Shown here: in pieces, positions 1 to 64,000 of the stretch
Numbering within the stretch: the first letter of the stretch is position 1
Layout: the number at the start of each line of letters is the position of its first letter
NCBI GenBank assembly: GCA_965205425.1
Contig: CBDBGZ010000005.1
Span: 1-64,000, forward strand
DNA from: Nitrosopumilus sp.
GTDB lineage: Archaea > Thermoproteota > Nitrososphaeria > Nitrososphaerales > Nitrosopumilaceae
Direction: 5' to 3'
DNA length: 64,000 bases
Position numbers and translations under genes: made by a program
The notes under the pieces: model-generated
Told to the model about the DNA's origin: nothing
Database searches by the model: none
Seen by the model: only the letters and a program-made list of their open reading frames with translations

Positions 1-28
1 AAATGTTTTTAAAGATTTCACATAGATA
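1..28 (+). mobile_element. Right end of a second IS110 copy (rest upstream of window)
   Basis: 1-28 is the exact reverse complement of 1391-1418, the right end of the IS110 at 1391-2739. Confidence 0.8.
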
Positions 29-1392
29 TGTGTTTAGGTCACGCCTAGATTAAACCGAATAATTTAGATCAGAGAAGAATTTTCAAGAAATAATGGACTC
101 TAAACCGTGCAAAAACTGTGATGATTTGGCAAGAAAAAACATCGAATTGGAAATCAAAATCAAGCAGCTAGAATCAAAATTATCTTACTATGATAACCCA
201 AACTCTCCGCCATCATCTGATTCTCTCCATTGGAGGAAACAAAAGAAGAACAGAAAATCAAACCATCACAACAAACCAGGACAAAAGCCTGGACACAAGG
301 GAACAACTACTAATTTCAAACCAACAGAGACCATTCTTCACAAAACAGACCAATGCTCAAGATGTGGCAGCAAGAAGATAGAACAAACCACACAACAAAC
401 CAGAATCATTGCAGAAATTCCAAAACCGCAACCAGTTATCATAACCAAACACGTAATCCACTCATATTTTTGCAACAACTGCGGCAACACAACCACATCT
501 GATTGTGCAATACCCCAGAAAGGAAATTTGGGATTTAATTTGACAGGGATCATACTATCTCTGTGGTCAGCTAGAATTACACTAAGAAACATTGCAAAGA
601 TGCTTCAATCATTTTATTGTATAAAAATATCTGCAGGTACAATCAACAATTGTCTGTGTAACACTTCTGCAGCACTAGAACCTGTCGTAGAGAAAATCAG
701 AGATGACATCTGTACCTCAAAATCTGCGCATTTTGATGAGACAAAATATTCCATTCATGGAAATACGGGATGGGTATGGACTGGAGTGAATCAGAACTCG
801 TGTTTTATCACAGTTGAGAAAAGTCGAGGCAAAAATGTGTTACAGAAACATTTCCCATCATTTGCAGGAGTTGCAGTCTGTGATGGATGGATGCCATACC
901 ATATGTTTGGTATCAGACAGAGGTGCTGGGCCCACATACTGCGTGAGGCAAGACACACATCAGAAAAACTAGGAACAGACAATTCTACCTCATTGTATCA
1001 ATCTTTGAAAGAATTGTTTGTATACATCACATTATACAAAATAGAGAAACCAAATTATTTTCTGTATAATTATGGTGTAGAGTCATTGGAGCAAATCCTG
1101 TTACAATATACTGATGATGAATCATTACAAAAATTTCTAACCAAGATTAATAACGCAAAGAATAACCTGTTCACATTTTTGCTATATCCAGGAGTGGAAC
1201 CAACAAACAATGCAGCTGAGCGTGCATTACGAGAGTCAGTAATTTGTAGAAAGATTCGTGGATGTGTCAGGAATGAGAAGGGTATGAGAATGTTTGGAAA
1301 TTTAATGAGTTGTATTATGACATGGAAGGTTAGGAATTGCAATATTTTAGATGAAATTGTGAAATATGTGTGAGTCTGGACCTAAACACATA
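27..1392 (+). mobile_element. IS66-family element (single tnpC), both TIRs interrupted by IS110
   Basis: TATGTGTTTAGGTC at 27-40 and its reverse complement at 1379-1392; removing the IS110 restores GTATGTGTTTAGGTC. Confidence 0.85.
93..1373 (+). CDS. tnpC: IS66 family transposase
   Basis: NSPPSSD, KPGHKG, zinc ribbon, HFDET, CDG, QRCWAHILR, PTNNAAERALR motifs. Confidence 0.95.
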   Translation: MDSKPCKNCDDLARKNIELEIKIKQLESKLSYYDNPNSPPSSDSLHWRKQKKNRKSNHHNKPGQKPGHKGTTTNFKPTETILHKTDQCSRCGSKKIEQTTQQTRIIAEIPKPQPVIITKHVIHSYFCNNCGNTTTSDCAIPQKGNLGFNLTGIILSLWSARITLRNIAKMLQSFYCIKISAGTINNCLCNTSAALEPVVEKIRDDICTSKSAHFDETKYSIHGNTGWVWTGVNQNSCFITVEKSRGKNVLQKHFPSFAGVAVCDGWMPYHMFGIRQRCWAHILREARHTSEKLGTDNSTSLYQSLKELFVYITLYKIEKPNYFLYNYGVESLEQILLQYTDDESLQKFLTKINNAKNNLFTFLLYPGVEPTNNAAERALRESVICRKIRGCVRNEKGMRMFGNLMSCIMTWKVRNCNILDEIVKYV

Positions 1393-1414
1393 TCTATGTG
1401 AAATCTTTAAAAAC

Positions 1415-1612
1415 ATTTGCACTCTTTTGCAACACATGAGAATGGCTACCGCTAGAGATGATCCCATTCATTTTCAAAAGATGAAACCGGACACATATCT
1501 ATTCGAGGATCTCCCTCAGTACCATTCTTCATCCATTTATCAGAACCATGCCGCAGTTACAAAACGAGGATCTCCCTCAATGTGTTTAACGAGGATTATA
1601 GTTCTGATCATA
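1415..1612 (-). ncRNA. Putative bridge/seek RNA of the IS110 element (boundaries approximate)
   Basis: Two stem-closed loops, each with the same hairpin CGAGGATCTCCCTCA (1504-1518, 1565-1579) flanked by segments matching target and donor. Confidence 0.75.
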
Positions 1613-1620
1613 ATGTTTCA

Positions 1621-2622
1621 TTATGCATTTTTGATGCACTGGTAAAATGTCATGTTGTTTTTTAACATCCAGTAAATTATTCTCAACAGTTTGGATGCTG
1701 CTGCCACTGCAGCTTTTGATGTCCCCCTCTTTTTTGCAAGACGTTTGTAAAAATTTGTAATGGTGCTGTTTTTTGCATATCTTACATGAGAATGTACTGC
1801 CTCCACCAGAACCCAGCGTAACATGCTACTTCCTCTTCTTGTTATGGACCCATGGCGTATGGTGTCAGCTGAGTTTCTCACCGATGGTACAATTCCTGCA
1901 TATGAACACAGTTTGTGAGAATCTGAAAATCTTTCGATATTGTCAATTTCAGAGGATATGGTTAATGCAGTAAATCTTCCAACACCAGGTATTGATTCTA
2001 AGAGTTGTGCGTTAGAATCATGTTTTAGAGCATCCTTGATTCTCATGTCTGACTCTGCGATTCTATCATTGATTGATATTATCATCTTGAGATATCCATC
2101 TATTCGATAGTCATCTAATCCCAACAGTTTGTGCACATATGAATCAGAAAATGCAGTTCCTGGTATCTTGATTGCATTTTGTAAGGTTATACTGTGAATC
2201 AAATTTTTCATCCTTGTCCTGTTGCGGACTAGTTTGGTTCTATATCTCACCAGTTGTCTTGTTTGCACGGTATCTTTTTCTGGTACATGACAAGATGAGA
2301 TGTATCCTCCTCTTAGCAAATCTGCCAAGATGTGAGCATCAATCTTGTCAGTTTTTTTCTTTGATGCTGCAATTGCTTTTGTGTGATATGGGTTTGATAG
2401 TATTACATCAAATCCTAGTTCGTCTCGCAGAAACCTAAACACGCCATACCAGACAGATGATGATTCCATTACACATTTTGAGTTTTTTGGGATTGCAGAA
2501 AATGCTTTTTTGATATCCCCTCTGGTGTTTGTAATTTTTTCATTGAATAATGTATGTCCTTTATCATCCATTGTTTCGACCTGTAAGAATTCTTTGTGCA
2601 AATCAATTCCGACATAGGTCAT
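1621..2622 (-). CDS. IS110 DEDD recombinase (likely start ATG 2622; ORF open to 2730)
   Basis: YVGIDLHK, MES, KTDKIDA, SIPGVG, YAGIVPSVRNSA motifs. Confidence 0.95.
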   Translation of the reverse strand: MTYVGIDLHKEFLQVETMDDKGHTLFNEKITNTRGDIKKAFSAIPKNSKCVMESSSVWYGVFRFLRDELGFDVILSNPYHTKAIAASKKKTDKIDAHILADLLRGGYISSCHVPEKDTVQTRQLVRYRTKLVRNRTRMKNLIHSITLQNAIKIPGTAFSDSYVHKLLGLDDYRIDGYLKMIISINDRIAESDMRIKDALKHDSNAQLLESIPGVGRFTALTISSEIDNIERFSDSHKLCSYAGIVPSVRNSADTIRHGSITRRGSSMLRWVLVEAVHSHVRYAKNSTITNFYKRLAKKRGTSKAAVAAASKLLRIIYWMLKNNMTFYQCIKNA

Positions 2623-2740
2623 GGGTTTTGTCTTTCTAGTCCTAATGATTTTCTTTGGTTTTTTCTTGGAGGTGTATCTTTTAGAAACTATAGAATCAGC
2701 AGTACCATCTAAATTTCGTTGTTTATTCACATATGGTTAC

Positions 2741-3047
2741 AACTTGCTTTTGCAAGAAACTTTGCAACAGATTTTGTGTCAATAGAACCATCATCGGCAT
2801 AGCATTTGCATTGTATGGCACATAATTTACCATCGTGCTGTTCTGCTACAAGGTCAATTCCGGTGTCTATTCCATCTCTTTTTGGCCACTCATTCCACAT
2901 GTACGCTTTTTTGAATTGTCGGGTATACATGGGATCTATTTTGAAAAAATCCTTTGTTATCTTTTCAAACTTTGTTCCTAGTTCCCTAGTACTTGCAGAT
3001 TCTTTTCTTATTTTTTTGAGAACATCATCAAATGTGGTTTGAATCAT
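2741..3047 (-). pseudogene. N-terminal Mrr-like nuclease domain of a restriction/helicase (type ISP-like) gene, cut by IS66
   Basis: GTKFEK...DTGIDLVA...AIQCKCY motif; reading frame runs into IS sequence at 2740. Confidence 0.8.
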
Positions 3048-3171
3048 TTAGAATACACCTGTGTTATCCATTATTTTATGTTTATTTAACAGTGTGAATA
3101 ATCCTCCGTGCTGTGTTATTTTTGGAAACCTCAGGTACCTGACGAATTATCTTTTTAACATGTCTCCCTAG

Positions 3172-3501
3172 TTAAACACCAATGGACTCATCTTTGCTTA
3201 GTTCTAAAAATACCTTATCTCCAATTGCGATACCCATGTCTTTGTATTCATGCATTTCAAGTTTTAATCGAGTAACACCACTTTGTATTCCCATGCCACC
3301 TCCCATTCCAGACATCATCTTGTTCAAATCTTTCATCATGTCATTCATGTTTGAGAATCCCATGACTTCTGATTTTTCAAAAGGTGATTGCAAGTTTTTA
3401 GAACCGTCTTTAAGATCCCTGAGAGAGGATAGTGAGACTATTACGTATGGTGCCCCATCAGGTGCTGAATCAATGCTTTTTACTACAAATTCTTTCTTCA
3501 T
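3172..3501 (-). CDS. Hypothetical protein
   Basis: Clean 109-aa ORF with ATG start and AT-rich upstream region. Confidence 0.7.
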   Translation of the reverse strand: MKKEFVVKSIDSAPDGAPYVIVSLSSLRDLKDGSKNLQSPFEKSEVMGFSNMNDMMKDLNKMMSGMGGGMGIQSGVTRLKLEMHEYKDMGIAIGDKVFLELSKDESIGV

Positions 3502-3827
3502 CTATGTAATGACTAATTTTTGTCATATAATTTTATTTATTTCAGAGGCTTTTATCTCATCCCAGAACCTCTTACTGTGTCAGAATTGTAAGAGATCGTA
3601 AGATTAACTAAAATTATTTTTTAGAGAGTAATTCATCAATCTTAGATTCTAAATTATCTAATTTTGTGCAATTTTGTAAAACATTGTCTTTTAGTATCAT
3701 CCCTACATCTGACTTTATTACAGAAACATCGTTCTTCATCTCCTTTATTGTAATATTATTATTCTGTATTTCCACATTCAAAGAATTAAACTTTGTAATC
3801 AGATTGTCAAATCCAGATTGTATCATT

Positions 3828-4715
3828 TTATCGGCCTTGTAGAAACCATAATAAAATAACAAAATCTAATTTTCTAATCCTGTAAGCATTGTATGCAATT
3901 AACCTGTACAACATCTCATTGTCCTGAGTTGTAACATTTCTTGATGTGACATCTCCTGACATTATCTGTTTGATCACAAAAAAGATTGTTTCAGATTTGT
4001 TTCTCTGATGGTACAATTGTACAGGAAAGTTCCTCTTCATCTCCTTTCTGTGAATTCCACTGGTTCTGTAAATTGGAACTGTTCTATATCGAGTTGGAAT
4101 CATTGCAGCTGTGTTGATCTGTTCTGCACCAACATGGTTATTCTCATCATCAAAACCCATGTCACCTAACACAATATCAACTGGAACAATATTGTTGGTT
4201 TTGTACAACAATGGCAGAAAATCAGGATTATCATGTTGCATGTTGTGGTGTGTCATGACACAGCAAACAAGCTGTGTATTCATGTCAGCACAAACAACAA
4301 CTTTTAGGAAATTCCTGCGTAACTGTACTCTTTTTGTATAATAGTATGATGCTGTACTGTAACTGAATCCGCTACCATCAATTCCAGCTAGAACCAGTCT
4401 GACTTTTTTGTACAAAATGAATTCCTGCAACATTTTATGTAACAGATTTCCTTCCAGTCTTGCAGCTGCCTTTTGTAGTGTGGTGTAATGTGGAATGGTA
4501 GACAAACCAAGATATTCCTGAATTCCTACACATTCTTCTAAAAATTCTGTAAATCTTCTATAACTCTTTGATTCGTACTGTCGTATTGCCAAGAGTATGA
4601 GATGTGTCCAAACAGAATAGATATGATTTGATTTTGGATGTAAGAACCTGGGAATTCTGCATCTGGTGATTATATTGAGTAGTGTTTTGCACATTTTGAC
4701 GTATGATGAGACCAT
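3828..4715 (-). CDS. IS5-family DDE transposase
   Basis: IPHYTTL, IDGSGF, GDMGFD, YHQRNKSETIF. Confidence 0.9.
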   Translation of the reverse strand: MVSSYVKMCKTLLNIITRCRIPRFLHPKSNHIYSVWTHLILLAIRQYESKSYRRFTEFLEECVGIQEYLGLSTIPHYTTLQKAAARLEGNLLHKMLQEFILYKKVRLVLAGIDGSGFSYSTASYYYTKRVQLRRNFLKVVVCADMNTQLVCCVMTHHNMQHDNPDFLPLLYKTNNIVPVDIVLGDMGFDDENNHVGAEQINTAAMIPTRYRTVPIYRTSGIHRKEMKRNFPVQLYHQRNKSETIFFVIKQIMSGDVTSRNVTTQDNEMLYRLIAYNAYRIRKLDFVILLWFLQGR

Positions 4716-4803
4716 ACTGTAATCTGCAAATACAATCCTAATGGATCTAAATTAGCTAAAATGTATCACAATTGGGTTAAAATCAGATGGTTTCTACAAG
4801 GCC
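3833..4803 (-). mobile_element. IS5-family element type 1, copy 1 (971 bp)
   Basis: 17-bp perfect TIR GGCCTTGTAGAAACCAT; 9-bp TSD CATTTTATC. Confidence 0.95.
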
Positions 4804-5057
4804 CATTTTATCATCCATGTTAAGCATGTTCTAGTATATTATTTATTATTTACTCGAATGGGGAACTGGTAAGTTTACGGTAGATAATTCTTTACACTGT
4901 TCAATCTCAGGAGCTTTTCAACTGCCTGTTAAATTAGAGACTTTTACTGTTAAGTTAGGTGCTTTTCATATTGAAAAAAATAACTGAAATTTTTAATTAT
5001 TATTTTTGTAAATTTTCAATAAAAAATGGGTTTTAAGCACTTTGGGGGAATAATATT

Positions 5058-5231
5058 GTGGTATTTTTACAAAAAAGAGATTACAAGAAAAATGGAGTAG
5101 AATATGCACAATATAGAATTAACATCTCTCAGAAAATAGTCTAGAGCCTAAACTGGAATGGAAATGATTTACTGGAATTAACAACCAAAGACGGAATGAT
5201 CATTGTAAAAAATCAGAAGAAGAAAAATTAA
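5058..5231 (+). pseudogene. AbrB/MazE-like small DNA-binding protein with internal TAG
   Basis: Manual translation QYRINISQKIV*SLNWNGNDLLELTTKDGMIIVK; stop at 5142-5144. Confidence 0.55.
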
Positions 5232-5246
5232 GGGATTGTTGGAAAA

Positions 5247-5459
5247 TTAACCAATAATTCTTTCGACAAATTGGTCCAAATCTTCTACTGAACTGTTTGT
5301 CTTGTATGTGGCAAGACGAATCCGCTCATCTGATAAAGTCTTTGGGTATTTTTCATTTTCAATCAATCTATCTGAATAATTGATGTCATTGTTTTTTATT
5401 TCTGGCCACATTGGATTTTCCTGCAGAGTGATTTGGCCATTAATGCGTATGTTTCTAAG
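5247..5459 (-). pseudogene. 3' fragment of an unknown gene truncated by IS630
   Basis: Open frame up to the IS630 end at 5460. Confidence 0.5.
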
Positions 5460-5461
5460 TA

Positions 5462-6544
5462 TAGCGAAAAGATAAAGTTCGTGAACTAAATAATTCCAAA
5501 ACAAAAAACTTTTTGATCACTATGTATGGTAAAATTTGATGAACAAGTTAGAATCACTTGAAAGCAGCATACAAAAAAGAAAACTCCAAGGTTGCAGTAA
5601 GGATGCTTGCAGTGTTGATGATTCTAAAGGATGGAAAGGACATACAGTGCACTGCAAAGACATTACACCACTGCACAAGCTGGGTGAGAAAATGGACGAG
5701 TCGTTTTGAGATAGATGGCCTCTACGACCACCCAAGAAGTGGCAGGCCAAGAACAATCTCCCAGACTCGAATGGATGCTATCATGTCAAAAGCAATGCTA
5801 ACTTTGTTTACCCCCATAATGTTGCAACAAAGTATCTTTTATTCCACTGGAGTAAAATTTCACATAACCCACATCAGAAAGATAATGCACCAATACGGCA
5901 TGTCTGCAAAAACTGCACAAAAATATCACATCAACCATGCAAGTATATCTGCTGTGAGAAGCTGGCAGCAACGCACCAAAAAGAGAATTTCACGCCTAAA
6001 AAAGAAAGGATTTGTAATTGCAATGGCTGATGAAGCATTCTTTGTAAGGGATACAAAAACAGGAAAAAAGTACTGGTCACCAGTTGCCAAGAGAATATTT
6101 CTTCCATATACAGGACGACATGAGAGTCTGGCAGTGTATGGTACAATTACAGAAAATGGCAATCAACTATTCAGAGTTTATGACAAATTCAATGCTGTAA
6201 CATTTGTAGAGTACCTAAAGGAATTGCATCAGAAATATGGCAAAATTGCAATCATTTTAGATAGAGCATCAGTTCACAAATCAAAGAAGGTAAAGGAATA
6301 CCTTGCAAACAATAGAGATGTCAAACTAATCTGGTTGCCAAAGGGATCACCATACTTGAACATGATAGAGCAGTGCTGGAAGATAAGCAAATATGCGTTG
6401 TTGGTTTCAGAGTATTATGCAATGTTTACAATAATGAACAAGGCAGTGTCAAAATATTTCAGAGTGACAAAATTCAAGCTTGATGTTGCAAATTATATCT
6501 TTAGAAATCCTGCAAAGATGTTTGCGAACTTTTGATCGTCGCTA
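5462..6544 (+). mobile_element. IS630-family element type A
   Basis: Imperfect TIRs TAGCGAAAAGATAAAGTTCG / CGAACTTTTGATCGTCGCTA; TA on both sides. Confidence 0.9.
5558..6535 (+). CDS. IS630 transposase; possibly frameshifted at the N-terminus
   Basis: RSGRP, ADEA, LDRASVH, LPKGSPYLNMIE; one extra A relative to the 15.2 kb copy puts ATG 5539 out of frame. Confidence 0.85.
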   Translation: MKAAYKKENSKVAVRMLAVLMILKDGKDIQCTAKTLHHCTSWVRKWTSRFEIDGLYDHPRSGRPRTISQTRMDAIMSKAMLTLFTPIMLQQSIFYSTGVKFHITHIRKIMHQYGMSAKTAQKYHINHASISAVRSWQQRTKKRISRLKKKGFVIAMADEAFFVRDTKTGKKYWSPVAKRIFLPYTGRHESLAVYGTITENGNQLFRVYDKFNAVTFVEYLKELHQKYGKIAIILDRASVHKSKKVKEYLANNRDVKLIWLPKGSPYLNMIEQCWKISKYALLVSEYYAMFTIMNKAVSKYFRVTKFKLDVANYIFRNPAKMFANF

Positions 6545-6546
6545 TA

Positions 6547-6984
6547 TCTTGCAGAGAATAACATTACCACGCCAATTAATTACACTCGAGAAAAATTTCA
6601 ATCATTTGGTGCATTGGGGAATAACGGTGTATTTTTTGCAGGTTCTATGATAAATCAAACACAGACTCATTTCTTGATTTCTTAAAATCCTTGCAGAAAC
6701 AATTTGGTAAGAAACTGTTATTATTTGCAGATAATGCATCATACCACAAAAATGTCAGAGTAAAAGAATTTCTCAAGAAATCAAAAAGAAATGTAATCAT
6801 AAGATATTTTCCTGCATACACCCCAGAATTAAACCCAATTGAGGTACAGTGGAGAGAAGAGAAAAATGGTAATGCCAATACATTCTTTGCAAATGGAACT
6901 GAGATGAAAAAACACATGCAGAAGAGACTAGATAATGGTGATGTTAGAGTTGTTAAAATATTCAAATATTTAATGCCTTAACTA
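6547..6984 (+). pseudogene. 3' remnant of IS630 type B
   Basis: DNASYH and PAYTPELNPIE; near-identical to 11285-11710; T6 frameshift at 6632-6637. Confidence 0.9.
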
Positions 6985-7093
6985 TAAGTTGACAATTCCG
7001 CATACGATATCACTTATTCCATCATACCATATTTAATATGAAACTAATTTTATCCCCAAAAACAGTTCAAGCCTTTACAGATTCATCATGTAA

Positions 7094-8449
7094 TTACTTT
7101 AGTTGTTGCATTATTTTTGGATGGCATAACATAGAACTATGTGCTGCAGAATCTGTACCTATTCCATAACTAATTGTTGAATCTCCCACAAAATACAATC
7201 CTTTGATTTTTTTTACTTCATGTGGCATTTTTTGTTTCCACACTAATCCTGGCTCTTTGACTACTGCCTCCACAAGTTTCCATGCCATTGGTCGCTCCCA
7301 TAACAAAGATTTCTCAAAATCTGGATAAATTTCTGAAATATCTTTTTTCATTTGTTGACTGATCTCTTTAATTTTTTCAGGATTTTCTGTGTATTCTGCA
7401 GGTACAGGTGTTCCTGCCATTAGGAGATGTTCACTTTGTGGTGATACTTTGGATGTGATATTTGATATGAAAAAAATTCCTTTAGATGTGTAATTCCCAA
7501 TTGGAAATACCACTTGTCTTGAATCAATTTTTTTAGATGTACAAAAATGGGTTTCAATAACAGAAGTAGTTTTGTTTAACTTTTCAACTTTGATTTTAAA
7601 TTCTTTATCAAATACATCTTCATCAAACAATTCTTTTACCGCAATGTATGCAGGATATGAAACTACAACACTATTAGTTTCAATAAATTTATCATTGTTA
7701 TCTATGATTCCTACCACTCTGTTATTTTTGACAGATATTTTTTTGATTGTAGAATTTAGTCTTAATTCATTTCCATTTTCTTGTACATATTTTGCAAGAA
7801 TTTCTGAAATTTTGTCATATCCTCCCTCATCTGGATATGCAAACTCGCTTGTACCTCCTTTGAATGGATTTGCTCTGATCATCGTTCTCATAAATTCTCC
7901 TAAAGATATTCGTTCAGGTATATCTGCAAATGCTAGCATACATACTGCATCAAAAAATGACTTTGTACTGTGATCTAATTTCTCTGTAATCTCTGTTAAT
8001 TTCATATTGTCATGTTCTTCAGCTTTTTTCATTGATGAAAATGCCATTGGAAATAATATTTGCAATAATTTTATTCTGCTACTGATTGGTATGATTGCTA
8101 GTTTGAGTATGTCAATGATGCCTCTTGGATATTTGAAGAATTTTTTATTTTGAAAAAATACAATATCATCTACTAAAGCTAATTTTAGCCTCGAAACAAT
8201 TCCAATTTTTTTAAAAACTTGATACACAGCAGATGTCTTGTAAAATGGCATGATGTGAAATCCGTTGTCGAGAATGTGATTTCGAAATTTCATACTTGTG
8301 GTTCTGCCTCCTACTTTGGATGATTTTTCAAAAATTTGAACTGAAATGTTCTCATTTGTTAGTAATGCGGCTGTTGATAGACCACTTATTCCTGCACCTA
8401 TGATTATTACTTTTTTCTTTACACTAACATCAGTTGATTGTTGAGACAT
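7094..8449 (-). CDS. FAD-dependent oxidoreductase (amine oxidase/phytoene desaturase-like)
   Basis: IIGAGISGL, VGGR, LDNGFH, GLYFVGD. Confidence 0.85.
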   Translation of the reverse strand: MSQQSTDVSVKKKVIIIGAGISGLSTAALLTNENISVQIFEKSSKVGGRTTSMKFRNHILDNGFHIMPFYKTSAVYQVFKKIGIVSRLKLALVDDIVFFQNKKFFKYPRGIIDILKLAIIPISSRIKLLQILFPMAFSSMKKAEEHDNMKLTEITEKLDHSTKSFFDAVCMLAFADIPERISLGEFMRTMIRANPFKGGTSEFAYPDEGGYDKISEILAKYVQENGNELRLNSTIKKISVKNNRVVGIIDNNDKFIETNSVVVSYPAYIAVKELFDEDVFDKEFKIKVEKLNKTTSVIETHFCTSKKIDSRQVVFPIGNYTSKGIFFISNITSKVSPQSEHLLMAGTPVPAEYTENPEKIKEISQQMKKDISEIYPDFEKSLLWERPMAWKLVEAVVKEPGLVWKQKMPHEVKKIKGLYFVGDSTISYGIGTDSAAHSSMLCHPKIMQQLK

Positions 8450-9131
8450 TTTGTTTTATTCTCCTCTGCTTTCTAATTACCCATAATGCTGACATGATAG
8501 AAATTGATGCTAAAATAAAAAATAAAATTCCGATTGAAGTATAATCATTTACAAATAATTTTGTATCAAGCCATGCCTTTGGTAGTATGGTAAAAAAACC
8601 TCCACCTGAAAAATCTTCAATTGTGCCTATTGCTAAACTATATTTTCCACTTTGATTATTTTCATCCATCACCACTACGAAATATTCTCCATCAAGAACG
8701 ATGTCTGTTCTAACTTCTTGTCTTTCCCAATAAGTTACTTGGCCAAATGGTTCATAAAATTCTCTACTGGGAAATTCTCCCAGATATGAAAATTTTTCAG
8801 TACCCAATTCAGTTTCAAATGGAACAAGATCATTTCCAAAAATCCCTTTTCCTACAAGAACCAATGTTGGAGAATATTCTTCTAATCCATCAAGTTTTGG
8901 CACAACAATACTTGCATAAAATGAATCACCGTGTTTTGCATTAAACGAATAATATTTTGCTTCATTTGTACCCAAATTTTCGTAAATTGCCCATGAAATC
9001 TTGTGATCAGGAATTTTCAATGCAGAATCAAAACTCCTATGTAAATCATCATGACTGATCAATTTGTGTGCATATGCTGGACTCACTGAAATAATACTAA
9101 TCAAAACAAATACAAGCATAATTTTTTTCAT
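8430..9131 (-). CDS. Membrane-anchored exported hypothetical protein
   Basis: Signal peptide ending AYAH and a C-terminal TM helix. Confidence 0.75.
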   Translation of the reverse strand: MKKIMLVFVLISIISVSPAYAHKLISHDDLHRSFDSALKIPDHKISWAIYENLGTNEAKYYSFNAKHGDSFYASIVVPKLDGLEEYSPTLVLVGKGIFGNDLVPFETELGTEKFSYLGEFPSREFYEPFGQVTYWERQEVRTDIVLDGEYFVVVMDENNQSGKYSLAIGTIEDFSGGGFFTILPKAWLDTKLFVNDYTSIGILFFILASISIMSALWVIRKQRRIKQNVSTIN

Positions 9132-9272
9132 ATTGCTTTTTTTTGGAATCAGTATTTTAACAAAAATAATTATTTTTTTCTAGTGCTAACCAATCATTTA
9201 CTTTCGCCTCGAGTTAGCATCATGAAAAATTAGTAGAGATAGTTATAAGAGACGAAAATTTGAATTTGTTAC

Positions 9273-9974
9273 TTGACTAAAATTCCTAAAATCAAAATTA
9301 CAATTCCTTTAATGGTTCTAACAAGTATTTTTACAATTAGTTTGCTTTCTTACTATCCATCTGATGTTGGTGCTGAATATGGTGAATTTTCTATTCCAGA
9401 AATTTCAGGAACTATTACTATTGCTGAAACATCTGATGATTATTCTGATGATGCAAAAATTGTACTCAGTGTGGCAATGGCAGTTGCAGAAGATTCTGTT
9501 GAAAATGGAAAAGCAATGTGGGGAAAACTTGATGTTACTCAAGGATTTCTAGTTTACAAGATTGGGGTTTTGGCAAATGATGATATTTTTCATAAAGTTA
9601 TAGTTGATGCTGGAAATGGAGAAGCATTGTATGTTTCAGAAGGAGTTTCAAAAGATAACTGGAAACATTCCAAACACTCTGATAATAAATCTCATAAAAA
9701 ATGGAAAGATCATTATGCTGATTTAACTCCTCAAGAAAGAGAAATTAAAAAACAACAATGGAGTGAAGTAAAAGATGCTTTCTTTGCATTATCTATTGAT
9801 GAGAGAGCAAAGATGATAATGCATTTCATGTCTATGAAAATCCAATTTGAATCAATGTCTGATCAAGAAAGAGCTGATAAAAAATTACAAATGAAATCAA
9901 TGATGAATGAATTATTACCTCTATCTGTTGAAGAAAAAACTCTAAAACTACGTGAATTTGTAAATTCACTTTAA
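9273..9974 (+). CDS. PepSY-like domain exported protein
   Basis: Signal peptide; LVYKI...VIVDAGNGEAL. Confidence 0.7.
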   Translation: MTKIPKIKITIPLMVLTSIFTISLLSYYPSDVGAEYGEFSIPEISGTITIAETSDDYSDDAKIVLSVAMAVAEDSVENGKAMWGKLDVTQGFLVYKIGVLANDDIFHKVIVDAGNGEALYVSEGVSKDNWKHSKHSDNKSHKKWKDHYADLTPQEREIKKQQWSEVKDAFFALSIDERAKMIMHFMSMKIQFESMSDQERADKKLQMKSMMNELLPLSVEEKTLKLREFVNSL

Positions 9975-10170
9975 TTTCCCATAATCTATACTCAATAACA
10001 AAAATTCGTCACCCTATTCTGAACTCGATTTACGTACATTGTAGATTCAAGTTTAAATTTCAGGAATTAGTATAATTTGGAGGATTTTGGGTCATGAATA
10101 TTTGTTAGACAGTATAAGTCCATCTTTATCCCCAAAATGGTGACTGAATCCCCGTGGGCTCATTTTTGTA

Positions 10171-10299
10171 TAGCGAAAAGATAAAGTTCGTGAACCAAAT
10201 TTCAAAAAACTAGAAATCAGTTGATCTCACCTATAGGCAAATACGAATAAACAAATTGAAACACCTAAAAAATAACTCATGAACTTTGTCTTTTCGCTA
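10171..10299. mobile_element. 129-bp MITE with IS630-A ends
   Basis: TIR TAGCGAAAAGA(T/C)AAAGTTC, TA duplication, no ORF. Confidence 0.9.
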
Positions 10300-10383
10300 T
10301 ACTCAAAAAAAGTGGCTGAATCCCAATGGATTCCATTTTAGCCTCAAAAATAGCAAGATATTGATTTTCAATTAAAAATTAGT

Positions 10384-11190
10384 TTATTCCAATAAATTTA
10401 TGATTGTAATTTCTGGTGGATTAAAAAATCTTGGTGCGGGAGTTAGACCACATGTTGTATAGACATCAGCATCATTTACAATGTAATGTTTGTAATCATA
10501 ATCTCCTTCAAATCCTATAATTTTTGGTATAGATCCGACATATGGAAGTCTGACTTGTCCACAATGAGTATGTCCAAACAAGTACACATCTGCTGTTTCT
10601 TTACTAATTTCTAAATTATTTTGATTATGTGTAAATAAAATTTTAAATTCATCTGAAGTGTTTTCAAAAGCTTTGTCTAAATCTCTTAAACCTGCCCAGT
10701 AAGAATCAAGACCAATTATTACAACATCATTAATTACAACATTTTCATTTCTAAGAATTTCTATTGGACCATTGGATTCAAGATATTCTATTACTGTTTC
10801 TGCTGTGAGAAAATTGGCATTATTAAGATTAAGAGAATATACATTATAATCATGATTTCCTAAAACCCCGTATACTCCACTTTTTGTTTCTAAACTTCCT
10901 AATGGATCTAGCGAAGGTAATTCATCTATACCTTTATCAATAAAATCCCCTGCAATAATTACTGCATCAAGATCTTGTGCATTTAGTATGTTTACAACAC
11001 GTTGAACAAATGCAGGATCAGAATTTTGTCTTTGAAAATCAGAAATAAAACCAATCTTCATTTTAGTTCCAGTATCTAAAATATCTATCTCATTAACTTC
11101 AATCATGTTAGGTTCAATTACAAATGCATCTAATCCTGATATTACAATAATTCCAACAAATACGCTGACAAAAATTCTCTTTTTCGTCAA
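10384..11190 (-). CDS. Metallophosphoesterase (YkuE-like)
   Basis: ISD, AGDFID, LGNHD, THN, GHTHCGQ. Confidence 0.9.
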   Translation of the reverse strand: MTKKRIFVSVFVGIIVISGLDAFVIEPNMIEVNEIDILDTGTKMKIGFISDFQRQNSDPAFVQRVVNILNAQDLDAVIIAGDFIDKGIDELPSLDPLGSLETKSGVYGVLGNHDYNVYSLNLNNANFLTAETVIEYLESNGPIEILRNENVVINDVVIIGLDSYWAGLRDLDKAFENTSDEFKILFTHNQNNLEISKETADVYLFGHTHCGQVRLPYVGSIPKIIGFEGDYDYKHYIVNDADVYTTCGLTPAPRFFNPPEITIINLLE

Positions 11191-11710
11191 GGAATTTCTT
11201 CTAATTTTGTTGTTTAAAATGCATTTCTATAGCGAGAAGCATAGGTTCGTGAGTTATTTTTTAGGTGTTTCAATTTGTTTATTCTAGTTAAGGCATTAAA
11301 TATTTGAATATTTTAACAACTCGAACGTCTCCATTATCTAGTCTCTTCTGCATGTGTTTTCTCATCTCAGTTCCATTTGCAAAGAATGTATTGGCATTAC
11401 CATTTTTCTCTTCTCTCCACTGTACCTCAATTGGATTGAGTTCTGGGGTGTATGCAGGAAAATATCTTATGATTACATTTCTTTTTGATTTCTTGAGAAA
11501 TTCTTTTACTCTGACACTTTTGTGGTATGATGCATTGTCTGCAAATAATAACAGTTTCTTACCAAATTGTTTCTGCAGTGATTCTAAAAAATCAAGAAAT
11601 GAGTCTGTGTTTGATTTATCATAGAACCTACAAAAAAATACGCCGTCATCCCCCAATGCACCAAATGATTGAAATTTTTCTCGAGTGTAATTAATTGGTG
11701 TGGTAATGTT

Positions 11711-12736
11711 GGGTGTGTCCTAAAAGTAGACAAATATAACAATTTTATTCAATTCTGTAACATATTGATCGCATGGAATCACAACAACTATGCAAAACAA
11801 ATCAAAAAGAGACTGGCAAGTATATGGCACATATCGCAAGGATGAGGAGATTCTATTCTTGGAAAAAGTAAAGAAGACAGTTTGGAGTATGGATACACCA
11901 TGGGAACCAAAGACAGGCGGACGTCCTGCATTTCCAACAAAAGCAAAGATAATGTGTGCAATGCTAAAGGTAAAGTTTGGATTGGATTATCGTTCCATGG
12001 AGTCCCACTTGAGATCAAGGCCGGATCTGTTGGAAATAATGGAGCTCAAAAAAGCACCAAGCAAGACTGTCATTAATGACAGTCTAAAAAGAATTCCAAT
12101 GCCTTATTTGAAAAAGGTAAACGCAAAACTCACAGAACCAATCAAAAAAAAGACATAGCTCCTGACAGTTCAGGATTTGGTACCAAAAGATGTGAGGCTT
12201 GGTTTGACATCAAGACAAACACGCACAAATCCAAGAAATTATATCTAAAACTGCACATCCTAATTGCAATACAGTCCATGGCAATAGTATCTTTTGACAT
12301 TACTAAAGGAACTCGTGGTGATGCACCAATTCTCAAAAAACTAATCAAAGACATTCCAAAGGGAATTGGTGATTTTTGTGCAGATCCTGCATATTTGTCA
12401 CGAGACATTTGCAATATGGTAGCTACTCTGCAAAAGATACCATACATCAAACCAAAGAAGAACACAGTTAGAAATCCCAAAGGCTCTGCATCATGGAAAA
12501 AAATGATAACATTATTCCAGGACAATCAAGATGAATTTGACAGACATTATCACAAGAGGTCACTTGTTGAATCAGTATTTGCAGTACTCAAAAGAATCTT
12601 TGGAAATAGCTTGTCATCAAAAAACAAGTTGGTTCAAAGAAAAGAGTTGGCGTTGCGTGTAATTTGTTACAACATACGAGTTGTTAATTTGATGGGGGTT
12701 ACAAAACATGTTAGAGGATAGTTTTAGGACACACCC
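11711..12736 (+). mobile_element. IS5-family element type 2
   Basis: TIR GGGTGTGTCCTAAAA; 9-bp TSD GGTAATGTT. Confidence 0.95.
11790..12721 (+). CDS. IS5 transposase in two ORFs joined by a probable -1 frameshift
   Basis: A8G at 12144-12152; -1 frame has DSSGF, ADPAY, YHKRSLVESVF. Confidence 0.8.
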
Positions 12737-12783
12737 GGTAATGTTATTGCCTGCAAGATACCATCCGCGCTTTATGTTAGGTG

Positions 12784-13383
12784 CTATCTTGTTTGTTGAC
12801 TCATCCAGACATAGTGTGGTGTATCCCAATTTGGAATATTTTTTGATACTCCTTTTTGCGTTTTTTTAAAACGGGTTTGTTCCTCTTTTGAGGCTGATTT
12901 GTGATGTGTGGGACGTGGTTTTTTTGATGAGAATCCAATTCTGTGCAGCAATTCACGCATTCCTCTTGCAGAGTATAGGGTGTTGTATTTTTTATTCACA
13001 TGTGTAATTACCATTCTTGTACTCCACATGAATTGGTTAAATCCAAACTTTTCTGGACCTGAAATTAGATCATTTCTTAATGATACTAGCTGTTTTTCAT
13101 TTAGAAAACATCTAGAACCAGAATATTTCTTGCGGTGTGATGCAGATATTCCCTCTTCATCCATTCGATTTAGCCAGTAGGACAAAGTTGATGGTATGAC
13201 ATCCAGACTTGCACATATCACAGAATACGGAATATTTTGTTTTCTTAGTATTGCAGCCTTTAATCTTATCTTTGCTTTTGCATTTTTTTCATTCTTGCAT
13301 ACTTTTCTTAAAAAATTAATGCTTGTACCTTTCATGAATTGATTTCCAGAGGAAACCTTGGATTGTCTTGTACTCTTTGACAT
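12784..13383 (-). CDS. IS630-B OrfA (HTH part); OrfB broken by IS5
   Basis: Near-identical to 44685-45284. Confidence 0.85.
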   Translation of the reverse strand: MSKSTRQSKVSSGNQFMKGTSINFLRKVCKNEKNAKAKIRLKAAILRKQNIPYSVICASLDVIPSTLSYWLNRMDEEGISASHRKKYSGSRCFLNEKQLVSLRNDLISGPEKFGFNQFMWSTRMVITHVNKKYNTLYSARGMRELLHRIGFSSKKPRPTHHKSASKEEQTRFKKTQKGVSKNIPNWDTPHYVWMSQQTR

Positions 13384-13435
13384 GGTTTCATGAATTGATT
13401 CTACGATCTAGATCTTTTGGGTTAAAATACTTGAC

Positions 13436-14754
13436 CAGTAGATGGGAAAGTAACTCAATTTAGATCAAAAACTATCAATTATTCAATCAATCTATTCAGA
13501 TAGAAAAAGCTTGATGAAAGTATGTCACTCCATCAAATATGCATTGTACTTCATTTGATACCATGACACACCAAGGCGTGATACTATCTAAAGCATTTGA
13601 GATTATCACTAAAATAATGTACAATATCTTGTTGTTTCCATGCTCTAGTAAAAATAACTCACGGTTCCACAATGCAGATGCACACAATTCTATCATGTCA
13701 TTGTGTTTGGGAAATTCATATTCTGAATCTGGATTAAAGAGACTGGCAATGGAATCCCAGAATCATTCTCCAACTGGTTCATGGTTGAGAAAAATCATAT
13801 CAAAAATATCACAAAAAACAATGCAAATTCAATTACATCGTTCACTGGATAGTACAGTATCAAAATTACAAGAATTGGGAGTATTGGAGCAACCAGTTAC
13901 TGTGGCAATTGACAAACATCTAATCCCAAGATATGACAAATTGCCAAACCATTCTTTAATAAAATCAAAATCAAAAAACAGTACTACTCATTTTGAGAGT
14001 TACTGCACCATGCAGTGCGTTGAAAAAAGAATCAGGGCTCAACTAGGTTGTTATCCTTTGTATGACAACATATCAAATGCCGGTTTTGTGCGTAAATTAC
14101 TCTCTGATGGCATCAATAATGGAATCAAGATTAAACTATTGCTAGTGGATAGGGAGTTTTTCACAGCTGGAACAATTTCAGAAATAAAACAAAAGAATCT
14201 GAAATTTCTAATGCCTGCAAAAAAGAATTCTCGAATCAAAGATGCCATTTTACAATACGTTAATGGAGATAGAAAGTCAATCTCGCCATACACAATAAAA
14301 TCATCATCAGGACATGTAGAATCATTTAATCTAGTTATTCTACCAAACAAAAATGCAAGAAAAAAATCAAATATTATTGATCAGTATGTTGTGTTTGCAA
14401 CAAACGTTTCACCAAAAGAAATATCATATAACATACAAAACATTCCAACTGATTACAAGAAACGTTGGGGAATTGAAACAGGATATGCATGTGTGGGAAG
14501 GTTCAGACCAAAAACCACCAGTTCAAACCAATCCATAAGATTGTTGTATTTTTACTATTCATTGATTTTGTACAATGCATGGATAATTGCTAATTTGATT
14601 ATCTCAGAAGAAACTAATGTACAAAATCACAAACCAATAATATCAATTGAAATTCTCAAATATTTCTTTGTAAAGATAATTATTCATTACTTTAGAAATA
14701 ACAAAAATAATTATTTCCTAGAATGTGTAATTTGATGTACTTTCCCATCTACTG
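13436..14754 (+). mobile_element. ISH3/IS4-like element
   Basis: 17-bp TIR CAGTAGATGGGAAAGTA; CTTGAC duplicated (13430-13435, 14755-14760). Confidence 0.9.
13539..14735 (+). CDS. ISH3-like DDE transposase
   Basis: VAIDKH, LVDREFF, YKKRWGIETGY. Confidence 0.9.
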   Translation: MHCTSFDTMTHQGVILSKAFEIITKIMYNILLFPCSSKNNSRFHNADAHNSIMSLCLGNSYSESGLKRLAMESQNHSPTGSWLRKIISKISQKTMQIQLHRSLDSTVSKLQELGVLEQPVTVAIDKHLIPRYDKLPNHSLIKSKSKNSTTHFESYCTMQCVEKRIRAQLGCYPLYDNISNAGFVRKLLSDGINNGIKIKLLLVDREFFTAGTISEIKQKNLKFLMPAKKNSRIKDAILQYVNGDRKSISPYTIKSSSGHVESFNLVILPNKNARKKSNIIDQYVVFATNVSPKEISYNIQNIPTDYKKRWGIETGYACVGRFRPKTTSSNQSIRLLYFYYSLILYNAWIIANLIISEETNVQNHKPIISIEILKYFFVKIIIHYFRNNKNNYFLECVI

Positions 14755-14947
14755 CTTGACAGTTTATTCAAAATTTATATGCCTAAACTATCGTATTTAC
14801 CTATAGGTGAGATCAACTGATTTCTAGTTTTTTGAAATTATTTAGTTCACGAACTTTTGATCGTCGCTATATGCCTATCTGCGTACTTTTTATCTCCAAT
14901 TTAGTAGATGAATTCCCCTGGAGTTCCATTTTAACTCTAATTTGGGA

Positions 14948-15299
14948 TGGGGGTAAACAAAGTTAGCATTGCTTTTGACATGATAGCATCCATTCGAGTC
15001 TGGGAGATTGTTCTTGGCCTGCCACTTCTTGGGAGATCGTAGAGGCCATCTATCTCAACGACTCGTCCATTTTCTCACCCAGCTTGTGCAGTGGTGTAAT
15101 GTCTTTGCAGTGCACTGTATGTCCTTTCCATCCTTTAGAATCATCAACACTGCAAGCATCCTTACTGCAACCTTGGAGTTTTCTTTTTTGTATGCTGCTT
15201 CAAGTGATTCTAACTTGTTCATCAAATTTTACCACACATAGTGATCAAAAAGTTTTTTGTTTTGGAATAATTTAGTTCACGAACTTTATCTTTTCGCTA
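14948..15299 (-). pseudogene. Truncated IS630-A (left ~350 bp only)
   Basis: Reverse complement of 5462-5817 with small indels. Confidence 0.9.
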
Positions 15300-15852
15300 T
15301 ATTAGGAATTAGTTGTGTAAGTAGTTCAAATAATTCTTCCACATGCTTGAATTTTACCATAGTCTCTACTTGTTCAAATGTATTCTCTCTGATTTGGATA
15401 GTTTTTTTAATTTTTTGCTGTTGCTCTACAAGCCACTTGTTAAAATTCCACAAATGTTGAACATAAAGAGAGCGAACAGTTCCTCTATTTCCAACTTTAA
15501 CATTTTTCATTTTAGAACCTCTGAGCTGTCCGCTCCAATAATTCACAGTTTCCAATTCTTTGAACCATTGAGGAACAGTAGATGCACTAACTTTTTTTCT
15601 AAGAACTTTGATTTGAGTTCCAATTCGAATACTTACTGAGAGTACGGATCTAGCAGAGAGTTCAGTTCTGTCATTTGATGTCATTAAATCAGAATGTTTA
15701 TCATAAAATTGGCTAGGAGAAAAAGTATCTCCAACAACTGTCAATTTTTTTAAAATTTCACGATGTCTTTTTTGCATAGAAACATCGTATTTTTTATCGG
15801 GATCAAAAGCTTCAATTACCTCATACTCTGTTTTTAGGCCACGATTGGACAT
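15300..15852 (-). pseudogene. 5' fragment of an unknown gene, possibly an integrase N-terminus, cut by IS630-A
   Basis: ORF reads into the TIR; TVRSLYVQHLWNFNKWL resembles an integrase core-binding helix. Confidence 0.45.
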
Positions 15853-15907
15853 GATAACATTAAAAGAAGATAAGTGGTTAAAATATCTGACGAATAATGG
15901 TGTGTAA

Positions 15908-16207
15908 ATGAAAGATTACGAGCACGTCGTAATCTGGTTGGATTATTTCAACAAGAATTTAAAAAAATCTAAAGGACGAAGATTAGGATTAGAAAAATGT
16001 GTTTTTGATCCTTCATTAAAAGAATTAACTGATGCGACAAAAGCAAGTGGATTAGAAATTACAGAAACAGATGACAAAGTGAGATTTCCAAAAAGACCGT
16101 TTGTAAGGTCAGGTTACGTAGTGATACCAAAAGGATCCTCCAAGACAAAAATTCTTAACAAAATTTCTGAAAAGTTAGTGGCAAAAAGATCCAAACAGTC
16201 AAAATAA
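15908..16207 (+). CDS. srp19: Signal recognition particle protein SRP19
   Basis: VIWLDYF...KSKGRR...RFPKRP...GYV. Confidence 0.9.
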   Translation: MKDYEHVVIWLDYFNKNLKKSKGRRLGLEKCVFDPSLKELTDATKASGLEITETDDKVRFPKRPFVRSGYVVIPKGSSKTKILNKISEKLVAKRSKQSK

Positions 16208-16281
16208 AATGAATTCTAGCTCTTAGCTAAAGTAAAGTTGACAGAAGTCTATGATAAGAGTATAGTAATTACTAATTCTAA

Positions 16282-16548
16282 TTGCAGGAGGTAGGCGAAA
16301 TAATGCACCTAGCCGGTAGTGGCAGGGTAATCATTCAACTATCAACAGAATTAGTTGAAGGACAAATACTCTGTGACGAAAAGGGAACTAGAGTTGCAAA
16401 AGTAAATGAACTGATAGGTCCAGTAAAAAGACCGTTTGCATCAGCAACGCCATTAACAAACAATATTAAAAAATACATTGGCAAAAATGTTTTCGCATCT
16501 CAAGAATCTCCTGCTAACAAACCAAAAAAATTTAGGAGAAAAAAATAA
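16282..16548 (+). CDS. gar1: H/ACA RNP component Gar1/Naf1
   Basis: KVNELIGPVKRPF; lies between srp19 and tfb. Confidence 0.85.
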   Translation: MQEVGEIMHLAGSGRVIIQLSTELVEGQILCDEKGTRVAKVNELIGPVKRPFASATPLTNNIKKYIGKNVFASQESPANKPKKFRRKK

Positions 16549-17501
16549 TGAACATACTAGAAAAACAAAACTGTCCTGAATGTAAATCTACATTAGTAGA
16601 TGACATGCAGAATGGTGAAATCATCTGTTCTGGTTGCGGCGTAGTAGTCGATGATCAGATTGCAGATTTTGGTCCAGAAACAATAAGCTCAAACTTCGAA
16701 GACAAGATGAAGCTTGCAAGAGCAACCGGACAAACAACATATTCTCAACATGATTTGGGAATAACTACTGAGATTTCAATCAGTGCAAAAGACTTTAGTG
16801 GAAAAACAATCAACCACGATGTCGCAAATCAAATGCACAATCTCAGGAAATGGCAACAAAGAGTAAGAGTTTCCTCACCAAGAGAGAGAAGACTTGCAAA
16901 TGTTTTAACAAAAATGGGTGAAACATGCGACGGTCTAAATCTTTCAAAGAATGTGTTGGAAACTGCATCTATGATATACAGAAACTTGGATGGACATGTT
17001 GATGTGAAAGGAAAATCAGTAGTTAGCATTACAGCAGCTACAATTTACATGGCATGCAAACAATGTGATGTAGTAAGATCATTAGAAGAAATTTGCCGAG
17101 GAATTTGTCCAGCAAAAGATGTTAAATCAAAAACAAAACTTGCAGCTAGATACTATCGAACCATGGTAATGGAAATGGGACAATTACATGCCCCAGTTGT
17201 AACCATGGACAAATACATCTCAAAGATAGCAAACATGACACAGACTGAGGTCAGGGTTGAAAGACTAGCCTTGGAAATTGCTGAAAAAACCAAAGACAGC
17301 AGTATTGCTGATGGAAAGGCTCCAAACGGAATTGCCGCAGCATATCTGTATGTAGCATCTGTCCTACTTGGTCAAAATGTCCTACAAAGAGACGTTTCAA
17401 GTATTGCAGGAGTCACAGAAGTCACTATCAGAAATAGATGTAAAGAAATTCTAACATGCTACAAACTCAAAATTACTTTGAGACCATCTCTGGCCAACTA
17501 A
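16548..17501 (+). CDS. tfb: Transcription initiation factor IIB
   Basis: CPEC...CSGCG ribbon, LRKWQ, GKAPNGIAAA, VTEVTIRNR. Confidence 0.97.
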   Translation: MNILEKQNCPECKSTLVDDMQNGEIICSGCGVVVDDQIADFGPETISSNFEDKMKLARATGQTTYSQHDLGITTEISISAKDFSGKTINHDVANQMHNLRKWQQRVRVSSPRERRLANVLTKMGETCDGLNLSKNVLETASMIYRNLDGHVDVKGKSVVSITAATIYMACKQCDVVRSLEEICRGICPAKDVKSKTKLAARYYRTMVMEMGQLHAPVVTMDKYISKIANMTQTEVRVERLALEIAEKTKDSSIADGKAPNGIAAAYLYVASVLLGQNVLQRDVSSIAGVTEVTIRNRCKEILTCYKLKITLRPSLAN

Positions 17502-17546
17502 TTACACCCCCCCCCCCTCTTTTCATTTTATTATCTACCATTACGA

Positions 17547-17560
17547 TTAGGATTAGCTAA
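17547..17560. promoter_or_regulatory. TTAG-N6-CTAA putative DtxR-family operator upstream of sufC
   Basis: TTAGGATTAGCTAA; same pattern upstream of sufB and of ORF 60926. Confidence 0.5.
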
Positions 17561-17601
17561 ATTTCGTCGGTATTATATAGAGAATCAAAATAAATTGCAA
17601 T

Positions 17602-18372
17602 ATGGCAGTATTAGAAATCAAAGATCTTCACGTAGCAAGAGAAGGTAAAGAGATTCTCAAAGGTGTTAATTTGAAAACAGGGCCTGGGGAAGTACATGCC
17701 ATCATGGGACCTAACGGTTCAGGAAAAAGTACACTAGCTTACACATTACTTGCACACCCAAAATACGAAGTCACAAAAGGAGACATTTTGTTAGATGGTG
17801 AAAGCATTTTAGAATTAACAGCTGATGAAAGAGCAAAGAAAGGATTATTCTTAGGATTCCAATACCCAACGGAAGTTTCAGGAGTAGGTTTTTCTCATTT
17901 TTTAAGAACAGCATACAATTCTCTTAGTAAAGCACTTGAAGGTGATAACAGAGAAGTATTCATTACAGTTAGAGAGTTTCAAAAATATCTTAAAGAAAAC
18001 TTGGAAAAAGTTGGATTAAGAGAAGAGTTCCTTTCTAGATATCTTAATGAAGGGTTTTCAGGTGGAGAGAAAAAACGTGCAGAAGTTTTACAGATGGCAG
18101 TTTTAAAACCAAAAATTTCAATTTTAGATGAACCAGATTCAGGATTAGATATTGATGCAGTTCAAGCAGTAGCACAAGCAATCAGTAAAGTCGCAGACAA
18201 AGATGCAACGATAATCATCATCACTCACTATGCAAGAATCTTGAAATTCTTAGATAAATTAGATTTTGTTCACGTATTTGCAAGAGGACAAGTATTGAAA
18301 ACAGGCGATGCGGCACTTGCAGACAAGTTAGAAGCAGAAGGTTATGAGTGGGCTTTAGAGCAATCAGCATAA
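17602..18372 (+). CDS. sufC: Fe-S assembly ATPase SufC
   Basis: GPNGSGKS, NEGFSGGEKKR, LDEPDSGLDID. Confidence 0.97.
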   Translation: MAVLEIKDLHVAREGKEILKGVNLKTGPGEVHAIMGPNGSGKSTLAYTLLAHPKYEVTKGDILLDGESILELTADERAKKGLFLGFQYPTEVSGVGFSHFLRTAYNSLSKALEGDNREVFITVREFQKYLKENLEKVGLREEFLSRYLNEGFSGGEKKRAEVLQMAVLKPKISILDEPDSGLDIDAVQAVAQAISKVADKDATIIIITHYARILKFLDKLDFVHVFARGQVLKTGDAALADKLEAEGYEWALEQSA

Positions 18373-18409
18373 AACTAAAAGAAACAATCACAAGTAATTG
18401 TTAAATAAT

Positions 18410-19552
18410 TGAGACATGGGCATAACTAATTCTAATTTTTGAGTCAATTCTCAAATTATTCAAATAGAAAAAGCTAAGGATCTTATCATGTTTCGTTCAT
18501 TGGAATGTCAAAACAAATGAAAATCCCTGGCAAGATTCTATCGGAATCATTTCTTATTGGCGTGTTACATTTGGTGGGAATGTTGTCTTTGTATGAGGAA
18601 GTATTCAGATCGGGTAGACCATACGTGTATCCAACCATCCAGATGGTGCAACTGTTCATCATAAAGTTGTGGATGAGAATACCAAGCAACAACACATTTC
18701 ATTATTTCCTTTCAATCAAACCTTCCAATGACAAACTGCTCAAGGTTTGCAAATTAACTCAAATTCCAGACAGAAGAACTATTGACAGACGATTTCAATT
18801 TCTACCAATTAGTGACATGATTAGTACCATGGGCAACAAATTCATCTCAGAGGGATTGGTGGAAAATGTTTCAGCATCAGGGGATAGTTCAATGCTAAAA
18901 GCAGATGGTCCAGTATGGCACAAATCAGACATAAGGAACAATCGTCTACCAATCCCAGGAATTGATACTGATGCAAAATGGGGTTTTTCAAAATCAAAGG
19001 GTTGGATATTTGGATACAAACTGCACATGAGTTGCAGTACTGGAAAACTGATAGTTCCATTGTCTGCTGATGTCTCAACTGCAAATGTTTCTGATGGTAA
19101 AATGTATGAAACGTTAGTCAAACCACTTGCAGGACTGGTTGAAAATATTTTATGTGATCCAGCATATGATGATAAATCATTATATCAGTTTAGTGATGAG
19201 AGACATTTGAGATTGATTTGTTCTATCAAAATATATCCATCAACACCGCCAGAGCGAATCAAACTTGCAGATTTTTATAATTCTGTACAAGGTCAAGAGT
19301 TGTACTCACAAAGAAAAGTCTCAATTGAACCTTTATTTGAAATATTCAAAGATACGTTCAACATTAGAACTGTACATGTGAAAGGATTTGACAACGTGAA
19401 ATCATTTGTATTGGTTTGTGTGTTGGTGTATCAACTTGTAGTATATTACAACTGTATAATTGGAGCAGAAAATCCAAGAACTGTAAAGAGAATGCTTTGC
19501 TGTTAGGAAATGACTGAGAGTTATTTTTGTAAATAATTATGCCCAAGTCTCA
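18410..19552 (+). mobile_element. DDE insertion sequence (IS982/IS4-like, family uncertain)
   Basis: TIR TGAGAC(A/T)TGGGCATAA; no TSD seen. Confidence 0.8.
18505..19506 (+). CDS. DDE transposase
   Basis: IPDRRTIDRR, DSS, FGYKLH, DPAYD, RKVSIEPLF. Confidence 0.9.
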   Translation: MSKQMKIPGKILSESFLIGVLHLVGMLSLYEEVFRSGRPYVYPTIQMVQLFIIKLWMRIPSNNTFHYFLSIKPSNDKLLKVCKLTQIPDRRTIDRRFQFLPISDMISTMGNKFISEGLVENVSASGDSSMLKADGPVWHKSDIRNNRLPIPGIDTDAKWGFSKSKGWIFGYKLHMSCSTGKLIVPLSADVSTANVSDGKMYETLVKPLAGLVENILCDPAYDDKSLYQFSDERHLRLICSIKIYPSTPPERIKLADFYNSVQGQELYSQRKVSIEPLFEIFKDTFNIRTVHVKGFDNVKSFVLVCVLVYQLVVYYNCIIGAENPRTVKRMLCC

Positions 19553-19577
19553 CCTAATTAATAAAAATTAACGCAGC

Positions 19578-20183
19578 ATGGAACTTTTAGCTACAATAGG
19601 AATTAGTGTTGGAATTATTATAGGTGTCATTGCAATCTTCTTTCTGTTAATTTTTAGTATTCCACAACTGCCAAATGCAATTGACAGGATTGAAGACATG
19701 TATTATGAATCAGAATTTATTGGATTGCCTAAATCAGAGATGTTACAAAGATTTGAGAATCATACAGCTTATGTTACGTTTGTTGAAAAATATCCTGAAC
19801 CCTCAATTAATTTTGAATATCACAATGGTGAAAGTGGAAATATGGAACTTGATGTGATGAACTTTGAAAACTATAATGAACTAAGATTAAACATTTCTTA
19901 CAATCATCACAATGAATATTTCAGAATTCATGTAGTTTGCCATAACCAGTTAATTGATCAGCATATTGACTTTGATCATGAATTGGCAACTCAATATCTA
20001 ATTAACGCTAACTGTTTAGGAGATGGTCCAATTTCTGGCTCCTCACCTTTAGTAGATGAAAATGGAAATCCTGTACCAGTTCCAGAACCACAACATTATG
20101 AAATTCCTTCAAAAATGTGTGGACCTGATGCCAGATACCATGAAGGTGTTTGTCTAGTAAATAATGAAGTCATTTTAGATTAG
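19578..20183 (+). CDS. Membrane-anchored hypothetical protein
   Basis: N-terminal TM; C-terminal CGP...GVC motif. Confidence 0.7.
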   Translation: MELLATIGISVGIIIGVIAIFFLLIFSIPQLPNAIDRIEDMYYESEFIGLPKSEMLQRFENHTAYVTFVEKYPEPSINFEYHNGESGNMELDVMNFENYNELRLNISYNHHNEYFRIHVVCHNQLIDQHIDFDHELATQYLINANCLGDGPISGSSPLVDENGNPVPVPEPQHYEIPSKMCGPDARYHEGVCLVNNEVILD

Positions 20184-20185
20184 AG

Positions 20186-21148
20186 ATGCATGTCATCATT
20201 TTCTTTTTACTATCTGCCATTTTGGTCTTGCAATTACCGAATGCAATGACCGAACCCTTTCCTACACCATCAGCATCAATACAACAAAAACACGGTACTG
20301 AAATTTACGATGTAAGCTGTAAAAATCCTCAACATCAACTGACATTCTTTAAAGACGGTTCAAGGTCAATATGCACTACCTTTGATACTTGGGAGAAATT
20401 ATACGAGAGAGGTTGGGCTATGAAAAAACCAATGATTGATTTTGAACAAATCAATAATGATCCAAATGCTATTCGTGGTACATGCACAGAAGGAGGGCAT
20501 CTGATACAGGGTGGCTATAGACCTAGTATTGATTATGAGTTTCAACTAATTGAATACAGAATCATAAATGATGTTCAAGTAATGGAGTTTGAAAAAATTC
20601 CAATTGATATGGGTTCAGCTAGAGCCAATCCACATGGACATGCAATGTATGGTGATTGTATTAATGAAAACATAGATAATTTCTTAGATTGCAAGCTAGC
20701 CACACATTACAGAGATAAGAGTAACTTTCCTATTATTACTTGTTTGACAGTTGATGGTAAATTATTTTCAATTAATTGGGATGAGCAAATGAAAATTGCC
20801 AAAGCTCAAAGAGCAAAAGACATTATCTTATTTACATTCCAACATGAAGAAGAATTAGGTCTTCCAGTATATGATGAAGAAAAAAACAAAATTGCAATGC
20901 AAGCAAAACAACAGTTAAGAGACAAGCTTGCTGAACAGTCTGAAATTCATGGAAAAGAACACATCAGAGAGAAACTTCCTTGGGTAGGAATTGGATATGA
21001 TCCTTGGAGAAATGCCCTAAAAGTGGAAATCCATCATGAGAAATACAATGAAGATAATGCCCAAATCTATGCAGACTTGATTAGATGGTACACTGGTTAC
21101 TACTATGATTTGGTAGTTCGACCAGGAGACATGGCTGTCCCTACATGA
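20186..21148 (+). CDS. Exported hypothetical protein
   Basis: Signal peptide; C...KDGSRSIC...KLYERGW module. Confidence 0.7.
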   Translation: MHVIIFFLLSAILVLQLPNAMTEPFPTPSASIQQKHGTEIYDVSCKNPQHQLTFFKDGSRSICTTFDTWEKLYERGWAMKKPMIDFEQINNDPNAIRGTCTEGGHLIQGGYRPSIDYEFQLIEYRIINDVQVMEFEKIPIDMGSARANPHGHAMYGDCINENIDNFLDCKLATHYRDKSNFPIITCLTVDGKLFSINWDEQMKIAKAQRAKDIILFTFQHEEELGLPVYDEEKNKIAMQAKQQLRDKLAEQSEIHGKEHIREKLPWVGIGYDPWRNALKVEIHHEKYNEDNAQIYADLIRWYTGYYYDLVVRPGDMAVPT

Positions 21149-21301
21149 AAATTATAATCTCAATTGCTGCAATAACAATTTTCGTTACATTGATTTCAGC
21201 ATTACCTTTTTCAAAAAAATTATTAGCTTACAAAGTTTTTGAAGATTCTATAACAGAGAATCTAGTTTTTGTTTAAATAGGGTTTCAAAATTGGAAATGA
21301 T

Positions 21302-21976
21302 ATGTCAGAAGACAATGATCAATATTATTTTAATTTCTCATTTTTCAAAGTAGATCCAAAATGGAGATGGATGGCAGATTTAGCAAAAGAAGAATCTGCA
21401 AAAGAAGTGGAGAATGTAATTAATAATTCAGGAATAATGTTTAGATCATATTCAAATTTAGGGTTAAGAGATGATGCTGACTTTTTATTTTGGTTTGCAG
21501 CAAAATCAGTAGAAGAAATACAAAAAGTAATTGAAAAAATCTACAAAACAGTGTTTGGGAAATATATAATTCCATCAATGACATATTTGTCATGTACAAG
21601 ACCTTCTCTTTACGTTCAAGAACAAAAAGGTCATGGATTTGTAACTGGAAATGATCCAAAAAAACACGTCATAGTATACCCATTTACAAAAACAAGAGAA
21701 TGGTATCTACTACCTAAAGAAAAACGTCAAGAAATAATGGATGAACATATTGAGATTAGTAAAAAATACCCACAAGTAGTACTCAATACCACATACTCAT
21801 TTGGAATACATGATGAAGATTTCATGTTAGCATTTGAAGTAGATGATATCAGGGATTTTCAGGATTTAATCATGGAGTTGAGAGAATCACAAGTTTCAAC
21901 ATATGTCAAAAATGACATACCAATGATCGTATGTGTGAAAAAAGACATCGTCCCAATGATTTCTAGTTTAGGATAA
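21302..21976 (+). CDS. Chlorite dismutase/coproheme decarboxylase-like heme protein
   Basis: VYPFTKTREWYLL...IMDEH...YSFGIHDEDF. Confidence 0.9.
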   Translation: MSEDNDQYYFNFSFFKVDPKWRWMADLAKEESAKEVENVINNSGIMFRSYSNLGLRDDADFLFWFAAKSVEEIQKVIEKIYKTVFGKYIIPSMTYLSCTRPSLYVQEQKGHGFVTGNDPKKHVIVYPFTKTREWYLLPKEKRQEIMDEHIEISKKYPQVVLNTTYSFGIHDEDFMLAFEVDDIRDFQDLIMELRESQVSTYVKNDIPMIVCVKKDIVPMISSLG

Positions 21977-22061
21977 TCCTTCAAATTATTTAAAAATCAA
22001 ATATCATAGGTGCAAATCTTGGATAAACATAAATGATGAAATTTTAGATCAAAAAATAGTT

Positions 22062-23060
22062 TTGAAATACAATAAACTGGGAAAAACAGACATTGAAATC
22101 TCAGAGATAGGATTTGGAGCATGGGCAATTGCTCTTGATTGGTGGGGGAAAAAAATTGAAGAAGATGAAGCAAAACGAATGCTCAAAAAAGCATATGATG
22201 TAGGAATTAATTTCTTTGAAACAGGAGATTTGTACGGTAAGGGATTAAGTGAAAAACTAATCGGTGAAGTCTTCAAAGATATGAGAGATGAAATTGTTAT
22301 TTCCACAAAATACGGTTATGACTTTAGTGGAGTTGAACAAATAGGACACAAAGAGCTTCCACAAAGATTTGATGAAGATTATACTAGAATGGCATTAAGA
22401 AATAGTTTAGAAAGATTACAAACAGATCATGTAGACATGTATGGGGTACACAATCCAAAATTAAAAGATGTAAGGAATGATTCTATTTTCAATTTATTGG
22501 ATAGTTTTATCAAAGATGGCTCTATCAAAACATATCAAATTGCTTTAGGTCCTGCAATAGGATGGACTCAAGAGGGGATGGAAGCAATGGATAAACCAAA
22601 TCTTAGTGCAGTTCAAACAGTTTACAATATACTTGAGCAAACACCAGGAAACGAATTAATGAAAAAAGCTGAAGAGAAGGATGTAGGGATTTTAGTCAGA
22701 GTTCCAGAAGCATCAGGAATTTTAACAGGAAAAGTCAATGCAGATACAAAATTTGATGATAATGATCATAGATCAGTAAGAAAAAGAGAATGGCTCAAAG
22801 CATCATTAGAAAAAGTTGAGCAGTTCAAACCAATTGCAGATAGGAATGGATTAAGCATCACCGAATTTGCAATGAAGTATATGATGACAAAGAAGGGGTT
22901 TGCAACAGTACTTCCAACAATGATCAGTGAAGAAGAAATTGTAAATTATGCACAAATGTCAGATGGAAAATATATTTCCGATTCAGATATGAAAGAAGTA
23001 GAAGAATTATACAATACTTGGCCTTCATACGAATTAAAAGTAACACCTCAAGCAAATTAA
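22062..23060 (+). CDS. Aldo/keto reductase
   Basis: ISEIGFGAW, GINFFETGDLYG, SLERLQTD. Confidence 0.93.
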   Translation: MKYNKLGKTDIEISEIGFGAWAIALDWWGKKIEEDEAKRMLKKAYDVGINFFETGDLYGKGLSEKLIGEVFKDMRDEIVISTKYGYDFSGVEQIGHKELPQRFDEDYTRMALRNSLERLQTDHVDMYGVHNPKLKDVRNDSIFNLLDSFIKDGSIKTYQIALGPAIGWTQEGMEAMDKPNLSAVQTVYNILEQTPGNELMKKAEEKDVGILVRVPEASGILTGKVNADTKFDDNDHRSVRKREWLKASLEKVEQFKPIADRNGLSITEFAMKYMMTKKGFATVLPTMISEEEIVNYAQMSDGKYISDSDMKEVEELYNTWPSYELKVTPQAN

Positions 23061-23067
23061 TTTGTAA

Positions 23068-23406
23068 ATGAATGACCCAATAGATATAGAAAAAACTCTA
23101 GAAGTTATAGAAAGAATGAAGATTGCCAAGATAGGCAAATACAAAAAATGGGAATCCATGATTAAAAAAATTAAAAATTATCAAAAACTAAACCCTGAAG
23201 AATTAGAATATTATTCAAACATAACTAGAATCTATAAGGAATCAGGCGTCACATCTAGAAGCAAAGTATACCACACTAAACTCTCAGAACTAGATGAAAA
23301 ACCACCATGTAAAGAATGTGGGGATGATTCACAATACTATTGTAATATGAATGATCAATATTTTTGTACGATACATGTAGTCGGACATGATGAGAATGAA
23401 TTCTAA
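23068..23406 (+). CDS. Hypothetical protein with C-terminal Cys/His cluster
   Basis: CKEC...C...CTIH...H. Confidence 0.7.
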   Translation: MNDPIDIEKTLEVIERMKIAKIGKYKKWESMIKKIKNYQKLNPEELEYYSNITRIYKESGVTSRSKVYHTKLSELDEKPPCKECGDDSQYYCNMNDQYFCTIHVVGHDENEF

Positions 23407-24449
23407 GCAGGAACAGTTTCTTCTAAACTAAAAGAACTTTCTACAAAATATTCTACACGAGTTTTTTTGAATTCTCTAGTACTAAAGAGAATTTTGTATT
23501 CATCAACATTAATTTGATCTTGAATTGTTTTTGCCATTTCATTTGCTTCTTCATGAGTTTTACAGTGAATCATGGAAAATACATTGTAAGGCCAGTCAGC
23601 ATATGTTGGTCTCTCATAACAATGACTCACTTGAGGGAATGAGCCTAAAGTTTCTCCAACTTTAGAAATTCGATCTTCAGGTACTTTCCATACAATCATG
23701 CCATTTGCGGTAAATCCCACTTGTCTATGTCTCAAGATAGCTGCAAACCTTCGCATAACTCCAATATCTTCATAATGTTTCATTTTTGCAAATAGTTCAT
23801 CTTCAGTCATTCCAAGATTTTTTGCGGCATTTACAAAAGGTTCATCGATAATATCCATATCTTTTTGTAACTCACGGATGAAGTCTTTGTCTTCATCAGT
23901 AGGAACAAATTTCACATTTTTAATTTCTTTTTTCTCTTCAGTTGGAGCGACATCATGTTTCTTGTCATCTACCATGTCAAGTTTAACACCGATTTTGAAT
24001 AATTGTAAAGTTGGAAGCATTCTAACTGTTTTAATTCCTTTTAGAATATTGAATTTTTCAAGTTCTTCTTTCAAATCAGCACCAGGAGGAACGGCCAAAG
24101 TAAACCAAAGATTGAACTGATGATCTCGTTCATAGTTATGGCTTACACCAGGATGGCGATTGATTTGACTAGCAACATATTCTAATTTATCATCTTCAAT
24201 CTCCATAGCAACTAACGAACTAGTATAGCCAAGTTTTCTCGTATCAAAAATTGCACTTAGTTGTCTTAAAACGCCAATCTCTTTTAGTTCATTTAATCGC
24301 GCCTGGATATCTTCAGGAGTAGTGTCAAATTTTTTAGCAATAGCATCAAAAGGTCTAGTTACAAGTGGGAAAGTCCATTGAATCTCATTGAGAAGTTCTT
24401 TATCAGATTCATCCATAGAAGTCAACAAGTCAACAACTTGGTCATTCAA
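23403..24449 (-). CDS. ahbAB: Siroheme decarboxylase, fused AhbA-AhbB (Lrp/AsnC-like)
   Basis: Two Lrp-like repeats with VSHNYER and VSHCYER...YNVFSMIH; next to hem genes. Confidence 0.85.
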   Translation of the reverse strand: MNDQVVDLLTSMDESDKELLNEIQWTFPLVTRPFDAIAKKFDTTPEDIQARLNELKEIGVLRQLSAIFDTRKLGYTSSLVAMEIEDDKLEYVASQINRHPGVSHNYERDHQFNLWFTLAVPPGADLKEELEKFNILKGIKTVRMLPTLQLFKIGVKLDMVDDKKHDVAPTEEKKEIKNVKFVPTDEDKDFIRELQKDMDIIDEPFVNAAKNLGMTEDELFAKMKHYEDIGVMRRFAAILRHRQVGFTANGMIVWKVPEDRISKVGETLGSFPQVSHCYERPTYADWPYNVFSMIHCKTHEEANEMAKTIQDQINVDEYKILFSTREFKKTRVEYFVESSFSLEETVPA

Positions 24450-24519
24450 TTAAAAATGTAGCTCGAATTTTAGGCTCTGATTTTTAATACATAAATAGAA
24501 ACTGGAGTCCCTTTGATCG

Positions 24520-25173
24520 ATGATAGTTGATCTTAATCTTCAAGGGAAAAAAATAATCATCATCGGAGGAGGAAACGAGGCACAAAAAAGAATCAACCCA
24601 GTGTTAAAACAAGAATGTGACATCATAGTTCTTAGTGATTCAATTAATCCACAAATAAACAAACTAGTAAAAACAAAGAAAATTAAATTTGTGAAACAAA
24701 AAATTGCAGATACAAAATTTATTTCAAAATTAAAACCAGATTTAATAATTACAACAACGGATGACAAAAAAATTAATCAGAAAATTATCAAGGATGCAAA
24801 AAAGAAAAAGATTTTCGTTTACAGTTCAGACAATCCAGAGAATAGTGATTTCTCAAATCCTGCAATAATAGATTTTGAAAACATGATACAAATTGCAATT
24901 TTTACTGGTGGAAAAAGTCCAGCAATGTCAAAAAAACTTAAAAATAGATCAGAAAAATTATTCAAAAAAATAATCACCAAAGAGGATATCGCTCAAATTA
25001 AAATTCAAAAAATTGCAAGAAAAATTGCAAAAGAAACTATTTCCACTCAAGAGGGAAGAAGAAACTGTCTACATAATATCATGAATGATAATGAGATTGA
25101 TCAGTTAATAAAAGACGGCCAGGTGAAAAAAGCTGAAAAGCGAGCTATTACAATATTGAGGAATTGGAAATGA
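24520..25173 (+). CDS. sirC: Precorrin-2 dehydrogenase/sirohydrochlorin ferrochelatase family
   Basis: IIGGG, DNPENSDF, IFTGGKSPA. Confidence 0.85.
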   Translation: MIVDLNLQGKKIIIIGGGNEAQKRINPVLKQECDIIVLSDSINPQINKLVKTKKIKFVKQKIADTKFISKLKPDLIITTTDDKKINQKIIKDAKKKKIFVYSSDNPENSDFSNPAIIDFENMIQIAIFTGGKSPAMSKKLKNRSEKLFKKIITKEDIAQIKIQKIARKIAKETISTQEGRRNCLHNIMNDNEIDQLIKDGQVKKAEKRAITILRNWK

Positions 25174-26435
25174 ATCAAAATATCATCAATGCACGTGTTA
25201 CTTTTCGTAACTCTCCAATTCACATTTTAGAGCAATTTACCATTAAAGATATGGAAAATGCATATGATCAATTCAAAAAGAATTCAGGGTTAGATGAATG
25301 TGTAATTATTCAAACTTGTAACAGAATAGAACTATTTGGTAAATCAAAATCTTATGATTCAGATAAAATTAAAAAAACATGGGCAACAATTACAGGGCTA
25401 GAAGAAGAAGCATTTGATGAAAATATAGAATTTGTAGAAAATCAAGAAGCACTTCATCATTTATTGAAGCTCACATCAGGTCTAGATTCTATGGTATTGG
25501 GAGAAGAACAGATTCTAGGTCAAATTAAAAATTCGATCACATCTGCCAGAGAAGTAAAAGCATCAGGACAACATCTCAACACATTATTTGATAAAGCAAT
25601 TAGGATTGGAACCAGAATTAGGAATTCAAGTGGAATTGGTGCAGGTGGAATTTCAGTAGGATCAATGGCAGTAAAGCTTGCAGAAGAAAACATTGATGAA
25701 TTAAAAACAAAAAAAGTATTACTTATCGGTACAGGAGAAGTATCTACCCTAGTTGCAAAATCATTACAAAGGCGCGAATATGCATTTGATGTTACAAGTA
25801 GAACAATTGGAAGATCAGAAACATTTTGTGAAACAATGGGCGGAAATCCAGCTAAATTCGAAGATGTGTTTTCAGGATTTGATAATTATGATGTAATTTT
25901 TGTTGCAACAACTGCACCATATTTTCTAGTTACAAATGATAGAATAACAGAAGCTATGAAAAACAAAAGTAACGGGATGATGATTTTAGATTTATCAAAT
26001 CCTAGAACAGTTGACGAAAAAGTTGCTACTATCGGAGGAGTAAAGCTCATGAACCTGGATCAAATTGCAGAGATGGTTGAAAAGAACATGAATGCACGAT
26101 TAAACAAGGTAAAAACCGTTGAAAATATAATTAACGAGGAAGTTTCTGTATTAGAAGCCTCAATGAAAAGACTAGATGCAGAACCACTCGTAAAAGACGT
26201 ATTCAAAAACATAGAGAATCTCAGAGAAAAAGAATTACAAAAAGCACTACAAATGCTAGATGAAAAAGATGAAAAGAAAATCAAGATTATAGAGGAATTA
26301 ACAAAAGCAGTTGTAGAAAGTATTGTATCAACTCCAATGAATAACATCAGAAAAGCATCAGAACAAGGTAAACCAGACATGGTAGAGCTTGCCAGTAAAT
26401 TATTTGACTATAAAAAACAGAATCAAGTAGATTAG
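25164..26435 (+). CDS. hemA: Glutamyl-tRNA reductase
   Basis: TCNRIE, GLDSMVLGEEQILGQ. Confidence 0.97.
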   Translation: MEMNQNIINARVTFRNSPIHILEQFTIKDMENAYDQFKKNSGLDECVIIQTCNRIELFGKSKSYDSDKIKKTWATITGLEEEAFDENIEFVENQEALHHLLKLTSGLDSMVLGEEQILGQIKNSITSAREVKASGQHLNTLFDKAIRIGTRIRNSSGIGAGGISVGSMAVKLAEENIDELKTKKVLLIGTGEVSTLVAKSLQRREYAFDVTSRTIGRSETFCETMGGNPAKFEDVFSGFDNYDVIFVATTAPYFLVTNDRITEAMKNKSNGMMILDLSNPRTVDEKVATIGGVKLMNLDQIAEMVEKNMNARLNKVKTVENIINEEVSVLEASMKRLDAEPLVKDVFKNIENLREKELQKALQMLDEKDEKKIKIIEELTKAVVESIVSTPMNNIRKASEQGKPDMVELASKLFDYKKQNQVD

Positions 26436-26465
26436 GATTATATTTTAGCTAGAGAGAATTTCAAC

Positions 26466-27446
26466 ATGTCATTTCCAACTAGACGACTTCGTCGACTAAG
26501 AATATCAGATAAAATGAGAGAATTGGTTCAAGAAACAACTCTTTCTCCAAAAGATTTCATTTGCCCAGTATTCGTTCAAGAGGATTTGAAAGAAAGAGTA
26601 AAAGTAGAATCAATGTCGGAAATTGAGAGATTACCATTAAGTGATGTAAACGAAGAAGTTGGAAAAATTATTGATTTAGGAATTCCCGCAATCATGATTT
26701 TTGGCATTCCATCTCAAAAAGATGAAGCAGGGAGTTCAGCATTTGATGATAATGGAATTGTTCAAAAAGCAATTGCACAGATCAGGGAAAGATTTGGGGA
26801 TAAAATAGTAATCATGGCAGATGTTTGTCTATGTCAATTTACATCCACAGGACATTGTGGAATTATTCAAGGAGATAAAATAGATAACGATACTAGTCTA
26901 GACACTCTTGCAAAAATTGCAATTAGTCAAGCAAAAGTAGGAGTAGATACAGTATCACCATCAGCAATGATGGATGGTCAAGTTGCTGCAATTAGAAAAG
27001 CGCTAGACAAAGAAGGATTTACAGATGTTTCAATAATGTCACACTCTGCAAAACATCGTTCAAATTTTTACTCACCATTTAGGGATGCTACAGAATGTGC
27101 TCCAAAATTTGGGGACAGAAAAACCTACCAAGTTCCATACACAAATGCAAGAGAAGCAATGATGGAAGTTGAAACAGACATTGAAGAAGGAGTAGACATT
27201 GTTATGATAAAACCAGCTTTATCATATTTGGATTTGATTGCAGAAACTAGAAGAAAATACAATGTTCCAGTTTCAGCATACAGTGTTTCTGGAGAATATG
27301 CTTTGGTAAAGGCAGCATCACAATTAGGATATGTAAATGAAAAAGACATTACTTTAGAAATTCTACATTCAATTAAAAGAGCAGGTGCAGACATGATAGT
27401 TACATATTTTGCAAAATCAGCTGCTAAATTCCTTAAAGAATCATGA
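26466..27446 (+). CDS. hemB: Porphobilinogen synthase
   Basis: DVCLCQFTSTGHCG, PSAMMDG, VSGEY. Confidence 0.97.
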   Translation: MSFPTRRLRRLRISDKMRELVQETTLSPKDFICPVFVQEDLKERVKVESMSEIERLPLSDVNEEVGKIIDLGIPAIMIFGIPSQKDEAGSSAFDDNGIVQKAIAQIRERFGDKIVIMADVCLCQFTSTGHCGIIQGDKIDNDTSLDTLAKIAISQAKVGVDTVSPSAMMDGQVAAIRKALDKEGFTDVSIMSHSAKHRSNFYSPFRDATECAPKFGDRKTYQVPYTNAREAMMEVETDIEEGVDIVMIKPALSYLDLIAETRRKYNVPVSAYSVSGEYALVKAASQLGYVNEKDITLEILHSIKRAGADMIVTYFAKSAAKFLKES

Positions 27447-27754
27447 GAAATGATGAACGTTTTGAAATTCAGAGAGCTTTTGATTTATTGCCACATGTAG
27501 TTGGGGCTAGCTGGACTGCAGTTTGGTTTAGAATGAAAGGCATCAAAAAACCAACAAGAGAAGAATTTAGAGAAAAAACCATAGAGTATTTGCAATTAGT
27601 TGAGCCTGTCTTTGATTCCTACCCAAAAGAAGAAGAATTTACTGAAATTAACAAGTACATTGAATTTAGAAAAAAAGAAGAATATGAGAAAATAAAGGCT
27701 GGCGAGAATAACGAAATTGAAACAAGATATGACAGATATGTAGATTATGGTTAA
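27443..27754 (+). CDS. Hypothetical protein
   Basis: 103-aa ORF overlapping the hemB stop (ATGA). Confidence 0.75.
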   Translation: MRNDERFEIQRAFDLLPHVVGASWTAVWFRMKGIKKPTREEFREKTIEYLQLVEPVFDSYPKEEEFTEINKYIEFRKKEEYEKIKAGENNEIETRYDRYVDYG

Positions 27755-27870
27755 ATTATTGGAGTTTTAAAACACACATCCCCATAGATGCTAAGACAAT
27801 ATGAGAAAAGCAATACAAATGCCAAGATTACAGGAGGAGTAAAAATGAGAAAATATGTTCGTGTCCTCAT
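27751..27870 (-). CDS. Possible 39-aa single-TM microprotein
   Basis: Manual translation MRTRTYFLIFTPPVILAFVLLFSYCLSIYGDVCFKTPII; fills the gap after the HD gene. Confidence 0.45.
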   Translation of the reverse strand: MRTRTYFLIFTPPVILAFVLLFSYCLSIYGDVCFKTPII

Positions 27871-27899
27871 TGTTCTCAACTGATTAAAAATGCCCATAT

Positions 27900-28520
27900 T
27901 CATATCTCCTGTTTTAGTTGTTTTAGATAATCTTTGAGTATCTTTGTTCTTTTTTTGGCTTCCATCTTACCAGATTTTGTGTTCATCAAAGATTCCAATT
28001 TGAGTAATTTTTGATAAAAATGATCCACAGTCCAAGTTTTATCATCAGGTTTTCTTGTTTTACAAAATGGATCATCAAGGTTGTAAAATGGTCGTTTCAG
28101 TGAACCACCTGTAGCAAAAACTCTTGCAAGTCCTATTGCACCTATTGCATCTAATCTATCAGCATCCTGAAGAATTTTTCCCTCCAAAGTTGAAGGGATT
28201 TTATTTTGTGAAAAACTATGATCACGAATAGCATCGGAAATAACAATAATTTCTTCTTCTGAAAAATCATATTTCTTTAGAATTCGTTTAGATTTTTTTG
28301 CACTTTCTATTGAAGATTGTTTGGAACGTTTGTCAGATTTTGGATAAGAAACAATATCGTGTAATAATGCAGCACTAAGAACCAATTTTTCATTAGCTTT
28401 TTCTTTCCTGCACATTTTTTGAGCATTTTTGTATACTCTCATAATGTGCTCAAAATCATGTGCCGAATCATTATCCATGATTTCTTTAACTTCATTTTTT
28501 ATAGAATTAATAACTTTCAT
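27900..28520 (-). CDS. HD-domain phosphohydrolase
   Basis: AHDFEHIMRV, LLHD, QDADRLDAIGA. Confidence 0.92.
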   Translation of the reverse strand: MKVINSIKNEVKEIMDNDSAHDFEHIMRVYKNAQKMCRKEKANEKLVLSAALLHDIVSYPKSDKRSKQSSIESAKKSKRILKKYDFSEEEIIVISDAIRDHSFSQNKIPSTLEGKILQDADRLDAIGAIGLARVFATGGSLKRPFYNLDDPFCKTRKPDDKTWTVDHFYQKLLKLESLMNTKSGKMEAKKRTKILKDYLKQLKQEI

Positions 28521-29141
28521 TTAGAATCTCCATATTTTGGGTTTGACAAATTTTAATTTTCTTTTAGTGATTAAAAGAGTCCAATTAATTGATGCAAATA
28601 AAATGATCAGTCCAATTCCTGCACCATCAATTAATAAAATTCCAGTTAGACGATCCTCAAATAATTCTAAGAATGGAGTTAGTACAGCATTTCCAGAATA
28701 AATCATAACTATGTATGAGAGGGTCCTACCAAACCAAAATCCAACATAAATTCCCAGGCTTTTTGCTCGCATTAATCCATATGCAATAAACAACATGTTA
28801 CTTGGTAGAGGGGTCGCACCAAAAAGAAAAGATGCAATAACATAACCATATTTTTTATTATTCAGATAATCTCCAATCACATCAAGATTAGATTTTTGTT
28901 CTTCTGCAACAAATCTTCTAAAAAGTACACTAATTCGCTTAAGAGCAAATCTGCCAATAGTAGATCCTGTTGCACCCACCATAGCAAGAATAACTACATT
29001 CAGGGTAGGATCTAGAAGATAAAATGATGTTAGAATAATCCAGCTTGGAGGCATTAGGATTGGAGATGCATTTACTCCAATTAGTACAAGAAAAATTCCA
29101 AAATATGAAAATTCTCCAAAAATTTCAAAAATATCGAACAT
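28521..29141 (-). CDS. DedA/VTT-like membrane protein
   Basis: Multiple TMs; GATGSTIG, ATPLPS. Confidence 0.7.
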   Translation of the reverse strand: MFDIFEIFGEFSYFGIFLVLIGVNASPILMPPSWIILTSFYLLDPTLNVVILAMVGATGSTIGRFALKRISVLFRRFVAEEQKSNLDVIGDYLNNKKYGYVIASFLFGATPLPSNMLFIAYGLMRAKSLGIYVGFWFGRTLSYIVMIYSGNAVLTPFLELFEDRLTGILLIDGAGIGLIILFASINWTLLITKRKLKFVKPKIWRF

Positions 29142-29325
29142 CTTTCAAAAATTGTAGTACTTTTTTTGCTTCTAAACCCTTGGATTTATTTTTAGTCATG
29201 AAAAAATATCATTCTGATCTAAAAAATTATAAGAATTACATGTTTTTCAAAACAATGATCACGTATTGTAACAAATTGGATCAATCATGCAATATCCTTA
29301 TAAGCAATTTATGCATAGTGTAGTC

Positions 29326-29448
29326 ATGTCCGAGATGGTTTGGAAGTGTTTTAGATGCAATTTATCATTCAAGGACGACCAACTTGCTGAAATGCACAAA
29401 CAAATTTCAAAACATTCTGTTACTAAAGTAAAGACAATTGTAGCATAA
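29326..29448 (+). CDS. 40-aa C2H2 zinc-finger microprotein
   Basis: WKCFRCNLSFKDDQLAEMHKQISKH; TTATAA ~25 bp upstream. Confidence 0.75.
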   Translation: MSEMVWKCFRCNLSFKDDQLAEMHKQISKHSVTKVKTIVA

Positions 29449-29492
29449 TTACAAGAATTTTAACAAATTTTGCAATTTTAGATAAAATATAG

Positions 29493-29593
29493 TGCAGAGG
29501 GTGGGATTTGAACCCACGAACTCCTGAGAGAAGGGATTACCCATATTATGGATCTTGAGTCCCTCTCGGTTGACCGGGCTTCGATACCTCTGC
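29493..29593 (-). tRNA. tRNA-Leu(CAA) with 16-nt intron (29538-29553)
   Basis: GCAGAGG/CCTCTGC acceptor stem, AGGGA-CTCAAG^A-TCCCT anticodon arm, GTTCAAATCC, long variable arm. Confidence 0.93.
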
Positions 29594-29712
29594 ATTGAGA
29601 TTGTATATAGACCAATATTTCTCGATTACTATTTTACCAAATTAAAAACCTGATCTATCATTTTACTAATTTTTTGACAAAGCTTATAATCGTGCACAAT
29701 AGTTTCCAAAAC

Positions 29713-30027
29713 ATGTCAGAATTCATACCAATTTCCGACGCAAAAAAAATGCGAAGCGGAGTTAATGTTGAAGCTGTTGTTAAAAGCAAAGGAGACCCAA
29801 GAACTGTCAACCTCAAAAGTGGGGGAACAGTAGATGTCTGCGATGCAGTAATTTCTAACGGTGAAACTGAAGATGACCAAATGAAACTCACATTGTGGGG
29901 CGACGATATCAAAGAAGTAAATGTTGGAGATACAGTTGTCATTACAAATGGATATACCAATGAGTTCAAAGGTGAAGTATCCTTAACCAAAGGTAAATTT
30001 GGTAAGATGGATATTAATCCTCAATAA
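29713..30027 (+). CDS. ssb: Single OB-fold ssDNA-binding protein
   Basis: KLTLWGD...VGDTVVITNGYTNEFKG. Confidence 0.88.
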   Translation: MSEFIPISDAKKMRSGVNVEAVVKSKGDPRTVNLKSGGTVDVCDAVISNGETEDDQMKLTLWGDDIKEVNVGDTVVITNGYTNEFKGEVSLTKGKFGKMDINPQ

Positions 30028-30626
30028 TTTCTTTTATTATCTAAATTATTTTTCAAATCTACTAAAATTATAATTGCACCAATGATTGAAATTAGTATTC
30101 CCAAGATAAGTAAAAATCCAGAAATTAAAAGAGGTAAGACCATATTCATTACAGGAGAATCAGGATTTGATAATGCGTTAGAATTTTCCGGATCTTCAGA
30201 AAACATTACAATTACATTTACAGTTCTAGAACCAGTATTTTTAATTTCAAAATTTAAACTGTCAGACTGTTCAAGTTCTAAGGCTTCAAATAAAATTGAT
30301 TCAGACATTACAAAATTTCCATAATCATCTCCAAAAATATTTGAGATATTAATTGATAATGCATCTCCAGAAACATAATCAATAATTTGAATTCCCCAAA
30401 GCAAAGGAGTATCATGTGATGATGTATCGTAGGTCACATATGCCGATTCATCAGGCATTATTTGGAGTTCGTTTGTTATCTCATCAAACATTCCCTCAAA
30501 CATAGCAGCCATTGAAAGATCATTTGGACCAGTAATGTTTGAAGGAACAGCAGAAACTGCAACAGTAAGGGAAATTCCAATTAATATTAAACCAACAATT
30601 GTAATTACTAAACCACGTTTTTTCAT
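30021..30626 (-). CDS. Membrane hypothetical protein
   Basis: TM helices at both termini. Confidence 0.75.
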   Translation of the reverse strand: MKKRGLVITIVGLILIGISLTVAVSAVPSNITGPNDLSMAAMFEGMFDEITNELQIMPDESAYVTYDTSSHDTPLLWGIQIIDYVSGDALSINISNIFGDDYGNFVMSESILFEALELEQSDSLNFEIKNTGSRTVNVIVMFSEDPENSNALSNPDSPVMNMVLPLLISGFLLILGILISIIGAIIILVDLKNNLDNKRNY

Positions 30627-30692
30627 TTTAAAATAATAAACTAAAACCCACTTTTATGTTATTAAATTGAATAGAAAATAGATTTTGTAGGA

Positions 30693-31628
30693 TTAACGTC
30701 TAGATTTCTTTTTAGCTGCAGTCTTTTTCTTTGCTGGTCTCTTTTTAGCTGCAGTCTTTTTCTTTGCTGGTCTCTTTTTAGCTGCAGTCTTTTTCTTTGC
30801 TGGTCTCTTTTTAGCTGCAGTCTTTTTCTTTGCTGGTCTCTTTTTAGCTGCAGTCTTTTTCTTTGCTGGTCTCTTTTTAGCTGCAGTCTTTTTCTTTGCT
30901 GGTCTCTTTTTAGCTGCAGTCTTTTTCTTTGCTGGTCTCTTTTTAGCTGCAGTCTTTTTCTTTGCTGCCGCCTTTCGTCTATTTGCCAATAATTCTTTTA
31001 ATTTTGAGTATGCTTTATCTAATGATTTTTGAGCAGATTCTTCTGCTTTTGTACGTCGTTCTAATTCTTTAAGGAACTTTTGTACAGATTTGTGACTTGC
31101 AAATTTTGTTTCACGAAGAGAGGGTTTTGATTTGGTTTGTTTCTGTATCTTTGAGACAATTTTTGATTTTATATCAGAAAAATCAGTAACATCGCCGGAA
31201 ATTTTTCTTGCAGTTTTTTGTCTACTTTTAATTTCTTCAATTAATTCAGTTACATGATCATTTAATGAGCGTAATCTAGCCTCAGCATTTTGTTTTTCCA
31301 GAGGATTTTCAGCAAATTCAATTTCTTGTTCAGCCTGTTCTATAGACTCTTTTTCAGTTGCAAGTCGAGCCTCTGCAGCAGCTACCAACCTTCCAATACT
31401 TTCCAATTGGGAATTTTTCCTAGTTAGAACAGTAGAAACATCAGTAGATTCTTCTTTTTCAGATTCTATTTTTTTATCAATAGTTTGTAAACCAGATGAA
31501 GAGCGTTTTTCAGCAGAACGGGATTCTTTGACTTGATCTTCAGCTTTTTTACGTAATTTAGTTGCCTCTTGCTTCTTTTGTCGTAATTGAATTACTAGTT
31601 TTTCTAATGATGTCAATGATTGAATCAA
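30693..31628 (-). CDS. Coiled-coil protein with histone-H1-like basic tail
   Basis: Heptad-rich N-terminus; (KKKTAAKKRPA)x7 plus a partial unit. Confidence 0.85.
   Translation of the reverse strand: MIQSLTSLEKLVIQLRQKKQEATKLRKKAEDQVKESRSAEKRSSSGLQTIDKKIESEKEESTDVSTVLTRKNSQLESIGRLVAAAEARLATEKESIEQAEQEIEFAENPLEKQNAEARLRSLNDHVTELIEEIKSRQKTARKISGDVTDFSDIKSKIVSKIQKQTKSKPSLRETKFASHKSVQKFLKELERRTKAEESAQKSLDKAYSKLKELLANRRKAAAKKKTAAKKRPAKKKTAAKKRPAKKKTAAKKRPAKKKTAAKKRPAKKKTAAKKRPAKKKTAAKKRPAKKKTAAKKRPAKKKTAAKKKSRR
30708..30967. repeat. Perfect 33-bp coding tandem repeat, ~7.9 copies
   Basis: Unit CTTTTTAGCTGCAGTCTTTTTCTTTGCTGGTCT. Confidence 0.98.
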
Positions 31629-31754
31629 GACAAATGGCTCGGTTAAGTGGTGGACATAATCATGATTTGACTTTCAAGTTAAGAAAATTAACTTAATTTG
31701 ATCGCTAAAAATCATTTTTTTAAAAAATATTAGTTAAGAGAAACTAGCATCATC

Positions 31755-32066
31755 ATGGAGTTTCATCCAAAAGATTTGCCAATCTCAAAAACATATGATC
31801 TAAAAAATGAGAAGGAGGCGATGATGGCAGTTGAAGACATGGTAAATTTAGGATTTAAAGGGAAAAAAGAAGGTTACAAGGTTCTAATGCCAAAAGAATC
31901 AAAAATTGCGAAAAGGATTGGTTATTCTGTAACAACTGGAATTACAACTGGACTTAGACAAAAAAATGAAGATCGAGATATTAAATTTTGGACTTATCAT
32001 CATGACGATGAACATTTTGCAATAGTTCTAATTCATAGAGATAGGTTAACAGAATTAGGTTTTTGA
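31755..32066 (+). CDS. Hypothetical protein
   Basis: Clean 103-aa ORF. Confidence 0.7.
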   Translation: MEFHPKDLPISKTYDLKNEKEAMMAVEDMVNLGFKGKKEGYKVLMPKESKIAKRIGYSVTTGITTGLRQKNEDRDIKFWTYHHDDEHFAIVLIHRDRLTELGF

Positions 32067-32723
32067 TTTGTCAAAAATCTTGTAAAGTTTAGTTCTTTTT
32101 GCCATTACACCAGCTAACATTACACCAACTACAGTTCCACCAATTACATCCATTGGATAGTGCTCCAAAACATAGAGTCTACTTAATGAAATTAAAATTG
32201 GATACAAAAACATCAAGTATGCACCTCTAGGAAATCTCTCAGATAGGGCAAATCCAAGAATGATTGCAAAAATCATTGATCTCGCCGCATGCCCAGAAGG
32301 ATATGATGCATCATACCCGCCCTCACAAAACAAGGCAAAGGTATCTTTGCTTATAGGCACGGGGAATGGAACAGACTCATATTCAAAATCAGGCCTATCT
32401 CTATCGACACCACATTTGACATAACCAGTAAACAATGTAGAGATTACAATCAAAATCATCAAAGTGACTCCCACTCTACGTGTTTTTGGAATAATCAAAA
32501 CTAAAATGGCAAAACCTAACATCCATAATGCTTCACCACTTTCAGTAATAGATTGCATTATGAGATCTAGTGTAGGATTTCCAACATTTTCAGAAAAAAA
32601 GAAAATTATACTCTGATCAAAGCTTTCAGTAATTCCAGAATATACAATTGCAGTGATAATTAAAAATAAAATTGTAAGTAAAACAAAGGAGCGAGACCTA
32701 ATATCAAAAAGCCAATTTTGCAA
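32055..32723 (-). CDS. PAP2-family phosphatase
   Basis: K...RDRP, SYPSGH, SRLYVLEHYPMDV. Confidence 0.93.
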   Translation of the reverse strand: MQNWLFDIRSRSFVLLTILFLIITAIVYSGITESFDQSIIFFFSENVGNPTLDLIMQSITESGEALWMLGFAILVLIIPKTRRVGVTLMILIVISTLFTGYVKCGVDRDRPDFEYESVPFPVPISKDTFALFCEGGYDASYPSGHAARSMIFAIILGFALSERFPRGAYLMFLYPILISLSRLYVLEHYPMDVIGGTVVGVMLAGVMAKRTKLYKIFDKSKT

Positions 32724-32824
32724 TTAATCAAACCTCAAGCACGTGTCTTTTAATTTTTGTCAATAGATAAGTTTTGAAATAGAGATGGGGAAATTATTTC
32801 TGATCGGCTAAAGAATTTAACCAA

Positions 32825-34051
32825 GTGAACAATAGACAAATTGTGAAGGTGCTCACACTAGATGATTTTGACCTAAAAGGTAAGACTGTTTTTTTGAGAG
32901 TGGATATGAACTGTCCAATAGATCCAGAAACATTAGAAATTTCAGGTACTAAAAGAATTGAAGAGGCTATAGAAACTCTAAATTCATTAAAAGAGGCCAA
33001 AGTTGTAATCGGGTCACATCAAGGTAGAGTTGGAAATAATGAATATACTGGAATGGACAAACATGCCAAAGTTCTTGAAAAATTAATGAATAGAAAAATA
33101 AAATATGTCGAAGACACGATTGGAGAAGCAGCTCAAAATGCAATCAAGAATTTAGAAGAAGGAGAAATTTTACTTTTAGATAATCTCAGATTGTGTGCAG
33201 AAGAAAATTATGAGTTTATTCCAGAAAATGCAGCTAAAACAATTATGGTTTCTCGTTTATCAAAATTATTTGATCTTGTAGTATTGGACTCGTTTCCTAG
33301 TGCTCATAGGTCACATCCATCAATAGTGGGATTCCCTCAGGTTCTTCCAGCTTGTGCGGGAAGAATTGTAGAAAGAGAGGTAAGGAATCTAGATAAAATC
33401 ATGACAGTTGCAAAAGCACCACACGTTATTGTCTTAGGAGGTTCAAAAATTCCAGATAGACTAGAGGCAATAAAATTATTGATTCAGAATGGTCGTGCAG
33501 ACCATGTTCTATTGACTGGATTAATTGGCAATGTGTTCATGAGAGCACAAGCAAGAATCAAATCTCCTATGGGAATAAAACGTGAAGAAGAAGTAGTAGC
33601 AAAAGCTCACTCATTGATAGGGGAATATCCTGATGTCTTTGCAACTCCAGTAGATATTGCAATCGACAAAGATGGAGAAAGAGTAGAGATGGATGTAAGA
33701 GAAATGGGAAAAGGTGATAAAATATTTGATTTAGGACCAAAGACTATAGAATATTATTCAAAATTAATTGCAGGTGCAGGAACCGTATTTATCAGTGGAC
33801 CAGCAGGATTTTTTGAAAAAGAAAATTTCAGTTACGGAACTAAAGCATTACTAAATTCAGTTGCAAATTCAATGGCTACAACAATTGTAAGTGGTGGACA
33901 TCTTACTACTGCATTAAAACAACAAGGATTAGCAGATAAAATTAATCACATTAGTACTGCAGGAGGAGCACTTGTACTTTATCTTACAGGAGAAAAATTA
34001 CCAATGATTAAAGCATTAGAAGATGTTGCAACAAAACACAAATCTAAATAG
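32825..34051 (+). CDS. pgk: Phosphoglycerate kinase
   Basis: LRVDMNCP, SHQGR, LGGSK, HISTAGGA. Confidence 0.96.
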   Translation: MNNRQIVKVLTLDDFDLKGKTVFLRVDMNCPIDPETLEISGTKRIEEAIETLNSLKEAKVVIGSHQGRVGNNEYTGMDKHAKVLEKLMNRKIKYVEDTIGEAAQNAIKNLEEGEILLLDNLRLCAEENYEFIPENAAKTIMVSRLSKLFDLVVLDSFPSAHRSHPSIVGFPQVLPACAGRIVEREVRNLDKIMTVAKAPHVIVLGGSKIPDRLEAIKLLIQNGRADHVLLTGLIGNVFMRAQARIKSPMGIKREEEVVAKAHSLIGEYPDVFATPVDIAIDKDGERVEMDVREMGKGDKIFDLGPKTIEYYSKLIAGAGTVFISGPAGFFEKENFSYGTKALLNSVANSMATTIVSGGHLTTALKQQGLADKINHISTAGGALVLYLTGEKLPMIKALEDVATKHKSK

Positions 34052-34391
34052 AAGATTTACAAGAAGGGTTAGGACATTTTCTTTCTTCTGAAGGTCCTAA
34101 ATGAATATCATTATCACATGCATTACAATGAAGTTTTTCAATAGGATCAAAAAGTTTCAGATACATAGTGGTAAAATTCTGTGCAATATTTCTTGCAAGA
34201 CCAGAATCACATAATTCATTGAAGAAAGATTCAGTATCATCTATAATCCAAGAAGGATCAAGATCACCATTTGTTTTGATCATTGTAAAAATATCATCGT
34301 TTGTAAATTTGGTATCAACGTCATTGTATTTTTCAAAGATAATTTTTCGGATTTGAAGTACGATTGGTACTGTAGGAGTAAAATCACTCAT
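34044..34391 (-). CDS. Hypothetical protein with C-terminal zinc ribbon
   Basis: CNAC...CPNPSC. Confidence 0.75.
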   Translation of the reverse strand: MSDFTPTVPIVLQIRKIIFEKYNDVDTKFTNDDIFTMIKTNGDLDPSWIIDDTESFFNELCDSGLARNIAQNFTTMYLKLFDPIEKLHCNACDNDIHLGPSEERKCPNPSCKSSI

Positions 34392-34392
34392 A

Positions 34393-34836
34393 CTAGTACA
34401 GGTTTTCTGCCTCTTCTTTTAGTTTATCCACATCTTCAGTATCTTTTAGATTCTTACCAATGTAGGTATAAAGAGCAGATTTGAGTACTTTTAGAGAAAG
34501 CAATGCACATTTGATTCTGACTGCCTGTAAATGTTCAAGACCTAATTCACTTAAAACATCATTTTTTTCAAGGGCTCTTGCTTCATCAATTGTTTTACCT
34601 TTTGTAATTTCTGTCAAAACTGAAGAGCATGCCATGCAAATTGCACAACCTTTTCCATGAAATTTAATATCAGTAACTTTGTTTTCATCAATTTTCATAT
34701 CAATGTCAATACTATCACCACATAGAGGATTAGAATCATGAAAAGTTACATCGTGATTTTCAATTTCCCCATAATTGATTGGGTTTCTTGAGTAATCAAC
34801 AATCATTTCGTGATAAATGTCTGCATTACTACTCAT
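34393..34836 (-). CDS. sufU: SufU/IscU scaffold protein
   Basis: NPLCGD, GCAIC, RIKCALL. Confidence 0.93.
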   Translation of the reverse strand: MSSNADIYHEMIVDYSRNPINYGEIENHDVTFHDSNPLCGDSIDIDMKIDENKVTDIKFHGKGCAICMACSSVLTEITKGKTIDEARALEKNDVLSELGLEHLQAVRIKCALLSLKVLKSALYTYIGKNLKDTEDVDKLKEEAENLY

Positions 34837-36077
34837 AATTTGAACACCTTTGCCACAATATTTAATGAATTTACCAGAATATCAATGTCTTGTTTAGTAT
34901 TGTAAATGTAAAAGCTAGCCCTAGATGTTGCTGCAACATTTAGTCTCTCCATCAATACTTGTGCACAGTGATGACCAGATCTGACTGCAATTCCTTCTTC
35001 ATCAATTATTTGAGCAACATCATGAGGATGAACATCTGCAAAATTAAATGAAATTACACCACCACGTTTTGAAATATCTTGAGTGCCATAGATATGAAGT
35101 CCTTTAACTGCAGATAATTTTTCTATAGCATATTTTGTTAATTCAATTTCATGTTCTCGAACATTATCCATACCAATTTTTGTTAGATAATCAATTGCAG
35201 CACCCAGTCCAACGACATCTGCGATGTTAGGAGTTCCTGCTTCAAATTTGTATGGTAAATCATTCCAGGTTGTTTCATACTTGTGAACTTCACGAATCAT
35301 ATCTCCACCACCATGAAATGGACTCATAGTTTGCAATACTGGTTTTCTAACCCATAAAACTCCAATTCCAGTTGGCCCCAGCATTTTATGACCAGAAAAT
35401 GCAAAAAAGTCACATCCTAATTTGTCAAGATCAACTTTCATGTGTGGAACTGCTTGTGCACCATCAATTAAGGTAAGAACGCCAGCAGCTTTGCATTTTT
35501 CTATAATTTTTTCAGCGTTAGTAATTGTTCCAAGAACGTTAGACATTAAACTAAAAGTTACTAGTTTGACTTTACCTGTTGCCAAGATTTTGTCAAGATC
35601 ATCTAAAATTAATTCACCATTATCATCCATTCCAATGTATTCTAGTTTAGCATGTTTTTCTTGTGTTAGGAGTTGCCATGGGACAATGTTGCTGTGGTGT
35701 TCATATTCAGTAGTAACTATAATGTCTCCTTCTTTAATATGGGGCCTACCCCATGCATATGCAACTAAATTAATTGCCTCAGTAGTGCCTCTAACAAAAA
35801 TAATTTCTTGGCGATTTTTAATATTAACAAAATTTGCAATTTTATCTCGTGTTGCTTCATATGCTTCAGTAGCTTCTTCAGCGAGTGCATAAACTGCTCT
35901 GTGAATATTTGCATTATGGTTTTGGTAATAATCAGTAATAGAATCAATTACTTGGTTTGGTTTTTGCGTAGTAGATGCATTATCCAAATAAACAAGAGGT
36001 TTGTTATCTCTAACGGTTCTTTTGAGAATTGGAAAATCTTTTCTAATATTTTCAAATAGTGATTCAGTACTTTGCAT
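34833..36077 (-). CDS. sufS: Cysteine desulfurase SufS
   Basis: YLDNASTTQKP, FSGHKMLGPTG, RSGHHCA. Confidence 0.97.
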   Translation of the reverse strand: MQSTESLFENIRKDFPILKRTVRDNKPLVYLDNASTTQKPNQVIDSITDYYQNHNANIHRAVYALAEEATEAYEATRDKIANFVNIKNRQEIIFVRGTTEAINLVAYAWGRPHIKEGDIIVTTEYEHHSNIVPWQLLTQEKHAKLEYIGMDDNGELILDDLDKILATGKVKLVTFSLMSNVLGTITNAEKIIEKCKAAGVLTLIDGAQAVPHMKVDLDKLGCDFFAFSGHKMLGPTGIGVLWVRKPVLQTMSPFHGGGDMIREVHKYETTWNDLPYKFEAGTPNIADVVGLGAAIDYLTKIGMDNVREHEIELTKYAIEKLSAVKGLHIYGTQDISKRGGVISFNFADVHPHDVAQIIDEEGIAVRSGHHCAQVLMERLNVAATSRASFYIYNTKQDIDILVNSLNIVAKVFKL

Positions 36078-36080
36078 ATC

Positions 36081-36389
36081 TTAAAGCTCCACGTAAATTT
36101 CGTCGGCGTCTATTTTAACATTGTATATTTTGAGAGCAGTTTCAGCAGGAAGGTTTTGTGGTTCACCATTTACCAAATTAAAAACAGAGAGGTGTAATGG
36201 ACATCTAACACCTTCATCACTTAGAAAACCAGTTGAAAGGTCAGCATCAGCATGAGTACAAATCAAATCAGTCGCATGAATTTTTCCTTTGAGGTTTGCT
36301 ATGAGGAGTTTTTTATCTTCATGTACAAATCCAAAAAGTTGGCCTTCTTTTACCTGCTCCATACTGCAAGCTTTAATCCATTCAGACAA
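36081..36389 (-). CDS. Rieske ferredoxin (TTG start inferred)
   Basis: CTH...CPLH. Confidence 0.9.
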   Translation of the reverse strand: MSEWIKACSMEQVKEGQLFGFVHEDKKLLIANLKGKIHATDLICTHADADLSTGFLSDEGVRCPLHLSVFNLVNGEPQNLPAETALKIYNVKIDADEIYVEL

Positions 36390-36393
36390 AATA

Positions 36394-37794
36394 TCACCTG
36401 TATTTGTAATGTTGTTCCATTTCAGAGTCTTCATTGTAACGAGTCTCTTCAATTTCAACAAATTTAGCTAATTCTTCATCAGTGTTAATTGTAAGTTCTT
36501 TGTTATCCCATTTTGATTCGATAAGGTAAGCAATCCATGCTCTAACTTGAAAAGACATTTTTCTTGAAAGTGGTTCTAAGAAACCTTCAACGATAGTTCT
36601 TTCAGCTTCTTCATGGCTGAGACATCGGCTTTTCAAATAGAAAATTTGTTCTTCGTCTATTTGTGCAACAGATGCTGAGTGAGTAGCCTTTACATCATTA
36701 GTGAAAATTTCTAATCCAGGAATGGCATCAGATTTTGCATCTTTATCTAATAAAATTGAGCGACCAGACAAAAATGAATTTGATTTTGCAGCATTTTCTT
36801 TGATTCTAATCATTCCTTTGAAAAGAGATTTTGATTTGTTTCTAAGAATAGATTTTTCAACAACTCTACCTTCAGTTGCAGGACTTTCATGGTTAACATT
36901 AGTTTGAATATCAAATGACTGTTCATTGTTTCCAAATATTACTTCAGAATCATTACATGATGCACCAGTTCCATTTAGAAAGTATTCTATTTTGTATCTA
37001 GATAACATTGAACCAAACAATCCAGAATACCAATTTACTTTAGCATCTTGAGCCAAGTCTGTTCTTTTTGTTGAAAAGGCTACTGCATGCTGATCAATCA
37101 TTTGTAAAGTAGTAATATCCAATTGGGCATTTGCACCAACATTAGTATTCATTAATTCCAAGTATGCTTGTTGAGTTTGAATGCCTGGAGAGTATAATTC
37201 TTGAACAATGCTTGCCTTGCTGCTTTCATCTGCAAATATAATATTTCTAGAAATTGTAGAATGACCATCTTCAGATAAGCAGGTCATGAAGTAGATTGGT
37301 TTATCGACAATCAAATTACGTGGGATGTGAATGAATATGCCTGAATTAAAAGCAGCATTGTTTAATGCAGTGAATTTATCATCTTCAGATTTTGAAGCTT
37401 CTAGTGCTTTTTTTACCAATTCAGAATTATTTTTTATTGCATCAGAAATTGATGAAATTACTAATCCTTTGGATTTTAGATCATCAGGTAAATTGATTTT
37501 GAGAATATTAGTTCCAATTTGAATAATACAAATTTCATTTTCTAGTTCACCTAATCGTTTTGTTAAGAAGCCAGGAATTGTTTCTGCAGTAGATGTCGAT
37601 AAAGATACTTTTTCAGGATCCATCTTTTTGGCATCAGTGTATTTGTTGTATAGTGGAGATAGTTCAATTGGTAATTTATCATAGATAGATAGTGAATTCT
37701 TTCTGTAATCTTTTAGCCAATCAGGTTCATTTCTTGATGAGGAAATCTCATCGATGAGACTTGTGTTAAGTTTTGAAAGAATTTCTTGAGACAT
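36394..37794 (-). CDS. sufD: SufD
   Basis: IPGLEIFTNDVKATHSASV; follows sufB. Confidence 0.93.
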   Translation of the reverse strand: MSQEILSKLNTSLIDEISSSRNEPDWLKDYRKNSLSIYDKLPIELSPLYNKYTDAKKMDPEKVSLSTSTAETIPGFLTKRLGELENEICIIQIGTNILKINLPDDLKSKGLVISSISDAIKNNSELVKKALEASKSEDDKFTALNNAAFNSGIFIHIPRNLIVDKPIYFMTCLSEDGHSTISRNIIFADESSKASIVQELYSPGIQTQQAYLELMNTNVGANAQLDITTLQMIDQHAVAFSTKRTDLAQDAKVNWYSGLFGSMLSRYKIEYFLNGTGASCNDSEVIFGNNEQSFDIQTNVNHESPATEGRVVEKSILRNKSKSLFKGMIRIKENAAKSNSFLSGRSILLDKDAKSDAIPGLEIFTNDVKATHSASVAQIDEEQIFYLKSRCLSHEEAERTIVEGFLEPLSRKMSFQVRAWIAYLIESKWDNKELTINTDEELAKFVEIEETRYNEDSEMEQHYKYR

Positions 37795-37821
37795 GATTTA
37801 TCAAAATTAGGTATTGGGAGT

Positions 37822-39231
37822 TTATCCCACTGAGTCATCCATCTCTAGTTTGATGAGTCTGTTTAATTCAACAGCATACTCCATTGGTAATTCTTTTGTG
37901 AATGGCTCCATGAAACCATTAACAATTAGAGATAATGCTTCTTCTTCATTAAATCCTCTACTCATTAGATAGAAGATTTGTTCATCACCAATTTTTCCAA
38001 CGGTTGCTTCGTGGGTAATTGTTGCATCTTCTTGATTAATTTCCATGTAAGGATATGTATCAGTTTTTGAGGTATCATCCAATAGTAATGCATCACATCT
38101 TACAGTAGATTTTACGCCAGTAGCACCTTTTGCTACATTTAGCATTCCTCTGTAAGTGGAACGTCCATCTAGTCTACTTACTGACTTTGATGTGACTTTG
38201 GATGTTGTGTTTGGTGCAAGATGAACCATTTTTGCGCCTGTATCTTGGTGTTGTCCTTTACCAGCAAAGGCAATGGATAATGTTTCACCATATGCTCTCT
38301 CACCCATAAGATATACTCCAGGATACTTCATTGTTAGTTTACTACCAATGTTTCCATCAATCCATTCGACTGTTGCACCTTCATATGCATAAGCACGTTT
38401 TGTTACAAGATTGTAAACATCAGCACTCCAGTTTTGGATTGTAGTGTATCTTAATTTTGCATCTTTATGTGCAACTAACTCTACAACTGCAGAGTGTAGT
38501 GATTCTGAAGAATAGACAGGAGCAGTACAACCTTCAATGTAGTGTACTTCTGCACCTTCATCTACAATGATCAATGTTCTTTCAAATTGACCAATATTTT
38601 CTGCGTTAATTCTAAAGTATGCTTGTAGAGGCATGTCTACTTTGACACCTGGTGGAACATAGATGAATGAGCCACCACTCCAAACTGCACTGTTTAATGC
38701 TGCAAATTTGTTATCCTCTGGAGGAATAATTTTACCAAAGTATTTCTTGAATAACTCTGGATGTTCAATAAGAGCTGCATCAGTATCTAAAAAGAGAACA
38801 CCTTGTTTTGCCAAGTCTTCTCTTAGACTGTGGTATACAACTTCAGATTCATACTGTGCACCAACACCTGCTAAGAATTTCTTTTCAGCTTCTGGAATTC
38901 CTAGTTTGTCAAATGTGTTTTTGACATTATCAGGAACATCATCCCAGTTCTTTTCTACTTTGTCAGATGCTTTTGCATAATAGTAAATATTTTGGAAATC
39001 AATTACACTAAGATCTCCACCCCAAGTTGGCATTGGTTTTTGCATAAAAATTTCAAAAGAACGTAATCTGAAATCAAGCATCCATTGGGGCTCTTTTTTC
39101 ATTTTACTAATTTCTATTACAGTATCCTTAGACAGGCCTTTCTTGCTAAGGTGGACATACATTTCTGTAGAATCCTTAAAATCATATTTTGAATAATCCA
39201 TGTCGAGATTTTCAGCAGTCATGTCCGTCAT
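37822..39231 (-). CDS. sufB: SufB
   Basis: [29 protein letters not shown]. Confidence 0.97.
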
Positions 39232-39263
39232 AACCCCGTTATATTATAAATACATGAGGAAAA

Positions 39264-39291
39264 ATAGGCACAGCTAAATAGCTTGAGCTAA
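39264..39291. promoter_or_regulatory. Two tandem WTAG-N6-CTAA boxes upstream of sufB
   Basis: ATAGGCACAGCTAA and ATAGCTTGAGCTAA. Confidence 0.5.
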
Positions 39292-39356
39292 ATTTCAGAG
39301 TTTAGCTAAGAGAAATTTGTGAGGCTTTATTATTCTCCAAATATATCAAATATGCA

Positions 39357-39506
39357 TTGAAAGACATTACAACTATACGAATTACTAAAGACACTCACAA
39401 AGAAATTCTCAAGATTATGGGCCAGATTCAGGCCAAGACAGGAGAGATTCCCACTTTAGATGACGCATTACAAGAAATGTTAAAGAATTACAAGAAAAAA
39501 GGATAA
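39357..39506 (+). CDS. 49-aa ribbon-helix-helix-like protein
   Basis: Manual translation ITTIRITKDTHKEILKI...TLDDALQEML. Confidence 0.7.
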   Translation: MKDITTIRITKDTHKEILKIMGQIQAKTGEIPTLDDALQEMLKNYKKKG

Positions 39507-40001
39507 GCCTATTTCTTTTTCAATATTTTATTAAATTCTTCTTCGATTTTTTCAAGATATAGTTTACGTTTTAATGTCAAGTAACCTAACGATTGAGGAT
39601 CTTCCAAAGTAAGAGTTGTTAAAGCTTGAACTTTTACATCCAAAGGTACAATTCCTTCATATTTTGTCGGATGATCAATATCTCCAATAGTGTAACTTTG
39701 ATCAACAGAAACATAATCCATTACAGTATCTCTTGCAGTCAAATTTTGAATAATAGTAATGAAGTCATTTGGGTGAAATGCAGTCTTTTTTTCTTGGCGT
39801 TTGAAATCCCAAGCAGAATCAAAAATCATATTTCTGTCACCTTTTCTTCCAGCATCTAAAAATTTTTGAATAGAATCAGCTTTATCTTTAAGTGCTGGTG
39901 GGATTTTTAGTCCAAACATCTTATTGACATCTATTTGTACACCAACATCAACATAATCGATTTGTAATTCAGTCCAAATTTCTTCAAGTTTTTTAGGATT
40001 T

Positions 40002-41012
40002 TGCTGTGTTTCCCAACATGACTAGTTGATCCAATTAATTTCATCACCCAAGCTTTAGATCAGAATATTCTGTATTATTCCATGAACAGAAACTGGAAAA
40101 ATTACAACAAAACACTAGTTAGACGTGGAGAAATCATGTTGTCCTTTGACGCAATGGAATCATGGAGTATGGAACTAAAAGAGATGAATCACAAAAAGGA
40201 AGGTCATCGATTTGTCTATCCTGAATCCTTCATGGAGGCACTAGGATACTGTCATCTCTATTTGCATCTTCCATTCAGACAAACAGAAGGTCTGATAAAA
40301 TCACACCTCCAATCCAAAACAAAGACTCCCACATATTCTGCCATTTGGAAACGTGTCAACAAACTTGACATCAAGATGAATCCAAAACTAGGAAAAGACA
40401 TTGTCATTGCAATAGACTCAACTGGAATCAAGGTTGCAAACAGAGGTGAGTGGATGAGACAGAAATGGCAGAAGAGAAGAGGATTTCTTAAAATTCATGT
40501 GGCAGTAGATGTGAAATCTAAACAGATCACAGGGATTGATATTACAGATGACAAGTCACATGATTCAAAACATTTCATATCGCTAGTTGAGCAATCAAAA
40601 CAGTTTGGCAATGTCACTAAAACTTTGGCTGATGGTGCATATGATACAAAGGATAATTTTTCATATCTGTATTATGATAATGATATTCTACCTGCAATTA
40701 AAACAAGAAAAAACTCATCAGTTGTAACTGATTGTTATCCTCGGAGAAAGTCCGTTTTGGCACAATTGTATAACTTGGATCTATGGAAGCTCAGCGTAAG
40801 CTATGGGGATAGATGGATTGTAGAGGGAGTATTCTCTGTATTCAAAAGAATATTTGGAGAGCATGTGACATCGCACAAGAGAGAAAACATGATTCATGAA
40901 TTGAAAATGAAAGTTTGTCTGTACAATAAAATGATTGCAATGCAATAGAATCAGAAATGATTTCAAAGCATCAAAGAGTGTTGATGGTTATTTGGGGTTG
41001 GGAAACAAAGTA
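40002..41012 (+). mobile_element. IS5-family (IS903-like) element type 3
   Basis: TIR TGCTGTGTTTCCCAAC / GTTGGGAAACAAAGTA; TSD TAGGATTT(T), 8-9 bp. Confidence 0.9.
40082..40948 (+). CDS. IS903-group transposase
   Basis: NWKNYNKTLVRRG, IDSTGIK, GEW, ADGAYD. Confidence 0.95.
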   Translation: MNRNWKNYNKTLVRRGEIMLSFDAMESWSMELKEMNHKKEGHRFVYPESFMEALGYCHLYLHLPFRQTEGLIKSHLQSKTKTPTYSAIWKRVNKLDIKMNPKLGKDIVIAIDSTGIKVANRGEWMRQKWQKRRGFLKIHVAVDVKSKQITGIDITDDKSHDSKHFISLVEQSKQFGNVTKTLADGAYDTKDNFSYLYYDNDILPAIKTRKNSSVVTDCYPRRKSVLAQLYNLDLWKLSVSYGDRWIVEGVFSVFKRIFGEHVTSHKRENMIHELKMKVCLYNKMIAMQ

Positions 41013-41443
41013 TAGGATTTTTCAAAGAAGCATCTAACCAATAACGGTCATACTCGTCATCATTGTCTCTATTAATAGAGGGTTTTATGTGAACTAAATC
41101 TTTTAGACTTTTTTCATCTATGCTTCCTTCTAATTCTACGAAATATCCATCGCTAGGAGGTAAATCTTTTGCATCTAAAACCCATTCATTTTCAACAACT
41201 CTCCAAAGAGATTTAATTTGGTTAAATGAAGCATCCTCCATTTTACGTATTCTAAATCCAGGATAAGCAGGGATTTTGATTTTATTATGATTTTTTCTGA
41301 AACCTTCATCAATTTTTACTGCTAACCCAATATTGCTAGTTTTACGACCATAATTGATTGTCATAGATTTTGCTTCAGGGTGAAAATCTTTGAAATATGA
41401 TTTTATTTTATCAAACCAAGCTAAAGCATCGCCTGGAGATGCG

Positions 41444-42622
41444 CTAAGAGACATTTTGAATAATCATTTCTCCTACATTTTTGTAAGCTTCAGTTTCATC
41501 CACCTTTTCTATGTCAATAGGTATACTAACACGAATTTCATGATTAATTTCTCTTTTATCTACAATTTTTAAGGTTGTTTCTAAAGGAGGGTAAACATTT
41601 CCATTAAGATCTTTATAGAAAATTTTTAAGTCTAAATTTGTTAATTCTGCTTTAATCTCTGCAGAAATATTTGTTCCAGAATCAATTTGTAAATGTCTAC
41701 TAACATTACGAGAAAACATATCAGTTAATTTTTTTACAAGATAACCTTCCATGGTTCCATACAAGACATTCATGAATTTTTCTTGTTCAGATTCATCAAA
41801 ACTTTTAAGCCATTCAATAGCATCCTCGTTAATTTCTTTGTCTTGCTCTAATGATTTGACATACTCGACATCTCTTATTTTATCTTTAAAGACATCAAGA
41901 GCTCTAGTTAATGCAATTTTGTTAATTTTGAAATCTTTTTTGTCAGCATTTTCAAGATCTTCATCAAAAAATCCCTCTCGCAAAAATCCATGAAAAAGTC
42001 TATCCATAAGAGAAGAACCGCCTTCTGAAACAAGATCGCCTCCAATATTTGCTTCAATCCTTATTGAAATATCTCCAAATCCTTTGAATTTCAAATGTAT
42101 AGGCAAGGATGTTTCTTCAACATCATTCAAAGAAATACTATCAGGAATTTGTTGAAGATCTAGTTTGGGTCTAAAAATTCTAGCATATGTATACAATTTT
42201 GTTTCTGTATTATCAGGTTCAATTAATTTAATTGGAATTTTACTTTGAACAGCTAATTCATCGAATGGTTCTTTTGAGGAAATGGTAATTCCAAAATAAT
42301 CGTATTTAGATAATTTAGAACGACCAATGTCTAAAATTTCTAAAGTATTTTCTAATGATTTCATGTTGTCTACATTAATGGTACCCTCTACATCCATACA
42401 ATCAGGAAGAGAAATGAGGATTTTTGAAAAAAGTAATCCTTTTTGTAATTTAACATAAAATGTAATTTGTTCTTTAGGTAAAGCCCAAGGTGGAATTTCA
42501 ACTATGATTTTATCACTAGAAACATCTGGATTCATAGAATTATCACTCGACACAGGTATGTATGCATGTTGTTCACTTATCAAGGTTCTTGATAAGAAGT
42601 CCTCATAAATTAATATTTTCAT
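41444..42622 (-). CDS. Hypothetical protein (beta-rich, acidic)
   Basis: 392-aa ORF overlapping the downstream gene. Confidence 0.75.
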   Translation of the reverse strand: MKILIYEDFLSRTLISEQHAYIPVSSDNSMNPDVSSDKIIVEIPPWALPKEQITFYVKLQKGLLFSKILISLPDCMDVEGTINVDNMKSLENTLEILDIGRSKLSKYDYFGITISSKEPFDELAVQSKIPIKLIEPDNTETKLYTYARIFRPKLDLQQIPDSISLNDVEETSLPIHLKFKGFGDISIRIEANIGGDLVSEGGSSLMDRLFHGFLREGFFDEDLENADKKDFKINKIALTRALDVFKDKIRDVEYVKSLEQDKEINEDAIEWLKSFDESEQEKFMNVLYGTMEGYLVKKLTDMFSRNVSRHLQIDSGTNISAEIKAELTNLDLKIFYKDLNGNVYPPLETTLKIVDKREINHEIRVSIPIDIEKVDETEAYKNVGEMIIQNVS

Positions 42623-42693
42623 ATGAATTTACAAGAAATGTAAACAAATTTTAAAAATTAAGTTGCAATTTAAAGTAAAAATAATTATAAATC

Positions 42694-43158
42694 TTAAATT
42701 ATTTCTTGGCCTTCAGAAAACCATCTTAAAACAGGTTTCATATGAGATTTATCCTTAATATAAAAAATCATCAAAAGACCAAAAGCATAATTATAACTTT
42801 CAGAAGTTAATTCTTTTAATTTCATAATATCTTTTTCAATTTCCAGATTTCCATGTTTTTTAATTTCAATTACAAATAGATTATTTCTATCATTACCTCT
42901 TGAATGAATCACAATATCAGGAATAATAGGACTAGGTTCTGAACTCTCAGGATAAACCATTGTCTTAACATCAGAACCATGTCGATTATATTCACAGTCA
43001 GTATCAAATTCAGGAAATTCAGTTATCAAATAATTGGCAAAATTTTGAGAAATAGACCTTTCAGATACATTTTTGGTCAAAAGAGAAAAATCATTAGCAA
43101 AAAAATTATCAAGGCTGTTTTGTACAGCAGTTTGAATAAAATGAAAATCTACAGTCAT
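42694..43158 (-). CDS. PD-(D/E)xK nuclease-like protein
   Basis: SERS, DCEYNR, PDIVIH, VIEIKK. Confidence 0.75.
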   Translation of the reverse strand: MTVDFHFIQTAVQNSLDNFFANDFSLLTKNVSERSISQNFANYLITEFPEFDTDCEYNRHGSDVKTMVYPESSEPSPIIPDIVIHSRGNDRNNLFVIEIKKHGNLEIEKDIMKLKELTSESYNYAFGLLMIFYIKDKSHMKPVLRWFSEGQEII

Positions 43159-44180
43159 GTGTTAGATTCATCTTTGAATAGATCATCAGGAAGAATTGAA
43201 TTTCTAAAACTTTTTCTGGTTTTACCATCATAAATCTCATCAATCCATTTTCTAATTAAAACACTGCATAATGAAGCAAGATGTTGCTTAGTACGATTGT
43301 GAATACCATATTGATTACGATCTAAATCAAACTTTGACTTTAGATGTGCAATGTCATTACGTTGACCATAAACACCTCTCAAAAAAAGTCTAGATCGACC
43401 ACTTGTATCGCCAATATATTTTGGAATACGTTCTTGAATTTGTTTACTAATATTTTCTTCAAATGAAAACATAGATTCCAATATAGCAATATGAGAAGGA
43501 ATAGAATATACAAAATTTCTTCCTTCTTTTGCAGATTGATAAGTTAATAAAATATTTTTCAGGGTTCTTTTTGTTTTCATATCATCACGAATCAAAATGT
43601 CAGATACTTTATTAAAAAGTAAATCTGCTTGATTAAAATCATCTGAAGAGGCACTAAAAGAAAAAGGGAAATCTCTTAGTTCAACTTGTGCAATAGATTC
43701 CAATTCATGTTTATCATCATCAGAAAGTTCATTCAAAGTTATAGATGAATCAACATCTACACGTAACGGAATTAAATTTGAAATCATAGGCATAGCAGCC
43801 ATGTCAAACCCACATTCATGTATAGATTTTCCTTCAGGCAATTCAAGAGGGAAATTTTCTAATGAATCATCATGAGAAAGTTGAAAACAGGAAAGATACA
43901 TTTGTAATTTTTCTAATGGCTCTGAAGTTAACTTCCCAAATTCAGTTTCAAGTGAAAGTGAATTATTATCGGAGATAGATACATCAGAAAAAGATTTGGA
44001 TTTAACAGCTGCAATTGTAATATGTTTAATTTCATTTGTTGCTGCGTCATGTTGTCCACGAAAAATTTGTTTTACGGTAAAAGGAATAAAAATAATATCT
44101 TTAGTGTTAACTATTTTGCCAATTTCAAGATTGGCCAGAACAAATAAGCTGTATGATGTCAATAATGTACTCATGTACAC
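43155..44180 (-). CDS. HEPN-domain (ApeA-like) protein
   Basis: AILESMF...YGQRNDIAH (RxxxxH motif). Confidence 0.7.
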   Translation of the reverse strand: MYMSTLLTSYSLFVLANLEIGKIVNTKDIIFIPFTVKQIFRGQHDAATNEIKHITIAAVKSKSFSDVSISDNNSLSLETEFGKLTSEPLEKLQMYLSCFQLSHDDSLENFPLELPEGKSIHECGFDMAAMPMISNLIPLRVDVDSSITLNELSDDDKHELESIAQVELRDFPFSFSASSDDFNQADLLFNKVSDILIRDDMKTKRTLKNILLTYQSAKEGRNFVYSIPSHIAILESMFSFEENISKQIQERIPKYIGDTSGRSRLFLRGVYGQRNDIAHLKSKFDLDRNQYGIHNRTKQHLASLCSVLIRKWIDEIYDGKTRKSFRNSILPDDLFKDESNT

Positions 44181-44220
44181 CTATCTAATATTTTAAATCA
44201 TCATTACAATTCATACAATA

Positions 44221-45366
44221 TAGTTAAGGCATTAAATATTTGAATATTTTAACAACTCTAACATCACCATTATCTAGTCTCTTCTGCATGTGTTTTCTCA
44301 TCTCAGTTCCATTTGCAAAGAATGTATTGGCATTACCATTTTTCTCCTCTCTCCACTGTACCTCAATTGGATTGAGTTCTGGAGTGTATGCAGGAAAATA
44401 TCTAATTATTACTTTATTTTTTGGTGCTTTGAGAAATTCTTTTACTCTGAGACTTTTGTGGTATGATGCATTATCTGCAAATAATAACAGTTTCTTACCA
44501 AATTGTTTTTGTAGTGACTCTAAAAAATCAAGAAATGCGTCTGTGTTTGATTTATCATAGAATCTGCAAAAAAACACACCATCATCCCCCAATGCGCCAA
44601 ATGATTGAAACTTTTCTCGAGTATAGTTGATTTTGGTTTGTGTATTTTTTCCTTTTAGATACCAGCCTTTTTTGATATTTGGAGCTATCTTGTTTGTTGA
44701 CTCATCCAGACATAGTGTGGTGTATCCCAATTTGGAATATTTTTTGATACTCCTTTTTGCGTTTTTTTAAAACGGGTTTGTTCCTCTTTTGAGGCTGATT
44801 TGTGATGAGTCTGTCTTGGTTTTTTAGATGAGAATCCGATACGGTGCAGCAATTCACGCATTCCTCTTGCAGAGTATAGGATATTGTATTTTTTATTCAC
44901 ATGTGTAATTACCATTCTTGTACTCCACATGAATTGGTTAAATCCAAACTTTTCTGGACCTGAAATTAGATCATCTCTTAATGACACTAGTTGTTTTTTA
45001 TCTAAGAAACATCTAGAGCCAGAATATTTCTTGCGGTGTGATGCAGATATTCCTTCTCGGTTCATTTGGTTTAACCAATTACTAAGAGTTGATGGTATGA
45101 TATCAAGACTGATGCATATTTGAGAATATCTCATGTCTTGTTTGCGTAGAATTGCAGCCTTTAGTCTTATCTTTGCTTTTGCATTACGTTCATTTTTACA
45201 TGCTTTTCTCAAAAAATTAATGCTTGTACCTTTCATGAATTGATTTCCAGAGGAAACCTTGGATTGTCTTGTACTCTTTGACATGGTTTCATGAATTGAT
45301 TCTACGATCTAGATCTTTTGGGTTAAAATACTTGACAGTTTATTCAGAATTTATATGCCTAAACTA
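44221..45366 (-). mobile_element. Intact IS630 type B
   Basis: TIRs and TA duplication (44219-44220, 45367-45368). Confidence 0.93.
44224..45284 (-). CDS. IS630 transposase OrfA/OrfB with probable -1 frameshift
   Basis: TTTAAAAAAAC on the minus strand near 44761-44771; LDES, DNASYH, PELNPIE. Confidence 0.85.
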
Positions 45367-45703
45367 TACAATACTCCATCAGGATCTCTATCCCTCATCT
45401 TCTTTGGATGTCTACAATTAGATTTTAGTTTATTCTCAGAAGATAACTTCTGCTTCAATGTCTCCAAAAATTCAACATCAGTCTTTAAAGAATCAATTAA
45501 TGTAGAAGTGAGACTAGAGATTTTGTCGTCAGGCCATGATTTTATCTCATTTTCTAATCCTGAAACTAGTTGTTTTTTTCCATCAAGATAGATATCAATT
45601 CCTTTCAGGGTTTTTTTCAATGACATCGTGTGATGCGGGTGTTGTTATTTAAAAAAAAGTTGTCCTAAACTTGAATTTCGATTGTATATTATTAAGAATG
45701 AAA

Positions 45704-45787
45704 CGCAGAGAGAGGGATTTGAACCCCCGTATGCTTGCGCACACAGGCTCTCAAGGCCCGCGCCCTACCGAGCTAGGCGACCTCTGC
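45704..45787 (-). tRNA. tRNA-Ser(TGA)
   Basis: CGGGC-CTTGAGA-GCCTG anticodon arm, long variable arm, GTTCAAATCC, G discriminator. Confidence 0.93.
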
Positions 45788-45906
45788 AAAAATTGTTTGA
45801 TAGTAGTGATTAAAATCTGTTCGGCTAAAATAATAAAAAGTGTTCAAATATCTTTAGTACATAAGATCAGTTTAAGTCAACGTGTTCAGAGTCACATTAA
45901 TTTAGA

Positions 45907-46227
45907 TTATTTGTTTAATCCATCTCTAATCATATCTGCCACATGATTAATTTGAGATTTCATAAATTCAACATTTTCCGAAGACATTGGGACATTATAT
46001 TTTTCATTCCAATAATGATTGAATTCGTTAAATATTGAACCTACTAACATGCCTAAACCAAAATCATCAGGTTTTTTAATTGAAAATATTTCTGTTAAAG
46101 GCCAATCACGGGCTATTTTTTTGAATTGGTGGCCCTGAACAAGTGCATGCCCCATAATTAAAATTAATTTGTCTAGATCTTCTTTTGTCCATTTTTTTGA
46201 ATCTTTAGACATCATGACATATTTCAA
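45907..46227 (-). CDS. Hypothetical protein
   Basis: ORF co-oriented with neighbours. Confidence 0.6.
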   Translation of the reverse strand: MKYVMMSKDSKKWTKEDLDKLILIMGHALVQGHQFKKIARDWPLTEIFSIKKPDDFGLGMLVGSIFNEFNHYWNEKYNVPMSSENVEFMKSQINHVADMIRDGLNK

Positions 46228-46286
46228 ACAACATTACTATTTCACTCTTCATATTTTTGGAAAAATTAGAATTTATGCCGTCTTTT

Positions 46287-46541
46287 TCAAAAAGTCTTTT
46301 TTAATTTAGTTAGATAATATTCTCTTTGGTTTTTTAGAATTTTTTCTCGATTTTCCTCTTGGTATTTTTTTCTTTTTATTAAAATTTTTGTTTTGTTTTT
46401 TTGATATGTTCTTTTTGCGATCATTTTTTCTTTTTCAGGATTTCTCTTTCTCCAATTTTGCATGTAATGTATTTTGCAATATCCTTTAGCATTAACTTCT
46501 TCATTACAATTTTCAACTAAACATATCTTATGCATTATCAT
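46287..46541 (-). CDS. Small basic Cys/His zinc-finger protein
   Basis: CLVENC...KGYCKIHY followed by Lys-rich helices. Confidence 0.6.
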   Translation of the reverse strand: MIMHKICLVENCNEEVNAKGYCKIHYMQNWRKRNPEKEKMIAKRTYQKNKTKILIKRKKYQEENREKILKNQREYYLTKLKKTF

Positions 46542-46607
46542 ATCGGTAAATCTTTACATGTATTTTTTTGTTTCAATGTATCAGATCATCACATAATAGT
46601 TAAAAAT

Positions 46608-48938
46608 TTACAAGGATTGTAATTCTAAGATAAATTCTTCAATTGTGTTTTTACTCACTAAACGGAATAGATAATTTTCAGGAGTAATTTGTTGCCATTT
46701 TTCACCTAGTTTATTCTTGTATTCGGTATCCGCATTTGTGAGTAACGCTGCTCCTTTGTATTCCAATAAGATGTAATTCCCCTTCTTAGTCTTTACAATA
46801 AAATCAGGATAAAACTTGTTACGATGCCAGCCTTGAAGATAAATTGCCTCTTTTTTTTTCTCAGGGCACCTATACCACCACAAAATATTATCTAGACAAT
46901 CAACTTTTAGTGCAAGAGTACGTTCTTCAGAATTTAATTTACCTGCCATTTCATAGAGATGATTATTAAATACATCTTCACAGAGATTATCTATAGTAAC
47001 TTTTTCAGGCAAGTTCAAAAATTCTTTATCTAGAAAAATTTTTTTATTTTTTACCATTTGTTCAAATTTAATTTTAGCTACATTTTCTTCTAGAGTATCA
47101 AGATAATTTTCAACAACGGATTTAAGTTTAAAACAGTTTACCGAAAGTTCAGATAAAGAATAATCTTTTTTTTCAATAAGGAAATTGATAAGAGAAGTGA
47201 AAAAAATTCTTTTTTCGTCTTGAGAGTATTCTTTTCGTAATACTTTTTTGTCAAGCCAAAATAATAGATCTTCTTTTGAAAAATCTTTGTGTGTTGGTAC
47301 AATGGGTAATTTTGTTTGTTCTGAACGAACAAATTCTGAATTAACAGTTACATCAATTTTTTGTACTCTATTATCATCATAATACAAATCAAAATTTTCG
47401 GGTAGTTTTTGCTTTGTTAATTCAAATTCACTCCCTATAAGATCCTCAAAAAATTCAAGTTTTCTATAATCACCATCATCTACTGCAAAAAAGGGGATTT
47501 TGATATCTTTATCTGATTTGACTTTTTGGAAAACATTGATCTTTTTTATTGTGGTAGAAAATTCATCAGTTAATTCTCTGAAATCATTTGCAGAATATCC
47601 ATTTTTAATTAATCCTGCTTCAAGATTTTTTGCGGCATCAAGAAAATTATTTGACGAAGTATAGACATATGAACAATTTAATTCCTCATGTTTTTTCTCT
47701 TTGACGTGTGGTAATCTAAGAATTCTTCCTATTACTTGTTCTACAGCAATTTTTGCACCAATATTTGCAACTGAAATCAATACGTATGCAAATGCATTAT
47801 CCCATCCTTCCTGTAATGCAGCTACGGTAATGATGTATTTGATAGGACAATCTTTTTCAAAAATATCATTACCCCATACCGTTAGATCATCTTGATCACT
47901 AGTTCGGATGGCAATTTCAGGATCAGTAATATTACAATCTTTTTTTAGAAATTCAACAATTTTTTGCACATGAACTGTATTAGGATCTGTTTTTGAAACA
48001 GGTTGAGCTTGAATTAATGCAATTGGTCGAATGTATTCACCTTTTTCTTTTTCTGCAATTTTTTCAAGTTTGATTCTTTCTGATACACCATCACGAATTG
48101 TTTGTTGCCAAGGAGTGATATTTTTTAACCAAATAGGTATTTTGACCATTTTTTCTTCTTTGAGTTCAGCGCCAGTTACTGTAACAAGCACATTACTTTC
48201 ATCCATCGGAGTTGCAGTATATTCTATCACAAATACAGGATTCATAGATCTAAACATTTCTGTAGTTAGTGGAGTTTTCACATGATGTCCTTCATCGGCA
48301 ACAATCACCGGGTTAGACATTCTAACTACATTCATCAAAGAGACGATAGTTTGTTTATTCTCATCTTTTTCTAATGTTTTATCCAGATCTTCTGGAATGT
48401 CTTCAAAATGTTCTAAAAGACTTCCATTTTCACCATAAACTTTTCTAGATTCCTTATTATCTTTTGAACTTTTGAAAGCACTTACAGTAGAAACTATTAT
48501 GCAAAGATTATTTTCAATATCAGATTTTTTTATTGATAATGCTTCTTTGACACTAAGGATCAAAATATTATTTGAGAACTTTCTATCAAGTATTTTTCGA
48601 TAGGGATGATTTCTATCCTGTAATGCATTAATTGTCTGAGTTTTAATGGCAGTTGTAGGTACCAACCATAATACTACACCTTTTTGATTTCTTGATTCAA
48701 CAAATTTTTCATAAACTGAATTTAGTAGATGGCATGCAACTAGCGTTTTCCCACCGCCCGTAGGAATTTTAATACAAACGTAAGGAACTTTGTCTAATCC
48801 TTGTGGGTTATACTTTCTATCGGTTAACGTATAAAATCCAATATCATGTCCTTTTTCTGCACCATATTGTCGGATACTATCCAAATAAGATTCAAATTCT
48901 TGGACAGCTCTTTTCTGATATTCTTTTAATTCCAACAT
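46608..48938 (-). CDS. res: Type III restriction subunit
   Basis: PTGGGKT, DEGHH, YTATP, EGWD, EQVIGRILR, FYPDF...LEYKG. Confidence 0.92.
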   Translation of the reverse strand: MLELKEYQKRAVQEFESYLDSIRQYGAEKGHDIGFYTLTDRKYNPQGLDKVPYVCIKIPTGGGKTLVACHLLNSVYEKFVESRNQKGVVLWLVPTTAIKTQTINALQDRNHPYRKILDRKFSNNILILSVKEALSIKKSDIENNLCIIVSTVSAFKSSKDNKESRKVYGENGSLLEHFEDIPEDLDKTLEKDENKQTIVSLMNVVRMSNPVIVADEGHHVKTPLTTEMFRSMNPVFVIEYTATPMDESNVLVTVTGAELKEEKMVKIPIWLKNITPWQQTIRDGVSERIKLEKIAEKEKGEYIRPIALIQAQPVSKTDPNTVHVQKIVEFLKKDCNITDPEIAIRTSDQDDLTVWGNDIFEKDCPIKYIITVAALQEGWDNAFAYVLISVANIGAKIAVEQVIGRILRLPHVKEKKHEELNCSYVYTSSNNFLDAAKNLEAGLIKNGYSANDFRELTDEFSTTIKKINVFQKVKSDKDIKIPFFAVDDGDYRKLEFFEDLIGSEFELTKQKLPENFDLYYDDNRVQKIDVTVNSEFVRSEQTKLPIVPTHKDFSKEDLLFWLDKKVLRKEYSQDEKRIFFTSLINFLIEKKDYSLSELSVNCFKLKSVVENYLDTLEENVAKIKFEQMVKNKKIFLDKEFLNLPEKVTIDNLCEDVFNNHLYEMAGKLNSEERTLALKVDCLDNILWWYRCPEKKKEAIYLQGWHRNKFYPDFIVKTKKGNYILLEYKGAALLTNADTEYKNKLGEKWQQITPENYLFRLVSKNTIEEFILELQSL

Positions 48939-50668
48939 TAGAATTCTTTTACCTCATATGGGATCTGCCTAAATAATGTATTATGTTGTTCTAAAATATC
49001 ATCAGATACAGTACATTTATCTGAATAAATTATTTTATTTGTATGGCTGTCAACACTTGTAAGAAATTTTCTATCAAGCCTGTTTTGACCAATTCCTTTG
49101 AAAATTAGATAGTATTCAGTATCATTATGAGTCCCAATTAATGATTTGTTAATCTTCTTTTTATCAAGAATAGTTTTTGTTTCTTCAAAATAGATGTAAG
49201 ATGCTAGATCCTCATAAGTACAATCTTCATTAATTCGTCCATCAGAATTAAACAGTTTTTTGTCTAATACTGCATATTGGAATCCGCCTCCCGCCCCTGT
49301 TCTTTTTCCAGATATTTCATTAGTCATATACAGCGACAAGGTATTATTTTCAAATTTTAAGTCAAAATCTTCTGAATTTCCATTTTTTTTAAGATTTTCA
49401 AAATGATCCAATATTGGATCAATATTTTTTAGATCATCTACAGAGAGTTTTTTTTCAAATATTAAATTCAAATCTTTGCCTTTAAAGGAATATCCATTGA
49501 TTACTTTTTTTACTCGCTTAGAAGTAATGTCTCTACAAATTTCATGTTCTAATTCAATTAGAATGAATTTTCTATTACCACCTTCTTCCTTGTTTAATTC
49601 AAGTACTGCATGAGCAGTAGTACCAGAGCCTGCAAAAGAATCTAAAATTATATCATCTTGGGTGGTAGAGATTCTAATTATCTTTTTTAATAATTCTTTT
49701 GGTTTTGGAGTTTCAAATAATTTTTTTCCAAAAATTTCTTTTAATTCTTTTGAAGCTGTTCTTGTAGTTCCAACATCTTTGCCAAACCATATTGTTTCAG
49801 GTGCTCTTCCATGAACATTTTTTAAATGAATTTTTCTAGTAATCGTTGTTTCGGTTTTATTAAAAAACACCTCACCAGTTAGAATTTTTGAATCCATTGT
49901 AGTCTTTTCCCATCGCCATCCATTAGGTGGCGGTTTAATTATTTTTCCAGAGGGAGTGACAATATCATATATGCAATTTTTACGATATTCAGAATTTCTA
50001 ACATCCCCAGTTCTCCAATCACCCTCAGGATCATTATCAGGATTTGAATAATTTTTATTATCTTCTTCTGTACGTTCAGTGATTTTTAGTTTGAATTGGT
50101 CTGTTTTTCTGTAACATAAAATATGATTATGATGAATTGAAAATTTGTCAACATATCCTTTGGGCTGTAAACTATGTTGCCATATAATATTAGCCAGAAA
50201 ATTTTCTTCATAAAAAATTTGATCCATTATTAATTTTAGATTATATAGTTCTCCAGTGTCACGTACAGCTTTATCATTAATACTAACAAAAATTACTCCA
50301 TCATCTGATAGTAACTCCCTTAATAATTTTAAACGAGGATACATCATACAAATCCATTTGTCATGACGAGTAAGATCATCAATGCCTACTTCGGAATCAA
50401 GCCATTTTTTGATAGCAGGTGATTTTACATTGTCATTGTAACGCCAATGTTCATTTCCAGTATTGTAAGGTGGATCTATGAAAACACATTTGATTTTATT
50501 TTGGTAATGTGGCAATAGTGCCTTTAATGCCTCAAGGTTATCCCCTTCAATAATTAGATTTTCTGAATCGCCTACAGATTTTGGTTTATTCTTTTTTAAT
50601 AATCGAAATGGAACATCTTTATCATGATTTACAACAGCATCCTTACCGATCCAATTTAGTAATGGCAT
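48938..50668 (-). CDS. mod: Type III modification methyltransferase
   Basis: EGDNL, IDPPYNTG, FETPKP, LDSFAGSGTT. Confidence 0.95.
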   Translation of the reverse strand: MPLLNWIGKDAVVNHDKDVPFRLLKKNKPKSVGDSENLIIEGDNLEALKALLPHYQNKIKCVFIDPPYNTGNEHWRYNDNVKSPAIKKWLDSEVGIDDLTRHDKWICMMYPRLKLLRELLSDDGVIFVSINDKAVRDTGELYNLKLIMDQIFYEENFLANIIWQHSLQPKGYVDKFSIHHNHILCYRKTDQFKLKITERTEEDNKNYSNPDNDPEGDWRTGDVRNSEYRKNCIYDIVTPSGKIIKPPPNGWRWEKTTMDSKILTGEVFFNKTETTITRKIHLKNVHGRAPETIWFGKDVGTTRTASKELKEIFGKKLFETPKPKELLKKIIRISTTQDDIILDSFAGSGTTAHAVLELNKEEGGNRKFILIELEHEICRDITSKRVKKVINGYSFKGKDLNLIFEKKLSVDDLKNIDPILDHFENLKKNGNSEDFDLKFENNTLSLYMTNEISGKRTGAGGGFQYAVLDKKLFNSDGRINEDCTYEDLASYIYFEETKTILDKKKINKSLIGTHNDTEYYLIFKGIGQNRLDRKFLTSVDSHTNKIIYSDKCTVSDDILEQHNTLFRQIPYEVKEF

Positions 50669-50948
50669 CTAAATGAGATAAGAATGTCGTGTTAATATTT
50701 TATTATTTTCTATGGTTAAATTGAGTTTCAAGGCTATTATACTGCAATATACTATTACAAATACTCACGATTAATGTGTATGACTCAATTTATTGCAGAT
50801 GTAATTTCAACGGGATTATTTAGATAATCAATTTTGAAATGGATCTGTCAAGTCCCACATTCTAAATTAAATTCAATTCGGTTCCAAAAGCATTAGCTAA
50901 CAATGACTAGCTAAATTCCAAGATTATTGTCAAAATGGCAATAAGGAA

Positions 50949-51751
50949 TTATTTCTCAAGAGATTTCAGATGTTGGAGAAACGCCATAGTATTTCGGATT
51001 TTTACAGTGTGTTCAACATTGTTTGTATCTAACATCATATTTCTAAAAATAGCATCAATAGATTTAGAAAAATCCATTTTTTCGGATACACTATATTTCT
51101 TATAGAGACCGTCAGGCTCAAGAATAGTATTTTTAGTTCTCGTATAATCTGCAAGCATGTTTAATGCAATTCCATTTTTTTCTGGACCTATTTTTAACGG
51201 GACATCATAATCAACAAAATTTTTAACAATCTTAGCATTTACCAGTTTTTTAAGATGTATGATTTTATATGCAGATGGAGTTAATGAAATTCCAATCCAA
51301 TTAGGTAGTTCATAATACTCAGCAGCATCTATCAATGCATCACCCATTATGGAATTATCATCTTCCAAAAAATCACCAAAGGATATACTACCTCTAAAAG
51401 GAATTCCTAGGCTTAACGCACAACTAGAAAAAAAACCAGCATATGAAGATGCAATACTAAGTAGATCATATCTTTCGTCTAGTTCAGATTTCAGCATTCC
51501 TAAATCAGTATGAGCATGAGAGACAGTAATGAGTAAGGTATCAGAAAAGGATTTTACTTTTATTTTAAAACTTCCAAATTCGTCTTCAGTAACACCTTCA
51601 GTAATCTTGATTAATTCATTCCATTGATTGAACCATTGTAAACGATCAATGATATCAGGTATTTTTTCCATCGTGCTTTAGAACCCAAAGCATCTAACAG
51701 TATAACAGCTCCATGATTGTCAATGTTTACATAAGAAGCGGCAGAATTCAA
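50949..51751 (-). pseudogene. Class III nucleotide-cyclase-like gene with a 1-bp frameshift
   Basis: VILLDALG in the upstream frame; FSDT, FRGSISFG and GDALIDA downstream; shift at T6 51662-51667. Confidence 0.65.
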
Positions 51752-51936
51752 TACATTGTTTTGGTTTAGAAGTATTTGAATTATTAATCAGTAGCAAGTT
51801 CAAACATAATTAGAAAAATATTCTCAAAGAATCTAACTAAAAATACTTTCTAGTTTATGAAAAGTTTAGCTTTCCATTATTAGCTAAACAACACGTCGAG
51901 ACAAAGATATATGAAAATCATGTAGTATGAATTAGA

Positions 51937-52653
51937 TTGTCAAGAAATCATCATATTTCAGGCGACAATGCAATTGACCGCATACTCACAACAACGGTTC
52001 TATGGATTTTAATCCCATTCGTAGTACATTTTCTAAATTATATCAGGATTGCAATAAACAACATACCCACAATACATGCACCATACGAACAAGTTCAATA
52101 TCAAAATGAGTTTTTTCAATGGTACGTTAATGCAATTAATCTTTTAAAACCAAGTTGGGAAATGGCACTACTTCATCTAGCACTTGTTCTGTTTGGTGTT
52201 GCAATGACATGGGTTTCATTGAGAGGTATTCTTCGACCCATTTACACAATTTTAGGGATAATTTTTGCAATTTGGTTATCTAATTTTATTGGATTAGACG
52301 CAATGCTCATAGATTTCCCTTTGAATGATGATATGGATACAATGAATGAAAAAGAAATAGAGCAAACAAAAGAAAAAGAAGATGACGGTAAACTAGTCTG
52401 TCACAATACAAATTCATTAGAAATTAATCAAATTTTATCACAATATGAAATTTCTAAAATAATTACATACAATTGTAATTTAGATATTGACAGTGTAGGA
52501 AACAGCACTTTGACTTGTCCAAATTCATGGCCAGCAAAATATCAATTTACAAACATACAATCATTTCAAACCACATCTGCAAATTTGTTAGTTACAGAGC
52601 AAGGGAATATGATTCAGTTCAAACTATTAGGAAATTCCTTAACGTGTAATTAA
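51937..52653 (+). CDS. Membrane hypothetical protein (3 TM)
   Basis: Three hydrophobic stretches followed by a Cys-containing domain. Confidence 0.65.
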   Translation: MSRNHHISGDNAIDRILTTTVLWILIPFVVHFLNYIRIAINNIPTIHAPYEQVQYQNEFFQWYVNAINLLKPSWEMALLHLALVLFGVAMTWVSLRGILRPIYTILGIIFAIWLSNFIGLDAMLIDFPLNDDMDTMNEKEIEQTKEKEDDGKLVCHNTNSLEINQILSQYEISKIITYNCNLDIDSVGNSTLTCPNSWPAKYQFTNIQSFQTTSANLLVTEQGNMIQFKLLGNSLTCN

Positions 52654-52699
52654 TTATAAATTATTCAAATATTCTTCGAGCCAAATTGGCTCAGAGAAA

Positions 52700-53260
52700 C
52701 TAATTTGCAAATGTTAGGCCTTTCAGATATTCATCAAGATCCCTAGTTGATGCAAACTCATACTTTGGTGGCAAATAATCTTCTTCAGTTCCAGTTTGCA
52801 CTAGATACCATCCATCAGAATCTACAAATCCTTCGAAATATTGGTCTGGCGGAGTAGGAGGATCAAAGCCATTATAGTAAATTTCAACAAATTCTGCTCC
52901 ACATGCTGGACATACACGAATTTGAGGTTCATTTTCAACTTTTAATTTGCGATAAGAGAGGTCACCTAACCAGGATAATGCATGAAAATGCTTCTTGATG
53001 CCACAATGTGTGAGAAGATAGTAAAAAGTATTGAAAACAGACTTTCGTATGCCTAAATCCTTGATAAACCATCGATTATTTTTGTAAAATACTTCTGCAA
53101 TTTTGTCTATACGTCCAAATCCCACGGCATGGAAATGTGGAGAATAATACCAACAGCGAATTTTTTTGTTAAATCTAAATGGATGAAAAATAAGCCCACA
53201 TCCTATTACACCCAATTCAGAAATAATTTTCCTAGCCTTCTTTTTTAATTCTGGAAAACC
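52700..53260 (-). pseudogene. Rolling-circle (HUH) Rep, 5'-truncated
   Basis: IFHPFR, SPHFHAVG, YYLLTHCG, WLGDLSY, CPACG. Confidence 0.75.
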
Positions 53261-53323
53261 AGCTTAGTGCCTAAAACCTCACAAATACCGTGATATTACC
53301 ATGATATAACAAATTCCATTCCA

Positions 53324-53406
53324 CTAGTCAAGCTCACTAGTCAAGCTCACTCTCACTTTATCTCACGTTCTAGTCAAGCTCACATTTACGGGCTAGTCAA
53401 GCTCAC
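53324..53406. repeat. Four perfect 14-bp direct repeats (iteron-like)
   Basis: CTAGTCAAGCTCAC at 53324, 53337, 53370, 53393. Confidence 0.92.
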
Positions 53407-53910
53407 TATTCTTTCATTTTTTTTGTGGGTTCACGAAAAAATTATTTCCCATTTTGTCCAATACTTAGGTTCACTTTTGGCCAATATCTCACACTCACAA
53501 GGGGGGTATTTGCCTAGTATTTTTCACAAGTGAAAATGAAGTGGAAGTGAAAATGAGTTATCACTCAATAAAATCATACAAACTAAAATACATCTAAACT
53601 TTCTAATTAAATTGAAGAAGTGAGGATTTGGAATGTGCCAATTTTAGTCGATTTTCACGATTCCCTAGATTGTTCTAGTTCTCACTTCTTCATTTTTTCT
53701 GATCTATAGATCTTTCCATTTGTGCCTAATCTCGTTGTTTGCATTTAGTCAAATTTAGTGAAATATTTAGTGAAATAATTGAATAGCATATTTTATAACT
53801 CACAAAAAATTAGTAAAAATGACTAAAATTGGTAAGTGAGGATTCACAATCTAGACTATGTTTAAGCTGCACTTTCTCTAGTGTAGGTTTGAATCTTCAC
53901 TTTCTAGGAA

Positions 53911-54750
53911 GTGGGGATTTTGAACTCAGTTCTTAACGCTTCACTTCCTCAATCTCGAAATAGAGTCGATGGTGTTCAAACTTCAAATTCTGAAATTTTA
54001 GATAAAGTCCTAAAATTATTCCAAACTCATAAAATTCTCACTGCTAGAGCAATAGGTGAAAATTTGGGTGTCTCAAGGGAACACGCCCAAAGAGAATATG
54101 TGAAGCCCTTGATAGCTGCAGGTAAAATTAAGAAAATTGAAACTTCAAAAGGCCAATACCAGCTAATAGATGATACTACAACAAAAGCCGATCTCACTGC
54201 AGAGTTATATTCTGAATCTGAAGTGATGCAAACACAATTTTTCAGAACATGGATTGAAAATAACACTGCTAAACAAGAGCATAAAAAATTGACACGCTTT
54301 GCTAGAATCTGTTTGGGTGAGATTAATCCAAAATTCAAGATTCACCCTGATGCAATTACAAAAGAAAATTGGGAAACTGTCATTATTACTATACGAAAAA
54401 TGCTTCTTGAATTAACCAACAAGAAAAATCTTGGATGGGGTGATAGACAAGTATTAAGACACGCTGTAAAATATGGCCTAGATGTAAATCTATCAGAAGA
54501 AAAAGGAATTAGACTAGGTATTTCGGGCGAAAAGGACAAGCCAAAAAGTGCAGATCTAAGAATTTCAAGTGAGCAAGTTGAACAGTCAAAGAAATTATTA
54601 AAAAAATTACCTTTAGAGTTTGTTAAATTTGGTGTTAAGAGCTGGACTTTTTGTCGTCCCTCAAGTATGTATTTGATAGAAACTAATGATTTGAAATTTT
54701 ATGATAGAACGGTTCTGGTGCATTCTAGTGATCTGACACATAAATCATGA
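53911..54750 (+). pseudogene. wHTH plus tyrosine-recombinase-like gene, apparently 3'-truncated
   Basis: LTARAIGENLGVSREH HTH; TFCRPSS box-I-like Arg; no HxxR/Y motifs. Confidence 0.55.
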
Positions 54751-55079
54751 AATATGGATCTTCTCTGAATTGGATTTCCTCAAATTGTCTGATTTCTACT
54801 TGAATAATTTGTAATAATCAGACTCAAAAAACTCTGCTGGTGGATTTTGATGATCTGATCACCATTTTGCACCAGAACCTTTGGCCAGTTAAACAACAAA
54901 TTTGGATAGAAAAATCTTGAAGGAGGCTGTGCTTCTCCATCAAATATGAATCATAATCTTGATTTTGTACACATCAAAAATTCCACAACTGGTGCATTTA
55001 CAAATTGAGGAATTTTTTAGTCATTACAGACCAATTAATTCTCATAAAGGATTAAATACAAAGTTCATGACCAATTGTC

Positions 55080-55268
55080 ATGAATAAGCAACTTGATTCA
55101 CAATGTGTAATAAAATACATGTTTACACACGAACAGATAGAAGAACAGGAGCAATTCACACAAGACCTCAAAGCAGGTAATGCCTCGATAGCTTTCGAAG
55201 GATCATTTCTAGAAGGTATGGCATTTTTAAAAGGAACAAACGAACTTGTGGAAAATATAGTTCACTAA
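55080..55268 (+). CDS. Small hypothetical protein
   Basis: 62-aa ORF co-oriented with the next gene. Confidence 0.4.
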   Translation: MNKQLDSQCVIKYMFTHEQIEEQEQFTQDLKAGNASIAFEGSFLEGMAFLKGTNELVENIVH

Positions 55269-55361
55269 AAAGTTCTTCATCCAATTTATGAATCTGGAAA
55301 ATAAATCTAGAGAATTTGTAATGGAATATGTGGATTACATACTTGATAATGCAAACATTAC

Positions 55362-57383
55362 TATCTTTTCCGGAAATTAGTTCACCCCTTAACTAGGAGA
55401 GCATCATTCCCATACTATCGTATGCGTGGGTATCGTGGCATACCTATGGTAAAGTTAGATGAGAATAAGATCAGGTGGATTATACAATCTAAAAATGAAA
55501 AAGTCAAGAATTTAGATATTTCAGTAATCCTCAAGATAACGCCTAGAAGAGTACAACAAGTCTACTCTCAGTACAAAAAAACCAAAAAGATTCCCACACT
55601 CAAAAGGCCAGGGCGTCCAAAAAAGCCAGTCACTGTACACGAGATAGAGCTAGTCAAACAAGTTCAAGAAAAATTTCATACAAACGCACTATACCTTGAG
55701 AAAATCATATCAAAATTGTGGCCTTGTAGAAACCATAATAAAATAACAAAATCTAATTTTCTAATCCTGTAAGCATTGTATGCAATTAACCTGTACAACA
55801 TCTCATTGTCCTGAGTTGTAACATTTCTTGATGTGACATCTCCTGACATTATCTGTTTGATCACAAAAAAGATTGTTTCAGATTTGTTTCTCTGATGGTA
55901 CAATTGTACAGGAAAGTTCCTCTTCATCTCCTTTCTGTGAATTCCACTGGTTCTGTAAATTGGAACTGTTCTATATCGAGTTGGAATTATTGCAGCTGTG
56001 TTGATCTGTTCTGCACCAACATGGTTATTCTCATCATCAAAACCCATGTCACCTAACACAATATCAACTGGAACAATATTGTTGGTTTTGTACAACAATG
56101 GCAGAAAATCAAGATTATCATGTTGCATGTTGTGGTGTGTCATGACACAGCAAACAAGCTGTGTATTCATGTCAGCACAAACAACAACTTTTAGGAAATT
56201 CCTGCGTAACTGTACTCTTTTTGTATAATAGTATGATGCTGTACTGTAACTGAATCCGCTACCATCAATTCCAGCTAGAACCAGTCTGACTTTTTTGTAC
56301 AAAATGAATTCCTGCAACATTTTATGTAACAGATTTCCTTCCAGTCTTGCAGCTGCCTTTTGTAGTGTGGTGTAATGTGGAATGGTAGACAAACCAAGAT
56401 ATTCCTGAATTCCTACACATTCTTCTAAAAATTCTGTAAATCTTCTATAACTCTTTGATTCGTACTGTCGTATTGCCAAGAGTATGAGATGTGTCCAAAC
56501 AGAATAGATATGATTTGATTTTGGATGTAAGAACCTGGGAATTCTGCATCTGGTGATTATATTGAGTAGTGTTTTGCACATTTTGACGTATGATGAGACC
56601 ATACTGTAATCTGCAAATACAATCCTAATGGATCTAAATTAGCTAAAATGTATCACAATTGGGTTAAAATCAGATGGTTTCTACAAGGCCCAAAATTGTA
56701 CAATACCAAGATAAACCACAATCGCATCCACAAGATTATGCTAGATGAAGGATTATCAGTTGAGCAACCACGGAAAAAGATGAGAAGAAAGTGGATCAGG
56801 TATGAACGTGAATATTCAAATTCACTGTGGCATACTGACTGGCACACAATACATGATTCACGCTGGGCAGGAAAACAACTAATTGCATTTGAAGATGATG
56901 CCTCACGATTTATCACGGGTTTCGGAGGGTATGATGAGGCAACATCTGTGAATTCTTCTGAAGTACTATCTGATGCAATAAAGAATCACGGTAGACCAGC
57001 ATCCGTACTATCTGATAATGGAAAACAGTTCACATCAAATGTCAATACTCTTGATCATAACAAGCCAGTAGACTTTGAGCAGCAACTAATGAGACATCAC
57101 GTAAAGCACTCTCGTACAAGAGTGAGACATCCACAAACAAATGGTAAGCTAGAAAAGTTCTGGGATATCTTTGAGTGTAAAATAGAATACTTTGAGTCAG
57201 TGGAGCAGTTTATGCATTGGTACAATCACATTAGAGTTCATGGCGCACTAGACTTGGATAATATGGAGACACCATCTGATGCGTATCACTCCAAGATGAT
57301 AACAAACGAAATACTCATAGACCCAAGTATTCTATGGAGGAATTACTCATGAAAGTGACACGAAATAATTTTTGGAAAGAACA
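55362..57383 (+). mobile_element. IS481-family element carrying an IS5 insertion
   Basis: Imperfect TIRs; 15-bp direct repeat TAATGCAAACATTAC; WHTD, DDASRF, SDNGKQF, PQTNGKLEKF; transposase split at 55720. Confidence 0.9.
55720..56690 (-). mobile_element. IS5-family element type 1, copy 2
   Basis: Same TIR as 3833-4803; 9-bp TSD CAAAATTGT. Confidence 0.95.
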
Positions 57384-57742
57384 TAATGCAAACATTACAG
57401 AAGAATTTGAATACGATATAGTTGACGAGTATGAAAATGGTGTTGAAACCATGCAAATGCCTGTTAATTACAAAGTTGTTTCAGATGAAGAAAAAGTATA
57501 CATAATTTCAGTCAATACAAATGGTCTAGAACAACATAAAAAATATAGGCAGTTTTAAAATAATTACAAATATCATTCTATTACTATCCCGAATTTATTA
57601 AAAATAATGTCAATTGAAAACTCTATCATACTAATATCGCCACAAATTACAGAAACAGAGAGAATAACTGCAATATGAACCCTGGCAGGTAATCTAGAAG
57701 AATATGATGTTTTGCTGAGGAATCACACTTGAGGAATCATAC

Positions 57743-58006
57743 ATGACAGGTACCGTAAATTTCAACATTGACTTATCCCCAATTCTAAAATCCATCACAC
57801 CAATTGAAAAAAACATTGCAAAGTATAACGAATCAGCATTGAAAGATGCCCAAATAATTCTGCGAAACAAAATAAAAAAACTAGCTCCGAAAAAATCAGG
57901 CAAATATGCAGAATCGTGGAAACTTGGAAAAATTACAGGTAATCGAGCCGAAGTATTTACAAATAACAAATACAAATCATTTTCTAGCAATCAATTTACA
58001 CGATAA
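57743..58006 (+). CDS. HK97 gp10-like virion protein, probably truncated
   Basis: IKKLAPKKSGKYAESW resembles the APxxTGxLxxS motif. Confidence 0.55.
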   Translation: MTGTVNFNIDLSPILKSITPIEKNIAKYNESALKDAQIILRNKIKKLAPKKSGKYAESWKLGKITGNRAEVFTNNKYKSFSSNQFTR

Positions 58007-58016
58007 AGAAAACCCT

Positions 58017-58486
58017 CTACATTGCATTGCCCTTTCTTCTGGCAAATATCATTTTCAATCCTCGATACACGGCATATGCCATGACAAAAACTACTATAAT
58101 CCAAAATATTCTCTCATGTACCAACTCCGGCGATACCGGACTGTATTGAACTATTTGCATTGCAGCAAGGTTCTCACTAGTTATCCTCCCGCCCCACTCA
58201 TTTTCAGCAATTACACTCACAGGTTCCCTGTCAGGCAAAACTATAACACATCCCTTGCTACAAGCGATATTTTTGGAGATTCCCCATCAATTGTCACATC
58301 AGTTATCTCGCCGAATTTTGGATGATACGGTATTGATACTGCGGTGTTTGCCCTTGTAATATCCAATGCATTTTCAGGATACATGTTGACATGGTATAGC
58401 ATCGGTTGCAGCAATACCACTTTGTCCAGGTGTATGTTTTGTGTCTTTTGTGATCCGAGTCGGTCAGCAGATATCGTCATGTCCAT
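58017..58486 (-). pseudogene. Frameshifted 3' fragment of a membrane-anchored protein
   Basis: Two abutting ORFs in different frames; C-terminal TM; higher GC. Confidence 0.5.
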
Positions 58487-58620
58487 TGAAGTGAGTTCAG
58501 TGTGAAAATCATGGGGTGGTGTGTTTAAAATGAACTAATTCTGATTCAATAAGAGAAATCTTTGCCAAATACATACAATTCAATGGGCATAAGTTTTATT
58601 CTCACATATTTGAAAACTAG

Positions 58621-59415
58621 TTGTTGAATCAAGATATCATTAATGAAATCAAGAATCAAGATTATGCAGACATTACTGAAAAAATTGAAAAGTTTCTAAC
58701 AGAACAAATAGAGAACAGTAATTCAAAAGGACTCATTTTAGGATTAAGTGGAGGAATAGATTCAGCAGTTTTAGCTTATATTTGTAAAAGAAATCTAAAA
58801 GAAAAAACTCTTGCACTAATAATGCCAGATACATCAATTACACCAAAATCAGAAACAGAAGATGCACTCAAAATGATTTCATTGACAGGAATTGAATACA
58901 AATTAATTGACATCAAACCAATCATAAATGAATATTCAATGTATCTTGAACCAAATGAGAAATCCAGGGGGAATCTAAGGGCAAGAGTGAGAACAAATAT
59001 TTTGTATTATTATGCAAATGCCAAAAATTATCTTGTTTTAGGATCTAGTGATAAAAGTGAATATCAAATTGGATATTTTACTAAATTTGGTGATGGAGCA
59101 TCAGATGTAACTCCAATCGTATCACTATACAAATTACAAGTAAGAGAAATAGCAAAACATCTAGGGATTCCTAATTATGTCATAGAAAAAAAGAGTAGCC
59201 CACACCTATGGAAAGATCATGAAGCTGAAAATGAACTAGGAGTTTCATATGAAGAGATAGATTCAATTTTGTATTGCATATATGAGAAAAAACAATCAAT
59301 TGCGGAAACAGGAAAAAATACTCAAATTGATAAAGAGATCATAGAAAAAATACAGCAATTACACATAAACAGTGAACATAAAAGATTGCCATCCCAAAAA
59401 CCAGATAGAGGATAG
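58621..59415 (+). CDS. nadE: NH3-dependent NAD+ synthetase
   Basis: GLSGGIDS, GNLRARVR, GYFTKFGDG. Confidence 0.97.
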   Translation: MLNQDIINEIKNQDYADITEKIEKFLTEQIENSNSKGLILGLSGGIDSAVLAYICKRNLKEKTLALIMPDTSITPKSETEDALKMISLTGIEYKLIDIKPIINEYSMYLEPNEKSRGNLRARVRTNILYYYANAKNYLVLGSSDKSEYQIGYFTKFGDGASDVTPIVSLYKLQVREIAKHLGIPNYVIEKKSSPHLWKDHEAENELGVSYEEIDSILYCIYEKKQSIAETGKNTQIDKEIIEKIQQLHINSEHKRLPSQKPDRG

Positions 59416-59416
59416 T

Positions 59417-60805
59417 ATGAAATTACAAGACACATTAACTAAATCAGAACAAGAGGTAGATACCTCAAAAAAAGTCAAAATTTACCTTTGTGGTGTAACA
59501 GTATATGATGAATCCCACATAGGACATGCAAGAACAATCATAGTTTTTGATGTTCTTAGAAAATATTTTGAGGATAAAGGAATAGAAGTTGAGTTTATTC
59601 AAAATTTTACAGATGTAGATGATAAAATAATAAATCGTGCCAAAGCAGAAAATAAAACTGCAGAAGAAATTAGTACTAAATACATCAATAATTATTTCAG
59701 AGATTTTGACGGATTAAATGTAAAGAGAGCAACAAATTATCCTAAAGCAACTGAACATATTGAAGATATAATAAAATTTATTAAAAAATTAATCGATAAA
59801 GGAATTGCATATTCATCTAAAAATGGAGTTTATTTTTCAGTGTTAAAATTTCCAAGATATGGGAAATTGTCTAAAAAGAAAATAGATGAGCTTCAATCAG
59901 GGGCAAGAGTTGAAGTGGATGAGGAAAAAAATGACCCTTTAGATTTTGCAGTATGGAAATTATCAGATGTTGAACCTGCATGGAATAGTCCTTGGGGCAA
60001 AGGAAGACCTGGATGGCATATTGAATGTTCAGCAATGAGTGTCAAGTATTTGGGAGAAAATTTTGATATTCATGGTGGAGGACGTGATCTGATTTTCCCA
60101 CACCATGAAAATGAAATTGCTCAATCAGAATCATGTACAGGCAGTCAATTTGCAAAAATTTGGATGCATGTAGGAATGGTAACAATTGAAGGTGAAAAAA
60201 TGTCAAAATCAATTGGTAATGTAAAATCAATAAAACATGTTTTAAAGGATTGGGGGCAAAACATAATCAGGTTATTTTGTTTATCAGGACACTATTCCAA
60301 ACCAATTGATTATTCTGAAGAATTACTAAAAGAGAACCTTACCAAATGGAGGCAAGTAGAAACCAGCTATTATGAGATAATGCACGCAAATAGTGAAAAC
60401 AGTATAAAAATTTCTGAATTTGTTAGTAAAGTAGGCATAGAATTTGACAAAGCATTGGAAGGAGATTTCAATACACATCTAGCATTATCAGCATTTTTTC
60501 AACTAGTCAAAGAAACCAATAGATTGGCAGCTGAAGAAAAACTTGGTAAAGAAAATTCACTAATTATCAAAGAAGAATTAAAAAGGATGTTAGAAATTTT
60601 GGGATTAAGTATTCCAGAGATTACAGACAGTAAAAAAGAAGAGATTGACGAATTAATTATTAATAGAGAAAAATCTAGAAAAGAAAAAAAGTTTGAAGAA
60701 GCAGATAAAATTAGAGACAAACTAAATGAAATGAATGTTGAGCTTATTGATCATAAAGGAAAAACAATTTGGATGTTAAAAGAAAATATTAAAGCTGAAA
60801 AATAA
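59417..60805 (+). CDS. cysS: Cysteinyl-tRNA synthetase
   Basis: CGVTVYD, HIGH, GRPGWHIECS, KMSKS. Confidence 0.98.
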   Translation: MKLQDTLTKSEQEVDTSKKVKIYLCGVTVYDESHIGHARTIIVFDVLRKYFEDKGIEVEFIQNFTDVDDKIINRAKAENKTAEEISTKYINNYFRDFDGLNVKRATNYPKATEHIEDIIKFIKKLIDKGIAYSSKNGVYFSVLKFPRYGKLSKKKIDELQSGARVEVDEEKNDPLDFAVWKLSDVEPAWNSPWGKGRPGWHIECSAMSVKYLGENFDIHGGGRDLIFPHHENEIAQSESCTGSQFAKIWMHVGMVTIEGEKMSKSIGNVKSIKHVLKDWGQNIIRLFCLSGHYSKPIDYSEELLKENLTKWRQVETSYYEIMHANSENSIKISEFVSKVGIEFDKALEGDFNTHLALSAFFQLVKETNRLAAEEKLGKENSLIIKEELKRMLEILGLSIPEITDSKKEEIDELIINREKSRKEKKFEEADKIRDKLNEMNVELIDHKGKTIWMLKENIKAEK

Positions 60806-60808
60806 AAA

Positions 60809-60885
60809 TTAGTGTAAACTAATTAGTTGATGCTAATTCTTTTTGTGCCTAAAAAAATTAGGAGTGTCTAATTAGGACAATCTAA
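60809..60885. promoter_or_regulatory. Four TTAG-N6-CTAA boxes in two abutting pairs
   Basis: 60809-60822, 60823-60836, 60858-60871, 60872-60885. Confidence 0.7.
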
Positions 60886-60925
60886 TTTTCGTGATGTTTA
60901 ATAGAATAAAAAAACAAGTTATTAC

Positions 60926-61207
60926 ATGAATGCATGGAATAAATTTTGGCAATGGTATGAAAATAAAATATTGGGAAGTGTAATTTTAATTGCAATTATA
61001 CAATTCATTCAAGTTCCACATATGATTTGGAATGCCGACATCATGTTAGAAGCAGGAATTGTCTCAAGAGTTCATCCAATTATTGATTGGTTCTTGTATG
61101 GGGTTGATTTGATTGAGATTATTTCCATAATTAATGTTGGAATGATCATGTTTAGTTTGATTAAGAAAAAAAGATCAGAGAAGAAACAAATTAAAAAAAT
61201 GGTATAG
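60926..61207 (+). CDS. Small two-TM membrane protein
   Basis: 93 aa; His, Asp and Glu residues in or near the TMs. Confidence 0.75.
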   Translation: MNAWNKFWQWYENKILGSVILIAIIQFIQVPHMIWNADIMLEAGIVSRVHPIIDWFLYGVDLIEIISIINVGMIMFSLIKKKRSEKKQIKKMV

Positions 61208-61208
61208 G

Positions 61209-62036
61209 CTATTTTTCAGCATCCCAAATAACACGTTGTGGGAATGGAATTTCTATTCCAGATTTATCCAATGCATGTTTTATTGTAGTCAACAAGATAG
61301 GTTGGGCCTGACTCCAGTCATCACGTGGATGCCATACCAATACCTGAATATTCACACTTGAATCCCCTAGTTCTTCAACTCGAAATTCAGGTTCAGGGAT
61401 TCTAAGTATAAAGGGCATCGAAAGTTGTATTTCAATTTTAATTGCAGTTATGGCAGTGTCAATATCATCTTTGTAAGCAATGCCCACCATTGCTTCAGCC
61501 CTTCTTACTGTTGAAACAGTTAATGAACGAATATTTGATGTGAAGAATTTTTCGTTAGGTATTCGAATTACAGTTCCATCAAATTTACGAATTCTACTAG
61601 AAAAGGTTCCAATATCCAACAAGATTCCAGAAATACCCATATCAGGAATTTGCAAAGTATCCCCATGTTTTGCAGGCTTTTCAATCATCAAGAAAACACC
61701 AGAGATTAAATTAGAAACAACAGATTGTGTTGCAAATCCAATCACCACTGCAAATATTCCACCAGCAACAAGTAATCCTGAAAAATCAAGTCCTTGACTA
61801 GAAGTAAATGCAAAAAATGCAATCAGTATTATTCCAAAATAGATTATCTTTCCAAAATTCTTTGCAGTGTCTTGTGGAAATGTAGGTGCATAGTATTTGA
61901 AGAAAATCATTTTTACAATTTTTGCAATAATTATTCCAGCTGCCATTATTATTCCCCCAATTAACAATGAAAGAACAGTTAATCCACCAACAATCTCCAT
62001 TTCAGATAATCCTTGGAAAAAGTCCATAGGAATCAT
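61209..62036 (-). CDS. mscS: Mechanosensitive channel MscS
   Basis: IGFATQSVVSNLISG, IPNEKF, GIEIPFPQR. Confidence 0.95.
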   Translation of the reverse strand: MIPMDFFQGLSEMEIVGGLTVLSLLIGGIIMAAGIIIAKIVKMIFFKYYAPTFPQDTAKNFGKIIYFGIILIAFFAFTSSQGLDFSGLLVAGGIFAVVIGFATQSVVSNLISGVFLMIEKPAKHGDTLQIPDMGISGILLDIGTFSSRIRKFDGTVIRIPNEKFFTSNIRSLTVSTVRRAEAMVGIAYKDDIDTAITAIKIEIQLSMPFILRIPEPEFRVEELGDSSVNIQVLVWHPRDDWSQAQPILLTTIKHALDKSGIEIPFPQRVIWDAEK

Positions 62037-62788
62037 TCTAATCCCATTTCCATAGAGGTATTAGCAGTACTATCCTCCCAAGTAGGAGATTTTATCCAAT
62101 CTGTACTAAGTGAATCGGTTTGAACATCTGCAATACTTACAACGGCACGTTTTTTCAAAGTTACTTTAATTCCATCAAGAATAGATTTAGAGTCTTCATA
62201 GTATAGTGAATTATCAGTAATTGGAAAAATTACTTTGCTGACAATTTGTCCAGAATTCAAATTATTTTCAATGATGATTTTCATTACACCTTCAACATAA
62301 GGAACAGAATCAGAAAAATCAGTTGCAAGAGTTACTTCAGCATATTTACACAAAATTCCAGTATCAGGAGAGCCATACAAGCCAAATCTAGAATTTAGAG
62401 GACTACAAGTTACCCAATCCAAGGATTCTAGTTTAGAATCATGAATTAAAAAAATCCCCACTTCAATTGGACAATGGACAAAAATACTTGCAGTTGAATT
62501 TTGGCTAAGATAGATTTCTTTATCAAATTTTAAAAATACATATCCAGTTCGTCTAGCTGGATAATTTAGTGGTCTAATAGGAGCTACTTCAATTTTTAAT
62601 TCATTTGATTTTGCAGGAATCATTTTTTCAACAATTTTGCCTTCAGAATCTTGTCGAAAATATGAAAAAGCATGTTCGCCTATCCTTTCAATTTTTACAG
62701 ATGTCTCAGGGAAATTTAATTCCAAATGATCACTAATCAAATATTCTCCATATTTAGAATAGTTTGATTCCACAGTATCTTCACTCAT
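62033..62788 (-). CDS. DUF432-like protein
   Basis: PIRPLNYP, PIEVGI, LYGSPDTG; upstream of mscS. Confidence 0.75.
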   Translation of the reverse strand: MSEDTVESNYSKYGEYLISDHLELNFPETSVKIERIGEHAFSYFRQDSEGKIVEKMIPAKSNELKIEVAPIRPLNYPARRTGYVFLKFDKEIYLSQNSTASIFVHCPIEVGIFLIHDSKLESLDWVTCSPLNSRFGLYGSPDTGILCKYAEVTLATDFSDSVPYVEGVMKIIIENNLNSGQIVSKVIFPITDNSLYYEDSKSILDGIKVTLKKRAVVSIADVQTDSLSTDWIKSPTWEDSTANTSMEMGLE

Positions 62789-62848
62789 CGTTTCCTTTGC
62801 TATCTAAATCTAGAATTTATGTTCTCTCATTTGGATAGATCAAAAAAA

Positions 62849-64000
62849 TTAGAAGAAATCAGAAATTGTTTTTTGTCTCATTAATTCAATTATTTTTCCA
62901 TGTGAAAGCCATTCAGATTTACTGATACTCATCTTATTTGATGCCAATAACAAAGCTTGATCAAAGTTTTCTGCAATTATAGGAGTTTGATTCATTGCCT
63001 CACGTACGCCTTCTCGGACTTGCCACACACCAACAGGTATAGCATACTCAGGACGAATTTCACGTAAAATAACCACACCTGCTTGAATTTTCTTTTTGTT
63101 CAAATATTCTAAAACACCCAATTTTGCGGCAAAATAGGCTCCAGCAATTGCAGGAGGATGATCAATGCCACGGGCATCTTCAAAATCAGAACCAAATCCC
63201 ATCACACCATTAGAATACCAAGCTTCAATCATTTCATAGATCCACCTATGTGGAAACAGAACTACTGTGAAAATATTTCCCAAATGTTCATATGAAAAAA
63301 CTCTACACGAGTCAATCAAATTATAATTCAAAACATCCTCAGTAATGGATTTACAAATTATATCATCTGTTGCGGTTATACTCCATTTTGTTGGAACTAG
63401 TTTTCTTTTCTGACCAAGCATTCCAATACTAAAACATTTTTGAATTTTGGAAATTTCAATTCCAGAATTATACAAATTTAAAACAGCATCTTGTGCTTTT
63501 AGATCTTTATCATAGAATGTTTTTTCAATTGATTTGATAGAGGAAGTTCCAGAAAAATTAGCAGATTTAATTTCCCCTACAGGTCCAAAAGGAGCGCTTT
63601 CACCATCAAGAGAAATATTAGGAGAAGTAGATTTTTGAAAAATTAAATCTGAATCAATAGGTTTGGAAGACATTGCAACTTCCTGAAGTTTTTCAACATG
63701 CCGTCCTTCAGTTTGGTCAATAGGGATTTTTTGAATACCTCTAACTAAATTTAATCTAAAGTTAACTATATCTTCCAGAGGTTTCCCTTTCCAGTTTTCA
63801 GGACTATCAAGTAAGCTAGTGTCACCATGAACTGGAGGCACCATAGGACCTACAAAGACCTTAGGGTAGTCATATGAACCAACAAAAACAGATGGAGGGC
63901 TAGATCCACTAACAGAGTCAGATGAAAACAAATTACCATGTTTTGAAAGGGATTCATGCCATTTTGATAAAATTGCACGACGAATGTTTTGAGAGTCTGA
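62849..64000 (-). CDS. nreA: Archaeal DNA repair protein NreA (frame open beyond window end)
   Basis: SPPSVFVG, KLVPTKWSITATD, PVGVWQVRE, C-terminal PIP box QKTISDFF. Confidence 0.92.
   Translation of the reverse strand, partial: SDSQNIRRAILSKWHESLSKHGNLFSSDSVSGSSPPSVFVGSYDYPKVFVGPMVPPVHGDTSLLDSPENWKGKPLEDIVNFRLNLVRGIQKIPIDQTEGRHVEKLQEVAMSSKPIDSDLIFQKSTSPNISLDGESAPFGPVGEIKSANFSGTSSIKSIEKTFYDKDLKAQDAVLNLYNSGIEISKIQKCFSIGMLGQKRKLVPTKWSITATDDIICKSITEDVLNYNLIDSCRVFSYEHLGNIFTVVLFPHRWIYEMIEAWYSNGVMGFGSDFEDARGIDHPPAIAGAYFAAKLGVLEYLNKKKIQAGVVILREIRPEYAIPVGVWQVREGVREAMNQTPIIAENFDQALLLASNKMSISKSEWLSHGKIIELMRQKTISDFF

What the first reader, a model, noticed from the sequence alone, without database searches (positions are those of the whole stretch)
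1..2748. Both ends of one IS66 hit by IS110: a symmetric IS110>IS66<IS110 unit
Seen: 1-40 is a perfect inverted repeat of 1379-1418, made of the IS110 right end plus the IS66 TIR, with the junction at the same base on both sides. Inference: two site-specific insertions separated the terminal G from each TIR. This probably immobilises an IS66 whose tnpC is intact, or turns it into a larger composite.
Basis: partly seen in the sequence, partly recalled or inferred. Interest (0 to 1): 0.75.

Follow-up and report, generated by a model that had tools for sequence, protein, structure and literature searches.

The report
RNA-guided IS110 capping IS66 ends
A small jumping gene that appears to pick its landing site with its own guide RNA has inserted at the same base in the end-repeats of a second, unrelated jumping gene, a known kind of behaviour seen here with a new target in an archaeon.

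Summary
Window 1-40 is a perfect inverted repeat of 1379-1418, made of 26 nt of an IS110-family end, a shared TA, and 12 nt of the IS66 terminal repeat. The junction falls at the same base on both sides.

The IS110 (1391-2739) is IS1111-like. Its 3' non-coding region carries loop segments matching the target G|TA|TGTGTTTAGG, which is the IS66 end, so two site-specific hits give a mirror image.

The window starts at a contig end, so only 26 nt of the left IS110 can be read here. Contig C2 holds the same left junction, with the same private IS66 alleles, behind a full IS110 preceded by G-TA as predicted.

The predicted AACTTGCT and the rest of the restriction gene are absent from the assembly. 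C2's outer flank (AAATAAAG, an IS630-type gene half) instead pairs with the start of contig C4. An empty-site test on that pair shows that one IS66 insertion was hit at both ends.

Which outer flank belongs to the window's copy is unresolved. Immobilisation of IS66 is untested.

This has precedent in IS4321/IS5075, which insert in Tn21-type repeats. This scan had already flagged guide RNAs in this genome's IS110s on other DNA. It is a new member of a known kind, of moderate interest.

The parts
1..26 (+). Last 26 nt (right end, downstream of tnp) of a left-hand IS110-A copy; the contig starts here
   Evidence: Reverse complement of 1393-1418. Identical to the End-A terminus of all A/B copies. 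C2 54580-54605 has the same bases behind a full IS110.
27..28 (.). TA shared by the IS110 end and the IS66 repeat (putative crossover core), left junction
   Evidence: TA lies on both sides of all 3 complete IS110-A copies. Intact IS66 reads G-TA-TGTG.
29..1390 (+). IS66-family element body (1368 bp when counted with G/TA...TA/C). Private lineage with 16 private substitutions.
   Evidence: 98.3-98.6% identical to 6 C4 copies. SNP table. NCBIfam IS66 transposase 223 bits, cut-off 180.
93..1373 (+). IS66 transposase ORF (tnpC-like), 426 aa, intact; no tnpA/tnpB
1391..2739 (-). Complete IS110-A element (1349 bp counting both TAs), IS1111-like, tnp pointing into IS66
   Evidence: Boundaries from 4 End-A and 6 End-B junctions. 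100% identical to the C2, C4-start and C9-end copies.
1621..2622 (-). IS110 DEDD transposase ORF (333 aa from the ATG; an upstream GTG at 2730 would give 369 aa)
   Evidence: Pfam DEDD_Tnp_IS110 + Transposase_20. NCBIfam 'IS110 family RNA-guided transposase' 250 bits, cut-off 140. Aligns to IS621 and ISCro4 transposases at E about 3e-12.
1539..1608 (-). Candidate guide-RNA module 1 (target loop): outer stem 1601-1608/1539-1546, apical hairpin 1566-1578, 5' loop strand TAAACACAT (1580-1588), 3' loop strand TTTTG-TA-AC (1556-1564)
   Evidence: Fold. Conserved architecture with compensatory outer-stem changes across A/B/B2. 9/9 complementarity to the IS66 repeat up to the insertion point. The blocks differ between subfamilies in step with their flanks. 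Coordinates.
1480..1534 (-). Candidate guide-RNA module 2 (donor loop): hairpin 1505-1517; 3' strand ATAGA-TA-TGTGT (1491-1502) identical to the right-end/target junction
   Evidence: Identical in A and B, which share the same right end. Coordinates. The assignment is inference.
2726..2739 (-). IS110 left end TA-ACCA-TATGTGAA with subterminal repeat; its partner TTCACATA-GA-TA lies at 1391-1402
2740..2740 (.). C: displaced terminal base of the IS66 right repeat (or merely the preferred base after TA)
   Evidence: Intact IS66 ends ...GTAC. However, 6 of 6 IS110-A End-B flanks start with C.
2741..2748 (.). AACTTGCT: putative IS66 8-bp target duplication with no mate in the assembly
   Evidence: No AACTTGCT+GTA anywhere: 11 AACTTGCTG sites, none at an IS end.
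2741..3047 (-). First 102 codons of a restriction-type gene (Mrr_cat_2 N-terminus); relatives are 1,470-1,560 aa
   Evidence: Pfam profile positions 1-71/127. The only PF13156 match in the genome. Relatives in 18 of 120 family genomes.

Best explanation
The repeat is the footprint of an IS1111-like member of the IS110 family ('IS110-A', 1347 bp plus a TA). This element homes to the sequence G|TA|TGTGTTTAGG, which is the terminal inverted repeat of a single-ORF IS66-family element.

Shown: the element boundaries; the identical insertion point and inward orientation at a right IS66 end (window) and at a left IS66 end (window 1-40 and contig C2); and that IS66 arrived first, because its terminal G/C and 8-bp duplication lie outside the IS110s.

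Inferred: target choice is made by an RNA from the 230-nt region downstream of tnp. One internal loop carries 9 nt complementary to the IS66 repeat up to the crossover TA. Its other strand carries TTTTG-TA-AC, which matches the left flank plus the IS's own first bases. Because the target is itself an inverted repeat, each IS66 offers it twice in opposite orientation, so double occupancy gives a symmetric IS110>IS66<IS110 unit.

Such a unit demonstrably arose once in this genome: outer junctions C2/C4, duplication AAATAAAG, inside an IS630-type gene. The window's IS66 is of the same lineage as C2's. It is most likely that same DNA, with its right outer flank since exchanged, deleted or mis-threaded among 100%-identical IS110 copies.

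Effect on IS66 (inferred): each end now reads A-TA-TGTG... instead of G-TA-TGTG..., so it is probably crippled but could be restored by precise IS110 excision.
For: - Perfect 40-nt inverted repeat.
- IS66 ends and 8-bp duplications in 6 of 6 intact copies.
- IS110 ends from 4 End-A and 6 End-B junctions; 3 complete copies, each 1349 bp and flanked TA...TA.
- C2 53258-54579 is a full IS110-A, followed by a 100% match to window 1-162. That match includes the two private alleles 140C/143C, which differ from 5 of 5 aligned C4 copies.
- C2's outer flank is ...AAATAAAG-G-TA and C4-start's is TA-C-AAATAAAG.... Their ORF halves cover DDE_3 positions 2-102 and 109-141. In uninterrupted copies they overlap on exactly those 8 bp, e.g. 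C9 72133-72140.
- Transposase: NCBIfam 'IS110 family RNA-guided transposase' 250 bits, and an alignment to IS621/ISCro4.
- Non-coding region downstream of tnp, with an 8-bp subterminal repeat.
- Guide segments: TAAACACAT versus the target CCTAAACACA-TA. Subfamily B has TTCACAT and AACTA-TA-AC, and sits in ...AAC(T/C)A|TA|TGTGAA....
- Own guide/site pairs score 12.4 (n=11) against 9.4 for cross pairs (n=55).
- Conserved stem-loop with compensatory pairs; fold z = -2.75.
- Layout agrees with the published IS1111 seekRNA: top-strand complement 5' of the bottom-strand match, overlapping at the insertion point (PMC11187229, passages).
- The IS110/Mrr junction is also present in two public datasets (X4, X5: 414-nt piece over 2713-3126, 0 differences, 28 nt on the IS110 side).
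Against: - The left IS110 of the window's own copy is only 26 nt long, because the contig starts there.
- C2's IS66 stops matching after base 162 and runs into 278 nt of unique DNA with a tRNA-Asp gene. So C2 may be a separate, truncated locus.
- The two outer duplications do not match (AAATAAAG left on C2, AACTTGCT right in the window), and AACTTGCT has no mate.
- One full IS110-A (C9 239009-240357) sits in a site matching the guide at only 5 of 8 positions, so specificity is loose.
- Six intact IS66 copies carry a perfect left-end target that is unoccupied.
- The window's right IS66 repeat reads ...ACA-TA where intact copies read ...ACG-TA. This is unexplained: a variant allele or a change at insertion.
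- In the B2 subfamily the 3' loop strand does not match the left flanks, and one of two AGAGTTTT copies does not match its right flank.
- No RNA evidence exists, and Rfam gave no match.
- Guide/site pairs are few and not independent.
Confidence: 0.75

Rival explanations
1. Only the right end of the window's IS66 is hit. Window 1-162 is contig-end overlap taken from a different, truncated IS66 locus (C2), and the window's true left flank lies in an assembly gap.
For: The window starts at a contig start. Window 1-162 is 100% identical to C2, which then diverges into unique DNA. Almost all contig ends lie in repeats. Available public runs are contigs only and cannot link across the repeat.
Against: C5 reads continuously from IS110 bases 1-26 through base 163 and beyond. 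C2 shares the window copy's private alleles 140C/143C, so two separate loci would require duplication of an already-capped IS66. Even if this rival is true, the C2/C4 pair still shows one IS66 insertion hit at both ends.
Confidence: 0.2
2. The inverted repeat is an inverted-duplication or hairpin artefact of assembly: a mirror copy of the right-hand side.
For: Its position at a contig edge. The C9 end and C4 start both stop at the same internal IS110 base, in mirror orientation.
Against: The arms are 1338 nt apart, not adjacent. The inner 41+ bases are left-end IS66 sequence, not a mirror of the right end. Where it is assembled through, the outer flank is an IS630 gene half, not a mirror of 2741+. 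The Mrr domain occurs once in the genome.
Confidence: 0.03
3. Targeting is real but protein-only. The transposase recognises CACA-TA-TG, which resembles its own subterminal repeats, without any guide RNA.
For: The target (AACACA-TA) resembles the IS110's own left end (TTCACA-TA-TGG). Relatives nest in IS110 left ends. There are no RNA data, Rfam gave no hit, and B2 matches are poor.
Against: The family is experimentally RNA-guided (PMC11187229 and PMC11208160, passages). The loop blocks change between A and B in step with positions beyond the shared CACA (AA versus TT). The stem-loop is conserved with compensatory pairs.
Confidence: 0.1

Closest known systems
[quoted passage not shown]
   Same: An IS110-family element with subterminal repeats that homes, at one position and in one orientation, to the end-repeat of another transposable element. 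It also makes occasional insertions into look-alike sequences. PMC8269217 (passages) describes TIRs as a 'safe harbor' and ureC as an accidental target. For Partridge & Hall 2003 I saw only the title, in reference lists.
   Different: The target here is a 15-bp repeat of an IS66-family insertion sequence, not a 38-bp Tn3-family repeat (the 38 is recalled). The host is an archaeon according to earlier scan notes. The sequences are unrelated. That both repeats of one Tn21-type element can be occupied is recalled, not read here.
IS1111-type seekRNA elements (ISEc11, ISKpn4, ISPa11, ISPst6) and the IS621 bridge RNA
   Same: [quoted passage not shown]
   Different: No RNA has been detected here. 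The subterminal repeat is 8 bp, against 11-13 bp in PMC11187229 (but within the 7-17 bp range of PMC11208160). Terminal extensions are 4-6 and 2-4 nt, not 7 and 3. The protein is only distantly related to IS621 (E about 4e-12).
Single-ORF IS66-family elements (ISBst12-like group; name recalled)
   Same: IS66-type DDE transposase above the NCBIfam cut-off, GTA...TAC ends, and 8-bp duplications in 6 of 6 copies.
   Different: No tnpA/tnpB. This copy has both ends interrupted 1 nt from the tip.

Membership tests
IS110 family (DEDD, RNA-guided transposase) | DEDD/RuvC-like N-terminal domain plus Transposase_20 C-terminal domain | tested here: met
   Pfam PF01548 1.2e-27 and PF02371 2.7e-23. NCBIfam NF033542 250 bits, cut-off 140. 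End-to-end alignment to IS621 and ISCro4. Individual catalytic residues were not checked.
IS110 family (DEDD, RNA-guided transposase) | No terminal inverted repeats at the tips, no multi-bp target duplication, sequence-specific insertion | tested here: met
   3 of 3 complete copies are flanked only by the same TA. Sites share (A/T)CA(C/A)(A/T)-TA-C.
IS1111 group | Long non-coding region downstream of tnp | tested here: met
   230 nt downstream (1391-1620) versus about 117 nt upstream if the ATG at 2622 is the start.
IS1111 group | Subterminal inverted repeats with short asymmetric extensions (11-13 bp; 7 and 3 bp in PMC11187229; 7-17 bp in PMC11208160) | tested here: inconclusive
   TATGTGAA/TTCACATA is 8 bp. 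Extensions are 4-6 nt and 2-4 nt, depending on where the TA is assigned.
IS1111 group | seekRNA with a top-strand complement 5' of a bottom-strand match, overlapping at the insertion point | tested here: met
   In silico only: 1580-1588 then 1556-1564 in RNA sense.
IS1111 group | The RNA is made, binds the transposase and is required for transposition | not testable with these tools
   No RNA runs were available.
IS66 family | IS66-type DDE transposase | tested here: met
   PF03050 1.3e-38. NF033517 223 bits, cut-off 180.
IS66 family | 8-bp target duplication and GTA...TAC ends | tested here: met
   6 of 6 uninterrupted copies.
IS66 family | Accessory tnpA/tnpB ORFs of canonical IS66 | tested here: not met
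   1368-bp element with a single 426-aa ORF. This fits the single-ORF subgroup (name recalled).
Composite transposon | Two flanking IS copies move the enclosed segment as one unit | not tested
   No second copy of the whole unit with its own duplication was found. The outer ends keep only G/C of the IS66 repeat.

The most novel reading that the evidence does not exclude
An archaeal RNA-guided IS acts as a hyperparasite of another IS. It caps both ends of IS66 copies one base from the tip and reversibly silences them. The lineage retargets itself by swapping or mutating a separate target-loop module: A goes to the IS66 repeat and B to the left end of another IS110, while both share an identical 155-nt donor module and right end. 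The capped IS66 lineage carries 16 private substitutions and has no daughter copies, as expected if it has been frozen.
Probability: 0.3. Interest if true: 0.6.

Novelty: new member of a known kind. Interest (0 to 1): 0.4.

Why it matters
It gives a natural, sequence-level example of a bridge/seek-RNA element choosing the end-repeat of another insertion sequence as its landing pad. The example is in an archaeon, and guide and target can be read side by side in one genome. Several sister elements there differ mainly in the guide loop. That makes two things testable: guide rules for an archaeal IS1111-like system, and whether IS-on-IS insertion restrains the host IS. It also explains why this assembly breaks at these loci. 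Identical 1.35-kb inverted copies flanking a 1.4-kb spacer are hard to thread, so flanks around them should not be trusted without long reads.

Tried and rejected
1. I suspected the contig starts at base 1 because IS110 subfamilies A and B diverge there. That was an artefact of splitting my BLAST query at 1418/1419; A and B are identical for about 155 nt from that end.

2. Rfam gave no match in window 1-3200 at E<=1.

3. Looking for the junction elsewhere: 0 of 120 other family genomes with up to 2 mismatches. There were 0 exact matches in metagenome contigs and genome contigs, though records of this genome may be left out there.

4. Public runs are all assembled contigs. Laid on window 1-3300, they cannot link junctions across the 1.35-kb repeat. 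No joint at base 1 was reported, and 23 loose ends were not shown. X7 and X8 gave no cover over 2751-2970. Allele depths at base 140 (T:C about 5.9:1 in X4 and 1.7:1 in X5) are inconsistent and are not copy numbers, so I drew nothing from them.

5. Searching for the missing gene half by Pfam family, and by tblastn with two full-length relatives, found only a 78-aa fragment in a rearranged paralogous locus.

6. The residue after the break (relatives have G/S) does not discriminate between an IS66-mediated and a direct IS110 insertion into the gene.

7. B2 left-flank guide matches are poor. Five of the copies tabulated (two B2 full copies, one B2b, one B, one truncated B-type) share ATAACTA just outside the typed left end, so the B2 left end may be mis-set. 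I did not pursue this.

8. Partridge & Hall 2003 (PMC219399) is not held. One literature search was rejected for an over-long term and was resent in shorter form.

9. Literature searches for IS1111/IS66 repeat targeting (6 papers, titles and abstract starts seen) and for archaeal ammonia-oxidiser bridge RNAs (29 papers, 10 listed) showed no report of IS110-family homing to IS66 ends.
Full report
**What is in the sequence**

Window 1-40 and 1379-1418 form a perfect 40-nt inverted repeat with 1338 nt between the arms. The next best inverted repeat in the first 6 kb is 31 nt at 81%.

Between the arms lies a 426-aa ORF (93-1373, +). It hits Pfam DDE_Tnp_IS66 and NCBIfam IS66 transposase at 223 bits, cut-off 180.

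To the right lies an ORF on the minus strand (1621-2730, or 1621-2622 from the ATG). It carries Pfam DEDD_Tnp_IS110 and Transposase_20 and scores 250 bits on NCBIfam 'IS110 family RNA-guided transposase', cut-off 140. It aligns end to end with the solved IS621 and ISCro4 transposases at E about 3e-12.

Beyond that, 2741-3047 (minus) encodes the first 102 codons of an Mrr_cat_2 restriction-type protein.

The window is bases 1-64000 of contig C5, so nothing lies upstream of base 1.

**Element boundaries**

Six uninterrupted copies of the IS66 element on contig C4 (98.3-98.6% identical) run from GTATGTGTTTAGGTC to GACCTAAACACGTAC. All 6 of 6 are flanked by an 8-bp duplication.

For the IS110, I compared four junctions at the end downstream of tnp and six at the upstream end. 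The element runs from TA-TCTATGTGAAATC... to ...TTCACATATGGT-TA. It is 1349 bp counting both TAs in 3 of 3 complete copies.

Each arm of the repeat is therefore 26 nt of IS110 right end, plus TA, plus 12 nt of IS66 repeat. The insertion point is G|TA|TGTG on both sides. Because TA is present on both sides of the IS110, only the terminal G of the IS66 repeat (C at 2740 on the right) is displaced.

**What lies to the left**

Contig C2 holds a full IS110-A (53258-54579) in the predicted orientation, followed by a 100% match to window 1-162. That stretch includes the two alleles (140C, 143C) that are private to the window's IS66 when compared with five C4 copies.

On its outer side, C2 reads ...AAATAAAG-G-TA-IS110. 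The form is as predicted, but the 8-mer differs, and the flanking gene is an IS630-type (DDE_3) transposase, not the restriction gene.

The predicted AACTTGCT+GTA exists nowhere in the assembly. The rest of the restriction gene (relatives are 1,470-1,560 aa) is missing, except for a 78-aa fragment in a rearranged paralogous locus on C4.

After IS66 base 162, C2 runs into 278 nt of unique DNA with a tRNA-Asp gene and then ends.

**A complete case in the same genome**

Contig C4 starts inside an IS110-A, and its outer flank reads IS110-TA-C-AAATAAAG-....

The ORF half on C2 covers DDE_3 profile positions 2-102, and the half on C4 covers positions 109-141. In uninterrupted copies of that IS630-type element the two flanks overlap on exactly the 8 bp AAATAAAG, for example at C9 72133-72140.

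This is an empty-site proof. One IS66 inserted there, making an 8-bp duplication. Afterwards an IS110 entered each of its repeats, because the IS66 terminal G and C and the duplication now lie outside the IS110s.

The symmetric IS110>IS66<IS110 unit is therefore real in this genome.

**What stays unresolved**

It is open whether the window's IS66 is that unit's IS66. In that case the right outer flank was exchanged by recombination, or mis-threaded by the assembler, among 100%-identical IS110 copies. Alternatively it could be a second unit. A third orphan, the end of C9, carries ...GATCCAAG-G-TA-IS110 in the orientation that could also join window base 1. A deletion between two units would explain both the mismatched duplications and the lost gene half.

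My estimates:
- About 0.9 that IS110 sequence truly abuts the window IS66's left repeat.
- About 0.65 that a full-length copy stands there.

**Attempts at independent evidence**

- All 12 public runs listed are assembled contigs.
- Four of them were laid on window 1-3300. They show the IS110/Mrr junction in two datasets (a 414-nt piece over 2713-3126 with no differences and 28 nt on the IS110 side) and the other known outer flanks as loose ends. They cannot link across the repeat.
- The junction was not found in 120 other genomes of the family, nor in the two public contig collections.

**Mechanism**

The element is IS1111-like. It has 230 nt of non-coding DNA downstream of tnp and an 8-bp subterminal repeat, TATGTGAA/TTCACATA.

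In transcript sense the region folds (z = -2.75) into two stem/internal-loop modules. Each is capped by the same hairpin, GAGGGAGAUCCUC.

Module 1 (window 1539-1608):
- Its 5' loop strand is UAAACACAU, complementary to the IS66 repeat ATGTGTTTA right up to the TA.
- Its 3' loop strand is UUUUG-UA-AC, which matches a left flank ending in TTG, then TA, then the IS's own first two bases.

This order, and the overlap at the insertion point, are what the seekRNA paper reports for IS1111-type elements (PMC11187229, passages). Loops of 8-14 nt pairing with target and donor are reported for IS1111 bridge RNAs in PMC11208160 (passages).

Subfamily B is 76% identical overall but identical over the last 155 nt. 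It has UUCACAU and AACUA-UA-AC in the same places, and it sits in ...AAC(T/C)A|TA|TGTGAATAAG, which is the left end of another IS110.

Across six guide classes:
- Own guide/site pairs score 12.4 (n=11) against 9.4 for cross pairs (n=55). The pairs are not independent.
- The outer stem shows compensatory changes between A and B/B2.

Evidence against the guide reading:
- One full IS110-A sits in a site matching at only 5 of 8 guide positions.
- B2 left flanks do not match their loop strand.
- One of two AGAGTTTT copies does not match its right flank.
- Six intact IS66 copies carry unoccupied perfect left-end targets.
- There are no RNA data.

**Consequences (inference)**

Each capped IS66 end keeps 14 of 15 repeat bases and loses only its tip base, so IS66 cleavage is probably impaired. 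This is untested. IS110-family excision is described as precise, so the block could be reversible.

The capped lineage carries 16 private substitutions and has no daughter copies, while the six uncapped copies are nearly identical to each other. That is consistent with freezing but does not prove it.

Both IS110 copies point into IS66. The left one is co-directional with the IS66 gene and the right one is antisense to it.

Nothing supports movement of the whole unit as a composite.

**Comparison with what is known**

The closest precedent is IS4321/IS5075, IS1111-group elements that insert in the terminal repeats of Tn21/Tn3-family transposons. PMC8269217 (passages) describes them as using a 'safe harbor', with accidental hits in look-alike sequence. 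For the founding paper I saw only the title.

What differs here is the target (an IS66-family repeat), the host (an ammonia-oxidising archaeon according to earlier scan notes e1-7820719 and e1-7820731), and the side-by-side sister elements with different loops.

Those earlier notes had already flagged guide RNAs in this genome's IS110 3' ends on other DNA. I re-derived that for this copy. The IS66-repeat homing is what this report adds.

Two literature searches listed no report of IS110-family homing to IS66 ends.

**Verdict**

It is a new member of a known kind, of moderate interest.

Noticed in passing
G000 C8 48194, C9 263668, C9 247329 (End A); C4 98348, C8 46871, C9 246006, C9 484927, C9 86719 (End B): IS110 copies are nested in the left end of other IS110 copies at CACA|TA|TGG. 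This leaves ...TAACCA|TAACCATATG... and ...GGTTA|TGGTTA... junctions, so the family also targets its own kind.
   Followed up: partly
window 1391-1545 versus B copies (C9 247329, C9 263668, C8 48194): Subfamilies A and B are 76% identical overall but identical over the last ~155 nt (module 2 plus the right end). This suggests modular exchange of the target-loop module or of the donor module.
   Followed up: partly
G000 C9 1144904, C9 484927, C9 40672, C9 86719, C5 208547, C5 229365: Six B2 copies, 95-99% alike, carry three different 8-nt blocks (AGAGTTTT, GTAATTTA, AAAATGCT) between conserved CGCGTT and TGAGGG. Each partly matches its right flank. This looks like natural reprogramming.
   Followed up: partly
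window 22, runs X4 and X5: A contig reads ...GCCTGCTTGAAGA and then window 22 onward (ATAGA-TA-TGTG...). That flank is absent from the assembly, so those datasets hold a further junction onto an IS66 repeat.
   Followed up: partly
G000 C4 118807-119511: A 78-aa fragment (residues ~916-994) of a Mrr-helicase-type gene directly abuts a paralogue of window 3090-3570, with an IS on its other side. It is a second, heavily deleted copy of this locus.
   Followed up: partly
window 1390 (and 1068-1081): The window's IS66 right repeat reads ACA-TA where 5 of 5 other copies read ACG-TA, which makes it a perfect mirror of the left repeat. A cluster of 7 substitutions lies in 1068-1081.
   Followed up: no
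G000 C8 37785-38648: Rearranged IS110-A remnants: bases 1-114 forward, 226 nt of other DNA, then bases 1322-830 reversed.
   Followed up: no
window 3819-4817 and 5558-6535: Two further insertion sequences: a DDE_Tnp_1 ORF (3828-4715) between 31-nt inverted repeats, and an IS630-type DDE_3 ORF. Nearly every contig end of this 2.2-Mb genome lies in a repeat.
   Followed up: no
run X5, joint 861 -> 27: One contig joins IS66 base 861 to G plus IS66 base 27. This looks like an IS66 copy inserted inside another IS66 in that dataset.
   Followed up: no
G000 C9 1194100-1194133: The flank left of the C9-end IS110 (TGGTTTAGATCCAAG) resembles the IS66 repeat GTGTTTAGGTCCAG at 11 of 14 positions by eye, but in a different geometry. 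It may be chance.
   Followed up: no

Follow-up and report, generated by a model that had tools for sequence, protein, structure and literature searches.

Insertion sequences of the IS110 family have been known since 2024, from bacterial elements, to recombine under the guidance of an RNA of their own, termed seekRNA or bridge RNA. IS1111-type elements carry a long noncoding region downstream of the gene that gives rise to the seekRNA, in which the match to the top strand of the target lies 5' of the match to the bottom strand; the transposases of this group are described as 330-350 aa in length, with a serine motif that reads SG or TG and occasionally TA (Siddiquee et al. 2024, PMC11187229). 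For 93% of IS1111 entries, a bridge RNA has been predicted in the right end, and the subterminal inverted repeats of these elements measure 7-17 bp (Durrant et al. 2024, PMC11208160). Two loops, a 2-nt core, and "handshake" bases have been described for the bridge RNA (Hiraizumi et al. 2024, PMC11208158). For archaea, a preprint catalogs 662 homologues of the IS110 recombinases (10.1101/2024.06.21.599552), ISfinder lists entries such as ISHvo10 (PMC11187229), and a 2026 survey names a Nitrosopumilus genome as the richest in insertion sequences within its phylum.

Our literature search returned no paper on IS110 guide RNAs in Nitrosopumilus or other ammonia-oxidizing archaea. Here, we describe an intact IS1111-type member of the IS110 family from such an archaeon, for which we hold with high confidence that its own RNA guides it into the tip of the inverted repeat of an IS66-family element. 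It is clearly a new and well-supported example of the mechanism known from bacteria and adds no new principle; particular to it are the IS66 repeat tip as the target and a natural co-variation among its sister families that is unusually clear.

Among the described systems, the closest in layout are ISEc11, ISPa11, ISKpn4, and ISPst6, for which seekRNAs are reported (PMC11187229). The element shares with them the downstream noncoding region, the subterminal repeats, a transposase of similar kind (333 aa), and short RNA segments that fit both target strands, the one for the top strand lying 5' of the one for the bottom strand. It differs from what is reported for them in its archaeal host (Nitrosopumilus), its TA core, its serine motif SA, and its target at an IS66 end, and it is known from sequence alone. 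With IS621 and ISCro4 (PMC11208160, PMC11208158) it shares a target loop and a donor loop, the reading of both strands around a 2-nt core, and a full-length protein alignment that includes the catalytic residues, although sequence identity is low (E about 1e-12). Unlike in IS621 and ISCro4 as described there, the RNA lies in the right end rather than the left, the order of the arms is reversed, and the core is TA, not CT; and whereas IS621 rebuilds a sigma-70 promoter at its junction, a TATA-like box lies inside the right end of this element.

A choice of target similar to that proposed here is found in two further relatives. IS4321 and IS5075 target the terminal inverted repeats (TIRs) of Tn21-type transposons. 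Like them, the present element is of the IS1111 type with a chosen site inside the TIR of another transposon; unlike in their case, the invaded element is an archaeal IS66-family insertion sequence and the insertion lies 3 nt from its tip.

RESULTS

Extent, ends, and copies of the element

The window, that is, the whole stretch of 64,000 nucleotides analyzed, forms the start of contig C5 in a genome of 2.2 Mb. The IS110 element lies on its minus strand at 1393-2737, next to an IS66-family element, with the following features.

1-26, plus strand: terminal 26 nt, at the right end, of a second IS110 copy (type A or B), the reverse complement of 1393-1418, facing the IS66 left end; the contig starts here
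27-1392, plus strand: IS66-family element, the putative target, with a transposase ORF at 93-1373 (Pfam DDE_Tnp_IS66, NCBIfam transpos_IS66); both terminal bases displaced by IS110 insertions
1391-1392, no strand: core TA of the right-end junction, equal to bases 2-3 of the IS66 inverted repeat
1393-1473, minus strand: right-end tail, common to all A and B copies, with one subterminal repeat (1395-1402) and a conserved, outward-facing TATA-box-like run (1406-1413)
1621-2622, minus strand: DEDD transposase/recombinase of 333 aa, starting MTYVGIDLHK (Pfam, NCBIfam, alignment to IS621/ISCro4)
2623-2737, minus strand: left end, with the other subterminal repeat (2726-2733) and the tip ACCAT
2738-2740, no strand: core TA of the left-end junction (2738-2739), then the displaced IS66 terminal base, C on the plus strand and G in the sense of the element
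2741-3047, minus strand: truncated host gene, disrupted by the IS66/IS110 insertions, with the N-terminal part of an Mrr_cat_2 restriction-endonuclease-like domain (Pfam PF13156, only positions 1-71 of the 127 in the profile)

Three full copies of the IS110 element, 99.8-100% identical, are present in the genome, together with two that are cut by contig ends and with fragments. The likeness of the copies ends, on the 3' side of the gene, after TA-TCTATGTG... (window 1391-1393) and, on the 5' side, after ...CATATGGT-TA-C (window 2737-2740); the element therefore spans 1393-2737 and has TA at both junctions. The exact sequence common to the copies runs from TCTATGTG, preceded by TA, to GGT, followed by TA. 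A start at 1415, as given in the first-pass annotation, is 22 nt too short, since the copies are alike down to the right end at 1393 and the TA stands at 1391-1392. The "rebuilt target" in that annotation was already built on the 1391-1393 junction.

An 8-bp subterminal inverted repeat, TATGTGAA at 1395-1402 and TTCACATA at 2726-2733, lies 2 nt and 4 nt inside the ends; it falls outside the 25 longest pairs of the repeat tool. The noncoding sequence downstream of the transposase gene measures 228 nt (1393-1620), versus 115 nt upstream (2623-2737). G-TA precedes all six IS110 left ends in this genome. Because the right-end tip recurs, inverted, at window 1-26, a second copy adjoins the other end of IS66, where the contig breaks; its junction, TTCACATAGA-TA-TGTGTTTAGG, is the same as those at 1392 and at C2:54606.

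Two other readings of the ends were rejected. A core of TG, which would equalize the registers across families, does not agree with the left junction, which is G-TA-ACC in all copies, nor with the IS66 ends, which read GTA. Positions 1-40 and 1379-1418 do not form a 40-bp IS66 inverted repeat: the IS66 copies on contig C4 extend no farther than 27 and 1392, and the 26 nt outside these limits also occur at IS110 ends that have no IS66 close by.

The joined ends expected of a circle junction had no match in the assembly. In contigs from four runs, neither a joint across the element nor a circle junction was found, and no site was polymorphic (empty/occupied); rare forms cannot be seen in such contig sets. 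A run of at least seven A/T bases was present in 26 of 29 distinct right-end tails, a count that is not significant by itself because the genome has 67% A+T; only the fixed position of the run is suggestive of a TATA-like box.

Recombinase and host

The first-pass annotation had named the protein an IS110 recombinase of an IS1111-type element in an ammonia oxidizer, and each part of this description held. The protein matches both the DEDD RuvC-like N-terminal domain (PF01548, 97 bits) and the Transposase_20 C-terminal domain (PF02371, 83 bits), belongs to the NCBIfam family NF033542, "IS110 family RNA-guided transposase" (250 bits against a cutoff of 140), and aligns with IS621 and ISCro4 over residues 2-326 (E about 3e-12). 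In the alignment to IS621 (8wt6), the catalytic motifs GID, the E of ESS, KTDKID, and the serine of G--P----S, here GIVPSVRNS, stand opposite those of IS621; the residue after the catalytic serine is A, not G. The layout is that of the IS1111 type in its long noncoding downstream end, its 8-bp subterminal repeat, and the position of the top-strand match 5' of the bottom-strand match. An archaeal amoA gene is present in the genome, and the closest public relatives of the element come from Nitrosopumilus, Cenarchaeum, and other Nitrosopumilaceae genomes.

A predicted RNA with two loops

The noncoding region downstream of the gene contains a predicted RNA of about 145 nt, for which the sequences of both loops, as first read, were found in place.

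1474-1617, minus strand: predicted two-loop bridge/seek RNA (covariance model R1, 131.7 bits, E = 3e-26)
1480-1533, minus strand: putative donor-binding loop (loop 2), with 3' arm AAUAGAUAUGUGU at 1491-1503, hairpin at 1504-1518, and 5' arm AAUGGUAC at 1519-1526
1539-1608, minus strand: putative target-binding loop (loop 1), with outer stem 1539-1546/1601-1608, 3' arm UUUUGUA at 1558-1564, hairpin at 1565-1579, and 5' arm UUAAACACAU at 1580-1589

The stem of loop 1 is formed by ATCAGAAC at 1539-1546 and GTTCTGAT at 1601-1608, and the same 15-nt hairpin, CGAGGATCTCCCTCA, is used twice, at 1504-1518 and at 1565-1579. Read as RNA (minus strand), loop 1 is UUAAACACAU-hairpin-UUUUGUA and loop 2 is AAUGGUAC-hairpin-AAUAGAUAUGUGU. 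The sequences GATGAA (1480-1485) and TTCATC (1528-1533), which had been taken to close loop 2, are present; single-sequence folds of this family give a corresponding stem, GGAUGAAG/UUUCAUC, but the alignment fold prefers GGAUG/UGUCC, and the alignment contained no compensatory change at either candidate base stem of loop 2 (helix 4).

A profile search located the same 3' region at 56 places within 65 related loci, and the fold was examined in an alignment of 37 distinct sequences of relatives. The alignment fold consists of an outer stem, an inner stem, and the hairpin in loop 1 and of a base stem and the hairpin in loop 2. In this two-loop structure, 98.9% of the cells are paired and 9 of 25 pairs show compensatory changes; none of 500 shuffles was as good, and slid partners leave 0 to 3 compensatory pairs. 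Folded singly, the 233-nt tail is only modestly better than its shuffles (z = -2.5; 3 of 200 as good). The covariance model built from the alignment has 17 matches in this genome; of 151 genomes sampled from the class, 21 contain a match, and these fall in 14 of 48 genera. No Rfam family was found in window 1-3200, where the single match was a chance one to DGCR5 (E = 2.4).

Donor loop and the ends of the element

The donor loop had been read as matching the predicted circle junction, and this reading is supported by both arms. Its 3' arm begins with AAUAGAUA, which equals the right end ATAGA followed by TA, and AUGGU in its 5' arm is complementary to ACCAT, the tip of the left end. Across families, the 5' arm has AUGG where the left end is ACCAT and AUAG where it is ACTAT, and the 3' arm has A or G where the right end is ATAGA or ATGGA, respectively; three loci (L027, L064, and L051) are exceptions to this co-variation. 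The proposed TA core is likewise in agreement with the data: TA stands at both junctions, and the 3' target arm ends in TA in every relative.

Target loop and the IS66 end

At the right-end junction, the 5' arm of the target loop is complementary to the A of the core and the adjoining TGTGTTTA. Its reverse complement, ATGTGTTTAA, matches the junction over nine consecutive nucleotides in the window and on contig C2. A 9-nt match at a fixed place (ATGTGTTTA) has, by arithmetic from base composition, a chance of about 1e-5. Uninterrupted IS66 copies on contig C4 all (6/6) have the ends G-TA-TGTGTTTAGG...CCTAAACACG-TA-C and 8-bp target duplications, and in all six the nine matched bases are the IS66 element's own end. 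The sequence TATGTGTTTA occurs 16 times in the genome; nine of these are IS66 ends, three of which (C5:27, C5:1392, and C2:54606, where the IS66 is a truncated fragment) bear an IS110 right end and six of which do not. IS66 right ends that read TACGTGTTTAGG, with one mismatch next to the core (C for T as the first base past TA), are unoccupied (0/7). The claim that the element is aimed at the TIR of IS66 is thus upheld by three junctions in the genome and by six empty IS66 copies that own the matched bases.

It had further been claimed that the target loop matches both strands of the target, and this holds for the 5' arm, with its 9 nt, but not firmly for the left arm. In the window copy, the 3' target arm, UUUUGUA, corresponds to TTG-TA at the left junction and agrees with 3 of the 5 bases left of TA; the copies of this family in this genome have 3, 1, and 3 matches of 5, those in the sister genome have 1, 3, and 1, and the mean of noncognate pairs is 1.46. 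The sole constant base at the left junctions is the G next to TA (6/6 here and 3/3 in the sister genome), which is the displaced terminal base of IS66.

Mapping of the copies and their flanks gave a divided answer. Right ends at C5:27, C5:1392, and C2:54606 are at IS66 ends, but the full copy at C9:239003-240356, one of three with a full right-end junction, stands at ATTGTTGTAG, a poorly matched site (longest run, 4) that is not an IS66 end. A 99% identical paralogue of its flank on contig C4 reads ...CAAT-TA-C and then diverges. As the divergence begins just past the junction, the C9 site fits an off-target insertion or a later rearrangement, and the copy may have either history. A search of 20 relatives for the empty site of the C9 copy yielded no informative one, the paralogue in the same genome being all that was found, and no IS66 ORF was found downstream of the right ends of the sister-genome copies L023-L026.

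Co-variation of guides and landing sites

The guides were compared with landing sites in a set of 70 RNA instances, from this genome and 65 related loci, with 22 distinct 5' arms; rows with no recognizable end motif (D_C5b and L053) were excluded from the right-end comparison, and about half of the rows lacked a left end within the locus. For the right arm, a run of at least 7 was found in 34 of 49 distinct cognate pairs of arm and right-end junction, against 23 of 1029 noncognate pairs. For the left arm (the 3' arm compared with the five bases that precede TA), at least 4 matches were found in 18 of 36 cognate and 13 of 468 noncognate pairs, a count that is not fully independent in that the left ends were placed by the donor-loop rule. 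Because the copies and families are related, all these counts overstate independence. Families differ by 1-2 nt in where the 5' arm stands with respect to the hairpin.

An out-of-sample set of ten loci in more distant genomes was obtained with the covariance model; two of these repeat families already counted, and eight are new. In five of the eight, a run of at least 7 lies directly past the predicted end (L093, 8; L098, 8; L099, 7; L100, 10; L102, 10), with 10 of 10 bases matched in L100 and L102; L094, L097, and L101 are weak. Some sibling copies in this genome (D_C9b, D_C9c, and D_C5a) stand at flanks that fit the guide of another copy rather than their own: the flank of D_C9c fits the guide of D_C9b, and D_C9b shares its locus with L064 of another genome, whose guide fits that locus. 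We read these cases as guide exchange between nearly identical copies, which would also add noise to the co-variation test.

DISCUSSION

The ends of the element, the TA at its junctions, the complementarities, the co-variation, the conserved fold, and the empty IS66 targets can be read directly from the DNA, and together they indicate that this element very probably lands in the end of another transposon by means of a folded guide RNA of its own. That the RNA is made and bound by the recombinase, that there is a circular intermediate, and the order of strand exchange would follow by analogy with the bacterial systems.

The element encodes a DEDD/serine recombinase and, downstream of it, the predicted RNA of about 145 nt with two internal loops. 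We propose the following mechanism. The arms of the donor loop would hold the circle junction ATAGA-TA-ACCAT, with AUAGA-UA in the 3' arm and the 5' arm directed to ACCAT. On the right of the crossover, the 5' arm of the target loop would pair with the top strand (A-TGTGTTTA); on its left, the 3' arm would pair with the bottom strand (..TTG-TA). Recombination at the shared TA would then place the element between the third and fourth bases of the IS66 TIR and cut off the tip of the repeat. We further suggest that the conserved TATA-like box, which lies about 15 nt inside the right end and faces outward, may act after circle formation as a promoter that drives the transposase and the RNA as one transcript.

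One could instead suppose that the recombinase protein itself picks the target, as DNA resembling TATGTG, that the tail is a structured 3' untranslated region or a terminator, and that the matches between loop and flank are a by-product. The IS66 target, TA-TGTGTTTA, and the target in the left ends of sibling elements, TA-TGTGAATAA, do both begin with TATGTG, as does the subterminal repeat of the element itself (TATGTGAA), and the left arm of this family is barely matched. We nevertheless consider choice by the protein very improbable: families with the same scaffold land at unrelated sites, each of which fits its own arm (ATTACAA, CAATCATAA, GATTCATA, GCATAAA, TACTGCG, TCCCAAAAT, and TTCCCAAAT), noncognate pairs of arm and junction seldom match (23/1029), and relatives of the recombinase are reported, on experimental grounds, to be RNA guided (PMC11187229, PMC11208160, PMC11208158). 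Slightly less probable still is that the IS66 end was never chosen and that IS66 jumped beside the IS110 ends, or that recombination between insertion sequences joined them. The three separate junctions at C5:27, C5:1392, and C2:54606 all break IS66 at exactly one position, directly after G-TA, the G/C displaced from IS66 stands at the far side of IS110, and the loop predicts the junction to 9 nt; where IS66 inserted elsewhere, it made 8-bp duplications at unrelated sites. Against these points stand the evident IS-mediated rearrangements in this genome, the expected duplicate of AACTTGCT, which was not found beside any other IS110 left end in the genome, and the lack of a target duplication around the IS66 of the window, which is explained by the fact that both of its ends adjoin IS110 ends.

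It is also conceivable, though unlikely, that the element is a relic, of RNA-guided origin, whose copies were multiplied by duplication of larger segments rather than by recent transposition. Such a history would agree with the six of nine perfect targets that are empty and with the contigs of the four runs, in which neither a circle junction nor an empty/occupied polymorphism was seen, except that rare forms escape contig sets in any case. It agrees poorly with copies that are nearly identical (99.8-100%), retain intact 333-aa frames, and have different flanks.

The landing sites of related families allow a broader but doubtful suggestion. The insertion site of this family is 3 nt from the tip of the IS66 repeat; a second lineage, found in another genome, has inserted into the repeat of another IS66-family element, where the register differs; and the landing sites of a third family are confined to left ends of sibling IS110 elements. 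Recombination between copies appears to have swapped target and donor modules. The IS1111-type elements of the Nitrosopumilaceae might form a guild that is aimed mainly at the ends of other mobile elements and exchanges modules. If this is true, the outward TATA-like promoter would read antisense into the invaded transposon, and other transposons would serve the guild as safe harbors and might at the same time be disabled or silenced.

The element would extend RNA-guided recombination of the IS110/IS1111 kind, so far demonstrated in bacteria, to ammonia-oxidizing archaea. Its relatives amount to a natural experiment, in which about twenty sister families share one scaffold while their guide arms vary with their landing sites, and this set helps to define the design rules of a TA-core system in AT-rich DNA. 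A transposon that is aimed at the end of another bears, finally, on how the insertion-sequence-rich genomes of symbionts are shaped.

IS110 elements nested in the left ends of other IS110 elements

The sister IS110 family B carries putative guide arms UUUUCACAU (5' arm) and AAACUAUA (3' arm), and its copies occur both in the genome to which the window belongs (G000) and at related loci from other Nitrosopumilaceae genomes, as follows:

Contig C8, 46965-48200: family B copy
Contig C9, 246100-247335: family B copy
Contig C9, 262439-263674: family B copy
L052, L054, L055, L058, L063, L065, L066, L068, L080, L082 and L060: family B rows at related loci

Every right-end junction of family B falls at TAAC(C/T)A-TA-TGTGAATAA, within the left end of a second IS110 element; this placing was found for 3/3 copies in G000 and for all 12 of the 12 rows listed in related chromosomes. 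Beyond the right junction at L065, the flank continues as left-end sequence of this family, and at L060, it is an A-like variant of that sequence (A being the family of the window's element). Nesting of an IS110 right end in an IS110 left end was also seen at window position 2734, in contigs of sequencing runs X1 and X4.

Family D and possible module exchange between families

Six positions in G000 mark copies of family D:

Contig C9, 39595, 86813, 483850 and 1144998: family D copies
Contig C5, 207470 and 228288: family D copies

Family D is 94-99% identical to family B across the 5' two-thirds and approximately 90% identical to family C, a further sister family, across the 3' third and the RNA. 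Its left end holds a 6-nt remnant of an invaded element, TAACTA-TA-ACCATATG. Judged from these sequences, family D looks like a chimera, the product of recombination in a tandem of nested IS110 elements. Between family B and the window's family, only 1 of 144 positions differs in the donor loop and right end; the target loops are dissimilar, with 41 of 86 positions identical.

Target sites in IS66-family elements

On another Nitrosopumilus chromosome, a family distinct from the window's, with the 5' arm UUAUGAAUCA, is represented by the following loci:

L033-L043, L075 and L053: UUAUGAAUCA-arm family

Its copies lie 9-11 nt in from the tip of an inverted repeat that belongs to another IS66-family element than the one in the window. 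L053 carries what seems to be an empty copy of this site, reading CTTTGC-TT-GATTCAT, and the right-end junctions of the family have TT or T in place of the expected TA.

At window position 1390, the occupied IS66 right end has A (T in the element sense, which fits the guide). In this IS66 family, seven further right ends are unoccupied, and these have G at the equivalent position (C in the element sense). The A may be a variant predating the insertion or a change made during it.

Donor-loop bases after the core

In the 3' arm of the donor loop of the window's element, the two bases after the core are UG (window 1494-1495). Among 28 distinct combinations from this element and its relatives, 13 have here the same two bases that open the right side of the target; the corresponding figure was 138 of 756 when all were set against all. 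The match is reminiscent of the "handshake" bases of IS621 (PMC11208158), but here the other arm carries it.

Contig start and right-end A/T run

The start of contig C5 is an IS cluster. Apart from the IS66 and IS110 elements, this stretch holds:

2741-3047, minus strand: N-terminal ~100 residues of an Mrr_cat_2 restriction-endonuclease-like protein, severed by insertions
3828-4715, minus strand: transposase-like ORF with a DDE_Tnp_1 domain
5558-6535, plus strand: transposase-like ORF

The remainder of the Mrr_cat_2 gene is absent from the contig. Window positions 2667 and 1555 are joined in one contig of metagenome run X3, separated by 29 other letters, at a depth of 194, above that of the rest of the element in this run; the join would place a target loop directly upstream of a transposase gene.

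A TATA-box-like A/T run (TTTTTAAA; window 1406-1413, minus strand), preceded by RAAATG, points outward from the right end. It keeps a fixed distance of approximately 15 nt from that end and occupies the same place in relatives; a run of at least 7 A/T occurs in 26 of 29 distinct right-end tails, a count that is not significant by itself. The run could serve as a transposase promoter once the circle forms. If it is a promoter, the integrated run would read antisense into IS66.
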